Shown piece after piece: positions 1 to 64,000 of a DNA stretch of 64,000 bases (position 1 is its first letter; the number at the start of each line of letters is the position of its first letter). The position numbers were made by a program, and so were the translations under genes. Location: positions 59,606 through 123,605 of the forward strand of contig JBBIML010000007.1 in NCBI GenBank assembly GCA_037444405.1, written 5' to 3'. The notes beneath the pieces were generated by a model. That model saw only the letters and a program-made list of their open reading frames with translations. It was not told where the DNA came from and did not search any database. This stretch comes from Armatimonadota bacterium (GTDB lineage: Bacteria > Armatimonadota > Fimbriimonadia > Fimbriimonadales > GBS-DC).

Positions 1-20
1 ATCGGAGCGCCCCACTGTTG
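1..20 (-). mobile_element. 5' end of a probable second group I intron at 23S position ~2262 (truncated by window)
   Basis: rRNA similarity stops after GGUCGCCU. The following CAACAGUGGGGCG folds a P1 helix (CGCCUCA/UGGGGCG) with a U.G wobble at the exon-terminal U. Confidence 0.7.
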
Positions 21-323
21 AGGCGACCGCCCCAGTCAAACTACCCACCTAAGACTGTCTCCGAACCGGCTCACGGTTCGGGTTAGCACTTCAGCAGACC
101 AAGGGTGGTGTTCCATTGACGCCGAAGCTCCCACCTACGCTCTACATGATCTGCCAAAATGCAATCTCAGGCTGTAGTAAAGCTCCATAGGGTCTTTCCG
201 TCCCACCGCAGGTAACCCGCATCTTCACGGGTAGTACAGTTTCACCGAGAGTCCCGCTGAGACAGTGGCCCAGTCGTTACGCTTTTCGTGCGGGTCGGAA
301 TTTACCCGACAAGGAATTTCGCT

Positions 324-1080
324 TATCGCCTTACTCGAGTTTACTCGAGCGAGCCATTACCCCCCTTGTCACAGGGAACGGCTCCTGCATGTCGCCATGC
401 AGATGGGACCATATCATCACCTCGTCATTGAGGTGTCCGGCGTATGGTCTCTGAGGATTCTAATCACTGCGGAGCGGTCTTTGCGCCGATTCATGGAAGC
501 GGCTATCTGGGCTATTGTTTCGAGACCTTCTGGTGTCAGATGGTCTCCGCGTGCGACATGCTCCAGACAGCGCGCGAACTTCTCAAAGTCGTCTCGTTTT
601 GCGGTTTGGAGGGGGTATGTTTGGAAGAACGGGACGATGACTTCGAGAAGGTCCTTGCGACGGCGCACCACATAGCGATACAGGTGTTCCTTGTGGTTGT
701 CATGGCGTCGGTTTCGGATAATATTTCCGACGCCAAAGAAGTGGCGTAGGCGCTCCAAGGCGTGCAGGCTACGCTCGCCTTGGGTGACAGAGAACTCATG
801 AAACACCTGTATGCCGACTTTGTAGCCTTTGCGGAGTCCTCTATGCGGCTGCTGAATGAAGCCGATAGAGAAACAACCTTCGCCGTCTACAAAGCCGACG
901 ACCCATCCGACAGTGATTAGTCTTTCCTGCTGGTTGTCCGCACCAGACGGATTGTTACTCATAGGAAACGGTTTCGTTGAAGACAGGGAGTTTCCTACGA
1001 GTACCGCTGGATACCCCGGAGTTTCCAGCATATAGCCGGATGCGCACCACATGGTTACCCATGTGGGGGGCAGCGAAGCT
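324..1080 (-). mobile_element. Group I self-splicing intron in 23S rRNA at L1931 (757 nt)
   Basis: Exons rejoin as GGUCCUAUGGU|AGCGAAAUUCC. P1 GGUAG/CUGCC with U.G, P10 UUCGCU/AGCGAA, P3 UCCGGC/GCCGGA, P4 UGCUGG/CCAGCA, P7 GACCA/UGGUC, and P8, P9, P9.1, P9.2 hairpins are all visible. Confidence 0.96.
417..962 (-). CDS. Intron-encoded single-motif LAGLIDADG homing endonuclease (~181 aa)
   Basis: Motif WVVGFVDGEGCF, then FSVTQ, FFGVG and IVPFFQTYPLQTAK-DF; lies inside the intron; start taken at MSNNPS. Confidence 0.93.
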   Translation of the reverse strand: MSNNPSGADNQQERLITVGWVVGFVDGEGCFSIGFIQQPHRGLRKGYKVGIQVFHEFSVTQGERSLHALERLRHFFGVGNIIRNRRHDNHKEHLYRYVVRRRKDLLEVIVPFFQTYPLQTAKRDDFEKFARCLEHVARGDHLTPEGLETIAQIAASMNRRKDRSAVIRILRDHTPDTSMTR

Positions 1081-1905
1081 ACCATAGGACCGTTAGAGTT
1101 ACGGCCGGCATTCACCCGGGCTTCAGTTTGGGGCTTTGCCTTGCGGCTGACCCCTCCCCTTAACCTACGGGCATTGGCCAAGCGTCGCCCCCTATACATC
1201 GGGTTTTCCCCTTAGCAGAGAGCTGTGTTTTTGGTAAACAGTCGCCAGGCCCTCTTTGCTGCGACCTCCCTCCGCTTGGGCGTTGCAGCCTACACGGTGG
1301 GAGGCACCCCTTCTCCCGAGGTTACGGGGTCAATTTGCCGAGTTCCTTAGCGGGACTTCTCTCGCGCGCCTGAGGCTCCTCGCCTCGCCTACCTGTGTCG
1401 GTTTGCGGTACGGTCAGGTGGGTTCATCGCGGAACGGCTTTTCTCGGCTGCAGTCGGGGTCGCTTCGGTTGCCCGAGGGCTTCCTTCGTCGCCGGTGCGT
1501 TGCCTCACCGGCGAGCGCGGCCTTCCAGCTCCGCGCCCGACCCGTTCTACAGCGTCCCCGTTCGCGCTCCGCCACCTGGGGTGGGAATGTTGACCCACTG
1601 CCCTTCACCTACGGCGTTTCGCCCTCGGCTTAGGACCGCCTAACCTTCAGCGGACGAACCTGCCTGAAGAACCCTTAGGCTTTCGGCGGACGGGATTCTC
1701 ACCCGTCTTCTCGCTACTCGTGCCGGCATTCTCACTTCTGCACGCTCCAGTGGTGCTTCCGCTCCACCTTCACGGCGTGCAGAACGCTCCCCTACCGCTC
1801 ACCAGCGCAGGGCTGGTGAACCCGCCGCTTCGGCGACCAGCTTAAGCCCCCTTACATTGTCGGCGCAGGGTCACATTCGGCCAGTCAGCTGTTACGCACT
1901 GTTTA

Positions 1906-1942
<37 letters not shown>

Positions 1943-2870
1943 ACGCGACCCTACATCCTTTCACACTGAGCTGGTGCTTAGGGGCCTTAGCGGGCGGTCT
2001 GGGCTGTTTCCCTTTTGACAACGGCGCTCATCCGTCGCTGTCTCACTCCCACGCTTCCTGCTATGCCATTCGGAGTTTGGTTGGGTTCGGTAACCTGGTA
2101 GGGCCCCTAGCCCATCCAGTGGCTCTACCTGCATAGCATAGCGCGTGGGGCTGCACCTCAATGCATTTCGGGGAGAACCAGCTATCTCCGCGCTCGATTG
2201 GCATTTCACCACACTACCCCCAGTTCCTCCGAGCCCTTTTCAACGGACACCGGTTCGGCCCTCCACCGTGTGTTACCACGGCTTCAGCCTGACCAGGGGT
2301 AGATCGCGCGGTTTCGGGTCTACGCCTTGTGACTGAGTCGCCCTGTGAGGACTCGCTTTCGCTACGGCTCCGTGCCGGAGGCACTTAACCTTGCCGCTGA
2401 GCGTAACTCGCCGGCTCATTCTGCAAAAGGCACGCCGTCAGGCTGTTCCCCTTGCGGGGCATAGCCCTCCGACTGCTTGTAGGCGCACGGTTTCAGGTTC
2501 TCTTTCACTCCCCTCGCCGGGGTGCTTTTCACCTTTCCCTCACGGTACTGGTTGCGCTATCGGTGGCAAGGAGTATTTAGCCTTACCCGGTGGTCCGGGC
2601 CGATTCGCGCAGGGTTCCTCGTGTCCCGCGCTACTCGGGAGCCTGACGGGAGACGATTCCTTTTCGCATACGGGGCTCTCACCCTCTATGGCGTGCCGTT
2701 CCAGGCAGCTTCTGCTAAGGAACCGTTTTGTCACTCCCTGAGCGGTCTGCCGCCCGCTCGGTCAGGTCCCACGACCCTGGCATCGCAACGCCGGCAGGCT
2801 TGGCACGATGCCAGTTTAGGCTGTTCCCCGTTCGCTCGCCACTACTGAGGGAATCCCATTCGGTTTCTTT

Positions 2871-2905
<35 letters not shown>

Positions 2906-3193
2906 ACCCTCCGCACCGCCTATGGGTTCAGCGGAGGGTGACCACCCTTGCGGTGGCCGGGTTTCCCCATTCGGGCATCCACGGATCAACGCCTGTTTGC
3001 GGCTCCCCGTGGCTTATCGCAGCTGACCACGCCCTTCATCGGCTCCTTGCCCCGAGGCATCCACCGTGCGCCCTTAGTAGCTTGCCCACTCAGACGCACT
3101 TCTCGGTGAACACTTCGCCCGATTGTCAAGGTGCACATTTGGTTGAGAGGGGTCCGTTGCCCCTGGGTAAACCCTCGCAGGTAGGCTACAGGT

Positions 3194-3268
3194 TGGTGGA
3201 GGCGACCGGATTTGAACCGGTGACCCCCTGCGTGCAAAGCAGGTGCTCTCCCGCTGAGCTACGCCCCC
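3194..3268 (-). tRNA. tRNA-Ala(UGC)
   Basis: Cloverleaf GGGGGCG...CGCCUCCACCA, G3.U70 pair, anticodon UGC; in the 16S-23S spacer. Confidence 0.97.
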
Positions 3269-3272
3269 ACGC

Positions 3273-3349
<77 letters not shown>

Positions 3350-3415
3350 TGCTTTGCTGATTCACCCTCAAAGCCGGGCAGGCTTGCGCTCTGGAGCCGC
3401 CGAGTTGGCTCCGTT

Positions 3416-4948
<1,533 letters not shown>

Positions 4949-5062
4949 AAAACGGTCGCGTTTTCTGATCCTGGACGGCTCGCAAAGCGCCTTACCTGCC
5001 CGGTTTTCAAGGTGCACATCCACAACTGCCGACCCTCTCCGCTGGAGCAATCGGCAGGGGAC

Positions 5063-5092
5063 ATTATACCATGCCCCGAACGCTTTTGTCAA
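5063..5092 (-). promoter_or_regulatory. rrn proximal promoter (P2-like)
   Basis: TTGACA-18 nt-TATAAT with an extended TG. Confidence 0.85.
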
Positions 5093-5179
5093 GGGGTTCG
5101 GGGCTTTTTACGCCCGTTTGCCCCATCTTTCGACGGGATTCCCGCCCGCTGGATTGTCCCTTCCCAGCAGGCGGGCTTT

Positions 5180-5210
5180 AATATACCATGCAACCTCCCC
5201 CCTTTGTCAA
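5180..5210 (-). promoter_or_regulatory. rrn distal promoter (P1-like)
   Basis: TTGACA-19 nt-TATATT with an extended TG; same flanking context as P2. Confidence 0.7.
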
Positions 5211-5224
5211 GGGGTCAGGGGGGA

Positions 5225-6028
5225 TTATGAGCCATTTGCGCGTCGGACCGCCTGCTCAATCAACGGCTTGACGGTGGCGGCGGGCAGAACGAAGAGCGTG
5301 GTGCCGCCCTGACCGCCGAAGCTCATGGAGAAGCCGAAATCGCTCTCGTCGTCCTGTTTCAAGCCATGCCCCATCAGCACGGCAACACCCACCGCCTCGC
5401 CCGTAAGCGTGTAGACAGGCAGACCCACCTCGCTGATGTTGCCCTCCATCAGGAACGCCTTGCGCGGCTTGCTCACCTCACCAATCACGCGCCCGCTGGA
5501 AAAGTAGGGCGCGTAGTCAAAACCCTTCGGCAGGCGCGACACGGTGAACAGCTCCTGCCCGATTGTCGGTGGCGTGTCGCGAAACTGCACCGGCGTCAGC
5601 GTGCGACCCTCCAGGTCCTTGATTTTCAAAAATGCCAACCCCAGCTGCGAATCGGTCGCCACCAGCGTCGCCTCGTACTCCCTGCTCTCCTGACCGAAGA
5701 TAACCTTGAAGCTCTGGGGCGTCAGTTTGAAGTCGAAGCGCTCCTCCTGATCCGATTCGTCGACGCCCATCATCTGTTTGAGACTCTCGGCAGACAGCGG
5801 CATCGCAGAGAGCAGGATCAAGCCGTCAGGCGAAACGACCGCGCCCTGCATGCTGAACTTCTGCTCGGTCGACTGGCTCTCTTCACCCGACTTGAACTCG
5901 TACTTCATCACCACGCGCACGGTGACGATGCTCGGCGCGATTTTATCGAGCAGCTGTTTCGGGCTGCTGGACGGCTCCTGCGCGAACAGCACGCTCAAAC
6001 TCATAAGCCAGAGTGCAATCGGTCTCAT
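5225..6028 (-). CDS. Secreted trypsin-like (HtrA-type) domain protein, apparently catalytically inactive
   Basis: Signal peptide; PSIVTV, GAVVSPDGLIL, LAFLKI and GLPVYTLTGEAVGV scaffold motifs, but no TNxH or GNSGG. Confidence 0.7.
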   Translation of the reverse strand: MRPIALWLMSLSVLFAQEPSSSPKQLLDKIAPSIVTVRVVMKYEFKSGEESQSTEQKFSMQGAVVSPDGLILLSAMPLSAESLKQMMGVDESDQEERFDFKLTPQSFKVIFGQESREYEATLVATDSQLGLAFLKIKDLEGRTLTPVQFRDTPPTIGQELFTVSRLPKGFDYAPYFSSGRVIGEVSKPRKAFLMEGNISEVGLPVYTLTGEAVGVAVLMGHGLKQDDESDFGFSMSFGGQGGTTLFVLPAATVKPLIEQAVRRANGS

Positions 6029-6041
6029 CTGTGTTTTCCTC

Positions 6042-8111
6042 CTATGGGTTCAGTTGTTTCCAGTCCGGTTCAAGGAAAACGAAGTGGGTGTCGTTATCCC
6101 GCCGGACAAAGAGGATCAGAACGGGCGGGCGCCGTTTGAGAATCTGCTCCATCACCTGCTGGAACGCTTTCGTGTCGTGGATGGGCTGTTCGTTGATGGC
6201 GAGGATGAGGTCGTTCAGGCGCAACCCGCCCAGCTGCGCCCAGCCGCCGTTGGACACCTCCGTCACGATGACGCCCGTCTGATCCGGGCGCCAGCGGTTG
6301 CGCATCCGATCCATCGGCGTCACATCGCGCACGGCGAACTCCAGCTCCTTCTGGCGCACGATTCGGCTGGTCTGGGCGGAGTCGGGCGTCGGCTCCAGTT
6401 TGACCGCGATTTCGAGCGTCTGCTCACCACGCAGGATGGTCAGCATCGCCGTCTCGCCAATCGTGAGCTGCTCGATGCGCCGCTCCAGATCGCGGGCGTC
6501 CTGCACGCGCGATGCCTGCAGCGGCTCGCCGTTGAGCGCGAGAATAATGTCGCCCACGCGCAATCCCGCCTTGCTCGCCTCCGACCAGGGCAGCACTTCG
6601 GTGATCCGGAAGCCCTTGAGGTCAGGCTTGCCCAGCGATTCGGCGACCTGCCGGGTGATGACCTGCGTGCGGATTCCCATCCACGGTTTGGGCAGCTCAG
6701 TGCTGGGGCTGGGCTCGCTCGGCGGCTTGTTGCGCACCGCGCTGACGATGATTTCCTCTTTGCGCTGGAAGGTGATGGGGATCAGCTCTTTGCCTTTGAA
6801 GGCGGCGAGCGCGGCTTGCAGGTCGTTCAGGGTGCGGATGGGTCGGTCGCCCACCTGCAGAATGACATCGCCCACGCTGAAGCTCGGCTCCGCGTTGTCC
6901 AGCGGGTAGCCCGGTCGGATGCCGGTGATATACGCGCCCTGTTTGGGCAGCTTGCGCGCGTAGGCGAAGGGGCGGGTAATCTCCCGCGCGGTGAAGCCCA
7001 GCTCGCGGAACTCGCGCTCCTGACCGTAGTACGGCTCCATCGGGGCGACAGTGAGCGTCAGGCGCAGGTGCTTGCCTTTGCGCTCCAGCTCGGCGACCAC
7101 CTGCTTGCCCACAGGCAAATCGGCTATCTGCTGATAGACCAGCGGCACCTCTTCCAGGAAGCGCACGCGCACCGGCTTGCCATCCAGCTTCAGCAGGATA
7201 TCGCCCGGCTGGAGACCGGCGCGCTCCGCGGGCGATTCGGGTGTGACGGAGGCAATCAGCGCACCCGTCTGACGCCGCAGTTTCTCCACTGGCAGCACTG
7301 AGATGCCCAGCCAGCCGCGCCGAATCGTGCCCGTTTGCAGAACCTGTCGCAGCACCTTGCGAGCAATATTGGACGGGATGGCGAAGCCAACGCCCCTGCT
7401 ACCCAGCTGATTGATGCCGATAACCTCCCCACGAAGGTTCACCAGCGGTCCGCCAGAGTTGCCCGGCAGGATCAGCGCGTCGTGTTGAATCCAGCGGGTG
7501 AGCATGCCGGAGCGGTCACCCCGCTCAAACTCGGCTGCCTCGATCTGGGAGCCGACCACATCGGTGAACACGCGGCGCGGGTTGGAGACAATCCCCAGCG
7601 TCACCGACGAAGAGAGCAGCAGCGGATTACCCATCGCCAGCACATAGTCGCCTGTCTGCACCTTATCGGAGTCGCCCAGCGGCGCAAAGGGCAGAATTCG
7701 TTTTGCCCGCCTGCCGCCCGCATCCTCTTCCGGGAACTGAATCTGCAGGATGCTGAGGTCGGTGAGAGGATCATGCACCACCACGCGCGCTTCGAACCGC
7801 TCGCCCGTGCTGAGGGTGCAGAAGATTCGCATGGCATCTTCCGCCACATGGTAGTTGGTCAGCACGACGCCGCCAGGCGTTACAATCACGCCACTGCCGC
7901 CACTCAGTCCGTACTGGGCGCGCCCGCCCTCGTAATAGCGCGTGACGGTTAAAATATTGACCAGTGCGGGGAACACACGGTCACGTGCCCGCTCCAGATC
8001 GCGGCGGAGCGTATCGCTGATGGGGCGTCGGCTCTGAATCGGCTGCGCCATCGTCAGCCCCAGCACCGTTAGCAGCAAGCCTCCTATCAGGGCAGCTCTC
8101 ATCGGCTTCAT
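6042..8111 (-). CDS. HtrA/DegP-family serine protease with multiple PDZ domains
   Basis: TNYHV, DLSIL and GNSGGPL triad motifs; repeated PDZ motifs (GLQPGDIL, GLRVGDII, GLRLNDLI). Confidence 0.92.
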   Translation of the reverse strand: MKPMRAALIGGLLLTVLGLTMAQPIQSRRPISDTLRRDLERARDRVFPALVNILTVTRYYEGGRAQYGLSGGSGVIVTPGGVVLTNYHVAEDAMRIFCTLSTGERFEARVVVHDPLTDLSILQIQFPEEDAGGRRAKRILPFAPLGDSDKVQTGDYVLAMGNPLLLSSSVTLGIVSNPRRVFTDVVGSQIEAAEFERGDRSGMLTRWIQHDALILPGNSGGPLVNLRGEVIGINQLGSRGVGFAIPSNIARKVLRQVLQTGTIRRGWLGISVLPVEKLRRQTGALIASVTPESPAERAGLQPGDILLKLDGKPVRVRFLEEVPLVYQQIADLPVGKQVVAELERKGKHLRLTLTVAPMEPYYGQEREFRELGFTAREITRPFAYARKLPKQGAYITGIRPGYPLDNAEPSFSVGDVILQVGDRPIRTLNDLQAALAAFKGKELIPITFQRKEEIIVSAVRNKPPSEPSPSTELPKPWMGIRTQVITRQVAESLGKPDLKGFRITEVLPWSEASKAGLRVGDIILALNGEPLQASRVQDARDLERRIEQLTIGETAMLTILRGEQTLEIAVKLEPTPDSAQTSRIVRQKELEFAVRDVTPMDRMRNRWRPDQTGVIVTEVSNGGWAQLGGLRLNDLILAINEQPIHDTKAFQQVMEQILKRRPPVLILFVRRDNDTHFVFLEPDWKQLNP

Positions 8112-8161
8112 CCAGTTATAAAGTTTACCCGATGGCGCGGGTGAAGGGTACACTTTTCTGG

Positions 8162-8806
8162 ATGGGAGCGGGCGATTGGAAGCGTGAGCGTTTGCGTGGC
8201 GTGTATGTGATCACCGACCCGCAGTTAGGTGGGGGGCACCTCGCTGGGGCGCGGGCGGCGCTGCAGGGTGGCGCACGCATCATTCAGCTGCGTGATAAGC
8301 ACGCCACCACGCGCCAGCTCATAGAGTACGCTCTGGCACTGCGCACGCTCACCCGCGACTATGACGCCCTGCTGATTATCAACGACCGCCTCGATGTGGC
8401 GTTAGCGGTGGAAGCCGACGGCGTGCATCTGGGTCAGGACGATATGCCCGTTGCGCTGGCGCGGCGGCTGACAGGCGAAGGGCTGATTATCGGCGTGTCG
8501 GCGGAAACCGTCGAGGAGGCGGTGCGTGCCGAAGCGGACGGCGCCGACTATTTAGGGGTCGGACCGATGTTCACCACCGCCACCAAGCCCGACGCCGGCA
8601 CGCCCGTCGGACCTGAACGCCTGCGAGCAATCAAGCAGCGCGTGCGCATTCCTGTGTTCGGCATCGGCGGTATCACGCTGGCGAACGCCCCGCAAGTGCT
8701 GCAGGCGGGCGCGGACGGCATCTGTGTGATTTCAGCCGTTTTAACGGCACCCGATCCTGCCGAAGCCACACGCCAGTTAGTGGCTCTCTTCGAGTCGCGC
8801 CGTTAG
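8162..8806 (+). CDS. thiE: Thiamine-phosphate synthase
   Basis: QLRDK, IINDR, DGVHLGQDD, GPMFTTATK and GIGGI motifs. Confidence 0.95.
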   Translation: MGAGDWKRERLRGVYVITDPQLGGGHLAGARAALQGGARIIQLRDKHATTRQLIEYALALRTLTRDYDALLIINDRLDVALAVEADGVHLGQDDMPVALARRLTGEGLIIGVSAETVEEAVRAEADGADYLGVGPMFTTATKPDAGTPVGPERLRAIKQRVRIPVFGIGGITLANAPQVLQAGADGICVISAVLTAPDPAEATRQLVALFESRR

Positions 8807-11295
8807 CGGCTCTCCACGCGGTGAACCGTCGCCCACACATGGCGATAAGCGTCCAGATTGCGCGGCTGCTTGCGTGCCTGCACGATGTCCAGATAGAGCG
8901 TGGCAATCTCGTAGGGGCGCATCTTCAGTTCCAGCTGGCTGCAGGGGCGAATATCCCCCGTCGGGGGCGATTCGGACACCGTGAGCGACTCGATGGGTTC
9001 ACCTAACAGGTTGGTGCGGATGGCGCGGGCAACCTCGCCAGCCACGCGCAGGCGCACGCGCGTCGCCTCGCCACTGAACTCCACCAGCCGCAGCACGATG
9101 GGAAACTCCATCCCGCGCCCGGCGTAATCGCTCAGGTTCATCCCTGCAAACCGCTCCGATTCGCGATAGAGCGCCGTCAGCAGCACATTGGGCGCGTCGC
9201 ACCAGACGCAGCCGAAGGATGGTGGCAAATCGCCCGATGGCGTCTCGCTTCGCGCTACCAGCACGGGGCGATTGAATTCCTGCGCCAGCCGCCACCGCTC
9301 AGCATGGGTCAGCGCGCGATGGGGCAATAGACGCACGCGAACCTCCAGCGTGTCCACGAAGTAATCTTCATCCCAGGGGTCATACAGGGTCAGGATGTGG
9401 CGCACGCGCTCGTCATCACGCAGGAACGCCTGGCTCCCGTCGTGCAGGTAGAGCAGTCCACGCTCGCCCGCGTCGAAATCGAGCAGTTGCAGCGCGGTGA
9501 AGGGGTTGCGCACCTCTTCAAACACCTGCGGGGAGGTCATCCAGTCGCCTGTGGGATACTTGCGCAGGTAGGTTCCTTCCGCCCGAATCGGGCTGACGCC
9601 GTAGGGATGGTCATGAATGAGTCGGTATTCGGGCAGATTGGGCGCGAGCGTGGTCATCAGCGCGTTCCTGATACCGCCGTCGGGGCGCGGCAGGTGTTGC
9701 GCCCGATAGCATAAATCGAGCGCGTCGCATTCGGGTGCGAGGCTCACCTCCATCTGGATGCGGGCGCCTGCCCTGCCGTTGCGCTCGATGAGAACCGTTT
9801 CGCCCTGCACGCGCACGGACGCTTCCTCAAAGCGCTCCATCTCGCCCTGGCGTATCATCTGCAGCGTGCCGAGCGGTTCATCGGGGCGCAGGATGCCTTC
9901 GGGGAACTCCGCGCTGAATAGCTGGGTGATGACGCCGCGAGCACGGTCGATGACCACCTGCAACGCGCCGCGCTGTAAGCGCACGGTAGTGCCCTCGGTT
10001 TCTATCTGCACGGGGCGGGGCGATTCAAAATCATCAGAGGGTTGCACCACACAATAGCCGAAGGGTGGCAGGGAGTGCAGCAGCCGGCGTTGCCCGGTAG
10101 CGGGATCGGTGATGCAGGCGTCGCGTTGCCAGCCGAGCGGGTTGTAGACCACGAGTCGCCCCACTTCGCCCGTTGCTCGTGTTGCAAGCAGGCGCATCGT
10201 GCGCTCAAGCACATGTCCGCTCAGCGCGAGGCTGCGCTCGTAGGAGCGTCGCCCGATGTGCCCGCACAGCCCTTCGCACTCATCGTTATCGTGGTGCTGG
10301 GCGGCAAGCAGTTCCCGCCACGCCTCCTCCAGTTCCCACACGGGATAGACATCCCAGTGCGCGTAGGGTCGCCCGAAAAGCCCCATCATTGCGCACAGTG
10401 TTTCGGCAGCGAGCAGCGACTGCTCCGCGCGACGGCTCAACCGCCGAAACAGGTCGCCGTTCTTGCCCAGGCTCAGTCCGTGAAACACATCATCCAGCGT
10501 GTAGCGGCGTGGCTGTGCCAGCTCGCGAGCCTGCTCCAGATATTCGGAGAGCGTCACGAAGCGCAGCTCAAACTCGGGTCGGCTCATCAGCGCGCGCAGG
10601 GGCGGTAGCATCAGCTCTGCGCGGCACATCCAGTCAGGCGAGGGCATCAGCTCCAGCCATTGCACGATGCACGGCATCGGCATCTGATGCAGCTCGGGGC
10701 TATCTAACAGCGCGGCGAAATCCTCGGGCCACTGGTGCAGATTGAGCTTATGGCGCGGCGCGGTCAGCAGGCGCGAGCCGTCCTGACCCTCCCAGTAGAT
10801 GGCGGGCACCTTCTCGACGGGCAGCGCGGGCGTGTGCCATGTCCACTGGAAGAAGAGGCAGGCATACTCGTAGCCCACACCCCGCAGAATCTGGGGCAGC
10901 TGCGGAAAGAAGTCGAACTCCTCTTCCCAGAAGGTGCGCGGGCGGATGCCGAGCAAGCGCATCACCGTCCGCACGCCGTACACACGCTGGCGAATGTTCG
11001 ACTCGCCCCCGTGAAACAGCCCATAGGGTTGACCGTATGATGCGCCCACCACCTCAATCTGCCCACGCTGAATGGCATCGCGCAGCTCGGCGAGCGCGTT
11101 GGGCGCCTCCGCTGCCATCCGCTCGTAGCCGACCGCATCGAAGTTGATGTTGCCCTTCGCGCCCGTTTCCGCGCAAAAACGCAACATATCGCGTACCGAG
11201 TCGGGCAGCACACCATAGCCCCACAGCCACTCCATATCGACCCAGTGCATATGGTTGCCGAAAGTGTAGAAGAGGGTCGTGCGGGTGTTAGCCAT
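8803..11295 (-). CDS. Glycoside hydrolase family 38-like (alpha-mannosidase-like) protein
   Basis: N-terminal H-x-x-x-x-D-x-x-W metal motif, WEGQDGSRL, LAAQHHD, VVYNPLGWQR and PYEIATL terminus. Confidence 0.75.
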   Translation of the reverse strand: MANTRTTLFYTFGNHMHWVDMEWLWGYGVLPDSVRDMLRFCAETGAKGNINFDAVGYERMAAEAPNALAELRDAIQRGQIEVVGASYGQPYGLFHGGESNIRQRVYGVRTVMRLLGIRPRTFWEEEFDFFPQLPQILRGVGYEYACLFFQWTWHTPALPVEKVPAIYWEGQDGSRLLTAPRHKLNLHQWPEDFAALLDSPELHQMPMPCIVQWLELMPSPDWMCRAELMLPPLRALMSRPEFELRFVTLSEYLEQARELAQPRRYTLDDVFHGLSLGKNGDLFRRLSRRAEQSLLAAETLCAMMGLFGRPYAHWDVYPVWELEEAWRELLAAQHHDNDECEGLCGHIGRRSYERSLALSGHVLERTMRLLATRATGEVGRLVVYNPLGWQRDACITDPATGQRRLLHSLPPFGYCVVQPSDDFESPRPVQIETEGTTVRLQRGALQVVIDRARGVITQLFSAEFPEGILRPDEPLGTLQMIRQGEMERFEEASVRVQGETVLIERNGRAGARIQMEVSLAPECDALDLCYRAQHLPRPDGGIRNALMTTLAPNLPEYRLIHDHPYGVSPIRAEGTYLRKYPTGDWMTSPQVFEEVRNPFTALQLLDFDAGERGLLYLHDGSQAFLRDDERVRHILTLYDPWDEDYFVDTLEVRVRLLPHRALTHAERWRLAQEFNRPVLVARSETPSGDLPPSFGCVWCDAPNVLLTALYRESERFAGMNLSDYAGRGMEFPIVLRLVEFSGEATRVRLRVAGEVARAIRTNLLGEPIESLTVSESPPTGDIRPCSQLELKMRPYEIATLYLDIVQARKQPRNLDAYRHVWATVHRVESR

Positions 11296-12790
11296 TGTTG
11301 TTCCCCCGTCCGTTCTCGGCAGTGGTCGGCTCTTCGGGCGGCAGCGGGATCGCCTGCACCAGTCGGATGCGGTGCCCTTCCACCGCATGCACGCGCAGTT
11401 GCCAGCCGTTGGCAATCACCACATCGCCCTCGCTTGGCTGATGCCCCAGCATGCCGAACACGAAGCCGCCGAGGGTGTCGAACTCTTCTGACTCCAGGCG
11501 CGTATTGAGCAGTTCGCTGGCGTCGTCGAGGTGCATGCGGGCATCGATGAGCAGCGAGCCGTCGGGCAGTGTTTGCACGGGTTCCTCTGGCTCCACATCG
11601 TACTCGTCCTGAATCTCGCCGACAATCTCCTCCACGAGGTCTTCAAGCGTTACCAGCCCTGCGGTGCCGCCGTACTCGTCCTGCACGATTGCCATATGGA
11701 CGCGCTGGCGGCGCAGCTCCTGCAACAGCTCCACCACACGCTTGCTTTCGGGCACGAAGTAGGGCGGGCGCATGATTTCGCGGATGGAGAACTTCGGCGG
11801 TGCGCCCTCGCACAGGCGCAGCAGGTCCTTCGCGTGCAGGATGCCCAGAATGTTGTCCACACTGCCCTCATACACGGGGATGCGCGAGTGCCCTGTCTTG
11901 CGAATGAGCGCAATCGCCTCCTGCGGGGTGGCGTCGGCAGGGATGCACTTCATATCGACGCGCGGGGTCATCACCTCGCGGGCGATCGTGTCGGTGAACT
12001 CGAAGATGGACTGGATCATCTCCTTCTCCTGCTCCTCGATCACGCCCTGCTCCTCGCCCGCTTCGACCAGCACGCGCAACTCTTCCTCGCTCACGACGGG
12101 CGCCAATCGCTGCGGCTGGATGCCGAACGGTCGCAAAATAAGGCGCGTGAGTGTGTTCACCAGCCACACAGGCGGCGCCAGCACCCGATCAATGAACACC
12201 ATCGGCGCCGCGATGGCGAGGGCGACCCGCTCCGGATAGGTCACCGCGATGCTTTTGGGCACAATCTCGCCCAGAATGATGTTCGCGAAGCCGGTGAGCA
12301 GTGTGACGATGATCACGCTCAATCCGTAGAGCAGGCGCGACTCGATGGAGGCTTCTAACGGTTTAAGTGCGTGATAGAGCGGCTCGGCGAGATTGGTCGC
12401 CGCCACGGCGGACGCCAGGAAGCCCAGCAGCGTCATCCCCACCTGCACGGTGGAGAGGAAGCGCGTTGGCTCGCTCTTGAGCGCGTTCAGATGCGCCGCC
12501 ATGCGATGCTTCTGCTCCATCAGCAGGCGCACATAGCTGTGGCGAATGGAGATGAGCGCGGTCTCCGCCAGCGCAAAGAAGGCGTTGCCCAGCAGCAGCA
12601 CCAGAATCAGCAGCAGGCTGGTGGTCGGGGTCAGCCCGCCCGCCGGAGGGGTTGCCCCACTCTCAACGGGCGATTGCCCATAAAAGAGCCAGATGAGCAG
12701 TCCTGCAAGCAGCGCGGTCAGCAGAAGGCGTTTCTGCCCCCTTCCCCGTGGGGAAGGTTCACGAACGGTTCGGACAGAACTGTCTTCCAT
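11288..12790 (-). CDS. Hemolysin/CNNM-CBS-CorC family membrane protein
   Basis: NAFFALAETAL, GEIVPKSIA, VMTPR, HSRIPVY, DEYGGTAGLVTLEDLVEEIVGEI. Confidence 0.93.
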   Translation of the reverse strand: MEDSSVRTVREPSPRGRGQKRLLLTALLAGLLIWLFYGQSPVESGATPPAGGLTPTTSLLLILVLLLGNAFFALAETALISIRHSYVRLLMEQKHRMAAHLNALKSEPTRFLSTVQVGMTLLGFLASAVAATNLAEPLYHALKPLEASIESRLLYGLSVIIVTLLTGFANIILGEIVPKSIAVTYPERVALAIAAPMVFIDRVLAPPVWLVNTLTRLILRPFGIQPQRLAPVVSEEELRVLVEAGEEQGVIEEQEKEMIQSIFEFTDTIAREVMTPRVDMKCIPADATPQEAIALIRKTGHSRIPVYEGSVDNILGILHAKDLLRLCEGAPPKFSIREIMRPPYFVPESKRVVELLQELRRQRVHMAIVQDEYGGTAGLVTLEDLVEEIVGEIQDEYDVEPEEPVQTLPDGSLLIDARMHLDDASELLNTRLESEEFDTLGGFVFGMLGHQPSEGDVVIANGWQLRVHAVEGHRIRLVQAIPLPPEEPTTAENGRGNNNG

Positions 12791-12807
12791 AGAGCGTCTC
12801 AACCTCC

Positions 12808-13623
12808 TCAGCGAGGCACGAGCCAGTAGATGAGGGCAGCCAGCCCGATGCCCAGCAGGCTGCCCATGACGACTTCCCGCAGGGTATGCACCTTCGCCTC
12901 CACACGGCTCTGGGCGACCAGCGTCGCCAGCAAGAGCGCCAGGATCGACGCCAGCAGGTTGCCCGACACGATAATAATTGCAATGGCGAAGAAGAAGCCG
13001 AGCGCGCTGTGCCCGCTCAGCACTCCGCCGTGAAACAGGCGCACCCGCCCCTGCGTGGATAGCACCTTCGCCAGCGACACAATCACAAAGATGAGGATTG
13101 TGCCGATGGTGACGGCGACGGTCATCGTCGGCTCTGCCCGCTCCATGCGCAGCCGGATCTGCTCCAGGCGCAGGTCGCCCATAAACAGCACCCATGCGAC
13201 CACAATCGCGTTCAGCGTGGCGACCAGCACCGCGCCCGCCGCGATGTCTTTGGCGAACTTCGCGCGCGGGTCATACTCCTGCGTTGCCAGATCAACGGTG
13301 GCTTCAATCGCGGAGTTGAACATCTCGGCAATCAGCACGATGGAGATGGTGAACAGCAGCACGAGCATCTCGCGCTTATCGAGGCGGAACAGGAAGCCCA
13401 TCAGCAGCACCAGCACCACGCTGAAGAAGTGGAACCGCATATGGCGCTGGGTGCGCACGACGGCGATGATGCCCTCCAGCGCGTAGCGGAAGCTATCCAG
13501 CGCATTCCGCCGCCACGGATGCTCGGTGGGAGCCGAATCGCTCAACTCTGAGCCGTCACTCGATGGCTCCGTCAGGTCGGATGGTTCCGGGCGTTCCACC
13601 GTTTCGCGTGGGTCATCTCTCAT
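12808..13623 (-). CDS. dgkA: Diacylglycerol/undecaprenol kinase fused to a PAP2-like domain
   Basis: SFRYALEG, EMFNSAIE and AKDIAAGAVL; C-terminal SGHS and SRVEAKVH. Confidence 0.88.
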   Translation of the reverse strand: MRDDPRETVERPEPSDLTEPSSDGSELSDSAPTEHPWRRNALDSFRYALEGIIAVVRTQRHMRFHFFSVVLVLLMGFLFRLDKREMLVLLFTISIVLIAEMFNSAIEATVDLATQEYDPRAKFAKDIAAGAVLVATLNAIVVAWVLFMGDLRLEQIRLRMERAEPTMTVAVTIGTILIFVIVSLAKVLSTQGRVRLFHGGVLSGHSALGFFFAIAIIIVSGNLLASILALLLATLVAQSRVEAKVHTLREVVMGSLLGIGLAALIYWLVPR

Positions 13624-14203
13624 AATGGCGTGAGTACCACTCCTCCCTTGCTGCGTAGCCCAGCTCGCGCAGGGTCTCGACGGCGAGGCAGTTCATTTGC
13701 GCACGCTGGGCGTCGGTCTCATCCTCATAGCCGAGCAGGTGAAGGGTTCCGTGCAGGCACAGCACCAGGATCTCGGTGATGAGGTCGTGCCCGTTCGGTT
13801 CCGCCTGTTGCGCCGCCTGCTGGATGGAAACCACCACCTCGCCCAGCAGAGGCGTTTCGGCGAACGGGTCCAGCAGAATGGGGTCGCCGTCCGTTATTAG
13901 CGGAAAGCTCAGCACATCGGTCGGCTGGGGCACGCCCCGATAGCGGGCGTTCAGCGCGGCAATCTGCTCGCTGGTGGTGAGCCAGACGCTGATCCCCCAG
14001 CGCGAGGGAGCGGGGCTGGCGGTAAGGGGTGGCAAACCTGTACGCGCCACCAGACGCTGAACCGCCTGCGGGATCGCCGCCGTCAGCAGGTGCTGAATCA
14101 GCGACTCTCGCTCGGCAGGCGATGGGAGCAGCTGGGCGAGATAACGGTCGGCATCCGGGTCGAGCCCCGCCGACACGCTTACCTCAGGGCAGATGGGCAA
14201 CAT
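13613..14203 (-). CDS. ybeY: rRNA maturation RNase YbeY
   Basis: LNARYRG, PTDVLSFP and HGTLHLLGY; third His appears replaced (YEDE). Confidence 0.88.
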   Translation of the reverse strand: MLPICPEVSVSAGLDPDADRYLAQLLPSPAERESLIQHLLTAAIPQAVQRLVARTGLPPLTASPAPSRWGISVWLTTSEQIAALNARYRGVPQPTDVLSFPLITDGDPILLDPFAETPLLGEVVVSIQQAAQQAEPNGHDLITEILVLCLHGTLHLLGYEDETDAQRAQMNCLAVETLRELGYAAREEWYSRHYER

Positions 14204-15704
14204 AGACAGGTTCACTCTCCGATCGAACGCCAGGATACTCCACGCGCCGATGGCGCAGGGCGACCAGCACGCGCACGAACGCCTCTTCAATCTGTTTTAG
14301 GTCGCGAAAAGTGAGCGTGCTTTCGTCCAGCTGCCCATCCTGGCGACGCATCTCGATGAGTTCATGCACATAGTTGGCGAGGCGGGCAGGGGTTGGGTTT
14401 TCCAGGCAGCGGGTGGCGGCTTCCACTGTGTCCGCCAGCATCACCAGCGCGGCTTCGCGCGTCTGCGGCTTGGGTCCGTCATACCGAAAATGTTGTTCCA
14501 GCACAGGGTCATGCCCTTCGCCGACCGCCTGGTGATAGAAATAGGTGATGAGTGAGGTGCCGTGATGCTGAGCGATAATGTCGCACACAGCGGTGGGCAG
14601 CCGATGCTGGCGTGCCAGCTCCAGCCCATCGCGCACATGGGAGGCGATGATGCGCGCCGAAAGCGCGGGGTTGATGCGCTCGTGCGTGTTGGGTCCCGTC
14701 TGGTTCTCGATATAGAAGTCGGGTCGGGTGAGCTTGCCGATGTCGTGATAGTAGCCGCCGACCCGCGCCAGCATTGGATCGGCGCCGATGGCTATCGCGG
14801 CTTCTTCCGCCAGCTGCCCCACATACTGGCTGTGGAAATAGGTGCCGGGCGCCTTATCGCGCAGCTCGCGCAGCAGCGGATGCTCCAGCGAGGCGAGTTC
14901 CATCAGTGCCATCGGGGTCGCCAGTCGGAACGGTCGCTCCAGCAGGGTCAGCCCCAGCCAGAAGAGCGCCATCGTGCCCGTGCCGCTCACAACGCCCCAG
15001 AACCCGCCGGCGCACGCCCGCAGCCACTCGCCATGCGCATGGAGTTGTGCCGCGAACGCGCCCGCCATCAGCAACGCGCTCAACAGCGTGCCGGTCAGCA
15101 GGAGGTCGGTGCGCCGTCGCAGCGAGGCAATCGCGAACATCACTGTCCAGCCAATCAGCCCCACGACGCCCACCGTCAGCACGGGCAGATTCAGCGCGAC
15201 GGCAACCCCGCCCAGCAGCACCGCAAAGACCAGCACCGCCAGCAGGGGATGAATCAGCACGCTGAGCATCATGCCGCCCGCAATCAGCGGCGCGAACGCC
15301 ACAAAGCCGCGCTCACTGCCCAGCCCCGGCGCGTTGCTTAACGCCGCCAGCACCCGCACACCCAGCAGGCTCAAAAAGCCGGTCAGCACCAGCAGGATCA
15401 GCCCCACTTCCCGCGCACTGGGCGCAATCGGCGAGCGCAGCGCCAGCCCCGAGGGCGCCATCAACCCCAGCTGACGAATCAGCATCATCAGCAGTGCCAC
15501 CTGCGCCGCAGCAATCGCCACACGCTGGAGCCACTGCTGCAGCAGCGCGGTGATCTCACCGTTCAGCACGGTCAGGGCGAGCAGGCTGAGGATGCCCATC
15601 AACAACGGCTCCCAGCGCAGCGCGGGCAGCCACCGCTTGCGGGGCACGGTTCGAACATCGCCGCGCCTGCGACCCTGCCTCAGAGCCGCCCAACCGATAC
15701 GCAT
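14184..15704 (-). CDS. 7TM-HD (HDIG) phosphohydrolase, PgpH/YqfF-like
   Basis: Multiple TM segments followed by APGTYFHS, YYHDIGK, QHHGT and LADTVEAA; synteny with ybeY-dgkA. Confidence 0.88.
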   Translation of the reverse strand: MRIGWAALRQGRRRGDVRTVPRKRWLPALRWEPLLMGILSLLALTVLNGEITALLQQWLQRVAIAAAQVALLMMLIRQLGLMAPSGLALRSPIAPSAREVGLILLVLTGFLSLLGVRVLAALSNAPGLGSERGFVAFAPLIAGGMMLSVLIHPLLAVLVFAVLLGGVAVALNLPVLTVGVVGLIGWTVMFAIASLRRRTDLLLTGTLLSALLMAGAFAAQLHAHGEWLRACAGGFWGVVSGTGTMALFWLGLTLLERPFRLATPMALMELASLEHPLLRELRDKAPGTYFHSQYVGQLAEEAAIAIGADPMLARVGGYYHDIGKLTRPDFYIENQTGPNTHERINPALSARIIASHVRDGLELARQHRLPTAVCDIIAQHHGTSLITYFYHQAVGEGHDPVLEQHFRYDGPKPQTREAALVMLADTVEAATRCLENPTPARLANYVHELIEMRRQDGQLDESTLTFRDLKQIEEAFVRVLVALRHRRVEYPGVRSESEPVYVAHLP

Positions 15705-15720
15705 AACTCTCCCAAACGCC

Positions 15721-15888
15721 TCACTTCTTCCGACGGCGCTGCTTCTGACGCCGCCGACGCTCGCTCGGCTTCTCGTAGTGGGCATGCCGCTTGTACTCCT
15801 GCAAAATCCCACTCTGCTCCAGCAACTTCTTAAAGCGCTTTAGCGCGCTGTCCAGCGACTCATTCGGACGAACCTGTATCTGTGCCAA
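15721..15888 (-). CDS. rpsU: 30S ribosomal protein bS21 (55 aa, TTG start; below ORF-track cutoff)
   Basis: Manual translation MAQIQVRPNESLDSALKRFKKLLEQSGILQEYKRHAHYEKPSERRRRQKQRRRKK; GGAGG RBS. Confidence 0.95.
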   Translation of the reverse strand: MAQIQVRPNESLDSALKRFKKLLEQSGILQEYKRHAHYEKPSERRRRQKQRRRKK

Positions 15889-16055
15889 TGCTATCGTGCC
15901 TCCTTCCTCGTTATCAGGATTATACCCTTCGATTCTCGATGAATCGCCTCCCTCCTGCCAATCGCCCCAGATTATATCGGTTTCCCGCGCGAAAAATCAA
16001 GTGGGTGGTTCGCCTGCAAGGAACCGCGCCCTTTGTGCCGAAAATACATATCACG

Positions 16056-16721
16056 ATGAACCTCGTGACTCTGGAGCAGGTGCGCAACGACCCGACCGTC
16101 CGCGCCTATATCCGGGCAGCCAATCAGGCGCTGTACGCGATGGGCTACACGGAACACGGCTTGCGCCACGCGGGTATCGTCGCCAACAACGCGCGACGCC
16201 TCTGCCTCAAGCTGGGCTACACCGAGCGCCAGGCGGAGCTGGCGGCGATCGCGGGCTTCCTGCACGATGTGGGCAATGTGATTGCCCGCGACAACCATGC
16301 GCAAATCGGTGGCGTGATCGCCTTCCATATCCTCACCCAGATGGGCATGCCCGCCGAAGAAATCGCCATCATCATCAGCGCGATTGGCAATCACGAGGAG
16401 ACATCCGGCTACCCCGTCAACTACGCCGCCGCCACCGTGATCTTAGCCGATAAGTCCGATGTCCACTTCTCGCGTGTGCAGAACCCGCACCGCGAGCAGT
16501 TCGACATCCACGATCGGGTCAACTTCGCCACCCAGCGCTCCCGCCTGCGCGTGCTACCCAAAGAGCGCATCATCGAACTCAATCTGGAGATCGACACGAC
16601 GGTCGCCAGCCTGATGGAATATTTCGAGATATTTCTGGAGCGAATGGTGATGTGCCGCCGCGCCGCCGAAGCCATCGATTGCCGATTCCATCTAACTGTT
16701 AACGGCTCCCCAATCGGTTAA
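16056..16721 (+). CDS. HD-domain phosphohydrolase
   Basis: GYTEHGLRH, LHDVGN, GNHEE and LADKSDV motifs. Confidence 0.85.
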   Translation: MNLVTLEQVRNDPTVRAYIRAANQALYAMGYTEHGLRHAGIVANNARRLCLKLGYTERQAELAAIAGFLHDVGNVIARDNHAQIGGVIAFHILTQMGMPAEEIAIIISAIGNHEETSGYPVNYAAATVILADKSDVHFSRVQNPHREQFDIHDRVNFATQRSRLRVLPKERIIELNLEIDTTVASLMEYFEIFLERMVMCRRAAEAIDCRFHLTVNGSPIG

Positions 16722-16816
16722 ACACCGAACAATCGGCGCCTTGTAGCGTCTACAGGCTACGGCAGGGACATCCTGTGCGGTTTGCAGGTGTTCCTGACTA
16801 TCGGAAGGAGGGATGT

Positions 16817-17329
16817 ATGATGCGCAAACTCTGGTGGATAGCTGTACTGACGCTGACAGGCGCTGCGGCACTGGCGCAGAACTGCACGGTTGAAGGCGCC
16901 TTCGGCGCTGGGGCAGCCAGGTCGGAGCATTCCGATCGCCCGAACGCCCGTTTCGGGCTGAATGTGATCCATGCAACCTGTGGGGATCGGGAGTTCCGCG
17001 CGGGTGCATTCTGCTTCGAAGCGCGGCTTGAGAACCGCCTGGTGGAGATCCGGATGGTTCGTCTGACCCAGCTGGCGGTTGATGCCGAGCATCGGGTGGC
17101 GGAGTTCGCCGGGCATGCGGTGATGACGGTTCGCACGCGCGAAGGCGTGCGCCATGTGCGCGGGCTGGTGCGCGTGCGGGTGCAGGACAACCGCCCGCGC
17201 GATAGCGATGAGGGCGACCCCGATACCATCGCGGTGGCGTTCTTTGTGCCCGATCGCAACGAACCGGTGTTCGCCTATCGGGGCGCACTGGTGCGTGGCG
17301 ACATCCTCGTGTTCCACCGCGAACGCTAA
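16817..17329 (+). CDS. Secreted hypothetical beta-rich protein
   Basis: GGAGG RBS, signal peptide ending in ALA-Q, followed by a terminator. Confidence 0.7.
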   Translation: MMRKLWWIAVLTLTGAAALAQNCTVEGAFGAGAARSEHSDRPNARFGLNVIHATCGDREFRAGAFCFEARLENRLVEIRMVRLTQLAVDAEHRVAEFAGHAVMTVRTREGVRHVRGLVRVRVQDNRPRDSDEGDPDTIAVAFFVPDRNEPVFAYRGALVRGDILVFHRER

Positions 17330-17344
17330 TCCCGATCCCCCTCA

Positions 17345-17387
17345 AATCGCCCCTTCCTGTATGCAGGAGGGGGCGATTAATTCTTTC
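17345..17387. terminator. Intrinsic terminator between convergent CDS and tRNA
   Basis: AATCGCCCCTTCCTG/CAGGAGGGGGCGATT stem with a T-rich tail. Confidence 0.7.
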
Positions 17388-17478
17388 TGGCGGAGGGGGA
17401 GGGATTCGAACCCCCGTCCCACACGAGGTGGGATGCGGTTTTCAAGACCGCCGCCTTCAACCACTCGGCCACCCCTCC
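17388..17478 (-). tRNA. tRNA-Ser(UGA)
   Basis: GGAGGGGUGGCCGAGUGG..., anticodon loop CUUGAAA, long variable arm, discriminator G plus CCA. Confidence 0.95.
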
Positions 17479-17498
17479 GCGCCTTTAATAATACCCGT

Positions 17499-18293
17499 TC
17501 AGGGCTTCGCCTCGGCGGTCAGGCTCTGTAAGTATTGTGCCACCACCGTTTCCGAATCGCCGTCGGCGCGCAGAATCCCTTTGTCCAGCCAGAGGGCGCG
17601 GGGCGCAATTTGGCGCACCGCCGCCATATCGTGCGACACGAACAGAATCGTGCGCCCCTGCTGCTGAAACTCGCGGATTTTGCGGTAGCATTTTTGCTGG
17701 AAGTGGGCGTCGCCCACCGCCAGCACCTCGTCCACCAGCAGGATGTCGGCGTCCACATGCGCTGCGACGGCGAAGCCCAGTCGCATCAGCATCCCCGACG
17801 AGTAGGTGCGCACCGGCGCGTCGATATACTCTTCCAGCTCGGCGAACTGGATAATCGCGTCGAGCCGCTCGCTAATCTGCCTGCGGCTCAGCCCCAGAAT
17901 GACGCCGTTGAAGTAGATGTTCTCCAGCCCGGTGAGGTCGGGATGGAAGCCCGCGCCCAGCTCCAGCAGGGGCGCCACGCGCCCGTTCACCTCCAGCGTG
18001 CCGCTGGTCGGGCGGTACACGCGCGCAATCAGTCCCAGTAGGGTGCTTTTGCCCGATCCGTTCTGCCCGATAACCGCGACGGTCTCGCCGCGATAAACCG
18101 TGAAGCAGATGGCGTTCAGCGCGACGATATGCTCCACCCGCCGGGGCAGGAACGAGAGCAGCAGCCCCTTGAGCGACGAGTAGGGCTGATGGGTCAGGCG
18201 GAACTCTTTGGTGAGCTGCTCGGCGCGGATGGCAACGGTCGCCATCGCAGGTGGTTCATTGACCGCCGCCGCCATAGCCTCCGCGTCCGCCAC
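17499..18293 (-). CDS. Polysaccharide ABC exporter ATP-binding subunit (Wzt/TagH-like)
   Basis: GQNGSGKST, LELGAGFHPDLTG, YSSGM and DEVLAVGD. Confidence 0.9.
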   Translation of the reverse strand: MADAEAMAAAVNEPPAMATVAIRAEQLTKEFRLTHQPYSSLKGLLLSFLPRRVEHIVALNAICFTVYRGETVAVIGQNGSGKSTLLGLIARVYRPTSGTLEVNGRVAPLLELGAGFHPDLTGLENIYFNGVILGLSRRQISERLDAIIQFAELEEYIDAPVRTYSSGMLMRLGFAVAAHVDADILLVDEVLAVGDAHFQQKCYRKIREFQQQGRTILFVSHDMAAVRQIAPRALWLDKGILRADGDSETVVAQYLQSLTAEAKP

Positions 18294-19785
18294 CGTAGCC
18301 GCCTCGCCCGCCGCCCGATGGCGGCTGCTGCTGACCCGCCGGGCGCGGCACGCTCTTGCTCAAACTGTTATCCACATAGATGCCCCAGTTGAAGCGCAGG
18401 CTGTTGCCTGCCCAGTCGCTGGCAATAATAGTGAGCGTGTGGCGTCCGTCGGGCAGAGGCTTCGCCGTGCTGCCGCCACCCGCCTTCAGCTCCGCCGTCA
18501 GCTCCCCTGTGGATGGCTCATACACGAACGCGAGCGGCTCGTCGTTCAGCAGCAATTTGAGCGAGTCGGGATTGATGCCGCTCTGGTCATCGCGCAGGCG
18601 TGCACCGAAGGTCAGCGGCAGCTGACCCGACATCATCTCGCCAATCGCCGGCGTCGTGCGCAGCACCATCGGCGGGATTCGATCGAGCCAGTCGTAGGCG
18701 AAGGCGGTCAGACTGCCATCATCGCTGGCAATCAGCAGCCCCTCCTCCATGAAGACGGGATTGCGGTTAATCGGCAAATAGTAAAGGGGGCGGTTGTTCG
18801 CGTCGCGCGTACCTTCGGGCGGGCGCAGTGTGTAGAGCCAGCGTATCTGCAGATCGGGCAGGGTGTAGACCACTACCGTGCCCCGCACCGTGCTGACCCA
18901 CAGGTCGCCCCTGTGGATAACAGGCGCGACCAGGGGTGGATAGCGCGCCTCAATAGGGGTCTGGTCACCTGCCACGATTCGCCCGTTGTGGTCAAACACA
19001 TAGATGCGGTTCTCGCGCGTGATGACGACCACATAGTTTTCGTCGGCGGCGGGCGCCAGGCGCAGCTCGGTGGTGAATCGGCGTGTCCAGCGTGGCGAGC
19101 CGCTGTTCGGGTTCAGGGCAATCAGCTGGTCATTCGCCGTCACATAGAGGCTGTTACTGGCATAGACGGGCTGAGCGTCATACACAGGGCTGGGCAGATT
19201 GAGCGCCCAGCGGCGGCGACCGCCGCTCGCGGTGATGGCGTGCAGGCTGCCACCGTTCGTGCCGAAGACGATCAGATCGCCCGCCTTGACCAGCCGCCCT
19301 GTGATGTAATCGCCCGCGCGATAGGGTTCCTTCCAGAGCGGCTCCCCACTGCGGGCGTTGATCGCGTACACCTCCCCGCGCCCCGTGCCGATATAGAGCG
19401 TGCCTTCCTCCAGCACGGGGATAGCTGTAGGCGCGCTGTCGGCAGTGAAAATCCAGCGCAGCTTGCCCGTCTCGATATCCAGCGCGTACACATTCCCGTT
19501 GCTGGCGCCGATGTAGACCAGCCCCTCACCCTCCACCGGTTGCCCCTGAAAGGTGGCGTTCAGGGGCGCATCGGCAGGATACTGCCAGCGCAGGGTGCCA
19601 TCCGCCCGATTAACGGCATAGAGACGATTGAGGCACGGATAGTAGATGGTGCGACTGCCCACGCCCGGCACCGCAGGGTTATTGCGGGCAGGATTGCCGA
19701 AAAACTGCCAGGTCACCGTGGGCACCTGTGCCGCCGCCATCAGCCAGAGCCATCCGCCCAGTAAGCATAGCGTCCATCGGTTCAT
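18256..19785 (-). CDS. Secreted PQQ-type beta-propeller (BamB-like) protein with C-terminal Ig-like domain and Gly-rich tail
   Basis: Repeated YA-x-x-x-x-x-G-x-x-x-W blades; DGRHTLTIIASDWAGN. Confidence 0.8.
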   Translation of the reverse strand: MNRWTLCLLGGWLWLMAAAQVPTVTWQFFGNPARNNPAVPGVGSRTIYYPCLNRLYAVNRADGTLRWQYPADAPLNATFQGQPVEGEGLVYIGASNGNVYALDIETGKLRWIFTADSAPTAIPVLEEGTLYIGTGRGEVYAINARSGEPLWKEPYRAGDYITGRLVKAGDLIVFGTNGGSLHAITASGGRRRWALNLPSPVYDAQPVYASNSLYVTANDQLIALNPNSGSPRWTRRFTTELRLAPAADENYVVVITRENRIYVFDHNGRIVAGDQTPIEARYPPLVAPVIHRGDLWVSTVRGTVVVYTLPDLQIRWLYTLRPPEGTRDANNRPLYYLPINRNPVFMEEGLLIASDDGSLTAFAYDWLDRIPPMVLRTTPAIGEMMSGQLPLTFGARLRDDQSGINPDSLKLLLNDEPLAFVYEPSTGELTAELKAGGGSTAKPLPDGRHTLTIIASDWAGNSLRFNWGIYVDNSLSKSVPRPAGQQQPPSGGGRGGYGGGRGGYGGGGQ

Positions 19786-19832
19786 GCTTGCCTCCAAACA
19801 CCTCTGTTTAGACGCCGGATGCGCATCTCCTG

Positions 19833-20174
19833 CTACAGGCTGAACGAAGTGCCGCATCCGCACTGCCGCTTCGCGTTCGGGTTATTGAATCGGAACCCGC
19901 TACCGATGAGCTCACCCGTGTAGTCGATGGTGGTTCCCTGCAGGATGCGCGCGCTCCGGGGGTCGATCAGGATGCGCAGACCGTCTATTTCGAACTGCAG
20001 GTCGTTCGGGCGCGGCGCATCTTCAGGCTGCATCACATACTCCAGCCCGGAGCAGCCGCCCGCGCGCACGCCAATACGCAGGTAGGCATCAGGCTTGCCC
20101 CGCCGTGCCAGCAGCTGCTTGATCCGTGCCACCGCCCGCGCCGTGATCTCCACCGGCATCGCTGTCTGTTGCAT
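19833..20174 (-). CDS. iscA: Fe-S cluster assembly accessory protein (IscA/HesB)
   Basis: GGCSG and NPNAKRQCGCGTSF motifs. Confidence 0.93.
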   Translation of the reverse strand: MQQTAMPVEITARAVARIKQLLARRGKPDAYLRIGVRAGGCSGLEYVMQPEDAPRPNDLQFEIDGLRILIDPRSARILQGTTIDYTGELIGSGFRFNNPNAKRQCGCGTSFSL

Positions 20175-20322
20175 CGTTAAGATTATACCTGACTGGCTCC
20201 TTGCCGATTCTGGGAGCGAGTGCGGTCCTGTCCAGATTCCTCACCCAGAACATCAAGCCAGTCCCTCACCCATAAATCGGCAGGTTCATCGATGGGGGCG
20301 CGGTCACGCCTGCACAGGGCAG

Positions 20323-20396
20323 AAAACAAAAAAAAGCGGGACAGGCAGGTGATGAGGCTGCCTGTCCCCGGATAAATGGAGGTCTTGATGCGAAAC
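20323..20396 (-). ncRNA. Candidate small RNA with own -10 box and intrinsic terminator
   Basis: GGTATAAT at 20403-20410; GGGACAGGCAG/CTGCCTGTCCC stem followed by T8; unpaired GACCUCCAU. Confidence 0.45.
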
Positions 20397-20445
20397 ATGA
20401 TTATTATACCCCGTCTTCGGGGCGATTCCTGCTTCTTGCGGAGAT

Positions 20446-21690
20446 TCAGCGGCGCGATTCGCGGCTGACATGCGGACGCGAGCGCAGAACCACCAGGCTG
20501 ATGAGGGCGCCGAGCGTGAGCATGAGGGCGCAACCGATGAAGGGCACGCGCCGCGAGGGGATCACCATCTCGCCCAGTCGCAGGTCCAGGTGTTCATACA
20601 GGACGCCGCCGAGCAGGGCGCCCAGAATGCTGCCGATGCCCTGCGCGGTGCCCGCCGCACCCAGAATCACACCCCGCCGTTCGGGATAGACCTCGCTCAG
20701 CTCCGCCATCCATGCTGCCAGCGCCAGCACGAAGCTGAGCGCGCCCGCGCCCGCCGCCAGCAACACCAGCAGCAGGTTCGGTTGTGCAGGCAACACCACC
20801 AGCCACATCACCAGCGCGCCGCCTGCCAGACCCAGCTGCACCGAACGCCCATGCCCAATCCGATCCGACCAGCGCCCAATCGGCACACTCAGCGCCCCAA
20901 TCAGCAGCGCGGGGAACACCAGCCCCAGCCCGAATACCGTTTCGCTGACACGGAACTCCTCCATCGCGTAGAGCTTGACCAGCAGCATAATCAGCCCGAT
21001 GCCGAAGAAGACCACGAACGCCAGCAGGAGATGCCCAGGCACCAGACGCACCGCGCTCAGGAACGCCCGCAGCGACACCTCGCTTCGATGCGCTTCATCG
21101 GGATGGTGGCTGCCGCGCCCGTCGCAGGGATAGAACCGCCAGAGAATGAACGCGGCGACCGCAAACAGCGCCGCGACCAAATAGAACGAGGCGGTTTTAC
21201 TGCCCGTGAGGTCGTTTGCCAGCCCGCCCGCCAGCGGACCGAGCGCGACGCCCGACATGTAGGTCATATTCAAAAAGCTCATCGCCCACGAGCGGCGCTC
21301 CGGGGGCACAGTGTCGCCAATCGCGGCGTAGGCAGCGGGCCAGAGCATCGCCGCGCCCAGCCCGTCCAGCCCGCGCAACATCAGAAACCACACGGGATGC
21401 TTCACCCACACCGTGCAGAGCGCGGTGCAGGTCGTGATCAGCGGTCCGACAAGCATCAGGCGGCGGCGCCCGAACCGATCGCTGAGCATGCCCATCGGCG
21501 CCCGAAAGAGCGCCTCCGTCAATAAAAAGATCGAGCCGACCGCCGTCACGGTCGACTCGCCCAGCCCGATGGTGTAGCGCAGGTAGACGGGCATCGCCGA
21601 GATGTTGAGCGTGACATAGCCCAGCTCGGCGCAGCCCGCCATCAGCACCAGCGCCCAGAACGCCCGCATCCGCCGCGCGTCGTCACTCAC
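20446..21690 (-). CDS. MFS transporter
   Basis: GMLSDRFGRRR motif A; about 12 hydrophobic segments. Confidence 0.92.
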   Translation of the reverse strand: MSDDARRMRAFWALVLMAGCAELGYVTLNISAMPVYLRYTIGLGESTVTAVGSIFLLTEALFRAPMGMLSDRFGRRRLMLVGPLITTCTALCTVWVKHPVWFLMLRGLDGLGAAMLWPAAYAAIGDTVPPERRSWAMSFLNMTYMSGVALGPLAGGLANDLTGSKTASFYLVAALFAVAAFILWRFYPCDGRGSHHPDEAHRSEVSLRAFLSAVRLVPGHLLLAFVVFFGIGLIMLLVKLYAMEEFRVSETVFGLGLVFPALLIGALSVPIGRWSDRIGHGRSVQLGLAGGALVMWLVVLPAQPNLLLVLLAAGAGALSFVLALAAWMAELSEVYPERRGVILGAAGTAQGIGSILGALLGGVLYEHLDLRLGEMVIPSRRVPFIGCALMLTLGALISLVVLRSRPHVSRESRR

Positions 21691-22769
21691 CCATCGTCCC
21701 TCAGGTCCGTATCGATGGCGACCTCGTGCCCCGTCTCCGACGATTGATAGATGGCGTCCAGTATCGCGTTCAGAATGAACCCGTGTTCGCCCGGCACAGG
21801 CGACGGCTTGCCATGCTCAACGGCATCGATGAACGCCTCAATCTCGGCGTGATACGAGTTGATGCTCGGCAGGTGCGCAGGCTCGATATTGTAGAGCGTG
21901 CGGTTATGTTCGGTGAAGATTTTCACCGGCGGCTGACCAATCGGATTGGCGAACACGCCGCCCCGATCGCCCAGGATCAGCGTGTTGAACTCGTCGCCCT
22001 CAATATTGGCGCAGAAGCTCGATTCGAGGGTGAGCGTCGCGCCGTTTTCGAAGCGGATAAGCCCAACCGCGAAATCTTCGACGGTGAACTTTTTCGGGTC
22101 CCACTGCCCCATCAGCCCCATCACATCGTCGCGATGACCGAACTTGGTGTAGGTCGCGCCGAACGCCGACACGGGGCGCGGGTAGCCCATCAGCCACAGC
22201 GTCGCATCCAGAATATGCACGCCGATATCGATCAGCGGACCACCGCCCTGCTTCTCTTTATCGATGAACACGCCCCAGCCGGGAATGCCGCGCCGACGCA
22301 GGGCGTGCGCCCGCGCATAGTAAATCTCGCCCAGATGGCCCTCCTGCTGAATGTATTTGTACAGGAACTGCGCGACGCCCGTGAAGCGCCACTGGAGCGC
22401 GACCTGCAGGATTTTGCCCGTGCGCCGCGCCGTTAGCACCATTTCGCGCGCCTCGTGCGCGTTGCGGGCTAACGGCTTCTCGCACAGCACATGCTTGCCC
22501 GCCTCCAGCGCGGCAATCGTCACCTCCTTATGCAAATAGTTGGGCGTGCAGACGCTGACCGCCTGAATATCGTCGCGCTGAAGCAGCTCGCGATAGTCGG
22601 TGTACACATAGGGCACGTTGAACTTGGCAGCGGCAGCCTGCGCGTTCTGCTCGTTAATGTCCGCCACCGCGACAATCTGGACTCGATCGCCCAATCGCGC
22701 ATAGCCCGGCATATGCTGGGACTGCGCAATACCACCGGAACCGATAATGCCCACGCCTATCTTGCCCAA
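21687..22769 (-). CDS. Gfo/Idh/MocA family oxidoreductase
   Basis: GIIGSGGIA, HVLCEKP and GGGPLIDIGVH; TTG start with AGGAG RBS. Confidence 0.92.
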   Translation of the reverse strand: MGKIGVGIIGSGGIAQSQHMPGYARLGDRVQIVAVADINEQNAQAAAAKFNVPYVYTDYRELLQRDDIQAVSVCTPNYLHKEVTIAALEAGKHVLCEKPLARNAHEAREMVLTARRTGKILQVALQWRFTGVAQFLYKYIQQEGHLGEIYYARAHALRRRGIPGWGVFIDKEKQGGGPLIDIGVHILDATLWLMGYPRPVSAFGATYTKFGHRDDVMGLMGQWDPKKFTVEDFAVGLIRFENGATLTLESSFCANIEGDEFNTLILGDRGGVFANPIGQPPVKIFTEHNRTLYNIEPAHLPSINSYHAEIEAFIDAVEHGKPSPVPGEHGFILNAILDAIYQSSETGHEVAIDTDLRDDG

Positions 22770-22825
22770 TTTATCTCCTCCTTGACCTGAATAGCGTTGC
22801 CAATGCAGTATACCCGCTCTCCTGC

Positions 22826-25243
22826 TCACAAAGCGCGCTCCTTGAGTGATGCCACCAGATCAATGCGCGCGAGGATTCGGAGCGCGGGCAACTGCGCCAG
22901 CAGACCGATCAGCCAGCCGCCCAGCCCCGCCATCAGGTAGGTATGCGGATAGATATGGGCGCGAAACGCAATCAGCTCCATCTGTTCGGGCGAGGCGACA
23001 ATCGCGATAAAGAGCGCGACCATCCCCCGCCCAAAGAGCAGTCCAAGAAGCGTGCCAAGCGTCAGGAACAAGATATTTTCCGCCATGATCAGACCGTGCG
23101 CCTGCTGACGGCTAAAACCGATGGTTAACAGAGTTGCCACCTCGTTCCGTCGCTCCAGCACGCTGACCGTCACAATGCTCACAATCACGCTGAACGCCAG
23201 CACCAGCCCAAACGCCATCATAAACGCGAGGAACCGACGGGCGATGGCATTCAACGCCTCCATGCGGGCGACCAGATCGTCGCGCACCGCCACCGCGCCC
23301 ACCTCAGGCAGTCGCTCCAGCCGCTGAATCACCTCCTGCCGATATTCTGGCGCAACCCAGACGCGCAGGCTGTTGATAGCGTCGGGCGGTAGCAGGAGTT
23401 CACGGCGGAACAGCTGGCGCACGCGCGAGCGCGGCATGTAGACCATCGTGCCGATGGTCTCCCAGACCAGCCCTGTGACGCGCACCGGATGCTCGCGCGT
23501 GTCTTCATCGCTGAACTCGGCGGGCAGACTCAGCGCCACGCTATCGCCCACCTCAAGCCCGAGTTTTTGTTGAACGACCTGCCCGCAGAGGAAGCCGTTC
23601 GCAGTCAGCGCCACAGGCTCGCCCTGCTCGTTATGGAGTTGCAGATTGGGACTGTCTGGCTCCACGCCTTTCAGCAGGGCATCATATTCCTGCGTGCCGC
23701 GCCGTAAGCGAACGGGCAACTCCAGTGTGCCTTCCACCCTCAGCACGCCCCGCCAGTTTCGCACCTGTTCCACAACGCCCGAATCCTGAAAATGGGTGAA
23801 GCCCACCCGCAAATCCTCGCTCAGCGCCTGGTTCAGGTACTGCGCAATCACCGTTTCGCGCGAATCGATAATTCCGCGCGCCAGCATCGCCAGCATGACA
23901 CCGATGGCAGTGCCGAAGATACCCACCACGGTTCGTCGCGGGGCGCGGGTCAGATTGCGCACGGGCAATCGGTAGAGCAGGCGGGCGCGGTGCAGGAAGG
24001 GTATCCAGCGATCAAGCATCAGCGTGCGTCCCATCAGCGGCGCGGGTGGACGCAGCGCCTGCGCGGGCGGAATGCACGACGCCTGCCATGCCGGCAGAAT
24101 GCCCCCTGCAAAGGTCGCGCCCAGCGCCAGCAACAAACCCACAATCGCTGGTGTAATCGGTGGCTCCACGCGCTCCACAGGCAACGCCAGAAAGCCCATA
24201 TAGCCGCGTGAGAGCCAGCCCGAAAGCCCGACGCCCGCGCCGACGCCCATCAGCCCGCCCATTAACCCCGGCACCAGCGCCATGCTCAGATAGTGCCACA
24301 GCACCTGCAGTCGTGTATAGCCGAGCGCGTGCAGTAAGCCAATAATCTGCCGCTGCTGGAGCACCATCCGCATCTGCAGAGTGTAGAGCGTCAGAATGCT
24401 CACACTCAAAAAGAGCATCGGGAACAGCACCGAGTAGGTACGCAGGATTCGGGTGGCGCTTTCCAGCAGGTAGTAGCTGGGCTGGTCTTCGCGCATCACG
24501 GGCTTCTCCGCGCCATAGGCACGCAGCAGATGCTCCACCGCGCGGGCAACCAGCTCCCGATTGAAACCGGGCTGCACTGCCACCCGCACCTCGTTAATCT
24601 GCTCGCTCTGACCCGTGATTTCGCCCACCACCTCCAGCGGGGCGAACATCACGCCGAACACATCTTCGGAGGGGAGAACCTGCTGCTTGCTCTGGACCAC
24701 ATAGATATATTCGGGACTTCGCACCAGCCCGGCAATCGTGAAGCGCACGCGCTCCCCACGCCACAGCACCGTGAGGGTGTCGTGCGGGCGCAGGCGATGA
24801 TAGCTGGCGAACTTGCTCTCCAGTAGGATGGCACGGTCGCGTCCGCCGCGCAGGAACCGCCCCTCCATTAGGCGCAGCTGGTTCACCTGCAGCGGGTGGC
24901 GCGTCTCGATGCCGATCAGTCGCCCCATTAAGCGGTGCGGATTTCGGGAGCCGACCTCTATTGCGACGGTCTCCACCAGCCGCCCCTCCACGCCCGCCAC
25001 GCCCGGCAGCTGCCGAATGCGAGCCACCACCGTGCGCGGCGCGGAACGAACCTGTATCCCGAAATCCTCCAGACGGTAGCGTGCGTAAGATGCCGTGTAG
25101 GAAAGATACATATCCCGATAGAGACTGCTGGCTACCGCAAACAGCATCACGCCCAGCATGACCATCGTGGCAATCGCGCCGTAGAGCCAGCGCATCTGCC
25201 ACATCTCACGCCGAATCTTGCGCCAGAGAACGCCCCCTACCAT
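22826..25243 (-). CDS. ABC transporter permease (tandem FtsX/MacB-like)
   Basis: Two MacB-PCD/FtsX halves (IGLLHALGY, ERRNEVATLLTIG). Confidence 0.88.
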   Translation of the reverse strand: MVGGVLWRKIRREMWQMRWLYGAIATMVMLGVMLFAVASSLYRDMYLSYTASYARYRLEDFGIQVRSAPRTVVARIRQLPGVAGVEGRLVETVAIEVGSRNPHRLMGRLIGIETRHPLQVNQLRLMEGRFLRGGRDRAILLESKFASYHRLRPHDTLTVLWRGERVRFTIAGLVRSPEYIYVVQSKQQVLPSEDVFGVMFAPLEVVGEITGQSEQINEVRVAVQPGFNRELVARAVEHLLRAYGAEKPVMREDQPSYYLLESATRILRTYSVLFPMLFLSVSILTLYTLQMRMVLQQRQIIGLLHALGYTRLQVLWHYLSMALVPGLMGGLMGVGAGVGLSGWLSRGYMGFLALPVERVEPPITPAIVGLLLALGATFAGGILPAWQASCIPPAQALRPPAPLMGRTLMLDRWIPFLHRARLLYRLPVRNLTRAPRRTVVGIFGTAIGVMLAMLARGIIDSRETVIAQYLNQALSEDLRVGFTHFQDSGVVEQVRNWRGVLRVEGTLELPVRLRRGTQEYDALLKGVEPDSPNLQLHNEQGEPVALTANGFLCGQVVQQKLGLEVGDSVALSLPAEFSDEDTREHPVRVTGLVWETIGTMVYMPRSRVRQLFRRELLLPPDAINSLRVWVAPEYRQEVIQRLERLPEVGAVAVRDDLVARMEALNAIARRFLAFMMAFGLVLAFSVIVSIVTVSVLERRNEVATLLTIGFSRQQAHGLIMAENILFLTLGTLLGLLFGRGMVALFIAIVASPEQMELIAFRAHIYPHTYLMAGLGGWLIGLLAQLPALRILARIDLVASLKERAL

Positions 25244-25947
25244 TCCAGACTCTCTACCTCCGCGGGCTGTGGCGGGTAGACCTCGCTCTCTACTTGCCCA
25301 TCACGCAGTCGGATCACATGGTCGGCAATCTCCGCAATCGCCGAGTTGTGGGTTACCAGCACGATGGTCTGCCCCTCATGGCGATTGAGGGTGCGCAACA
25401 GCGTCAGGATTCGCTTACCCGTTGCGGAGTCCAGCTCGCCCGTCGGCTCGTCGCACAGCAGGATGGGCGGTCGCGTCACGAGCGCGCGGGCAATCGCGAC
25501 GCGCTGCTGTTCACCGCCGCTCAGCTCGCCCGGAAAGTGATTGACGCGCTCATAAAGCCCGACGGCGTGCAGCAGCTCGTCCACAGGGCGAGGATTGGCG
25601 ACCAGCTCCGCTGCCAGCTCGATATTCTCCCGTGCGGTAAGCGTCGGCACCAGATTGAAAAACTGGAACACGAAGCCGATTTTATGGCGGCGGTAGGCGC
25701 TCAACTGCGCCTCGTTGTAGCGGCTGATGTCTTCGCCGTCCACAATTACGCTCCCAGCCGTTGGAGTATCCAGCCCTCCGATCAGGTTCAGCAGGGTGCT
25801 TTTGCCGCATCCGCTGGGTCCCAGCACCACCGCGAACTCGCCCCGCGCAATCTGCAGGTTGACCCGATTCAGGGCACGCACTTCGAATCGGTCGCGCCGA
25901 TAAATCTTGCTGACTTCCCGCAGCTCAATCAGTGGTTTCTGGCTCAT
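25237..25947 (-). CDS. ABC transporter ATP-binding protein (LolD/MacB-type)
   Basis: GPSGCGKST, LSGGEQQRVAIARA and DEPTG. Confidence 0.95.
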   Translation of the reverse strand: MSQKPLIELREVSKIYRRDRFEVRALNRVNLQIARGEFAVVLGPSGCGKSTLLNLIGGLDTPTAGSVIVDGEDISRYNEAQLSAYRRHKIGFVFQFFNLVPTLTARENIELAAELVANPRPVDELLHAVGLYERVNHFPGELSGGEQQRVAIARALVTRPPILLCDEPTGELDSATGKRILTLLRTLNRHEGQTIVLVTHNSAIAEIADHVIRLRDGQVESEVYPPQPAEVESLEW

Positions 25948-27368
25948 CGTTGGCGGATTCGCACGCGCTCCCCTTCGGCGAGACCCTCTTTGTGAGCCAC
26001 CACGACCAGCTCGCCTTCGCGCAGTCCCTCCGTGATTTCAGTGTATTTATAGGTGAAGTAGCCCGTGCGCACCGTGCGTTTCCGAACGATACCATTCTGC
26101 ACGACCCACACCCAGCTGTGGTCTGGCTCCTCGTGAACGGCGTCGCTGGGCACCAGCAGGGTTGTGCTGCCCAGTTGCCCCTCGCCTTCAACGGTGATCT
26201 CCATATCGGGGCGCAGCTCCGCGGGAGGGTTCACCATCTCGACGCGGAGGCGCAGGATGCGCACGCGCAGGGCGGAGTCGGGCTTGCGTTCGAAAGCGGG
26301 CATAATCTGGGTGATGCGTCCCTGCCAGTGGCGTCCGGGCAGGGCGGGCGCGCTGACCTGCACGGGATCGCCCACGCGCACTTTGCCCGCGTCTTCCTGC
26401 GCCACTTCCGCTTCGCCCCACAGAGCGCGACGATCCACCAGCACCATCACGGGCATGCCGGGCGCGACGCTTTCGCCCGGTTCCACCTCACATCGGTTGA
26501 CCCATGCGGAGCGGGGCGCTACGAGTGTGCGCAGTTTGCGCTGACTGCGCGCCTGTTGAAGCATGGCGTGCGCCTCGCGCACGGCGGCGCGTGCGCTCTG
26601 CAGGCGCGCCTGCAACACTTTCAGGTTGCCCTGCTGGCTCCGCGCCAGTTCCAGCGCGGCCTGTGCTGATTCCAGCCGTGCCTGCGCCGCGGCGCGCTCT
26701 TCGGGGCGGGCGCCGTGCTGAACCTGCTGGAGAGTTGCCTGTGCCTCGCGCAGTTGGGCTGCTGCCACTTCATATTCCTGAAGGGCGCGTTCGTACTCCA
26801 GTCGTGCGATGGCTCCCTGCTCATAGAGGGCACGGGCGCGTTGCCAGTTACGTTCTGCCAGTTCATAGCGTGCCTCCGCCGCGCGCACCGCCTGCCTGGC
26901 ACGCTCGATCTCTTCGGGGCGGGCGCCACGCTCAATCAGCTGAAGGTTCGCCTTTGCCTCCTGCAACACGGCTTCCGCCTGACGAATGCGGGCGCGGGTT
27001 TCCTGCTGCGCCTGCTCGTAAGCGCGCTCTGCTTCCTCCAGCGCGGCGCGTGCGGCGGCATAACGTGCCGATGCCGCCTGCACCGCGTCCGCTATATCTT
27101 GCTCCCAGAATCGCACCAGCGGCTGACCCGCCTGCACCCGCTCACCCTCCCGCACCAGCACCGCCACGACCTGCGCTGTGAAGGGCACCGAGAGAGTCAC
27201 CTGCCAGCCTCGCACGATGCCCTCGGCACTGTAGGGCACACGCAGCTCACCGCGTGTCGCCGCCGCGACCACCACCTCGGTCGGCGCACGCCCCCCGCGA
27301 AGCCAGAAGGTCAGCAGCAGCCCCATCACACCCGCAGCGAGAATCAGACCCAACCATCGCCGCCCCAT
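25944..27368 (-). CDS. HlyD/MacA-family periplasmic adaptor
   Basis: Lipoyl-like halves (VREGERVQAGQPL), long coiled coil, GLREGELVV terminus. Confidence 0.9.
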   Translation of the reverse strand: MGRRWLGLILAAGVMGLLLTFWLRGGRAPTEVVVAAATRGELRVPYSAEGIVRGWQVTLSVPFTAQVVAVLVREGERVQAGQPLVRFWEQDIADAVQAASARYAAARAALEEAERAYEQAQQETRARIRQAEAVLQEAKANLQLIERGARPEEIERARQAVRAAEARYELAERNWQRARALYEQGAIARLEYERALQEYEVAAAQLREAQATLQQVQHGARPEERAAAQARLESAQAALELARSQQGNLKVLQARLQSARAAVREAHAMLQQARSQRKLRTLVAPRSAWVNRCEVEPGESVAPGMPVMVLVDRRALWGEAEVAQEDAGKVRVGDPVQVSAPALPGRHWQGRITQIMPAFERKPDSALRVRILRLRVEMVNPPAELRPDMEITVEGEGQLGSTTLLVPSDAVHEEPDHSWVWVVQNGIVRKRTVRTGYFTYKYTEITEGLREGELVVVAHKEGLAEGERVRIRQR

Positions 27369-27442
27369 CGCTCACCATCCGTTAGGATACCTGCCAGTTC
27401 CCAATCCCCCTTTCCCCATCGGGCAGGGTGCAGGAGAGTGCC

Positions 27443-28165
27443 TCACAGAATCCCCTCTGGCGGAAGAATGACAATCTCGTCGATGCTGGCGTCGGGTGGC
27501 GTGGCGAGAATCTCCACCACAATCCGGGCGACGGTCTCAGGGCGAATCATGCGCTCGCGCTCGGGCGCGGTCGGGAACGCATCCCACAGCACGGTGTCCA
27601 CTGCGCCCGGCAACACCGCCGTGACCCGAATGCCACGCTTGCGCACCTCTTTGGCGAGAATGCGCGTGAACATCAGCCCAGCGGCTTTGGCGCAGCTGTA
27701 CGCGCTCAAGCCTGTGAAGGCGCGACTGGCAGCAATCGTGAGCATGTTCACAATCTGTCCATGACCCTGCTCCAGCATAATCGGCAGCGTGAAGCGCGTG
27801 GTCAGGTACAGCCCCTTCAGGTTGCTCTCCACCACCTGCCACCACTCGGCAGGATCGCTCTGCTCGATGAGTCCTGCCCGCGCCGAGCCAGCGTTATTGA
27901 TCAGGATATCGATGCGCCCGCTGAGCTGGCGCGTGCGCTCAATCGCCGCGCGAATGGCTGGCTCGTCGGCGACATCGGCAACGCAGTAAAACGCCCTGCC
28001 GCCCTCCGCCTCAATCTGACCCGCAACCTGCTGAAGCTGGCTCTCGGTGCGGGCGACGAGCATCACCTGAGCGCCCTGTCGCGTTAGCAGGCGGGCAATG
28101 CATGCGCCAATACCCCGCCCGCCGCCTGTGATCAGCGCGACCTGACCCGCAAACCTCTGTTCCAT
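27443..28165 (-). CDS. SDR-family oxidoreductase
   Basis: TGGGRGIG, NNAG and YSCAK motifs. Confidence 0.92.
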   Translation of the reverse strand: MEQRFAGQVALITGGGRGIGACIARLLTRQGAQVMLVARTESQLQQVAGQIEAEGGRAFYCVADVADEPAIRAAIERTRQLSGRIDILINNAGSARAGLIEQSDPAEWWQVVESNLKGLYLTTRFTLPIMLEQGHGQIVNMLTIAASRAFTGLSAYSCAKAAGLMFTRILAKEVRKRGIRVTAVLPGAVDTVLWDAFPTAPERERMIRPETVARIVVEILATPPDASIDEIVILPPEGIL

Positions 28166-28246
28166 CGGCACATCCCTCCGGGGCGGGTAGTTCACCGCCA
28201 GTGCGCCCCTTCCTGTCAGCAGGCAGGTACAATTCTCGACGGCACG

Positions 28247-29482
28247 ATGGACGCACTACGCGATACGCTCAGAGAGTTGACCGACAGCCTGCGAGAGAAG
28301 ATATTGACAGACGGCTCGCCCGCCTGGCTGGAACTTGCCCGCTGGCTGCAGGCGGTGAACACGGGGCTGGACGCGCTGGATGAATCGCTACGGGGGAGCC
28401 TGTTAGACGCCTTTCAAACGGCGCGACCACTGAACCATGCGACTCTGCCCATTCTGCTGGAGCAGTTCGAAGCGCACGGCAGAGCGATTCGGCGCGCGGC
28501 GGTTCAGCGCGACCGCTGGCGCTATCCCACCACGAGCGACCTCCAGCTGATCAACGAGCGCGTCTGCCTGGCGCCGCCCGAGTGCGACGCCGACCGCCTG
28601 AATCGTGCGCGCCTGCTGGCGATGCTGACCCCGCCCGATGCGGACGCGCTTCAGCGAGCCACTACGCTCTTTGAGGCGCTCAACACCCTGCAGCCGTTTC
28701 GCGAATACAACGCCAGCACCGCATCGATTGCAGCGCTGGCGTTTCTGGGCGCGAACGGCTTCCGCGCCACGCTCTCACCTGATGAGGCAGCCGAACGGTT
28801 GCTATCGGGTGAATGGGCATCGTTGTCCCTTCAGCCCGACGAGAGCGCGACTCGCTTCACCTATGCCGACCTGATTGAGCAGATGATTGCCGATTACCGC
28901 GATTCGCTGGTGCGGGCGGAGCGAGTGATTCAGGAGAGGCAGCAGCTGGCACAGCGCGACGCCCTGCCCACTACGATGCCCGTCAGCCCGCAGCCCGTGC
29001 CTGGTCCCGCCTCGCGCTGGCGATACCTCACCGTGCAGGACCTCATCTGGATTAACACCGAAATCACGGGCGCGCCCCAGCGGTACAACTACGACCGCCT
29101 GGAGGAGGCGACCTACTATCAATACAGCTATCGCCAGAGCATGGATGTGCCGTTGCAGGCGGCGCGGTTCCTGTGGGGCTATCTGACCTATTATCCCTTC
29201 GCACGCGGCAATCTGGGCACCGCGCTGATTGGCGTGCTGACCTTCCTGCAGATCAACGGCTACGACACGCACCTGCCGCCCGACCAGGCATGCGACTGGT
29301 TGCTATCGGTTGCCAGGCGTCGTAAACACCCGCTGGATGCCATCCGCCAGATTATCGCCTCCAGCGCCGCAGGCGCGAACCCCCAGCCCGTGCGCGAAGT
29401 CGCCCACTACCTGATAGAACAGTACGAGTCGGCTTTGCATCAGTTAGAGGAGGTGAATCCTCGTGAAACGCAATACCGTTGA
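28247..29482 (+). CDS. Protein with two degenerate Fic/Doc domains
   Basis: LQPFREYNASTA..FLGANG and YYPFARGNLGTA..FLQING, each preceded by a RY-x-T-x-x-DL-x-x-IN Doc-like start. Confidence 0.7.
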   Translation: MDALRDTLRELTDSLREKILTDGSPAWLELARWLQAVNTGLDALDESLRGSLLDAFQTARPLNHATLPILLEQFEAHGRAIRRAAVQRDRWRYPTTSDLQLINERVCLAPPECDADRLNRARLLAMLTPPDADALQRATTLFEALNTLQPFREYNASTASIAALAFLGANGFRATLSPDEAAERLLSGEWASLSLQPDESATRFTYADLIEQMIADYRDSLVRAERVIQERQQLAQRDALPTTMPVSPQPVPGPASRWRYLTVQDLIWINTEITGAPQRYNYDRLEEATYYQYSYRQSMDVPLQAARFLWGYLTYYPFARGNLGTALIGVLTFLQINGYDTHLPPDQACDWLLSVARRRKHPLDAIRQIIASSAAGANPQPVREVAHYLIEQYESALHQLEEVNPRETQYR

Positions 29483-29489
29483 AACCACT

Positions 29490-30680
29490 CTATTTGGCAT
29501 GCGCCTTCTGATTCAGTGTTTCCAGGTCTGGTAGAAAACCTTCCCATGGGTATTCGACCACTATTCCATTTCCTTTGTGCCAGAGGCTGCTACCGCTTAA
29601 TCTCCAATCACGCACGAAGGTACCCTGAGGCAGCATGAAACGAATGGTGCTCGCTGGCTCGGCACTAACCAACATATAGCGACGCCTACTCATAGAGGGT
29701 CTGCTGCAACGATGCAAGGGTAGAGAAACGATCACCTGCTCTCTTCCATTATCATCTTTCACGATATAGTTTTCTAAAATCTTCTCAATATCCTCACGAG
29801 TTGCAGGGGTCATTAAGTCATAATATTCGTAGGTCATTTCTATTTCTGATGGAAACCACTGTCCATCAATTTGAGTGAATTGCAGCACATTCCAATAGAA
29901 CTGGGCACTAGTACGACGCATCAGAAGGCTCTTTGGGGCTCCTTTGTGGATTCGACTTACATGAAGTTCTAACTCCCAATTATCAGGGGTTTTGCGCTCA
30001 TAAACCCATTCATCCGGAGTCGTGGCGACTAACTGCCAGTCTTTCTCGCTGCCGGCAAACATACAGAGAGGAGGAACACCTGCCAGAAAAACTAAAAATG
30101 CCGGTCCTATAAAGGTTTCAAAAGGATCACCCATGCTGACAGTACCTGCAGGATGGAGCGCTATATCCGCGACTACCGAACCCTGATTACGCAAATGAAT
30201 AACGAGCTCGTTTTGAAAGTAAACTTCGAAGGTCTCCGCAATTTTGTCAGTAGCCTCATAAGAAGCTAGTCTTTCCCTATATGCAGCAATGTGAACGATG
30301 TGCGGACTATTGGTAATAATATAGTTTTCCGATATCCCAGAAACAAATAAATCCATTTGCGGTGGATTAATCATTGAAAGATTATATTTCCCCCAATTAA
30401 CTTGTTCAGAAGCTGATGAAATTTTTGTTCTAATATTTTTTTGAGCAATTAGTAAAGCACTTATCATATTCCCCCAAACAGCCTCCTTAGGAATATGCAG
30501 CATACCCGTCACATTCCAGATAAAAGTGTGACTACGAGCAACTTGTTCACGCTTTGCGCTCCAATCAGCCAGTTCGCTCTTAGAAGTCTCACTACAAGTA
30601 GCAATCGAGAACCGTATTGTAAGCCCCGCCAGTGTGAACATGGAAACAAGTGTCCACCAAGCATGCCATCTTCGAATCAT
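29490..30680 (-). CDS. Hypothetical exported protein (AT-rich islet)
   Basis: 396-aa ORF, AGGAGG RBS, N-terminal hydrophobic segment. Confidence 0.7.
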   Translation of the reverse strand: MIRRWHAWWTLVSMFTLAGLTIRFSIATCSETSKSELADWSAKREQVARSHTFIWNVTGMLHIPKEAVWGNMISALLIAQKNIRTKISSASEQVNWGKYNLSMINPPQMDLFVSGISENYIITNSPHIVHIAAYRERLASYEATDKIAETFEVYFQNELVIHLRNQGSVVADIALHPAGTVSMGDPFETFIGPAFLVFLAGVPPLCMFAGSEKDWQLVATTPDEWVYERKTPDNWELELHVSRIHKGAPKSLLMRRTSAQFYWNVLQFTQIDGQWFPSEIEMTYEYYDLMTPATREDIEKILENYIVKDDNGREQVIVSLPLHRCSRPSMSRRRYMLVSAEPASTIRFMLPQGTFVRDWRLSGSSLWHKGNGIVVEYPWEGFLPDLETLNQKAHAK

Positions 30681-30712
30681 TAATAATCACCTCCTTTAGT
30701 GCCAAAGTGTTT

Positions 30713-31189
30713 CTATTGCGGTGGTGCTGAACAATCGGGATAAAAAACAATTCGGTTTGGTGTGGATGGATCTACAGGTCTCCAATCAATGCAATCGCAT
30801 CCCGAACCAGCTGGTTCACAATCGGCAATTTCTGTTACTCTGATCTCAACGACCCCCATCTGACGTATAAGGCAGCTCGTACCACGATTAAATTCACATA
30901 TATAAATGTCTTGAACTGTTTTACCTCTGAGGCATCCACCAGAGCAACCAAACAAGGTATATGCTTTCATAGGAGTTGGGTTAGGTTCAATCGATTGCAA
31001 GCAACTGGTCTGCCGCAACAAGTAACCTGCCCGGCGAAGTACGCACTTGTGATCCGGAAGCTCCCTTAGCTCTTCCTGCTGACCGGGGGCATGAAAATAT
31101 AACATCAGCAACACCAGTATCCCCACCAACCGTACCGCGTTGCGCTGGTTCGCAACACTGTTCCTCATCAAAAGATCCTTTGTTTTCAT
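30713..31189 (-). CDS. Secreted cysteine-rich protein (10 Cys)
   Basis: GGAGG RBS, signal peptide-like LVGILVLLMLYF, mature region with 10 Cys. Confidence 0.7.
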   Translation of the reverse strand: MKTKDLLMRNSVANQRNAVRLVGILVLLMLYFHAPGQQEELRELPDHKCVLRRAGYLLRQTSCLQSIEPNPTPMKAYTLFGCSGGCLRGKTVQDIYICEFNRGTSCLIRQMGVVEIRVTEIADCEPAGSGCDCIDWRPVDPSTPNRIVFYPDCSAPPQ

Positions 31190-31242
31190 TCTCGCCCCTC
31201 CATTAAATGGAGTTGCCCTGCGGTTGCCCTTTGTCAACACCT

Positions 31243-31785
31243 CTATCCCGCTTTTTGACCCCGATTCTCCACCAGTGCCCGCAGCTCCGCCTGCAACCGT
31301 TTCCATCGCCGATGCACCACCTCGTGCGAGACTCCTAACTGCTTTCCGATCCACCGATACGAACGCTTCTCTGCCACCCACACCCATAACTGGTATTCCC
31401 TCTCCTCCAGCTGACTCTGCAACCACTCCACTAATATCCGAGCCTCTAACTGTTCATAAGCTTCCATACTCCGCTCATCTACAGGCTCCCACTCTTCGCC
31501 TGTTTCTTCATCTTCTGCAAATGCGACTACCGTCTTCTGATAACCCCACTCGCGGTTGGTGAAAGTCTTCAGGTGAGCGCAGATGCGATCATAGGCGAAC
31601 TTTTCCAAGCACAAACCCAGTGCAGGCTCAAACTCCTGTTCGGCTTGCAAGGCACATAGAACGGCTTCGTGCTGAAGTTCGTTCTGCCATTCGGACTGAC
31701 TCCAGTTCGGTGGTGGGCATGTGGGTCGGAAGCGCTGAACAGCGCGGCGAATGGCTTTGCGCAGAGCGGGATTGAGTTCAGCCAA
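31243..31785 (-). CDS. Divergent sigma-70 family (ECF-like) sigma factor
   Basis: Region 2-like ELQHEA..F...FAYDRI and region 4 HTH SYRWIGKQLGVSHEVVHRRWKR. Confidence 0.75.
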   Translation of the reverse strand: MAELNPALRKAIRRAVQRFRPTCPPPNWSQSEWQNELQHEAVLCALQAEQEFEPALGLCLEKFAYDRICAHLKTFTNREWGYQKTVVAFAEDEETGEEWEPVDERSMEAYEQLEARILVEWLQSQLEEREYQLWVWVAEKRSYRWIGKQLGVSHEVVHRRWKRLQAELRALVENRGQKAG

Positions 31786-31900
31786 CTCAGCTCCACCCCC
31801 CCCCGCGAAGTTGCGATGGCAGTTGAGATTTTGCTGGATGCACCGCTTGCTTCTTCGTTCGCTTCTTTGCGGGCATCGCTGACCTCTGCTGGATAAAAGC

Positions 31901-31930
31901 AGGATACCCTGTTCAAGACAGGAATGTCAA
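31901..31930 (-). promoter_or_regulatory. Sigma-70 promoter for the islet sigma factor
   Basis: TTGACA-18 nt-TATCCT; spacer contains palindrome CCTGT-N5-ACAGG. Confidence 0.6.
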
Positions 31931-31938
31931 GGGGAAAC

Positions 31939-32087
31939 GAGGGTGTTCGAAAAATCATCTCTTGCGAGCCGCTTGAGCAGGGCGCGGGTACGGGCGCGGC
32001 GACCGCGCCCCTACTTGACACGGGTACGGGCGCGGTTCCCGCACCCTGTTTTCGAACACCCTCAGGGGGAACGAGGGTGTTCGAAAA
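31939..32087. mobile_element. MITE-like element with 15-bp terminal inverted repeats plus a third repeat copy
   Basis: GAGGGTGTTCGAAAA at 31939-31953, exact inverted copy at 32049-32063, direct copy at 32073-32087; REP-like palindromes inside. Confidence 0.6.
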
Positions 32088-32108
32088 ATCCATCCAGAGG
32101 CGAGAATA

Positions 32109-32197
32109 CCCCTCACCCCTACCCTCTCCCTTCGGGGGAGAGGGAGTTTATCAGCCCCTCTCTCCCGCGTGCGGGGGAGAGGGGTCGGGTGAGGGGG
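32109..32197. repeat. CCCTCACCC/CCCTCTCCC-GGGAGAGGG palindromic repeat (family copy 1)
   Basis: Double hairpin; related copies at 47141-47206 and 53221-53293. Confidence 0.75.
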
Positions 32198-32300
32198 TCA
32201 TACTTTCCTCTTGGGGGAATCCCGCTCTCAGACCAGCAGGAAGGCGGCTCCCAGAGGTGCAGCAGGTAAAATCTCTTTTACCGATGGAGAGGTTGAGCCG

Positions 32301-33764
32301 ATGGTAAGGGTACGATACGCACCAAGCCCGACAGGAGCGCCCCATGTGGGCAACATTCGCACCGCGCTCTTCAACTGGCTGTTCGCCCGTCATCACGGCG
32401 GCAAGTTCATCGTGCGCATCGAGGACACCGACCGCAGCCGCTATGTGCCTGAATCGGAGCGCGAAATCTTAGAATCGCTGCGCTGGCTGGGGCTGGACTG
32501 GGACGAGGGACCCGAAGTGGGTGGTCCGCACGCACCCTATCACCAGTCGCAACGGCTGGAGACTTATCGGCAGATTGCGCACCAGCTGGTGGAGGCGGGC
32601 AAGGCGTACAAATGCTTCTGCACGCCCGAAGAGCTGGAGCAGATGCGGGCACAGCAGCGGGCGCAGGGCGCATCCGTCACGATGTACGACCGCCGTTGCC
32701 GACGCCTCACGCCCGCCGAAGTGCGCGCCCGCGAGGCGGACGGACTGCCCTATGTGATCCGGTTTGCCATGCCGCTGGAAGGCACGGTGGAGTACGACGA
32801 CCTGATTCACGGGCGCACCACCTTCCGCAACGCGCTCACCGACGATTTTGTGATGCTCAAATCGGACGGCTACCCGACCTACCATCTCGCCAATGTGGTG
32901 GATGACCACCTGATGGAAATCACCCATGTGATTCGAGGCGACGAGTGGATTTCGAGCATGCCGCGCCATCTCAATCTCTATAGGGCGCTGGGCTGGGAGC
33001 CGCCCCAGTTCGCGCATCTGCCCCTGCTGCTTGGCGTCGACCGCCAGAAGCTCTCCAAGCGGCACGGCGCCGTGCAGTTCACCGAGTTCATTCGCGACGG
33101 CTACCTGCCCGAAGCCATGTTCAACTTTCTCGCGCTCTGCGGCTGGAACCCCGGCGACAACCGCGAGATTCTCAGCCGCGAGGAGATTATTCAGCTGTTC
33201 AGTCTGGAGCGCGTCTCGGATAACCCCTTCATCTTTGATCATAACAAACTGCTCTGGATGAACGGCTATTACATTCGCCAGCTCAGCCCGCAGGAACTGG
33301 TGGAGCGCTGCCTGCCCTTCCTGCAGGAGGCAGGGCTTCTGCCGCCCGCGCTGGATGACGAGACCCGCGCTTACGCTGAACGGGTCATCCCGCTGGAGCA
33401 GGAGAAGATGAAAACCCTCAAAGATGTGGTGACGCTGACCGACTTCTTCTTCAAAGAGGAGTTCCCGATAGACCAGAGCGCGGTCAAGAAGTGGTATGGT
33501 CTGCCGCACATCCCGCAGATGCTGGAGGAGCTGATCCGGCGGTATGAGGCGCTGGAGCCGTTTGTGGCGCCCGAGATTGAGCGCGTGACACGCGAAGTGA
33601 TTGCCTGGCTGGGTGTGTCGGGCGGGTCTGTGATCCATCCTGTGCGCGTGGCGGTCAGCGGGCGCACGACGGGACCGAGCCTTTTTGAGATGCTGGAAGT
33701 GCTGGGCAAGCCGCGCGTGCTGCGCCGACTCCGCCAGGCGCAACAGTGGGTGTACATAGCATGA
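32301..33764 (+). CDS. gltX: Glutamate-tRNA ligase
   Basis: RYAPSPTG, HVGN (HIGH-like), RIEDTD and KLSKR motifs. Confidence 0.97.
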   Translation: MVRVRYAPSPTGAPHVGNIRTALFNWLFARHHGGKFIVRIEDTDRSRYVPESEREILESLRWLGLDWDEGPEVGGPHAPYHQSQRLETYRQIAHQLVEAGKAYKCFCTPEELEQMRAQQRAQGASVTMYDRRCRRLTPAEVRAREADGLPYVIRFAMPLEGTVEYDDLIHGRTTFRNALTDDFVMLKSDGYPTYHLANVVDDHLMEITHVIRGDEWISSMPRHLNLYRALGWEPPQFAHLPLLLGVDRQKLSKRHGAVQFTEFIRDGYLPEAMFNFLALCGWNPGDNREILSREEIIQLFSLERVSDNPFIFDHNKLLWMNGYYIRQLSPQELVERCLPFLQEAGLLPPALDDETRAYAERVIPLEQEKMKTLKDVVTLTDFFFKEEFPIDQSAVKKWYGLPHIPQMLEELIRRYEALEPFVAPEIERVTREVIAWLGVSGGSVIHPVRVAVSGRTTGPSLFEMLEVLGKPRVLRRLRQAQQWVYIA

Positions 33765-34723
33765 GAGACTGGCAGGAGCGATGGAAACAGGCAAATCCGC
33801 CTTCACACCTCCTCTCGATCAGCGATCTTAATCGGGAGGCGGCGGAGGTGGTGCTGGCGCTGGCGCATGCGATGAAACGCGCCACCCGCGCGGGCGCCGA
33901 GCTGTTCCGATTCGAGAAGCCGACCGCCGTCGCGCTCATCTTCGAGAAGCCCTCCCTGCGCACGCGCGTCACCTTAGAAGTCGGGCTGTATCAGATGGGC
34001 GCGCACGGCGTCTACCTCACTCAGTCGGACATCCAGATGGGCAAACGCGAGGCGGTGATGGACATCGCTCGCAATCTGGGACGCTGGGTGCAGGGCATCA
34101 TCGCGCGCGTCTACCACCATTCAGTGCTGGGCGAGCTGGCGCAGTTTGCGGGCGTGCCCGTCATCAACGCGCTCAGCGACCGCGAACATCCCTGCCAGGC
34201 ATTAGCCGACCTGATGACCATTCAGGAGCGCAAAGGCGATCGACCGCTCACGCTGGTGTGGGTGGGCGACGGCAACAATGTGTGCCACAGCTTCATCCTG
34301 CTTGGCACCCTGCTGGGGCATACGGTGCGCGTGGCGACGCCCGAAGGCTATGAACCCGACGAGCAAATTCTTGCGCAGGCACAGCACAACGCTACGCAAT
34401 CGGGCGGGCAACTCCTGCTCACACACAACCCGCGTGATGCGGTCGCCGACGCCGATGTCGTCTACACCGATGTGTGGGTCTCGATGGGCTACGAGACCGA
34501 GCGCGAAATCCGCCTGCGCCATTTCCAGCCATTTCAGGTGAACCGCGACCTGATTCGGCATGCCAGACCCGACGCGATTGTGCTGCACTGCCTGCCCGCC
34601 CGTCGCGGTGAGGAGATTACCGACGAGGTGCTGGACGGCGAGCAGTCCGCCGCGTGGGATCAGGCAGAGAACCGCCTCCACACGCAAAAAGCGCTGATTG
34701 CCCTCATGCTCGGCACGGTATAA
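33761..34723 (+). CDS. argF: Ornithine carbamoyltransferase
   Basis: FEKPSLRTR, HPCQ, DVWVSMG and HCLP. Confidence 0.95.
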   Translation: MRDWQERWKQANPPSHLLSISDLNREAAEVVLALAHAMKRATRAGAELFRFEKPTAVALIFEKPSLRTRVTLEVGLYQMGAHGVYLTQSDIQMGKREAVMDIARNLGRWVQGIIARVYHHSVLGELAQFAGVPVINALSDREHPCQALADLMTIQERKGDRPLTLVWVGDGNNVCHSFILLGTLLGHTVRVATPEGYEPDEQILAQAQHNATQSGGQLLLTHNPRDAVADADVVYTDVWVSMGYETEREIRLRHFQPFQVNRDLIRHARPDAIVLHCLPARRGEEITDEVLDGEQSAAWDQAENRLHTQKALIALMLGTV

Positions 34724-34733
34724 TCGGGTCGCC

Positions 34734-35468
34734 ATGCGCACGGACTACTTTCAGCAGGTGCTGACCCGCCTGCAGGCGGTGATGGCGAGCCAGCAGGCGG
34801 CGATGGAGCAGGCGGCGCAGTGGATTGCCGACGCGCTCGCCGACGACCACCTGATCTGGGTGTTCGGCGCGTCGCATGCGGGCATCCTGAGCGAGGAGCT
34901 GGTCTATCGCGCGGGCGGGCTGGCGCCCATCAGCCCCATCTTCATTCCGGGCTTGACCTGCGATGTGCGCCCCATCACGCTCACCTCGTGGCTGGAGCGG
35001 CTCGACGGCTACGCCGCGACAGCAGTGCGCGAGGTGCCCATTCAGGTGGGCGATGTGCTGATTGTGCATTCGGTGTCGGGTCGCAACGCCGCGCCTGTCG
35101 AGGTCGCGCTTTGCGGCAGGGAGCGCGGCGCGAAGGTGATTGCGCTCACCTCGCTCGACTACTCGCAAGCGGTCAGCCCGCGCTCACAAACGGGCAAGCG
35201 GCTGTTTGAGGTTGCCGATCTGGTGATTGACAACGGTGCGCCGCGCGGCGATGCAGTGGTGCAGCTGCCCGATTTTCCCCAGCTGGTGTCGCCTGTGTCC
35301 ACCGTGCTGGGCGCGGCGATTCTGAACGCGATTGTAGCGGAGGCATGCGCCATCCTGCTGGAGCGTGGCATCCAGCCGCCTGTGTTCATGTCGGCGAATC
35401 TGGAGGGCGGCGACGCGCATAACGCCCGCTTGATGAACCGCTACCGCGGGCGCGTGCTGTACCTGTAA
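34734..35468 (+). CDS. SIS-domain sugar isomerase-like protein
   Basis: FGASHA, YRAGGL, SVSGRN and VFMSAN. Confidence 0.85.
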   Translation: MRTDYFQQVLTRLQAVMASQQAAMEQAAQWIADALADDHLIWVFGASHAGILSEELVYRAGGLAPISPIFIPGLTCDVRPITLTSWLERLDGYAATAVREVPIQVGDVLIVHSVSGRNAAPVEVALCGRERGAKVIALTSLDYSQAVSPRSQTGKRLFEVADLVIDNGAPRGDAVVQLPDFPQLVSPVSTVLGAAILNAIVAEACAILLERGIQPPVFMSANLEGGDAHNARLMNRYRGRVLYL

Positions 35469-35627
35469 GAGGCGATCTCGGCGTAAATCCAGACGGGTGA
35501 ACCCGCTCCTATAAAACAAAGCCAGCCTGCGCTGGCTCCCTGTCGCCTGGGCAGCCTGCTCAAACTACTTCAGCCAATTTTTCTCGCCTCCGTTCAGATT
35601 GGACCATGCCACAGCCGCGCGACCTCT

Positions 35628-35654
35628 GAAAGGAGAGGGGCTTCTATCCGACAA
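35628..35654 (+). promoter_or_regulatory. Putative sigma-28 (FliA) promoter upstream of fliQ
   Basis: GAAA-N15-TCCGACAA versus consensus TAAA-N15-GCCGATAA. Confidence 0.45.
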
Positions 35655-35664
35655 TCAGAGGGTG

Positions 35665-35928
35665 ATGAGTCAGGCAGAAGTGATCGAGCTGGGTCGGCAG
35701 GCGATGCTGGTGGGACTGCAGGTTGCCCTGCCCGTGCTGCTAACAGGGCTGATTGTGGGGCTGCTGGTCAGCATTTTTCAGGCGGTGACGCAGATTCAGG
35801 AGATGACGCTGCAGTTTGTGCCCAAGATGCTGGCGGTCGGGCTGGTGTTTCTGTTCGCGGGCGGCTGGATGCTGATGCAGCTGGTGGACTTCACCGTGCG
35901 TGTGCTGTCGAACCTGCCGCCGCGATAG
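35665..35928 (+). CDS. fliQ: Flagellar export protein FliQ
   Basis: GLLVSIFQAVTQIQEMTLQFVPK. Confidence 0.95.
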   Translation: MSQAEVIELGRQAMLVGLQVALPVLLTGLIVGLLVSIFQAVTQIQEMTLQFVPKMLAVGLVFLFAGGWMLMQLVDFTVRVLSNLPPR

Positions 35929-35968
35929 TCTGCGCGGAAGCTTCGCTTCCGCAGTCCATGCTGAGGCG

Positions 35969-36745
35969 ATGGCGTTAGATACGCAGTGGCTGTGGGCGTT
36001 TCTGGTGGCATTTGTGCGGGCGTCGGCGTTGAGCCTGCAGGCGCCCGTGTTCGGCAGTCGGCTCGTGCCTGTGCCGGTGCGCATCGGGCTATCAGCGGTG
36101 CTGGCGCTGGGGCTGGCGCCGATGCTGCGCACCACCGTCGGCGCACCACCCACCGACTGGATACCCCTGCTGACGCGCCTCGTGTCGGAAGCCTTAATCG
36201 GGCTGGTGATGGGCTACGGGGTGAGCCTGATTATCGGCGCGGCGGCGATGGCGGGCGAGCTGCTCGATATGAAGATGGGCTTCGGGCTGATGCAACTGCT
36301 GAACCCCGTCAGCAGTTTCCCGGCCTCGCTGCTGGCGCAGTTCCACTATCTGCTGGCGATGGTGCTGTTCGCGCTGGTGGATGGACATCACCTGCTGATG
36401 TTGGCGCTGGTGCGCAGTTTTGAGGTGAGCGGCGGCGCCGATCTCACAGCGGTGGCTCAGCGGGGGCTGGCAGGCATGCTGGAACTGACGGGTGGCGTCA
36501 TGGTGCTGTGCATTCAGATTGCGGCGCCGGCGGGCGGCGTGCTGCTGATTGTGGATGCGGCGATGGCGGCGGTGTCGCGCGCGGTGCCGCAGGTGCCCAT
36601 CTGGCTGGTGGGCATGCCCGCCAAAATCGCGATCGGCTTCGTCGCGCTGGGCGCGAGCCTGCCCGTGATGGTGGGCATCAGCCTGCGCATGACGGAGCTG
36701 ACTGCCCGATTCCTTGCCGACTGGCTCAAAGCGCTGGGCGGCTGA
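35969..36745 (+). CDS. fliR: Flagellar export protein FliR
   Basis: AGELLDMKMGF, DGHHLL and RAVPQ; follows fliQ. Confidence 0.93.
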   Translation: MALDTQWLWAFLVAFVRASALSLQAPVFGSRLVPVPVRIGLSAVLALGLAPMLRTTVGAPPTDWIPLLTRLVSEALIGLVMGYGVSLIIGAAAMAGELLDMKMGFGLMQLLNPVSSFPASLLAQFHYLLAMVLFALVDGHHLLMLALVRSFEVSGGADLTAVAQRGLAGMLELTGGVMVLCIQIAAPAGGVLLIVDAAMAAVSRAVPQVPIWLVGMPAKIAIGFVALGASLPVMVGISLRMTELTARFLADWLKALGG

Positions 36746-36787
36746 TGGGGCAGGAGAATGCGCGCCCCACGCGGTATCTGTGAAGGG

Positions 36788-37429
36788 ATGATTTTTGTCA
36801 AGATTTGCGGCATCACGCGCCTGCAGGACGCGCAGGTGGCGATCGAGGCGGGCGCGGACGCGCTCGGCTTCGTGTTCGAGCCGCGCAGCCCGCGCCACCT
36901 GCCCCTGCGAGCCGGCTGGCAGGATTGGCTGTCCACTCTCAGAGGCGCCCAGCGCGTGCTGGTGATTGCCGACCCCGCCAACCTGCCCGCCGAATGGCAA
37001 CTGTTTGAGGCAATCCAGTGCAATCTGGTAGAGGGTGTGGATGCCGAATCGCTGAAGCGCATGCTGCCGCCCCTGCCGCTGTGGCTGGCATTGCGGGTCA
37101 AGCCTGCCGACGCGCCCGAATCGCTGCTGGCGGTGATGCGGGCATTCGAGCCGTATGTGGAGCGGTTCGTGCTGGACAGTTATCATCCCACCATGCCCGG
37201 CGGCACGGGCGCTGTTCACGACTGGCGACTGGCACAGATGGTGTGTGCGCAGGCGCCGCGCCCCGTGCTGCTCGCGGGCGGGCTGAACCCCGACAATGTG
37301 GCGGCGGCGATTCGGCAGGTTCGCCCCGACGGCGTGGATGTCAGCAGCGGCGTGGAGGCGCAACCTGGCACCAAAGATGCCGAAAAAGTGAAACAGTTCA
37401 TTCAGCGCGCGCGGACGCAAGGGGTATAA
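36788..37429 (+). CDS. trpF: Phosphoribosylanthranilate isomerase
   Basis: VKICGIT, GGTG, LAGGLNPDNV and DVSSGVE. Confidence 0.95.
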   Translation: MIFVKICGITRLQDAQVAIEAGADALGFVFEPRSPRHLPLRAGWQDWLSTLRGAQRVLVIADPANLPAEWQLFEAIQCNLVEGVDAESLKRMLPPLPLWLALRVKPADAPESLLAVMRAFEPYVERFVLDSYHPTMPGGTGAVHDWRLAQMVCAQAPRPVLLAGGLNPDNVAAAIRQVRPDGVDVSSGVEAQPGTKDAEKVKQFIQRARTQGV

Positions 37430-37435
37430 TCGCGC

Positions 37436-37717
37436 ATGGTGGCGATGCGTCGGTTGACCGCGATTGTGCGCGGGCGAGTGCAGGGTGTGGGCTATCGGAT
37501 GTTCGTGCTGGAGCATGCGCGACGGCTGGGTTTAAAGGGCTATGTGCGCAATCTGCCCGACGGCGAGGTGGAGGTCGTGGCTGAAGGCGACGAGACCGCC
37601 CTGCATACGCTGATTGCCCACCTGCAGAGAGGTCCCATCGGCGCGATGGTGCGTGAGGTGGAGACCCACTGGAGCGAGCCGACAGGCGAGTTTGAGCAGT
37701 TTTTCATCGCGCGATGA
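37436..37717 (+). CDS. acyP: Acylphosphatase
   Basis: GRVQGVGYR and GYVRNLPDG. Confidence 0.95.
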   Translation: MVAMRRLTAIVRGRVQGVGYRMFVLEHARRLGLKGYVRNLPDGEVEVVAEGDETALHTLIAHLQRGPIGAMVREVETHWSEPTGEFEQFFIAR

Positions 37718-39870
37718 GAGGGGCGGTTCCCGCACTGCTGTTGTGCCTGCTGATTTCCGCGCGGGCAGAGCCACGCCTGGTGCTGGTGCTGGTTCACGAA
37801 GGATTGACGCCGGAGCAACTGAGTGGCGACATTCCGCACCAGTCGGCGTGGATGCTGTGGAAGCGCGTGCCAGCGGTGCCCGATACTGCCGAGCCGTGGC
37901 TGATGGGGCGTGCGCTGGTGTTTGCAACGGGGCGTCGGCTGCCCGCGGATGCGAGCGACGGGGTGGTGTTGATGGACAACGCGCCGTTTGAGCGCGGCAC
38001 GGCGTGGCAGGCGTTTCGGCGGCGCACGGGGACGACACCGCCCCGACCGGCTCTGCTTGCGCTCAACGCGGGTGGTTTGAGCCGACGGGAGGTGCTGCAA
38101 CACACGATGGGCGCACGCCTGCAACGCGCGGGGCTGACAGGACTCTATCTCGTTACGCCCGAATCGCCCCCGCCCAGTCCCTACGCGCTGATCGGGGTCA
38201 ACCGCGACGGTTATATGCCCGTGCGCGCCTTCCCCGATTTTGAGAGCATGCGCGTCGCTCTGCCCGCGCTCGACGCCGACTGGGTGCTGATCGAGATGGC
38301 ACGCTGGGACTACGCCGCGCTGGAGCTGCTGATGGCGGAGGGCATCGAAACCTGGGTGGTGAGCCTTCAGCCGCCCGATGGCGGTCTGGACGGCGTCGCG
38401 CGACTGACCGCGATTGTGCGCTATGCCGCCCGTGAGCCGACCGGTCTGCTCACTTCGGCGTCCACACGCTGGACAGGGCTGATTATAGAGGCGGACCTTG
38501 TGCCGACGCTGACGCGAGCGATTGGGGGCGAATCGGTGAACTGGCGGGAAGCCGACGGCGTGCCCGCGTTCAACGCGAGCGAATCGGACTGGCACGCCTT
38601 CTGGAACGGGCAACTGCTGCGCACGGGCACGCGCGCCCTGCGCCAGACGATGGGGCTGAGCGACCGCCGCGATATGCTCACCCGGATCGAGGAGCACTGG
38701 CGCATTCAGCATGAGCTGGCGCCCGTGCTGCTCATTGTCGTCGCCGCGATTGGCACTGTGTGGGTTCTTGGCGGGCTTGGGCTGTGGTGGCTTCAGCGGC
38801 TGGGCGGCTGGCTGCGCTCGTTCTATCGGGTCGGGCTGGCGGTGCTGCTGCTGTTCCCAGCCGTCGCTATCTGGTACAGCTACTGCCCGTTTGAGCTGTG
38901 GACAGGCGATCGGGCAGGCGATGCGTCGGTGCTGGTGGGCTGGCTGGTGGCAGGCTGGGTCGTTTTGAGCCTCGTGATGGCGGCGCTCATCCACCGGCTG
39001 GAGATGCCGCCGCTCAGCGCGGCGGGCGCTGTCGTGCTGCTGGTCATCCTGCTCGATATCTATTTTGCGGGCGGCTATGGCGTCAATCGCTCGCTGATGG
39101 GTCTCTATTTATGGGAGGGGGCGCGCCTGTACGGACTGGACAACACCTATCTGGGGATTGTGCTGCCGCTGGCGCTGCTTGCGCCCGCGAGCTGGCTGGA
39201 GAGCGTCGGGCGCCATCGCCCTGGAGGGCGCGGGCTGATGGCGCTCACGGCGTTCTACGCGCTCCTTATACTTACCTTCGGGCTGCCGATGCTGGGTTCG
39301 AACCTGGGTGCGTGGGCGCCGATGGCGCTGGCGTTCGGCTGGATGCTGAACGCGCTGCTGCCAGAGCACGTATCGGCGAGCTGGCGCACGCCCCTGCCCG
39401 GTCGCTGGTTGCTGCCTGCGTTGCTGGCGCTCGCGTTCATTGCGATGATGCTGGTCGTCTGGCTCGATTCGCGCCAGCACTGGCGGCTACAGTCGCATTT
39501 CGGGCGGGCGTGGCAATCGATGCTGGCAGGCGACTTCGGCATGCTCATCGGGGCGAAGCTGACGGTGGCGCAGCGGGTGATGTTCTCCTTGCCGATGATA
39601 GCGGCAGTAGTGGGCTTCGGGCTGCTCGCGCTGGCGGTTTGGCAGTGGTTGCGCCTGCCGCTGGTTCGGCTCTGGCACGGCATCAACGCGCTGCGCTCGG
39701 CAATCTATGCCTGTGGGGTGGGCGCAATCGCCGCCGTGCTGTTCAACGATTCGGGGCTGGTGACCGCCGCGCTGATTGCTGGAGGCGTCGTGCTGTGGCT
39801 GCTCGACGCGCTGGTCAGCCAGGTGGAGTGGGTTCAACTGCCCACAAACGGACATCGCAGGGGATTTTGA
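37714..39870 (+). CDS. Large integral membrane protein of unknown function
   Basis: Exported N-terminal domain, many TM helices, GARLYGLDN and FNDSG motifs. Confidence 0.7.
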   Translation: MRGAVPALLLCLLISARAEPRLVLVLVHEGLTPEQLSGDIPHQSAWMLWKRVPAVPDTAEPWLMGRALVFATGRRLPADASDGVVLMDNAPFERGTAWQAFRRRTGTTPPRPALLALNAGGLSRREVLQHTMGARLQRAGLTGLYLVTPESPPPSPYALIGVNRDGYMPVRAFPDFESMRVALPALDADWVLIEMARWDYAALELLMAEGIETWVVSLQPPDGGLDGVARLTAIVRYAAREPTGLLTSASTRWTGLIIEADLVPTLTRAIGGESVNWREADGVPAFNASESDWHAFWNGQLLRTGTRALRQTMGLSDRRDMLTRIEEHWRIQHELAPVLLIVVAAIGTVWVLGGLGLWWLQRLGGWLRSFYRVGLAVLLLFPAVAIWYSYCPFELWTGDRAGDASVLVGWLVAGWVVLSLVMAALIHRLEMPPLSAAGAVVLLVILLDIYFAGGYGVNRSLMGLYLWEGARLYGLDNTYLGIVLPLALLAPASWLESVGRHRPGGRGLMALTAFYALLILTFGLPMLGSNLGAWAPMALAFGWMLNALLPEHVSASWRTPLPGRWLLPALLALAFIAMMLVVWLDSRQHWRLQSHFGRAWQSMLAGDFGMLIGAKLTVAQRVMFSLPMIAAVVGFGLLALAVWQWLRLPLVRLWHGINALRSAIYACGVGAIAAVLFNDSGLVTAALIAGGVVLWLLDALVSQVEWVQLPTNGHRRGF

Positions 39871-39877
39871 AACCTTC

Positions 39878-39909
39878 TGGAGTGCGGAAGCCGTGCTTCC
39901 GCACTCCAT
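39878..39909. repeat. TGGAGTGCGGAAGC-type palindromic repeat
   Basis: TGGAGTGCGGAAGC-cgt-GCTTCCGCACTCCA; degenerate copy at about 35930-35958 between fliQ and fliR. Confidence 0.6.
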
Positions 39910-39956
39910 AGGTGCCTGCAAGGATTTCGCCGCCCTTGAGCGAAACAGGGAGTGGG

Positions 39957-41030
39957 ATGCAGATTGCGTTCACGACCTTCACGGTGCAGAAGCGGTTTCC
40001 GCTGACCATCAGTCGGGGCACGACGGCGCAGACCACCAATGTGTGGGTGCGGGTTCAGGCAGATGATATCGAGGGCTGGGGCGAGGCGTCGCCCTTTTCG
40101 ATTGGCGACCACCGCCAGCCGACTGAGAGCCTGCTTCGGGCGATGGAGCAAGCGCGCGAACAGCTCGCCGACCTGCACCCCCTGCAGCGCCAGCAGGTGG
40201 AAACGTGCCTGCGCGAGATGGAACTCCCCTCCGCTGCCCGCGCCGCCATCGACATGGCGCTGCTCGACTGGCTGGGCAAACGCGCGGGGCTACCCCTGTG
40301 GCAGCTGATGGGGCTGGCACGCGAGCGGATCGTGCCCACCTCCGTGACGATTGGCATCAACCCGCCCGAAGTCGCCCGCCAGCGCGTGCGCGACTGGCTC
40401 CAGCTCACCCATGCCCGCGCCCTCAAAATCAAGATGGGCAACCCCGACGGCATCGAAGCGGATCAGGCGATGCTGGAAGCCATTCGCGAGGAGCTGCATA
40501 GCCTGAACCAGCGCGTCGCGCTGCGAGTGGACGCGAACGGCGGCTGGAGCCTCGCCGACGCCCAGCGCATGGTTCGCTGGCTGGCGGAGCGCGGGGTGGA
40601 ATATGTGGAGCAACCGCTCCGCCGCGGCGAGGAAGACGCCCTGCCCGAACTCTATCGCCACACGCCCATCCCCCTCTTTATCGATGAAAGCTGCTTCGAC
40701 AGCCGCGATGTGGTGCGCTTCGCCGACCGCGTTCACGGCATCAACATCAAGCTGATGAAGTGCGGGGGTATCACGGAGGCGGTGCGGATGGTGCATACGG
40801 CGCGCGCGCTCGGCTTGCAGGTGATGTACGGCTGCTACTCGGACAGCAGTCTCGCCATCAGCGCGGCGGCGCAAATCGCCCCACTCGCCGACCATCTCGA
40901 TCTGGACAGCCATCTGAACCTGTTGAACGACCCGTTCGAGGGCGTGTCGCTGATGGATGGGCGTGTGCTACCGTCGGACGCGCCAGGGCTGGGCGTGCGG
41001 CTGAAAGCGATGCTTAACGACGATGCTTGA
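39957..41030 (+). CDS. Dipeptide (L-Ala-D/L-Glu) epimerase, enolase superfamily
   Basis: GWGE, KIK, VDANG, EQP, DES, NIKLMKCGG and DLD. Confidence 0.9.
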   Translation: MQIAFTTFTVQKRFPLTISRGTTAQTTNVWVRVQADDIEGWGEASPFSIGDHRQPTESLLRAMEQAREQLADLHPLQRQQVETCLREMELPSAARAAIDMALLDWLGKRAGLPLWQLMGLARERIVPTSVTIGINPPEVARQRVRDWLQLTHARALKIKMGNPDGIEADQAMLEAIREELHSLNQRVALRVDANGGWSLADAQRMVRWLAERGVEYVEQPLRRGEEDALPELYRHTPIPLFIDESCFDSRDVVRFADRVHGINIKLMKCGGITEAVRMVHTARALGLQVMYGCYSDSSLAISAAAQIAPLADHLDLDSHLNLLNDPFEGVSLMDGRVLPSDAPGLGVRLKAMLNDDA

Positions 41031-42246
41031 GGGTCTCCGGGCGTGTGTGGGCAGTGAGGGCGTTCTGGACGAAAATGCTCGCTACGCCATCGGTGGGCGC
41101 GAGCCGCCCCTCGTGCTGGCGCCGCAAAGCGAGCAGGAAATCGTCGCCCTGATCGAGCATGCGAAGGGCTATCGGCTGCCATTCGCGATTGCGGGCAGCG
41201 GCACGCACCTTGGCGCGATTTGTCCGCCTGAACCTTACAGCTGGACGCTCTGCACCCTGCGTCTGAACCGATTGATCGACTATGCGCCTGCTGATCTGGT
41301 CATCACGCTCGGTGCCGGGATGCGCCTGAGCGAGGCGCAGGCGATTCTGGGTCAGCACGGGCAGTACCTGCCGTGGAACCCGCCGCTGCCCGATGAGGCG
41401 ACGATTGGCGGGATTGTGGCAAGCGGGCGCAGCGGCGCGTGGCGCTTCCGACACGGCACCCCGCGCGACCGCCTGTTAGCTCTGCGTGCCGTGCGCGGCG
41501 ACGGTACACCCTTCAAAAGCGGCGCGAAGGTGGTCAAAAGCGTCGCGGGCTACGACCTCCATCGGCTGATGTGCGGCAGCTGGGGCACGCTCGGCGTCAT
41601 CACAGAGATCACACTCAAGGTCGCGCCGTTGCCCCCTGCGCGTCAGGCGGTGCAAATCGCCATCCCCCGCTGGGATTCGGTCGAACCGACGCTCGCGCAG
41701 CTGATGCAGGCGCCCCTCCAGCCTGAGCGACTCGATCTGGTGCGCATCCCATCGCTGACGGGTGTGGAGGCTCCGATTCTGCTGCTGGAGTTCGCTGGCT
41801 CGGAGGCAGGCGTCGCATGGCAACTGCGCTGGCTGCAGGAGCAGGGCTTTGAGGCGAATCCCGTGCCCGCTGAGTGGCTGGAACGACTGCGCGACTGGCT
41901 CGCCCCGCGCCAGCATCACCTGCTGCTCAAGCTGCTGATGCGCAGCAGTGAGGTCGCCGACTGGATGGCGCGACTGTCGGCTGTTGAGGGTTGTAATCTC
42001 TATGCCCATGCGGGCAGCGGCGTGCTGTATGTCAGTTGTGAAGCGGATGAGCCAGCGAAGCAGGCGCTTCAGGCGTTGCAGGGCGCGAGTGCGGGCGTCG
42101 GGACGCCGCGCTGGTACGCCCTGCAGATGCTTCCATCCCTCCATGAGGACGAGCTGCCCACACCCCTGCACGCCGAACGCCGTTCACCCCTCGCCCAGCG
42201 CCTTAAAAGCGTTTTTGACCCCCACTCGCTACTGCCTCCGCTGTAG
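41023..42246 (+). CDS. FAD-binding oxidoreductase (GlcE-like)
   Basis: ATIGG, GAKVVKSVAGYDL..GSWGTLGVITE and LKSVFDP. Confidence 0.88.
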   Translation: MLEGLRACVGSEGVLDENARYAIGGREPPLVLAPQSEQEIVALIEHAKGYRLPFAIAGSGTHLGAICPPEPYSWTLCTLRLNRLIDYAPADLVITLGAGMRLSEAQAILGQHGQYLPWNPPLPDEATIGGIVASGRSGAWRFRHGTPRDRLLALRAVRGDGTPFKSGAKVVKSVAGYDLHRLMCGSWGTLGVITEITLKVAPLPPARQAVQIAIPRWDSVEPTLAQLMQAPLQPERLDLVRIPSLTGVEAPILLLEFAGSEAGVAWQLRWLQEQGFEANPVPAEWLERLRDWLAPRQHHLLLKLLMRSSEVADWMARLSAVEGCNLYAHAGSGVLYVSCEADEPAKQALQALQGASAGVGTPRWYALQMLPSLHEDELPTPLHAERRSPLAQRLKSVFDPHSLLPPL

Positions 42247-42793
42247 GTGATTTGCGATTCAGCCACGCAAAGGCGACAAATCCCCACAGGATGCCGATCA
42301 GGACACCTGTTAGCACATCGGAGGGGTAATGCACGCCCCGATAGATACGGGACAGTCCCACCAGTGTCGCTATTAGCCAGCCGAACCAGCCGAGCCAGCG
42401 ATAGCGCGTGCCCCGCACCATCAGCCACAGCCAGCACGCCAGCGCGAACGCTGTCGCCGTGTGTCCCGACGGAAACGAGTTCGCATAAATGCGCTCATCG
42501 GGCGCCACCAGCACATCGGGCAGATTCGATGGACGCGGGCGCGGAAACAGGTGCTTCAGAATCTGAACCGTCGCACCGCTGCCCAGCCACGCCACCAAGC
42601 CGGGCAGAAACAGTTGCCGCCACCGATGTTGCCAGCGCACGCACAGCGTCGCCGTTAGCAACAGAATCAGCTGCACCCAGCCCAGCCCCAGCGAGGTGAA
42701 ACACCACATCAGTGGGCTGACCAGCGGATGGTGCAGCCCGTGATTGATTGCGTAGAGAACCTGCCGATCCCACTCCTGCAACCACTCCGTCAT
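42203..42793 (-). CDS. PAP2-family phosphatase
   Basis: K-x6-RP, SFPSGH and SRIYRGVHYPSD. Confidence 0.93.
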   Translation of the reverse strand: MTEWLQEWDRQVLYAINHGLHHPLVSPLMWCFTSLGLGWVQLILLLTATLCVRWQHRWRQLFLPGLVAWLGSGATVQILKHLFPRPRPSNLPDVLVAPDERIYANSFPSGHTATAFALACWLWLMVRGTRYRWLGWFGWLIATLVGLSRIYRGVHYPSDVLTGVLIGILWGFVAFAWLNRKSPTAEAVASGGQKRF

Positions 42794-43308
42794 GGTGAAC
42801 GAACAGACTTGGAGTGCCCGTCTGCAAAGCCGATGTTATTTACCTCTTTAATATGGCGGGGCGGGCTGGGCAGGCTGGTCACGGGATCGTGCGCGTTCCA
42901 GGCGAGATTGGAGGAGTCGTACACCAGCGGCGTTTGTGCGGGGTTTGCAACGGTTGCCATCTTCTGGCGTGAGAGGCGCACATTCATCGCGTAGCCGTAG
43001 CCCTGCCCATACCGCACGGACGGGCAGCGATAGGTGTCCGGGTCATGCACATAGGGGCGGGTAAGATCGCCCCAGCGTGAGGCTTGCGGGAACCGATTGC
43101 CATAATCGTTGGCGTACATCTGCTGGGCTAATAGCAGCTGCCGCAGATTGCTCAGGCACTGCGTCTGACGCGCTGCCTCGCGCGCCTGCACGAACACGGG
43201 GAGCAGAATCGCGGGGCAGACGAAGCAGCTGGCAAGCACGCAGAAACCCAGCCCGATGAGCATCACAATCAGCCACGCGGGCGTCCGCCGGGTCGGTTGC
43301 ACGCTCAT
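42790..43308 (-). CDS. DUF1559 / H-X9-DG prepilin-like protein
   Basis: ILLPVFVQAREAARQTQCLSNLRQ..MYANDY and H..NIGFADGH. Confidence 0.85.
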   Translation of the reverse strand: MSVQPTRRTPAWLIVMLIGLGFCVLASCFVCPAILLPVFVQAREAARQTQCLSNLRQLLLAQQMYANDYGNRFPQASRWGDLTRPYVHDPDTYRCPSVRYGQGYGYAMNVRLSRQKMATVANPAQTPLVYDSSNLAWNAHDPVTSLPSPPRHIKEVNNIGFADGHSKSVRSP

Positions 43309-43341
43309 AGTGGGGTTATGATACCCGATAAGAGTCGGGCG

Positions 43342-43445
43342 GTACGGGCACGGTCTCCGTGCCCCTACAACCGTGCCCGTGCAACGGTTCGGACGCCCGT
43401 GCAACGGTTCGGACAATGGTACAGGCGCGGGCACCGCGCCCCTAC
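43342..43445. repeat. GTAG-type REP pair with internal 20-bp tandem duplication
   Basis: GTACGGGCACGG..CCGTGCCCCTAC and GTACAGGCGCGG..CCGCGCCCCTAC; GCCCGTGCAACGGTTCGGAC twice. Confidence 0.7.
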
Positions 43446-44083
43446 TCTGCAATCCAAGCGGGTTCGCTGATGAGCGAGCGCTGGCGTTGCAGGTAGTCGC
43501 GCACCACCTGCGCGATGCTGCGCCCTATGCTGGAGGCGATTTGATCCTTGCTCCAGATTCGGAAGTAGCCGAGTGCGCCGCGCGCCAGCGGCGCGGTGGT
43601 CGCCACGCGATAAGTGCGTTTCGGGTCGAGCTTCGCACCCGCGATAATCACACTGCGTATGCGCTTGCCCGGCTCCGCTTTCGGGTCGAAGCGCACTTCC
43701 GCGCCTGTAAGCTGCAGGAAGGCGTTGTTCTTCTGCGGGTAGAGTTCGACGGAGCGCTCCAGCGCCTGCAGGAGCTGTTCGCCCGTCAGGTTCAGCACCA
43801 CCACCTCGTCGTCAGGATAGCGCAACGCCTTCAGCAGGGCATCGATGGGTTGCTGACCGGCGGGCAACTGCAGGCTCTCGTCAAAAAAGGCGGCGCCCAG
43901 CATGGCTAAATCGGCGCCCGTTGCCGCGCGCAGGGCGTCCACCAGCGTCTGGGCAATCGGGTTCGCACCCTCACCCACATTCTCCATCGAGACCGCGCGC
44001 GACAGCTGAACCGTCTGGGCAGATGAGAGGCCCAGTCCAAGCCCAACCATCACCGCTATCAACCACAGTTTTCGCATATTCAA
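43442..44083 (-). CDS. Secreted stand-alone 5'-nucleotidase C-terminal domain protein
   Basis: Signal peptide; DALRAATGADLA, LTGEQLLQALE and LDPKRTYRVAT. Confidence 0.82.
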   Translation of the reverse strand: MNMRKLWLIAVMVGLGLGLSSAQTVQLSRAVSMENVGEGANPIAQTLVDALRAATGADLAMLGAAFFDESLQLPAGQQPIDALLKALRYPDDEVVVLNLTGEQLLQALERSVELYPQKNNAFLQLTGAEVRFDPKAEPGKRIRSVIIAGAKLDPKRTYRVATTAPLARGALGYFRIWSKDQIASSIGRSIAQVVRDYLQRQRSLISEPAWIAE

Positions 44084-44154
44084 CTCCCGACAGGCGTCGC
44101 GCCTATCTGTTTAGGCAGTGGCTTGTGGCTTCCAGCCCAAGCAAGCCCCTGCGC

Positions 44155-45283
44155 CTATCTGTTTATATCTACGACCGAGCGGCGTGAAGCGTTCCATCGC
44201 AGATAGGCTTCGATGAAGCCGTCGATCTCGCCGTCCAGCACCGCCTGCGCGTTGCCCGTTTCATAATCGGTGCGGTGGTCTTTCACCAGCGTGTAGGGGT
44301 GCAGCACATAGGAGCGGATCTGGTGTCCCCATTCGGCGGGCACGGTATCGCCTTTGAGCTGCTGAAGTTTCTGCTCCTGCTGGCGGCGGTAATACTCGGC
44401 GACGCGGGCAGCCAGCACTTTCATCGCGACGGCGCGGTTCTGATGTTGCGAGCGCTCGTTCTGGCAGCTGGCAGTGATGCCCGTCGGGATGTGGGTGATG
44501 CGCACCGCCGATTCGGTCTTGTTCACATGCTGTCCGCCGTGCCCGCTTGCCCGATAGGTGTCGATGCGCAGGTCTTCGGGATTGAGCTGGATGGCGGTTT
44601 CTTCGATATCGGGCATCACTTCGACGAGGGCGAAGGTGGTGTGGCGTCGGCGGTTGGCATCGAACGGCGAGATTCGCACGAGGCGATGCACGCCATGCTC
44701 CGATTTGAGCAGTCCGTAGGCGTAGTCGCCCTCGATCAGCACGCCGACGCTGGCATAGCCGACGACGCTGCCGGGCGTCTCGTCCACGATTTCGGCGCGG
44801 AAGCCCTTGCGTTGCGCCCAGCGCAGGTACATGCGCAGCAGCATCTGCACCCAGTCGCACGCTTCCGTGCCGCCCGCGCCCGCGTCGATCTCCAGCAGGG
44901 CGTTATGGCGGTCGTACTCGCCGCTCAACAGGGTGAACAGATCAAGCCGATCCACCTCGCGCTTGAGCGTTTCGACCTGCGCGGCGACCTCGCGGGCGGT
45001 CGCATCGTCGTACTCCATCTGGAGCAGGTTGAGCCACTCCTCGCATTCGCTAACAGTGGCGAGCAGTCGCTCGTACGGTTCGATGCGATTTTTCAGGCGG
45101 GCGATGGTCTGCATCGTTGCCTGCGCCCGCGCAGGCTCCGCCCAGAAAGCAGGGTCCTCGGTCTCGCGCTCCAGCCGCGCGAGCTCCGCCTTCAGATTGG
45201 CGATGTCAAAGATGCTCCCCGATCGCCTGCAGGCGTCGGCGAGCCTCCTGAAGCGATTCGCTGATGGTCCGCAAATCCAGCAT
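44155..45283 (-). CDS. prfB: Peptide chain release factor 2 (+1 programmed frameshift)
   Basis: SPF and GGQ motifs; 25-codon first ORF ends CTT TGA C at 45205-45211 with an upstream SD-like GGGGAG. Confidence 0.96.
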
Positions 45284-45301
45284 TTTTCAATCCCTCAACG
45301 G

Positions 45302-45625
45302 TTAATCAAGATGCCTTTTCACGCGCTCTTCGATGACCCCTCTGGGCAATGCGCCCACAATCTGATCCACAATCAGCCCGTTCTTGAACAGCAACAGCGT
45401 TGGGATGCTCATAATCCCGTACCGGATCGCCAGCCCCTGTTCCTGATCGACATCCACCTTCAGCACCTTGAGCTTATCGGCATACTGGGTTGCCAGCTCT
45501 TCCACAATCGGCGCGATCAGGCGGCACGGCGCACACCAGACCGCCCAGAAGTCGACCAGCACTGGCACAGGCGATTGCAACACTTCGGTTTCCCATTCGC
45601 GTTCTGTAACGGCTCTTGCTGCCAT
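45302..45625 (-). CDS. trxA: Thioredoxin
   Basis: DFWAVWCAPC and SIPTL. Confidence 0.95.
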   Translation of the reverse strand: MAARAVTEREWETEVLQSPVPVLVDFWAVWCAPCRLIAPIVEELATQYADKLKVLKVDVDQEQGLAIRYGIMSIPTLLLFKNGLIVDQIVGALPRGVIEERVKRHLD

Positions 45626-45662
45626 CGTTTTTCCCTCCAGCGGGATTATACCCGATGAGTCG

Positions 45663-47249
45663 TCAACGCAAGCCTGTGAGCGTGATTCCGAACAGGAGCA
45701 CGCCGGGCGTGCGTCGCCAGTAGAGGAACGGTTCGATGCAGTGGATGCGCCAGCCGAGAAAGAGCTGGATGTCATAGAGGTCGTTTCGTTCGGTGTCGTA
45801 TTTGAGCAGGGCGCCCCAGCGCAGGTTGCCGATCAGCCCTTCGCCGCGCAGGGCAACTTCCTGGCGGGCGGCGATCTGATCCGACTGAAACGGCGTGCGT
45901 CCCTGCATGCGGGTGAGCGCGTAGCCGAGCATCAGCCCGAAGGTCTCGCCATGCTGATAGCGCAGTTCGAGCTGGGGACGCAGCCAGCTGAAAGAGCGGG
46001 TATCGCCGTAGCGCACATGGCTTGCCCACAGGTGCAGGTTCAGCTCCAGAGGCGACGGGCGCATCAGAGGCTGGAGCCATTCGGCTTCGAGGGCGAGCCG
46101 CTGCAGGGTGGGCGTGTGCTGGTTGTCCAGCCGCTCGCGCATGGAACCCCATCGCAGGCTGATGCCGCCCAGCCCTGTGCCCACATTGAAGCCCGTGCTG
46201 ATGGCAAGCTCTAAGGGGCGGGAAACACGCAGGCGGGCGTCGCGGGCGAACAGCGGGCGCACATCGGCACTGTGTTCCAGCCGCAGGGTGGTGGTACGCT
46301 CGCGCAGGGCGTTCCGCTCGCGTTCCGGCGTAATGCGCAGGTTATACAGCGCGCTCGATTCGAGCCGCTGGCTCAACTCTGGCTCGGTCAGCGCGGGCGT
46401 GTCGCCAGCAAGTGCGACAGCGAGCGCCAAGCGCGTTTCTGGAACCGCCCGCGTGTGAACCGCGCCGTTCAGCACGAGCAGCGACTGCGCACCGAGCGGC
46501 AACGCGAGCTGATAGCGAGCGCCAGGTCCGGTGTCAGGGCTATAGGTGGGGGTTGGCAGTTCCAGCGTCTCGCGTCGCTCGCGCAGGTTCAAACTGATGG
46601 TGGGAATGCTTAACAGAGTGCGTCCGCGCCAGCGCAGGCGCGCGTTATAGAGGCGCAGCCGCTGACCCCCGCGCAGGCTGGCACGCGCCGCCTCCACCGT
46701 GAAGTCGGGATGATCACGGTCGCAGGTGGTGGCGCGTATCGCCTGCGCCTCAAATCGCTGAAGGTCGCCCTCCAGTTGCTGCGCCCAGAGTCGAGCGGCG
46801 ACTCTCTCCTGCTGGGGCGGGGTGCCCCAGCCACGAGGCGCGCGTGAGGAAGCAGGCAGAAACAGCACCGCCTGCACATCGGTGAACCGCCCGCGACGCT
46901 CCTCATAAAAATAGAGCAGGCTCTGACCTCGCAGGTAGCCTTCGGGCGCGAGCAGCTCAAACGGCGCGTTGCCCTGCACCACCGCTTTCGCCGTGTCCAG
47001 CTGCAGAGCTTCCGTGCGCAGCTGACGGTCGCCGTAGAGCAGTTGCACCCTGCCGCGCAGCTCAAGTTGCAACGAGCCGTCCGACTGGCGCACCGCGCGC
47101 GAGTGAAGCGCCCGCAGGGTGAGCGACTGATCCTGCGCCGCCCTGCCGGGGGAGAGGGACTGGTTAGCTCCCTCTCCCCAGAGAGGGGAAGGACTTAGGG
47201 TGAGGGCAATCGTAAGCGGCAGGGCGGTGAGCATCAGCACCGCCCTCAC
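45663..47249 (-). CDS. LptD/OstA-like outer-membrane assembly protein
   Basis: N-terminal beta-jellyroll (GRVQL, ATTCD..PDF) and C-terminal beta-barrel-like strands. Confidence 0.6.
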   Translation of the reverse strand: MRAVLMLTALPLTIALTLSPSPLWGEGANQSLSPGRAAQDQSLTLRALHSRAVRQSDGSLQLELRGRVQLLYGDRQLRTEALQLDTAKAVVQGNAPFELLAPEGYLRGQSLLYFYEERRGRFTDVQAVLFLPASSRAPRGWGTPPQQERVAARLWAQQLEGDLQRFEAQAIRATTCDRDHPDFTVEAARASLRGGQRLRLYNARLRWRGRTLLSIPTISLNLRERRETLELPTPTYSPDTGPGARYQLALPLGAQSLLVLNGAVHTRAVPETRLALAVALAGDTPALTEPELSQRLESSALYNLRITPERERNALRERTTTLRLEHSADVRPLFARDARLRVSRPLELAISTGFNVGTGLGGISLRWGSMRERLDNQHTPTLQRLALEAEWLQPLMRPSPLELNLHLWASHVRYGDTRSFSWLRPQLELRYQHGETFGLMLGYALTRMQGRTPFQSDQIAARQEVALRGEGLIGNLRWGALLKYDTERNDLYDIQLFLGWRIHCIEPFLYWRRTPGVLLFGITLTGLR

Positions 47250-47250
47250 C

Positions 47251-48177
47251 TCAGGCTTCCCAGGCGAACGGCTCCGCGTCGGTCAGCACCCGCGCGGTCT
47301 GAATCACCTCGCGCAGGTAGGGTGGGATCGCGAACATCGCGAAGTGGGTCTGCGGATCATAGTAGCGCAGCCCCGTTACACCGCGCGTCTCCAGCCGCCG
47401 CGCCACCTCATCAGGCGTCAGCGCCAGCGGGTCATGCTTCTTGGACGCCAGCACGAAACCCCACGGCAACATAAACGACGCGACGAACGACCAGTAGGGG
47501 CGCACAATCGGGAACACCTCCTGCAGCGTGCGCACGATACAGCCGTACAGATAGGGGTAGAGCGGGTCGCCCGCGCCCGACTGAACCGTCAGCACGCCCT
47601 CATCGGTCAGCGCGTCATAGACCATCTGATAAAACTCGCGCGTGAACAGATATTGCGACGGTCCCGCCTCCAGTGGGTCGGTCAAATCGGACACGATCAC
47701 ATCGAACTCGTTGCGATATTGCGGGATGACCTTGCGAGCGTCGTCAAAGAGGAGCGTCGTGCGCGGGTCAGAGAATGAACCCTGATGCCATTCGGGCATG
47801 TAGCGCTCGCAGTAGCGCACCAGCTCCTCATCGATGTCGACCATGACAGCTTTTTGCACGGTGCGATGGCGTAGCACCTCGCGCAGGGTTGCCCCCTCGC
47901 CCCCGCCCGCTACCAGCACGCGCTGCGGGTTCGGATGCGTGATCATGCCAGGCTGCACCATCGGCTCATGGAACATATACTCGTCCAGCAGCGCCGACTG
48001 GATTTTGTTATCCAAAAAGAGCGACTTCCCGTAGCCGGCTAACTCCACCAGCATCGCGTGCTGGAACTTCGTTTGCGCTATCTGATAGACCTGCTTCACG
48101 CGATAGGTGTACATCACGGCGTCGGTGTGCGTCTCCGATAGCAATAGCCCTCCGCAAGCATGGTGTGCCGCTGCCAT
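47251..48177 (-). CDS. speE: Polyamine aminopropyltransferase (spermidine synthase)
   Basis: VLVAGGGEGATLREV, VDID and DLTDP. Confidence 0.93.
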   Translation of the reverse strand: MAAAHHACGGLLLSETHTDAVMYTYRVKQVYQIAQTKFQHAMLVELAGYGKSLFLDNKIQSALLDEYMFHEPMVQPGMITHPNPQRVLVAGGGEGATLREVLRHRTVQKAVMVDIDEELVRYCERYMPEWHQGSFSDPRTTLLFDDARKVIPQYRNEFDVIVSDLTDPLEAGPSQYLFTREFYQMVYDALTDEGVLTVQSGAGDPLYPYLYGCIVRTLQEVFPIVRPYWSFVASFMLPWGFVLASKKHDPLALTPDEVARRLETRGVTGLRYYDPQTHFAMFAIPPYLREVIQTARVLTDAEPFAWEA

Positions 48178-48190
48178 TTTCAGCCTCCGT

Positions 48191-49261
48191 TCAGCGATTG
48201 AGTTTTGCCAGTTCGGCTTTGAGCCGATCGATGTAGTCGATACTGTAGGGGTCGACTTCGTTCAGGTAGGCGAGGTAGAGGCTCACGAAGTCGCCGAGGT
48301 AGGTGAGGGTGAGTAGGCGTTCGAGCAGGCTGTCGCCTTCTGCCCACACTTCATGCCATTCGGCGGTGTCGCCGACCAGCTGGCGCGTAACTTCGACGCG
48401 CGTGCGGGTCTGCAGGCTCTCGCTGGGGTCGCGCAGCACGACGATGCTGAAGTTTTGCGCCTGTCGGGATGCGCCCACCCAGCCCAGAATCTCGTTATGA
48501 TTTAACTCAGGGAATGTGCTGGCAAAGGCGTGCTGTTTGGCGTTCTCGTTGAACTGCCCTTTCCAGCGGGTGGCGACAATCGCGCGATAGCCACCTGAAC
48601 CGTAGAGGATGGGTAGTTTGCCCTGCAGCGCGCTGGCTAACTGCTTGGCGGGGTTTTGCTCGCAGGGGATTTCGGGCTGCCAGCGGTCGCGCGATTGGGC
48701 GAGGCGTTGCAGGGCGCGAGCGCGCGCCGTTTCGCCGTTCGGCAGCAGGTTCCACCGCTCACACAGCACCAGCATCGGCAGGAACAGATAGCCCAGCGCG
48801 GTGCGTGGGGGTTGACCGCCGGGCACCGGCAGGTGGGGAACGCCGTCGCGCCGGGCGCGCGATTGCAGTTCGCCGCCGCTGGAGAGCGCGACGATCATCG
48901 CGCCTCGCTCGCGCGCCTCCGCGTAGCACGCCAGCGTCTCCTCCGTGTTGCCCGAATAGCTGACCGCAAAGAGCAGCGTGTTCGCATCGACGCAGTGGGG
49001 CAGTTGATAATCGCGCACGACCAGCACGGGATGGTTGCCTTCCGCTTCGAACAGCGCCCGCAGGTAGTCGCCTCCGATGCCGGAGCCGCCCATACCGCTG
49101 ACCACAATCAGGCGTGGCTCGCGAGGCAATAGGGGCAGTGTCCATGCCTGTGCCAGCTCGATTGCCCGCTTGCACTGGGCGGGGAAATCGAGCGTGAGCG
49201 CCATCATGCCGTGCGGGTCCGCCGTGCGCAGTCGCCCCGCCTCATCGAGTGGGTGCGCCAT
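48191..49261 (-). CDS. Bifunctional phosphoglucose/phosphomannose isomerase
   Basis: GMGGSG, SYSGNTEET, PRTA, NENAK and PELNHNEI. Confidence 0.92.
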   Translation of the reverse strand: MAHPLDEAGRLRTADPHGMMALTLDFPAQCKRAIELAQAWTLPLLPREPRLIVVSGMGGSGIGGDYLRALFEAEGNHPVLVVRDYQLPHCVDANTLLFAVSYSGNTEETLACYAEARERGAMIVALSSGGELQSRARRDGVPHLPVPGGQPPRTALGYLFLPMLVLCERWNLLPNGETARARALQRLAQSRDRWQPEIPCEQNPAKQLASALQGKLPILYGSGGYRAIVATRWKGQFNENAKQHAFASTFPELNHNEILGWVGASRQAQNFSIVVLRDPSESLQTRTRVEVTRQLVGDTAEWHEVWAEGDSLLERLLTLTYLGDFVSLYLAYLNEVDPYSIDYIDRLKAELAKLNR

Positions 49262-49270
49262 CGGTGTGCC

Positions 49271-49555
49271 TCACTGGGCAATATAGGGCAGCAGCGCCAG
49301 CTCCCGCGCCCGCTTGATGGCTAACGCCAGCTGACGCTGGCACTTCGCGCAGGTGCCCGTCTGGCGCCGCGGCAGAATCTTGCCCCGATCGGAGATGTAG
49401 CGGCGCAGGCGCGCTACATCCTTGTAATCGATGGGCTTCCGCTCGATACAGAAGGCGCACGCCTTGCGCTTGTAGCGCACGCGCCGCACCTTCGCACCTA
49501 ACTCCAGCTCCTCATCCAGTTCCTTCTTCTCCAGCTCCAGTGGTTCGGTTGCCAT
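49271..49555 (-). CDS. rpsR: 30S ribosomal protein bS18
   Basis: IDYKD, GKILPRR and AIKRAR. Confidence 0.97.
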
Positions 49556-49642
49556 TCTTTAAACCTCCAGCCTTGTCTGGCGAGGTGAGATTGTACCCCT
49601 CTGTCAGGCGGGGAAGCGCTATTCCCTTCAGTGTCCTGATAT

Positions 49643-50191
49643 TCACGGCATTTCGGCGAAGGGGTCGCCCTCGACTTCGAAATCCTCGTCCATCAGCTCT
49701 TCGGGGATTTCGAACTCTTCTTCGGGTTCAGGTGGGGAGGCGGGCGCAGGGCGTCGGGCGGCGGCTCCCTGCGCGGGCGTAACAGCGGTTGCCGAAACAG
49801 GTCGCGCCGCATCGCCCGATTCGGTGGTTTCAAAACCTGCTTCAGGCGCCCCGGCGGCTGGGGTTACCTCCTCCTCGCGCGGGCGATCCAGCAGGCGCAC
49901 GGTCTCCGCCACCACCTCGTACGCCTTGCGGCGGATGCCCTCCCGATCGGTGTAGGAGCGGCTCTGGAGGCGCCCCTCCACCAGCACCAGTCGCCCTTTG
50001 GTGGCGTAGTTCGCCAGGAAGTCTGCCTGCTGGCGAAAGGCGACGAAGTCGAAAAAGTCCGCCACCTCCTCGCCGCCGCTGCGTCGGTTGACTGCGATCC
50101 CGCATCGCACCAGCTCAACGCCATCGGGCGTGGTGCGCAGCTCCGGATCGCGAGTGAGACGACCTATCAGAATGATGCGGTTGTAGTTCAT
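49643..50191 (-). CDS. ssb: Single-stranded DNA-binding protein
   Basis: NRIILIGRLTRDPELR, KGRLVLVEGRLQ and an acidic tail. Confidence 0.97.
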   Translation of the reverse strand: MNYNRIILIGRLTRDPELRTTPDGVELVRCGIAVNRRSGGEEVADFFDFVAFRQQADFLANYATKGRLVLVEGRLQSRSYTDREGIRRKAYEVVAETVRLLDRPREEEVTPAAGAPEAGFETTESGDAARPVSATAVTPAQGAAARRPAPASPPEPEEEFEIPEELMDEDFEVEGDPFAEMP

Positions 50192-50202
50192 CGTATACCC
50201 CC

Positions 50203-50526
50203 TTATATCTGCGCGAGGGCAGCCACCTCTTCCGGTTCGAGGCGGAAGATTCGGAAGCGCAGGATGCTCTCGGTGATGCCCAGCACGCGGCGCAGCTCCT
50301 CTGCCGCCGCGGGGGGACCTTCGAACCGAAACAGCAGATAGATGCCCTCGTTCACATGCTTGATTTCGTAGGCGAGCTTGCGTCGGTCCCAGACACGCGC
50401 CTCCACCACGCGCGCGCCCTGATTCTCCAGCAGGGTGCGGAACCGCTCGATGAGCGCATCCACCGCCTCCTGCTCCGTGTTGCCCGGCACAATCACCATC
50501 GTTTCGTAGAATCGCGGTTTGATCAT
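50203..50526 (-). CDS. rpsF: 30S ribosomal protein bS6
   Basis: YETMVI, WDRRKLAYEI; rpsF-ssb-rpsR synteny. Confidence 0.96.
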   Translation of the reverse strand: MIKPRFYETMVIVPGNTEQEAVDALIERFRTLLENQGARVVEARVWDRRKLAYEIKHVNEGIYLLFRFEGPPAAAEELRRVLGITESILRFRIFRLEPEEVAALAQI

Positions 50527-50529
50527 TCG

Positions 50530-50590
50530 TACCCTCCTTCGGACCGTTTGGGACCCGCGCTGGGGTCAGAAGGGTCCGCTCTGTGCGCTC
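50530..50590 (-). promoter_or_regulatory. Putative S6:S18 autogenous leader RNA
   Basis: CCCUUC can pair with GAAGGAGG (RBS), with a CCG immediately before the RBS and an inner GACCC/GGGUC stem. Confidence 0.5.
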
Positions 50591-50592
50591 GA

Positions 50593-50838
50593 TTATACCC
50601 CATCGTCCGTTTTCAACTCTTTGAGAAGTTGTTCGACCTGCTGGTGCATGCGCGCCTGCGTGCGCGGGTCGGTTTCGAAGCTCACCACCAGCCAGTGTCC
50701 CTCGCGCGTGCTGGGCGGGAGCCATTCGAGGGGCACGAGCCACTCGAAGTAGTCGCCCTCGCGCCAGCGTACAATCAGCACTGCTACACGCTCGCCACTT
50801 TCCAGCGTTTGCACCCTGTCTACAAAGGCATGAATCAT
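50593..50838 (-). CDS. DUF3006-like small protein
   Basis: VDR..AVL..LP..REG..D..T pattern. Confidence 0.65.
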   Translation of the reverse strand: MIHAFVDRVQTLESGERVAVLIVRWREGDYFEWLVPLEWLPPSTREGHWLVVSFETDPRTQARMHQQVEQLLKELKTDDGV

Positions 50839-50843
50839 CCCAT

Positions 50844-52565
50844 TTACCTCCTCTGCCGCAGCCAGCTGCGCAGTCCGGGCAGCGGGCGCGTGTTAAGGAT
50901 TCGCTCTGGTGTCAGCCATCCCCGCTGGGCAAGTCCGACCGCCAGTTCCATAAAGCGCAGGTCGCTGACGGTGTGGGCGTCGGTGCCGAGCGCGACGGCA
51001 GCGCCGCTTTCGTTCAGCAGGCGCACGAGCGGTGTGGGCGGGTCCATGCGGGTGTAGTAGCCATTGACTTCGACGGCTTTGCCCAGCTCGGCGGCGCGGG
51101 CGAAGATGCGCTCCCAATCGGCTTCGTTCGGTTCACGCTTGCCGAAGCGTCGCCCTGTCGGGTGCGCCAGAATATGCACGGCGGGATGCTCCAGTGCGCG
51201 CAGCAGGCGGCGCGTCATCACCTCTGGCGGCTGACCGTGTGTGTGATGCACGCCCGCCACCACGATCTCCGCCTCGCGCAGCAGCTCGTCGGGCGCGTCG
51301 AGGCTGCCATCGGCTTCAATATTGACCTCCAGCCCGTTCAGCAGGTAGGGTTTGCCCCCGAACCGCTCGTTGAGCTGCTCGATCTCGCGCTGGCGGCGGC
51401 GGAACACTTCGCGCAACTCGCCATGCCAGAGCAGCATCTCCACATGGTCGGTCAGTGCGAGGTATTCGTAGCTAAGCGATTGGGCAGCAGTCATCAGCTG
51501 TTCGGTGGAGCTGCGCCCGTCCGACCATGGCGAGTGGGCTTGCAGGTCGCCGCGCACCTGTTCGAGCTGGATGAGCGCGGGCAGTGTGCCCTGCTCGGCG
51601 GCTTCCAGCTCGCCCTGATTCTCGCGCAGGGTGGGCGGTATGTACGGTAGCCCCAGCGCAGCGTACATCTCTTCTTCGGTGAGGCTGGCAACGCGCTCCA
51701 CACCGCGCCACACGCCGTACTCGTTCAGTTTCAAGCCCCGCTCGATCGCCCGCTCGCGCAGGCGGATCGAATGCGGTTTGGAACCCGTGATATAGAGCAT
51801 GCCCGCGCCCCAGCTGTCAGGCGGCACAATCTTGAGATCCACCTGCAAGCCGTCGCTCAAAAACACCTGGGCGCGATTCTCGCCCCGCGAGAAGACCTCC
51901 GTCACGCCGGGCATCCGCACGAATGCCTCAATCACGACCTCGTTCTGCTCGCTGGCGACCAGATAGTCTAAATCGCCGATGGTCTCCTGCATACGGCGCA
52001 CAGAGCCGCCCAGCAAAGCGTTCTGCACGCCGGGCAGCTGGCGCAGCCATTCCAGCCGTTCGCGCCCCAGCCACAGCACCGACCCCAGCGGACGCCGCAC
52101 GCGCGACTTCTTAACTAAATCTAACAGATGCAGCAGGCGCTGGCGTTTCTGCTCGCCGAAGCCGGGCAGTTTCAGCACCTGCTGGCTCTCCAGCGCGCGC
52201 TGCAGGCTGGCTAAATCCTGCACGCCGAGCCGCTCAGTCAGCAGGCGAGCGGTCTTCGGACCGATGCCGGGCACCGCCATCACCTCCAGAATGCCCGCTG
52301 GCACCTGCGACAGCAGCTGCTGATGTTTGGGAATCGCGCCCGTCTCCAGATAGGTGAGGATCTTCTCGGCGATTGCGCTGCCAATGCCCGGAATCGCCTC
52401 CAGCGCTTCGCGCCCCTGCTCGGCGAGGGTCTCGATGGGGGTCTGCATCGTCTCTAACAGGCGGGCTGCCTGACGATAGGCACGCGATTTGAACGGATTA
52501 TCGCCCACATAGTCCGATAAGTCCGCCAGCTCCGATAACAGTCGTGCCACCTCGCTGTTCCGCAC
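50844..52565 (-). CDS. polX: DNA polymerase X with PHP domain
   Basis: HhH motifs, GSVRR, GDLD, TGSK, TDH, HPTGR and TDAH. Confidence 0.95.
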   Translation of the reverse strand: MRNSEVARLLSELADLSDYVGDNPFKSRAYRQAARLLETMQTPIETLAEQGREALEAIPGIGSAIAEKILTYLETGAIPKHQQLLSQVPAGILEVMAVPGIGPKTARLLTERLGVQDLASLQRALESQQVLKLPGFGEQKRQRLLHLLDLVKKSRVRRPLGSVLWLGRERLEWLRQLPGVQNALLGGSVRRMQETIGDLDYLVASEQNEVVIEAFVRMPGVTEVFSRGENRAQVFLSDGLQVDLKIVPPDSWGAGMLYITGSKPHSIRLRERAIERGLKLNEYGVWRGVERVASLTEEEMYAALGLPYIPPTLRENQGELEAAEQGTLPALIQLEQVRGDLQAHSPWSDGRSSTEQLMTAAQSLSYEYLALTDHVEMLLWHGELREVFRRRQREIEQLNERFGGKPYLLNGLEVNIEADGSLDAPDELLREAEIVVAGVHHTHGQPPEVMTRRLLRALEHPAVHILAHPTGRRFGKREPNEADWERIFARAAELGKAVEVNGYYTRMDPPTPLVRLLNESGAAVALGTDAHTVSDLRFMELAVGLAQRGWLTPERILNTRPLPGLRSWLRQRR

Positions 52566-52618
52566 GCCACGATTCTACCTGATGGCGGGTATACTGCTTG
52601 CGATTGGAGGCAACAGCG

Positions 52619-53209
52619 ATGACGATTAAGGAGCAACTGGACGCGATTGTGGAGCGATGGAACCTGCTCAATCATCCGTTCTATCAGGCGTGGAGCGCGG
52701 GCACCCTGCCAGTGGAGTCGTTGCGCGACTATGCCTGTGAGTACGGCGCGTTCATCTGCGAGCTGCCGGCGGGCTGGCGCGTGCAGAACGATGTCGACAC
52801 CGCCCATGAAGAGGAGGAGCATATCGAACTGTGGGCGCAGTTCGCGACGGCGCTGGGCACCACGATTGGCGAGGCGGGGCGACCTGCAGTGCGCCAGCTG
52901 GTGATGACCGCGCGCGAGCTGTTCGCCGAGCCAGCGACCGCGCTCGGCGCGCTCTATGCGTTCGAGGCGCAGCAGCCTGCCACCGCCCGGTCGAAGCTGG
53001 ATGGGTTGATCCGCCACTATGACCTGCCCGACGGCGTGCGACCCTACTTCGAGGTGCATGCGGCGAACCATCACGAAGCGGAAAAGATACTGGAGCGATT
53101 AAACCGGCTCAGCCCCGAAGCGCAGGCGCGCGCGCTGACCGCCTGCGAGCAGATGGCGCGTGCCCTCTGGAACGCCCTCACTGACCTGACGCCACCCGCG
53201 GCGGGTTAA
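52619..53209 (+). CDS. CADD/PqqC-like heme-oxygenase-fold diiron protein
   Basis: LLNHPFYQAWSAGTL, EEEEHIELW, ALYAFEAQ and YFEVH. Confidence 0.8.
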   Translation: MTIKEQLDAIVERWNLLNHPFYQAWSAGTLPVESLRDYACEYGAFICELPAGWRVQNDVDTAHEEEEHIELWAQFATALGTTIGEAGRPAVRQLVMTARELFAEPATALGALYAFEAQQPATARSKLDGLIRHYDLPDGVRPYFEVHAANHHEAEKILERLNRLSPEAQARALTACEQMARALWNALTDLTPPAAG

Positions 53210-53220
53210 GCGAGGTTTGT

Positions 53221-53293
53221 CCCCTCACCCGTACCCTCTCCCCCGCAGTCGGGGGAGAGGGCGGATGAACTCCCTCTCCCCTCTGGGGAGAGG
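53221..53293. repeat. CCCTCACCC palindromic repeat copy, likely acting as a terminator
   Basis: Same family as 32109-32197; followed by a T-tract. Confidence 0.7.
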
Positions 53294-53378
53294 TTTTTTT
53301 CATTAAGTCCCTGTGCGTTTTACCTGCATCGGGGTTCCCGCGCTATGGAACGACTTGCTCCAGGAGGGAGCGACCAGA

Positions 53379-55124
53379 ATGAGACGCTTTTGGGGAGTTC
53401 TGCTGAGCTGGGCGATCTTCACAACGCTCTGTGCGGACGAAACTGCCGCCACGCGCACGCCGCACGGTATGCTCTGGGCGGGCACAACCTTCACCCTGCA
53501 GGCAGTGGCGACCTACGGCAACATCGCCAGCAACTCCAGCACCGCTCAGGTGCGCGTCGGGCAGGTGTACCACTGGCAGATGCAGATGACCTCGCCGCGG
53601 GGCGCGAGCGTGCCTTCAGGGGACGCCCTTTTTCGATTCCAGCTGACCAATCTGGGCAACGGCTATGACAGCCCTCGTTTCGAAGGCTGGCATCTGGAAC
53701 TGACAGAGACGCGCGTGTGGCAGGTGAGCCTGTTTGAGGATCGGAACTCGAACGGCATGCCCGATGGCAGTGAGCAGATCAGCAATCAGGGCAGCTTGCT
53801 GTCGCCTGTGGGTGTGATGGGCTATGTCTTGCGCATGCGTCCGCCTTCTTCCTCAACCCCCACCGATGGCGCGTGGGCAGGCGTGGCGGTTCGCTCCTTC
53901 GCCATAATGGGCGGTTCCCTGATTGCCGACTATGTGGCGGGCGTTCTTCGTGAGCTCTGGTATCAAAGTCGTGGCAGTTGCCTCAGTGGTCAATCGATGC
54001 TGGTTCCAGGGGTCTATGTTGCGGGTCGCGCGTTCTGGATGGGCACCGACAGCAACAACATCACCCGCCTGTTCTACACGCCGAACCGCCTCGATCAGGC
54101 GGGCGGCACCTTCAGTAGCAACCGTGCCACCTATGGGCGTGCGCTCAACTTCGTGCCCGATGGCTGGAGCGTGGCGGTGGACAACGGCTGGTTCGTGGGC
54201 ACGAGCGATGGGCGACTGTTACGGATTGACCTGACCCGCATCCTGAACAACGACACCAGCGCCGACCCGTATCAGCAGGTGAACTTGCCCAACGGGGTTC
54301 AGGCGCGTCGCGATTTACAGCCGATCATGTATCGCTCGCGACTGTATCTGGTCGGCAGCGATAACCGGGTGCATGTTATCTCTTCGGCGGGCACATGGCT
54401 TTCACAGAGCGCGCGACCGAGCAGCGCGGTCGGCACTATTTCGTGCCCACCGCTGCTGACTAGTCGCGCGATTGTGGTGGGCACCTCGCAGGGCTATGTG
54501 GTGGCGTTCGATCTGGTTACGGGCGGGATTCGACTGGCGCGTCAGGTGGCGACGGAGCCGATTAAAAGCCTCGCGGTAACCGCCGATGAGCGGCTGTTGC
54601 TGGCACAGATTGGCTCCGCGCGCATCGTGGCGCTCACCGCGCTGCAGGGCACCACCTACTGGACGGTCAGCCTGCCCGATGTGGTGGTCTCCCCGCTGGC
54701 GTACGAGCCGGACACGGATCTGGTGCTGGTGCTGACCCGTTCGGGCTGGCTCTATGCGTTCAGCGGTTCAACCGGCATGCTCGCATCCTATTATCCGCAA
54801 CAGGTTTTCAGCGGTCAGCCGCTGGAGCGAGCCACGATAGCCACACTGCGTCGCACCGATCGCAAATCGCCCTATGCCTATGTGCTGGCACAGCAACGAA
54901 TCAGCGGCAGCAGCGCCACGCAACCCCGCATGGCGATGGTCACAGTGAGGAACCCCTATAACCGCTATGAGGCACCTGAATCGGCGCTGGGTTCACAGGC
55001 GGACTACCTGCCCGCTATCCGCTTCACCGGCGACGCCATCGGGAGCTTCTGCCTGGTGTTCCAGAAGCAGGCGTACACGGGCACAACGACTCAGGGGCTT
55101 GTCGTTGCGTTCCCTGTGCTGTAG
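53379..55124 (+). CDS. Secreted protein with Ig-like N-terminal region and PQQ-type beta-propeller
   Basis: Signal peptide; LTNLGNGYD, EDRNSNG and propeller blades (GYVVAFDLVTG, GWLYAFSGSTG). Confidence 0.65.
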   Translation: MRRFWGVLLSWAIFTTLCADETAATRTPHGMLWAGTTFTLQAVATYGNIASNSSTAQVRVGQVYHWQMQMTSPRGASVPSGDALFRFQLTNLGNGYDSPRFEGWHLELTETRVWQVSLFEDRNSNGMPDGSEQISNQGSLLSPVGVMGYVLRMRPPSSSTPTDGAWAGVAVRSFAIMGGSLIADYVAGVLRELWYQSRGSCLSGQSMLVPGVYVAGRAFWMGTDSNNITRLFYTPNRLDQAGGTFSSNRATYGRALNFVPDGWSVAVDNGWFVGTSDGRLLRIDLTRILNNDTSADPYQQVNLPNGVQARRDLQPIMYRSRLYLVGSDNRVHVISSAGTWLSQSARPSSAVGTISCPPLLTSRAIVVGTSQGYVVAFDLVTGGIRLARQVATEPIKSLAVTADERLLLAQIGSARIVALTALQGTTYWTVSLPDVVVSPLAYEPDTDLVLVLTRSGWLYAFSGSTGMLASYYPQQVFSGQPLERATIATLRRTDRKSPYAYVLAQQRISGSSATQPRMAMVTVRNPYNRYEAPESALGSQADYLPAIRFTGDAIGSFCLVFQKQAYTGTTTQGLVVAFPVL

Positions 55125-55183
55125 GCGTGATCAGCAAAGGTCGGGCATGTCGGGGTGGGTTCGACAGGGCGACATGTCCGACC

Positions 55184-56086
55184 TTACCGCCGCCAGGTGA
55201 AGCTGGTGCTGTTGCGTGGCTGGGCGGTGGCGACGGGCGCGCTCTGCGCCAGCTTCGTCAGATAGCCTTTCAGATCTTCCAGGCGGCGCACCTCGACAAT
55301 CGCGAGGTACTGCACGCCCTGATTGAAGCGCACGCCGCTGACCCGATTGCGCCGACACAGCTTGGAGAGCTTGCCCGCGATAATCCAGTCGGCGGAGTCG
55401 TTGGTCAGCTCATCGGTGAGCATCGGTCCAATCCGCCGAATCCATGTGTCGACGGGCTGCAGGTAGTGGTAGTCGGCAGGGTCAACGCGCGTCTCCAGCT
55501 CGTAGAGCGCGACCATATCACGCAGCAGCAGCGAGCCGACCTTGGGTCCCATCCCGCGGATGTCGGTAATCTTCTGGTAGATGGGTTCGACGCGCCCGCT
55601 GCGCACAATCGCCTGATGGATGTGCGTCCAGATGTTGCCGATCTCGTCTTCCTGATAGATCTGGGTGGCGAACTCTGCCAGCCCTTCAATCAGCCCGCGA
55701 TTGAGCTGCTCGTTGATTTTGCGCTGGTTCTCCTGGCAGATTTGCACGAACGCTTCCCACAGTTGCTGGGGCGCGGTGCCCGAAGCGAGCAGCGCGCTGA
55801 AGTTCTCTTTCTTGCCCTTCAGGGCGCGCTCCAGAGCGGAGAGGGCGAACGCGGAGTATTCGGCGCGGTCGTTGCCCCGCTTCGCGAAGGCGTAATAGCC
55901 CAGCATCGCACGGAAGGCATAGTACGGGTCTGCCAGCGCCTCGCGCACCTCCTGCGGGCTGTTGCCATGAACGCGCATCGTGCGCGCCAGCTGCGGATAC
56001 AGCACCTCCTTCTGGAAGCGCTCCGCCTTCTCGCCTGCCAGCCGGTTCAGAATCGCATTCACCTCGTACGGTGTGAAAGTGACCAT
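55184..56086 (-). CDS. Uncharacterised HhH-GPD superfamily (DNA glycosylase-like) protein
   Basis: HhH motif IRGMGPKVGSLLL and PVDTWIRRI; GGAGG RBS. Confidence 0.6.
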   Translation of the reverse strand: MVTFTPYEVNAILNRLAGEKAERFQKEVLYPQLARTMRVHGNSPQEVREALADPYYAFRAMLGYYAFAKRGNDRAEYSAFALSALERALKGKKENFSALLASGTAPQQLWEAFVQICQENQRKINEQLNRGLIEGLAEFATQIYQEDEIGNIWTHIHQAIVRSGRVEPIYQKITDIRGMGPKVGSLLLRDMVALYELETRVDPADYHYLQPVDTWIRRIGPMLTDELTNDSADWIIAGKLSKLCRRNRVSGVRFNQGVQYLAIVEVRRLEDLKGYLTKLAQSAPVATAQPRNSTSFTWRR

Positions 56087-56218
56087 CGTTTTATAAACCT
56101 CCTCGCACGGTCATGCCCGCTACAGGGAGCATCGAAACGGCGCTTCGCTGCATATTTAGACGGCATCCGGCTCTACGAAGTTGCTTTCGAAGTCCCTCGC
56201 GCGGGCTTCCATACTTAA

Positions 56219-57370
56219 TTATACGGAATCGCGCTCGAAAAATTCACCCGTCGCGTTGAGGAGCAGGCGGGGCGGTCGCTCGCCTAATCGGGCGACGATT
56301 TCGTGCGGGGTGGTCTGCAGAATCTGCGCCAGTTCCTCCACGCGGATGCGTTCGTTGCCGTCGGCGCCAATCAGGGTCGCCACTTCGCCCGGTTGCACTT
56401 CGGGCAGCTCCGAGACATCGATCATCATCATGTCCATGCAGATGCGACCGATCTGAGGTACACGCCGTCCGTGCAGGATGACCTCGCTCCGCCCGCTGAG
56501 CGCGATGGGGTAGCCGTCGGCATAGCCGACGCCGAGCGTGGCGACGCGCGTGGGGCGCTGGGCGCGGAACCGCCAGCCGTAGCTCACGCCCTGCCCCGCG
56601 GGTATCGTGCGTACCGACAGCACACGCGCCCGCCAGCCCAGCACCGGCTCCAGCCCCAGCTCGGGCGGCGCGCTGATGAGCGGCATGATGCCGTACAGCA
56701 ACAGCCCGCATCGCACCGCATGCAGGCGACTTTCGGGCAGGGTTAATAGTCCCGCGCTGGCAGCTGCATGCAGGGGCACATCGGGAAAGCCCGCCTGCCG
56801 CAGACCCTCCACTGCCGTCAGAAACTGTTGCAGCTGCCCGCGTGTGGCGTCCTCGTCCCGATCGGCGCAGGCGAAGTGGGTGAAGACGCTCCGCCAGCGG
56901 ATGGGATGCTCCACCTGCCAGCGTTGCAGCAGCGCGGGCAGTTCCCCTGGTTGCCAGCCCAGTCGGCTCAATCCCGTGTCGATCTCCAGATGGGCGTCGA
57001 TGGGCGCGCCGGCGCGCTCCGCCTGCATCAGCGCCTGCTGATAGCCTCCTTCGCCCTCCACCACCACCTCCAGCCGATAATGCTGGGCGGCTGACCACTC
57101 CTCGCCGCTGATGGGCGGGCAGAGCGCCATAATCGGTGCGGTGATGCCCGCCTCTCTCAGCTCGACGCCTTCAGCGATGGTGGCAACAATCATGCGCGCG
57201 ATGCCCGCCTGCTGAAGGGCACGCGCAATCGGCACGGCGCCGTGCCCGTAGGCGTTGGTTTTCACCACTGCCCACAGCGCACACCGCTCGCCTATCAGCG
57301 TCTGAACGCGCCGCGCGTTCCGTCGCAGGGCGTTCAGGTCAATCTCGAACCAGTTCGTTGCGTTTATCAT
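56219..57370 (-). CDS. alr: Alanine racemase
   Basis: AVVKTNAYGHG, GYADG and GRICMD. Confidence 0.95.
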   Translation of the reverse strand: MINATNWFEIDLNALRRNARRVQTLIGERCALWAVVKTNAYGHGAVPIARALQQAGIARMIVATIAEGVELREAGITAPIMALCPPISGEEWSAAQHYRLEVVVEGEGGYQQALMQAERAGAPIDAHLEIDTGLSRLGWQPGELPALLQRWQVEHPIRWRSVFTHFACADRDEDATRGQLQQFLTAVEGLRQAGFPDVPLHAAASAGLLTLPESRLHAVRCGLLLYGIMPLISAPPELGLEPVLGWRARVLSVRTIPAGQGVSYGWRFRAQRPTRVATLGVGYADGYPIALSGRSEVILHGRRVPQIGRICMDMMMIDVSELPEVQPGEVATLIGADGNERIRVEELAQILQTTPHEIVARLGERPPRLLLNATGEFFERDSV

Positions 57371-57380
57371 TTTTCTCTCC

Positions 57381-58925
57381 TCACCCGCCGAGCCGCCAGC
57401 GACCAAGCTGCTCCCACACATTGATGACGCGCCGGTCCTGATCGGGTGTTCCACCCAGCCTGCTGGGGGTTGCGACGCGGCTGCGGGGCAGGGCAGCAAG
57501 CGTCGCCAGCCCGACCAGCACCACGTCGGGCACATCGGCAGGTGGGGTCAGCAGTTCGGTGTGCTGGCGCAAAAAGCCCGTGTGCAGTTCGCCCGCCTGA
57601 AACGCGGGATGGCGTAATATCTCGATAAGCAGTTCCAGGTTCGTGCGCACGCCCAGCACGAGAGCCTGCTGGAGCGCGTTCAGCAATCGTTGCCGTGCCT
57701 GCTCCCGATCGGCGCCCCACGCGATAATCTTCGCCAGCATCGGGTCATAGTGGTGCGTGATGACGCTGCCGCGCTCCACGCCCGAATCGATGCGCACGCC
57801 GGGCAGGTTCGGCATCTGCCACACGCTCAGCGTGCCCAGCGAGGGCGCAAACTCGTTCGCGGGGTCTTCCGCATAGAGGCGCGCCTCGATCGCGTGCCCG
57901 CGCCCTTCAATATCGCCCTGATTGAACGGCAGCCGCTCGCCCATCGCTATCCGCAACTGCCAGTGAACCAGGTCCAGCCCCGTCACCATCTCCGTGACGG
58001 GATGCTCCACCTGCAGGCGCGTGTTGACCTCCAGAAAGTAGAATCGGGCGCCGTCGGGCGTCTCTTCAAAGAGAAACTCGACCGTGCCCGCGTTCACATA
58101 GCCCACTGCCTGCGCGATTCGCACGGCGGCGTCGGTGATGGCGGCGCGCGTGGCTGGATCGAGGGCGGGCGACGGGCTTTCCTCGATAATTTTTTGATAG
58201 CGGCGCTGGATGGAGCATTCGCGTTCGAACAGGTGCAACACCTTGCCGTGTTGGTCCGCCAGAATCTGCACTTCGATGTGGCGCGGGCGCGGGAGGTAGC
58301 GTTCGAGCATCAGGCGCGGGTCGCCGAACGCGCCCTGCGCTTCGCGTGCCGCGCTTTCCGCCGCGAGCAAAAACTCCGATTCGTCGTTCACAATGCGCAT
58401 GCCCTTGCCGCCGCCGCCTGCAACCGCTTTCAGCAGCAGCGGGAAGCCGACCGCGCGCGCATGGGTCAGCAGCGCTTCAGGCGTGAGCGGCGCTTGCGGG
58501 ATGAAGCCCGGCACCAGCGGTACGCCTGCGCGCTCCGCCAATCGCTTCGCCTCGCCCTTGTCGCCCAGCAGGCGAATGACCGACGCGGGCGGTCCGATAA
58601 AGGTAATCCCTGCCTGCTCGCACGCCTGCGCAAAATCGGGGTTCTCCGACAGGAAGCCGTAGCCGGGATGAATGGCGTCCGCGCCCGCCTGCTGCGCAAT
58701 CGTCAGAATCTTATCGATGGCGAGGTAGCTTTCGCTAACAGGCGCGTCGCCCAGCAGGTACGCTTCATCCGCTTCCTGCACGAACGGCGCGAACCGGTCT
58801 GCTTCTGAATAGACGGCGACGGTGCGCAGCCCCAGTTCACGGCAGGCGGTGATCACCCGTCGGGCAATCTCGCCCCGATTGGCGATCAACACCTTGCGGA
58901 AGGCTTTTTTAGCGGAACGGGTCAT
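57381..58925 (-). CDS. Biotin carboxylase subunit of an acyl-CoA carboxylase (no biotinyl domain)
   Basis: LIANRGEIA, HPGYGFLSEN, GGGGKGM and EVNTRLQVEHPVTE. Confidence 0.93.
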   Translation of the reverse strand: MTRSAKKAFRKVLIANRGEIARRVITACRELGLRTVAVYSEADRFAPFVQEADEAYLLGDAPVSESYLAIDKILTIAQQAGADAIHPGYGFLSENPDFAQACEQAGITFIGPPASVIRLLGDKGEAKRLAERAGVPLVPGFIPQAPLTPEALLTHARAVGFPLLLKAVAGGGGKGMRIVNDESEFLLAAESAAREAQGAFGDPRLMLERYLPRPRHIEVQILADQHGKVLHLFERECSIQRRYQKIIEESPSPALDPATRAAITDAAVRIAQAVGYVNAGTVEFLFEETPDGARFYFLEVNTRLQVEHPVTEMVTGLDLVHWQLRIAMGERLPFNQGDIEGRGHAIEARLYAEDPANEFAPSLGTLSVWQMPNLPGVRIDSGVERGSVITHHYDPMLAKIIAWGADREQARQRLLNALQQALVLGVRTNLELLIEILRHPAFQAGELHTGFLRQHTELLTPPADVPDVVLVGLATLAALPRSRVATPSRLGGTPDQDRRVINVWEQLGRWRLGG

Positions 58926-60978
58926 CTTCGTCCAGTTCGTCAGACCAGTCGGCGCCGTCGGAGAGGTCGGCGAGCAGGTCGCCTGTGGCGGGCGGCGGCG
59001 GCAGGTCGTCGGGGATGGTGCGCACGGTCGGGCGCTGCGGGATCAGCCGCTCGAATCGGCTCAACACCTCGCCCGCAGGCGGTCGCTCAACCCGCACCCG
59101 ATTGAGCGCGTCCACCACCGCCTGATGGTTCGGCTTGCCATCGATATCGCATGTGCGGGCGATGATGTCGGCGACGGCATTGCGCGTGATAGCAGGGTCC
59201 AGCTCCTGCAGGCTGCGCCAGACCGCATCCTCCAGTGGCAGATCGGGTTCAGGCTGATAGCGCTGCAGTCCGTCCTGACCGCGCATCAGCGCGGGGCGCG
59301 GGAATCGCACAAAGATGGGCTGCGTGAAGTAGGGATGGCGCACCAGCACCTCGCCGGGCGAGAGCGCGCCCATCTTCTCCTTCACCGCAGGGCTGAAAAT
59401 CTGATAGCCGGGCTGCGCCATCTCCTCCATCTCGATGCGCCCGTAGAGTGAGGTGGAGGCGTTGCCGATAATCTGCTTGTCCACCTGCGAGCGGAACTGT
59501 TGCGCCCCGAACAGCACCAGCCCTAAGTAGCGCCCGCGCGCACAGATGTCGCGTAGCGTGCGCATCACATAGGTCTCGCTTGCATTCACTGGCGCATAGC
59601 GATTCAACTCATCCACAATCACGATCACTGTCTCCACGCCGAGCTGCCGCCGCTCCATGCGCTCGCGCAGCTCGGCAATCACGCGCGTGAAGATCAAATC
59701 CTGCGCCTCCGCCGACAGGTTCGCCACATCGATCACATAGAGCGTGCGATCCTGGAACTGACCCCAGGGCAGGTCATACACCACATCGCTTTCGGCGACC
59801 AGCCCCGCGAAGCGCGTGGTCAGATTCACAAGGCGGTTCTGAAGCTTGCGAATGGTCTCCAGCGCGAAGCTGCGCCAGGCGCGCTTGTTCGTGCGTTCCA
59901 TGTAGCATAGCACCTGATCGAACCAGCGCACCAGCTCGGTGAAGTTTGTTACACGCAGTTCGATGGGCAGCTCCATCTCGCGCATAAAGGCGGCTTCCTC
60001 TTCATCGAATCGGAATCGTCCTGGTTCGATGACGCGCTGGCGCAGAAACTGCAGAAAGGCGTCGGCTTTCACATCCACATCGTCGCGATTGAGCAGCACC
60101 TCCACATAGCGCATGACCTCCTGCAAGCCCCAGCAGAGCGGCTTAACCGTGCCGCGCAGACCGGGATTCGTGCGCAAGGTGGCGAGATTCACGCGGTCGG
60201 GCTTGAACGGCGCGTAGTACTCCACGCGCGGGAACGGCTTCGGCTCGACCCCCAGCAGCCGATAAATCTCAAGGTCTTCCTCGCTCAGTTGATGGACGGG
60301 CGACTGATCCACAAAGAGCAGGTCGCCCCCTTTGACATTGAAACAGACCGCTGCGACGGAGCGCTGCACCTTCTGGAAAATCGCCGACACCAGGAACTGA
60401 ATGGCGCTCGTTTTGGCAGCCAGCCCGCTTGTGCCCGTTACATTCAAGTGCCCCGCTTCAGGACCCAGCAGGAAGTCGGCGTCCAGATAGACAGGCGCCT
60501 TGAGATTGCCGCTCTGATAGATGCCGATGGGGATTCGTCGCTCTTCGGGGATGGCGTCGATTCGCAGGGCAATCAGCACATCCTGCTCGGTTGCCAGGTA
60601 GACGGGTCCGATGGGCACGGGCTGGATGGGCTGTTCGGGTTCGTGGCGCAGCACGGCGGCGGTGTAGACGCGGATTTCGGGGCGCGTGGTGGGTGCGATT
60701 GCCTGCGGGTCGCCATCCGCGCCTAAATAGTCGAACATCGGGCTGGCGACATCGTTATAGCCCAGCCCCTCCACCACCACGCCCCACACGGTGCGCTGGG
60801 GCGTATGCACCACCACCAGCGTGCCGATACCAACGGGGCTATCGGGTGTCGCCCAGAAGTGGAACTGGAACGCCGTGTTCGGCTGACGCTCCGTCGCCAC
60901 CACACGCCCGATCAGCTGGCGCTCCTGCCGATAGTGCCCATTGCCCACCTGCTGCCACTCTCCATAGAGGTCGGTCAT
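58909..60978 (-). CDS. HerA-like ATPase (HAS barrel + DUF87/FtsK-HerA)
   Basis: N-terminal IGRVV barrel, HLNVTGTSGLAAKTS Walker A, IVDELN Walker B, and RGRYLG. Confidence 0.82.
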   Translation of the reverse strand: MTDLYGEWQQVGNGHYRQERQLIGRVVATERQPNTAFQFHFWATPDSPVGIGTLVVVHTPQRTVWGVVVEGLGYNDVASPMFDYLGADGDPQAIAPTTRPEIRVYTAAVLRHEPEQPIQPVPIGPVYLATEQDVLIALRIDAIPEERRIPIGIYQSGNLKAPVYLDADFLLGPEAGHLNVTGTSGLAAKTSAIQFLVSAIFQKVQRSVAAVCFNVKGGDLLFVDQSPVHQLSEEDLEIYRLLGVEPKPFPRVEYYAPFKPDRVNLATLRTNPGLRGTVKPLCWGLQEVMRYVEVLLNRDDVDVKADAFLQFLRQRVIEPGRFRFDEEEAAFMREMELPIELRVTNFTELVRWFDQVLCYMERTNKRAWRSFALETIRKLQNRLVNLTTRFAGLVAESDVVYDLPWGQFQDRTLYVIDVANLSAEAQDLIFTRVIAELRERMERRQLGVETVIVIVDELNRYAPVNASETYVMRTLRDICARGRYLGLVLFGAQQFRSQVDKQIIGNASTSLYGRIEMEEMAQPGYQIFSPAVKEKMGALSPGEVLVRHPYFTQPIFVRFPRPALMRGQDGLQRYQPEPDLPLEDAVWRSLQELDPAITRNAVADIIARTCDIDGKPNHQAVVDALNRVRVERPPAGEVLSRFERLIPQRPTVRTIPDDLPPPPATGDLLADLSDGADWSDELDEDDPFR

Positions 60979-61128
60979 CAACTTACCCCCTGTATGTGCC
61001 ACCTATTATACCTGATGAACCCCCCAAATCGCAAGGGAAGCTGGAAAGTTTGTAGCCTACCTCTGAGGGATTGAAACAAAAGATCATATCCATGTACGCC
61101 TTAAACGGTGTGAATAAGGAGGATGCAA

Positions 61129-61656
61129 ATGGCACAGATTGTGCGTGTGGAAGTGATTACCTATCGGGACAAGCAAACCCAGCAATACCTCGGCTTAGAC
61201 CAGCTGGGACGCACACCGACACTTCCTGAGCGTTTCCCCATCCGCCATATCGACACGGAAGTCTACCCCAACGCCCTGATAGGAGCTATCACGCTGCACA
61301 GCCGTCGCCCTGAGCGTGTCCAGATAGAAACCCTCTGGGAGTACGGGCTGATGCCCGAGCGCACGATGAGCAGTCTTGCCAAAGTGATCAAACGCCTGCA
61401 GACCACCCACTGGGAGATTATCCCAGAATGGCGTACGATAGAGATCCCTCTGAGCGTCTCATCTGGAAAGTCGGTAAAATCTGCTCTGTCGCACGGTAAG
61501 GGCGTGGTTGCCACGCCCGTACACTATGCCTTATACACTATGCTTTATGGATGCAGTGTCCGGCGGCGTCGTGGAAGGCTTCCATCAGCGATTCCACCAG
61601 TGTCGGGTGCGGATGGATGGTGTCCACCAGCTCATCGAGGGTCGCCTCCAGCTTGA
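61129..61656 (+). CDS. Hypothetical protein; 3' end overlaps lpdA
   Basis: AAGGAGG RBS; no recognisable motif; C-terminal part may be read-through. Confidence 0.5.
   Translation: MAQIVRVEVITYRDKQTQQYLGLDQLGRTPTLPERFPIRHIDTEVYPNALIGAITLHSRRPERVQIETLWEYGLMPERTMSSLAKVIKRLQTTHWEIIPEWRTIEIPLSVSSGKSVKSALSHGKGVVATPVHYALYTMLYGCSVRRRRGRLPSAIPPVSGADGWCPPAHRGSPPA
61496..61522. repeat. GTAG-type REP variant
   Basis: GTAAGGGCGTGG-TTG-CCACGCCCGTAC, same architecture as the copies at 31988 and 43342. Confidence 0.6.
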
Positions 61657-62956
61657 TGGCAAGCACCGCCTCCTGCAGCAGGTCGCTCCCATGCTCGCAG
61701 CAGAGATGCACACCGAGTATCTGCCCGTATCGAGCGTCGGCGACCACCTTCACCAGCCCTTCACGGATGCCCGCCGCCATTGCACGTCCCAAGATTCGCG
61801 GCGGGAACCTGCCGATTCGCACCTCGTAGCCCTGCTCGCGCGCCTGCTGTTCGGTCAGCCCGACGCCCGCCACCTCCGGCACGGTGTAGACCACATTCGG
61901 GATGGCGCGATGGTCCATTCGTCGCTCCGCCCCGAAGCAGTTCTCCGCCGCCACAATCCCCTGCATGCTGGCGACATGCGCCAGTGGCGCAATCCCCGTC
62001 AGGTCGCCAATCGCGTAGATGTTCGGGATGTTCGTGCGCATGTATTCATCGACGGCGACCCAGCGCTTGTTCATCTGGATGCCGACGGTTTCCAGCCCGA
62101 TGCCCTCCACATTCGGCTTGCGTCCGACGCCGATCAGCACCACCTGCACCTCGATGCTCTGCTCGCCTTTGGGCGTTTCCACATGGCAGAGCCAGCGGTC
62201 GCCCTTGCGCTCCGCCGATTTGAGCGTACTGTTCAGGATGAACTGGATGCCCTGACGACTCAGCGCGCGCTCGGCTTCTTTAGCAACCTCTTCGTCGAAG
62301 GTGGGCAGTATCTGGGGCATAATCTCCACGACGGTGACTTTCGAGCCGAGCGCGTTGAACACATAGGCGAACTCCACGCCGACCGCGCCCGCGCCCAGAA
62401 TCAGCATGCTGTCGGGCACGAAGGGTGCGTTCACGGCGTCATCGCTCGTCCACACATTCTCGCCTTCCAGCCCCGGAATGTTGAGCTTCATCACGCTGGA
62501 GCCAGTGGCGAGGATGATATTTTTCGCGCGCAGGGTCTGACGGCTGCCATCGGCGCGGGTAATCTCCAGCGTGTTCGCGTCCAGCAGTTTGCCTGTGCCC
62601 TCTATCGATTGCACGCCGTTCTTTTTGAAAAGCGTGGCGATGCCGTTGCGCAGGGTCTGCACGATTTTGTCTTTGCGCGCCTGCATCTGGGCGAAGTCGT
62701 AGCGAATGGTGCCCTCAATCTGGATGCCCATCTCGCTGGCGTGCAGCACATGCTGGTAGCGTTCGGCGTGCGCGATCATCGCCTTGCTGGGGATACAGCC
62801 CCAGTTAAGGCATGTGCCGCCGAGAAACTCGCGCTCGATGCAGGCGACTGCGCCGCCGCGCTCTTTCGCTATCTGTGCTGCGCGGATCGCCGCCACATAG
62901 CCGCCCGGACCCGCGCCCAGAACCGCCACATCCACATCGTAGGTTTGCGTTGCCAT
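61538..62956 (-). CDS. lpdA: Dihydrolipoamide dehydrogenase
   Basis: GAGPGGY, GGTCLNWGCIPSK and HPHPTLVE. Confidence 0.96.
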   Translation of the reverse strand: MATQTYDVDVAVLGAGPGGYVAAIRAAQIAKERGGAVACIEREFLGGTCLNWGCIPSKAMIAHAERYQHVLHASEMGIQIEGTIRYDFAQMQARKDKIVQTLRNGIATLFKKNGVQSIEGTGKLLDANTLEITRADGSRQTLRAKNIILATGSSVMKLNIPGLEGENVWTSDDAVNAPFVPDSMLILGAGAVGVEFAYVFNALGSKVTVVEIMPQILPTFDEEVAKEAERALSRQGIQFILNSTLKSAERKGDRWLCHVETPKGEQSIEVQVVLIGVGRKPNVEGIGLETVGIQMNKRWVAVDEYMRTNIPNIYAIGDLTGIAPLAHVASMQGIVAAENCFGAERRMDHRAIPNVVYTVPEVAGVGLTEQQAREQGYEVRIGRFPPRILGRAMAAGIREGLVKVVADARYGQILGVHLCCEHGSDLLQEAVLAIKLEATLDELVDTIHPHPTLVESLMEAFHDAAGHCIHKA

Positions 62957-63060
62957 CAGTGTCCTCCGTCCTGCCTGTGTTAGCCTGTCGGGAATTGTAC
63001 CCGATAGGGCGCCCATCAGGTAAACTTCTGACGCTGCCGATAATAGGAAAGGGCTGAACG

Positions 63061-64000
63061 ATGCGAATCGCGATTGCTGGTGCGGGCTATGTGGGGCTGG
63101 TTACGGGCGCGGTGTTCGCCGACCTGGGGAACGAGGTCATCTGCGTCGATGTGGACGCCCGCAAGGTGGAACTGATCCGCAAAGGTATACCGCCTATCTA
63201 CGAGCCGGGTCTGGAGGAGCTGCTCCAGCGCAATCTGGAAGAGGAGCGGCTCACGGCGACCACCGATCTGGAATCGGCGGTGCGCGAGTCGGAGATTATC
63301 TTTATCACGGTGGGCACGCCGCCCCGCGAAGACGGCGAACCCGACCTGTGCCATGTGATCGAGGTGGCGCAGACCATCGGGCGTGCCCTCAACGGCTACA
63401 AGATTATCGTGAACAAGTCCACCGTGCCCGTCGGTACTGGCGACCTGGTGCGCCGCATGATTGAAGCTTATCGCGTGGAGCCGCACGAGTTCGATGTGGT
63501 CTCCAATCCCGAATTTTTGCGCGAAGGCTCCGCCGTCCACGACACGCTCTACCCCGACCGTATCGTGATTGGCGCGGACAACCCGCGCGCGGCGATGAAG
63601 ATTGTGGAGCTGTACGCGCCGCTGGAGCGCCCGATGCTTATCACCAATCTGGCGACCGCCGAGATTATCAAATACGCCTCCAACACCTTCCTCGCGCTCA
63701 AAATCTCCTTTATTAATGCGATTGCCGATCTGTGCGAGCGTACGGGCGCGGATGTGGTGCAGGTGGCGAAGGCGATGGGCGCCGATTCGCGGATCGGGCA
63801 CGCCTTTTTGCAGGCGGGGCTGGGCTTCGGCGGCTCCTGCTTCCCCAAAGATGTGCAGGCGTTCGCCCACACCATGAAGCGCTACGGGCTGGACGCCACC
63901 CTGTTCGAGACCGTACTGACCATCAACGAGCAGCGCCCGGTGCAGTTCGTGGCGCGGATACGCGAGCGACTGGGCACACTGCAGGGGCGCGTGATCGGAC
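63061..64000 (+). CDS. ugd: UDP-glucose 6-dehydrogenase (3' truncated; missing from ORF track)
   Basis: Manual translation MRIAIAGAGYVGL..PIYEPGL..KSTVPVG..SNPEFLREG..GFGGSCFPKD. Confidence 0.95.
   Translation, partial: MRIAIAGAGYVGLVTGAVFADLGNEVICVDVDARKVELIRKGIPPIYEPGLEELLQRNLEEERLTATTDLESAVRESEIIFITVGTPPREDGEPDLCHVIEVAQTIGRALNGYKIIVNKSTVPVGTGDLVRRMIEAYRVEPHEFDVVSNPEFLREGSAVHDTLYPDRIVIGADNPRAAMKIVELYAPLERPMLITNLATAEIIKYASNTFLALKISFINAIADLCERTGADVVQVAKAMGADSRIGHAFLQAGLGFGGSCFPKDVQAFAHTMKRYGLDATLFETVLTINEQRPVQFVARIRERLGTLQGRVIG

Follow-up and report, generated by a model that had tools for sequence, protein, structure and literature searches.

An adenosine-terminated group I intron at position 1931 of a probable Armatimonadota 23S rRNA gene belongs to a cross-phylum clade of introns ending in A or C

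In a probable Armatimonadota bacterium, the sole 23S rRNA gene is interrupted after U1931 by a mobile group I intron that belongs to the L1931 lineage, carries a gene for a single-motif LAGLIDADG endonuclease and ends in adenosine. The terminal guanosine (omega-G) of group I introns, near-universal though not included in the Rfam model, is held to be invariant in splicing, as it occupies the guanosine-cofactor pocket in the second step. Here the intron ends ...GGCGAU-A immediately before the exon sequence AGCGAA, and this guanosine is absent. It is, in our judgement, fairly probable that the intron splices exactly, with its 3' splice site positioned by the P9.0 and P10 pairings.

The stretch of DNA that was analyzed (the window) is 64,000 nt long, and the rRNA operon lies at its left end on the minus strand, with the 16S gene at 3417-4948, two tRNA genes and the 23S gene running downward from 3087; all features described below lie on this strand. 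Exon 1 of the 23S gene (1081-3087, from the gene 5' end to U1931) was placed by Rfam LSU_rRNA_bacteria and by the junction sequence. This model gave 1854.5 bits across window positions 1-3087, and what remains of the gene outside the insert scores as a normal 23S rRNA. Exon 1 ends ...AACGGUCCUAUGGU, after which a 757-nt insert splits the gene, beginning AGCUUCGCUGCCCCCC and ending ...CUCGAGUAAGGCGAUA before AGCGAAAUUCCUUGUCGGG; exon 2 begins AGCGAAAUUCCUUGUCGGGUAAAUUCCGACC. This puts U1931 at window position 1081, the intron between 1080 (its first base) and 324 (its final A), and the start of exon 2 at 323. E. coli numbering was counted from the conserved H69/H70 sequence, and the coordinates of exon 2 were converted by us. 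Exon 2 runs from A1932 onward for 303 nt (21-323), with the second intron beginning past position 21, and opens with the P10 target, the six bases AGCGAA (323-318). Intron-free relatives, for example G004, read ...CCUAUGGUAGCGAAAUU at the site. The assembly, a draft of 40 contigs that is 98.9% complete, holds one 23S gene. At window position 1084 (23S position 1928) the window's family has U instead of the A found in most bacteria (CCUAUGGU vs CCUAAGGU), and this U was also seen in family members that lack the intron (G004).

As AGC stands at both ends of the insert, the window genome considered alone would allow boundary shifts of up to 3 nt, and one of the alternative registers has a final G but lacks the U at the 5' splice site. 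The relatives settled the register. Their introns start with ACC (G001, G012 and G009), GGAU (G014) or UGCC (G005), yet AGCGAA follows every one of them, so that only the register with U before the intron and A as its last base restores the rRNA. In G001, G012, G009 and G014 the intron ends ...AUA directly before AGCGAA. Across the family the L1931 intron was present in 9 of 29 genomes (the window genome, G000, plus 28 scored), with A as last base in eight and C in one (G005), while the bases before the terminal A varied (GGCGAU, GGUCAU, GACGAU or GGUGAU). The intron of G005 (locus L010), the one that ends in C, has a decayed endonuclease ORF with in-frame stops and a shorter insert. A 1224-nt contig from an independent assembly (probable source run X1) spans window positions 21-1244 with 0 differences, and no letter other than A was found at 324 among the table rows listed for the four sequencing runs compared. 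The A at 324 is therefore confirmed as genuine and is not an assembly slip.

The intron (324-1080, 757 nt) was matched to the group I model RF00028, with its boundaries set by the relatives. The match (32.2 bits, E 3e-6) falls below the gathering score of 50 because the inserted ORF (546 nt) splits the model. The ORF-less sibling intron of G012 scored 61.7 bits (E 2.9e-15), above the gathering score. P1 (1069-1083) pairs exon GGU and intron AGC (1083-1078) with GCUGCC (1074-1069) across a UUC loop, placing U1931 (1081) in a wobble opposite G (1071) with G-C pairs on either side, as in all complete relatives examined. The guide pairs with only three exon bases (GGU) in this intron; the 3-bp exon pairing with GCC in P1 recurs in 36 of the 49 A-ending relatives and in 5 of the 9 that end in G. 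The P10 guide UUCGCU (1072-1077) makes 6/6 Watson-Crick pairs with AGCGAA (323-318) and is kept in 9/9 family introns. P2 (CCACAUGG-GUAA-CCAUGUGG, 1047-1066) is a hairpin for which the relatives show compensatory variants (CCUCAUGG/CCAUGAGG, CCUCGUGG/CCACGAGG and CCUUGUGG/CCACAAGG).

The 3' half of the catalytic core (407-449), taken from an RNAalifold consensus, comprises P7, in which GACCAU (449-444) pairs with AUGGUC (412-407) and the canonical guanosine-binding G-C pair is present, the P3 3' strand (441-436) and the P8 hairpin (435-418), followed by J8/7. Next come the P9.0 5' strand AUC (404-402) and the P9 hairpin UGCAUG-GCGA-CAUGCA (401-386), which together occupy 386-404; P9 is almost invariant in 30/30 aligned introns. 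Positions 334-384 hold two peripheral elements, P9.1 (384-380 with 355-351, plus an inner stem), which shows compensatory changes, and the P9.2 hairpin CUCGAG-UAAA-CUCGAG (349-334), for which relatives have CUCGAC/GUCGAG and CUCGGC/(A)CCGAG. Last, at 324-327, are the P9.0 3' strand GAU (327-325), complementary to AUC, and the terminal A in the omega position (324), which were assigned from the sequence, the relatives and the independent contig. The first-pass annotation had read a group I intron after U1931 with a final A, a P1 wobble at U1931, the P10 and P9.0 pairings and an intact G-binding pair in P7, and all of these were recovered here.

The LAGLIDADG homing endonuclease ORF (417-962; 181 aa plus stop) matches the single-motif Pfam family LAGLIDADG_1 (PF00961) with E 2e-19 and 70.8 bits. 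It overlaps the ribozyme core, in that its first ~21 codons coincide with the P5/P4/P6 strands, its body lies in the P6 loop, its last ~14 codons coincide with P6'-P7-P3'-P8, and its UGA stop codon falls within J8/7. Relatives that lack the ORF retain the P5/P4/P6 and P7-P8 strands and close P6 by a short hairpin.

Two further introns were seen in the same gene. Window positions 1-20 are the start of a second group I intron, in the H81 loop region at about E. coli position 2262, which runs off the left edge of the window. In the flanking locus L006 (G000:C7:52000-63000) this intron extends over about 6699-7626, with an RF00028 match of 58.3 bits at 7370-7636; its 211-aa ORF matches LAGLIDADG_2 (E 1.4e-47), and its end, ...CAAUUG, has the normal terminal G. 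A third group I intron lies outside the window at about 5680-6350 of L006, after U2604, between ...GAGACAGU and UCGGUCC; it has a 198-aa LAGLIDADG_1 ORF related to that of the L1931 intron and ends ...CAGAUUG. Three endonuclease-bearing introns are thus found in a single 23S gene, and only the one at L1931 lacks the final G.

How widespread this ending is was assessed in a scan of 185,579 species, each represented by a single genome, for A or C immediately preceding AGCGAAAUUCCUUGUCG; the scan returned at least 120 matches. Among the 120 matches listed, a filter placed 106 in 23S context (82 with A and 24 with C), of which one resembles chance; the other 14 are chance matches elsewhere. The matches listed therefore contain at least about 105 23S introns, about 81 of them with a final A and 24 with a final C, and cover at least about 19 phyla as judged from record titles, with 62 rows from Actinomycetota. 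At all 40 scan loci (40/40) for which both junctions were in the fetched DNA, the insert follows ...CCUA(A/U)GGU and its start is group I-like; one locus, L080, contains the exact G009 intron. An ORF of at least 140 aa is kept in 26 of 32 long A-ending introns, and in each of four complete genomes bearing an A- or C-ending intron the 23S segment is single. In many of the genomes with A- or C-ending L1931 introns, the 23S sequence is interrupted once more, some 17-23 nt downstream, at the end of ...CUUGUCGGGU or ...GGGUAAG (loci L031, L035, L081, L085, L086, L097, L114, L129, L132, L139 and others), which suggests further insertions near positions 1949-1953.

Samples that had not been chosen by the trait contained both kinds of ending. 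Inserts at the site in 400 other genomes of the window's phylum ended in G in seven cases, A in one and C in one, and those in 120 other genomes from the order of an Acidimicrobiaceae genome ended in G in three cases and A in three; pooled over the two samples, the final G was absent from 5 of 15 L1931-site inserts. Three genomes of sister families in the window's own order have a related L1931 intron ending ...AAUG, with a normal terminal G. One of these, G054, is unpublished and contributes one row each to the tree and to the core and P10 counts; the statement on the sister families stands without it, G058 being nearly identical.

A tree of 84 introns was built by a quick search with the last six bases omitted; it has several long branches, and its deep nodes are unsure. 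The clade of the window's family (support 100) is nested in a clade (support 99) of 32 introns, mostly from Actinomycetota, of which 26 end in A, five in C and one in G, and the family does not group with the G-ending introns of its own order. Given this nesting, the A is probably inherited and is not a private mutation: the intron appears to have moved between phyla, and that of the window's family probably arrived already ending in A from a donor in another phylum. Origin of the A from the G-ending introns of the same-order sister families was rejected on the basis of the tree. The first-pass annotation had taken the intron for an independent omega-A ribozyme, a view that does not hold for a member of a large cross-phylum L1931 clade ending in A or C. 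Mapping the last base onto the tree requires at least 15 changes, eight of them forced by well-supported branches for A alone, and the last position thus appears labile between A, C and G. On the tree, the intron of locus L066 falls within the Armatimonadota family clade of the window; this locus is a short contig of 2.4 kb titled Thermomicrobium sp., which may therefore be mis-binned.

We compared 79 distinct complete introns (56 ending in A, 14 in C and nine in G) and found two core strands, CCUCAGAG(A/G)C(C/U)AUACGCC and GA(U/G)AU(G/A)GUCC, to be almost invariant. In the RNAalifold alignment, made from 30 A/C-ending introns, the G-binding G-C pair of P7 is present in 30/30 and one P7 pair is changed from C-G to U-A in 5/30. 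Double-sided compensatory changes were found for 12 of the 26 predicted pairs, including 6 of 7 pairs in P8 and pairs in P9.1. The complementarity of P9.0 exceeded that of shuffled controls, with a mean of 2.05 of three possible pairs vs 1.72 ± 0.07 over 56 distinct combinations and 0 of 5000 shuffles as high, though the sequences are related rather than independent and relatedness inflates such tests. Taken together, these patterns of substitution indicate that the ribozyme is under selection in introns that end in A or C.

In engineered Tetrahymena mutants, compensating changes are made in the guanosine pocket. A compensating change in the pocket that could recognize A or C was not found among the 79 introns or in the 30-intron alignment, and the P7 variants GGCC and GACC were found in A-ending and G-ending introns alike. 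That A and C replace each other freely also speaks against a specific recognition of the last base. A stronger P10 was considered as compensation for the absent G. The mean number of contiguous P10 pairs was 4.43 in A-ending (n = 49), 3.36 in C-ending (n = 14) and 3.0 in G-ending introns (n = 9, from one phylum); this is a weak trend only, with a small G sample and with long P10 pairings not exclusive to A-ending introns.

Contigs from RNA libraries were also searched. A 1302-nt contig from a hot-spring RNA library (X18), at depth 817, shares about 94% identity with the window (63 differences and 7 gaps) and spans positions 20-1088, covering exon 2, the whole intron and eight exon bases (CCUAUGGU), followed by 199 bases unlike the window. 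It bridges both L1931 splice sites unspliced. In two relatives, G015 (L011) and G006 (L015), a second intron ends ...CAACUG directly before CCUAUGGU, that is after U1923, leaving an 8-nt exon between the U1923 and L1931 introns. As these genomes have an intron at the same point, both introns are probably present unspliced in the X18 contig. Depths of 1341-3190 were found for exon-only contigs of the same library, and the X18 contig may represent abundant unspliced rRNA, precursor RNA or DNA in the library. The joint 323 to 1081 (a 757-nt skip) was absent from the 15 joints listed, of 20, across four of the 20 runs found; contigs can show the presence of a joint but not its absence. Two runs, X6 and X18, have loose ends at 323 that looked spliced, but the exon-1 sequence on them (CCUAAGGU, with a different H69) comes from other organisms. 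A contig in X6 that covers 1078-1237 and has 12 further, unmatched letters fits a ligated junction or an intron-free relative equally well.

Exact splicing, the reading that we favor, would take its usual first step, an attack after U1931 in P1 by a free guanosine that P7 binds. In the second step P9.0 (GAU/AUC) and the 6-bp P10 (UUCGCU/AGCGAA), rather than docking of a terminal G, would hold the 3' splice site, and U1931 would be joined exactly to A1932 to give a normal 23S rRNA. Changing the terminal G of the Tetrahymena ribozyme to A blocks exon ligation, and we counted this against exact splicing. In its favor, the repeated invasion of essential, often single-copy rRNA genes suggests that these introns are harmless on arrival and hence that they splice, and A-ending introns that are spliced elsewhere (ND5-717, PMC8146996; the Coxiella intron, by the title of its report) provide a precedent for splicing without a terminal G. 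A possible though doubtful alternative is that the second step fails for lack of the terminal G, so that the intron is retained or completes step 1 only; it would then stay as an insertion, or on the 3' fragment of a split rRNA, and be tolerated by the ribosome. This would account for a contig that bridges both splice sites at a depth comparable in order of magnitude to that of the exon contigs, for a last base that varies between A and C among close relatives as often as the tree requires, as if unrecognized, and for a G-binding site that is unchanged in A/C-ending introns. The 23S L1931 intron of Simkania negevensis, the subject of a 1999 paper by Everett and colleagues (J Bacteriol 181:4734), is reportedly not spliced out of the rRNA, and it resembles the window intron in lying at the same site of a bacterial 23S gene and in carrying a LAGLIDADG gene. 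With this reported retention and the unspliced contig, the premise of the first-pass annotation that the intron must splice or the operon copy is dead no longer covers the options.

Several observations speak against retention. The X18 contig also keeps the upstream intron, which ends in a normal G in relatives, and so bears a closer resemblance to precursor RNA or DNA than to mature rRNA; elements that serve splicing only (the core and P9.0/P10) are conserved with compensatory changes in A/C-ending introns; the presence of the clade in single-copy rRNA genes of so many phyla is hard to reconcile with an element that disrupts the subunit-interface region; and A-ending introns elsewhere are spliced (PMC8146996). 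Splicing at a neighboring G, 327 or 322 (G1933), would supply an ordinary terminal G within 3 nt of the predicted site, but we regard it as very improbable. As the first-pass annotation had pointed out, the mature rRNA would then gain AUA (G at 327) or lose AG (G1933) instead of reading GGUAGCGAA, which would alter a universally conserved stretch; moreover, the upstream G is absent or differently spaced in relatives (GGUCAUA, GGUACUA, CAUUC), and P10 and P9.0 indicate a junction between A and A in all family members. We give a negligible chance to an error of sequencing or assembly, or to a dead copy of the rRNA gene, in this 40-contig draft genome, as the independent contig is identical over 21-1244, the A is common to eight related genomes, and this is the sole 23S gene of a nearly complete assembly and scores as normal over the rest of its length.

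L1931 introns with single-motif LAGLIDADG genes, assigned to subgroup IB4, have been described from Thermotoga, thermophilic Synechococcus, Simkania, plastids and mitochondria (Haugen et al., 2007, PMC1995217; PMC11019260). The window intron agrees with these in its site after U1931, in the kind of endonuclease gene, in an ORF that extends from a peripheral loop into the core and in length (650-760 nt), but it has a P2 hairpin, whereas the cyanobacterial L1931 introns are described there as being without P2. The IB4 label of the window intron is taken from this literature on L1931 introns. Archaeal IB4 introns are known at LSU/1931 and LSU/1923, with both 8 nt apart in one record (Nawrocki, Jones & Eddy, 2018, PMC6125680); this pair resembles the arrangement in G015 and G006, although its hosts are archaeal and not bacterial.

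Comparable in its ending is the Coxiella burnetii intron Cbu.L1917, called "self-splicing" in the title of its report (Raghavan et al., 2007, J Bacteriol 189:6572), which like the window intron is a bacterial 23S group I intron without the canonical terminal G. The first-pass annotation had cited it as the well-known omega-A exception and had noted the different site. It stands as a precedent, but not as the sole one, as the terminal G is also replaced by A in the ND5-717 intron of sea-anemone and hexacoral mitochondria, for which ligated exons were found in vivo (PMC8146996). Cbu.L1917 does lie at a different site, 1917, and is placed in subgroup IB2 by PMC11019260, where L1931 introns are called IB4; it is described as the peculiarity of one species, whereas at 1931 the ending is the trait of a cross-phylum clade. 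ND5-717 lies in a protein-coding mitochondrial gene, is strictly vertical in descent, has no homing endonuclease and is unrelated to the window intron in site and host.

Apart from Coxiella, a literature search yielded no account of bacterial rRNA introns, at L1931 or elsewhere, with a terminus other than G, and the portion consulted of a paper on rRNA insertions in CPR bacteria leaves the last nucleotide undiscussed. A-ending introns are thus already known from Coxiella and coral mitochondria as isolated cases; what is new here is the scale at one rRNA site, the fact that C occurs besides A, and the spread across phyla. For the spreading L1931 clade as a whole, with its A- or C-ending members in more than a hundred species and at least about 19 phyla, we consider the chances slightly better than even that exons are ligated exactly, and that docking of a terminal G is dispensable when P9.0 and P10 hold the 3' splice site. 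A non-G end is here the rule for a whole widespread clade in an essential gene and not an isolated exception. If these introns are retained instead, the ribosomes of all lineages in the A/C clade would work with a ribozyme of 250-800 nt in domain IV, which would be equally remarkable. For annotation, boundary rules that require a final G misplace these rRNA introns. The sister introns ending in A, C and G form a natural matched series of ribozymes for studying the choice of a 3' splice site without G, and the same series is suited to asking whether the ribosome excises or tolerates such introns.
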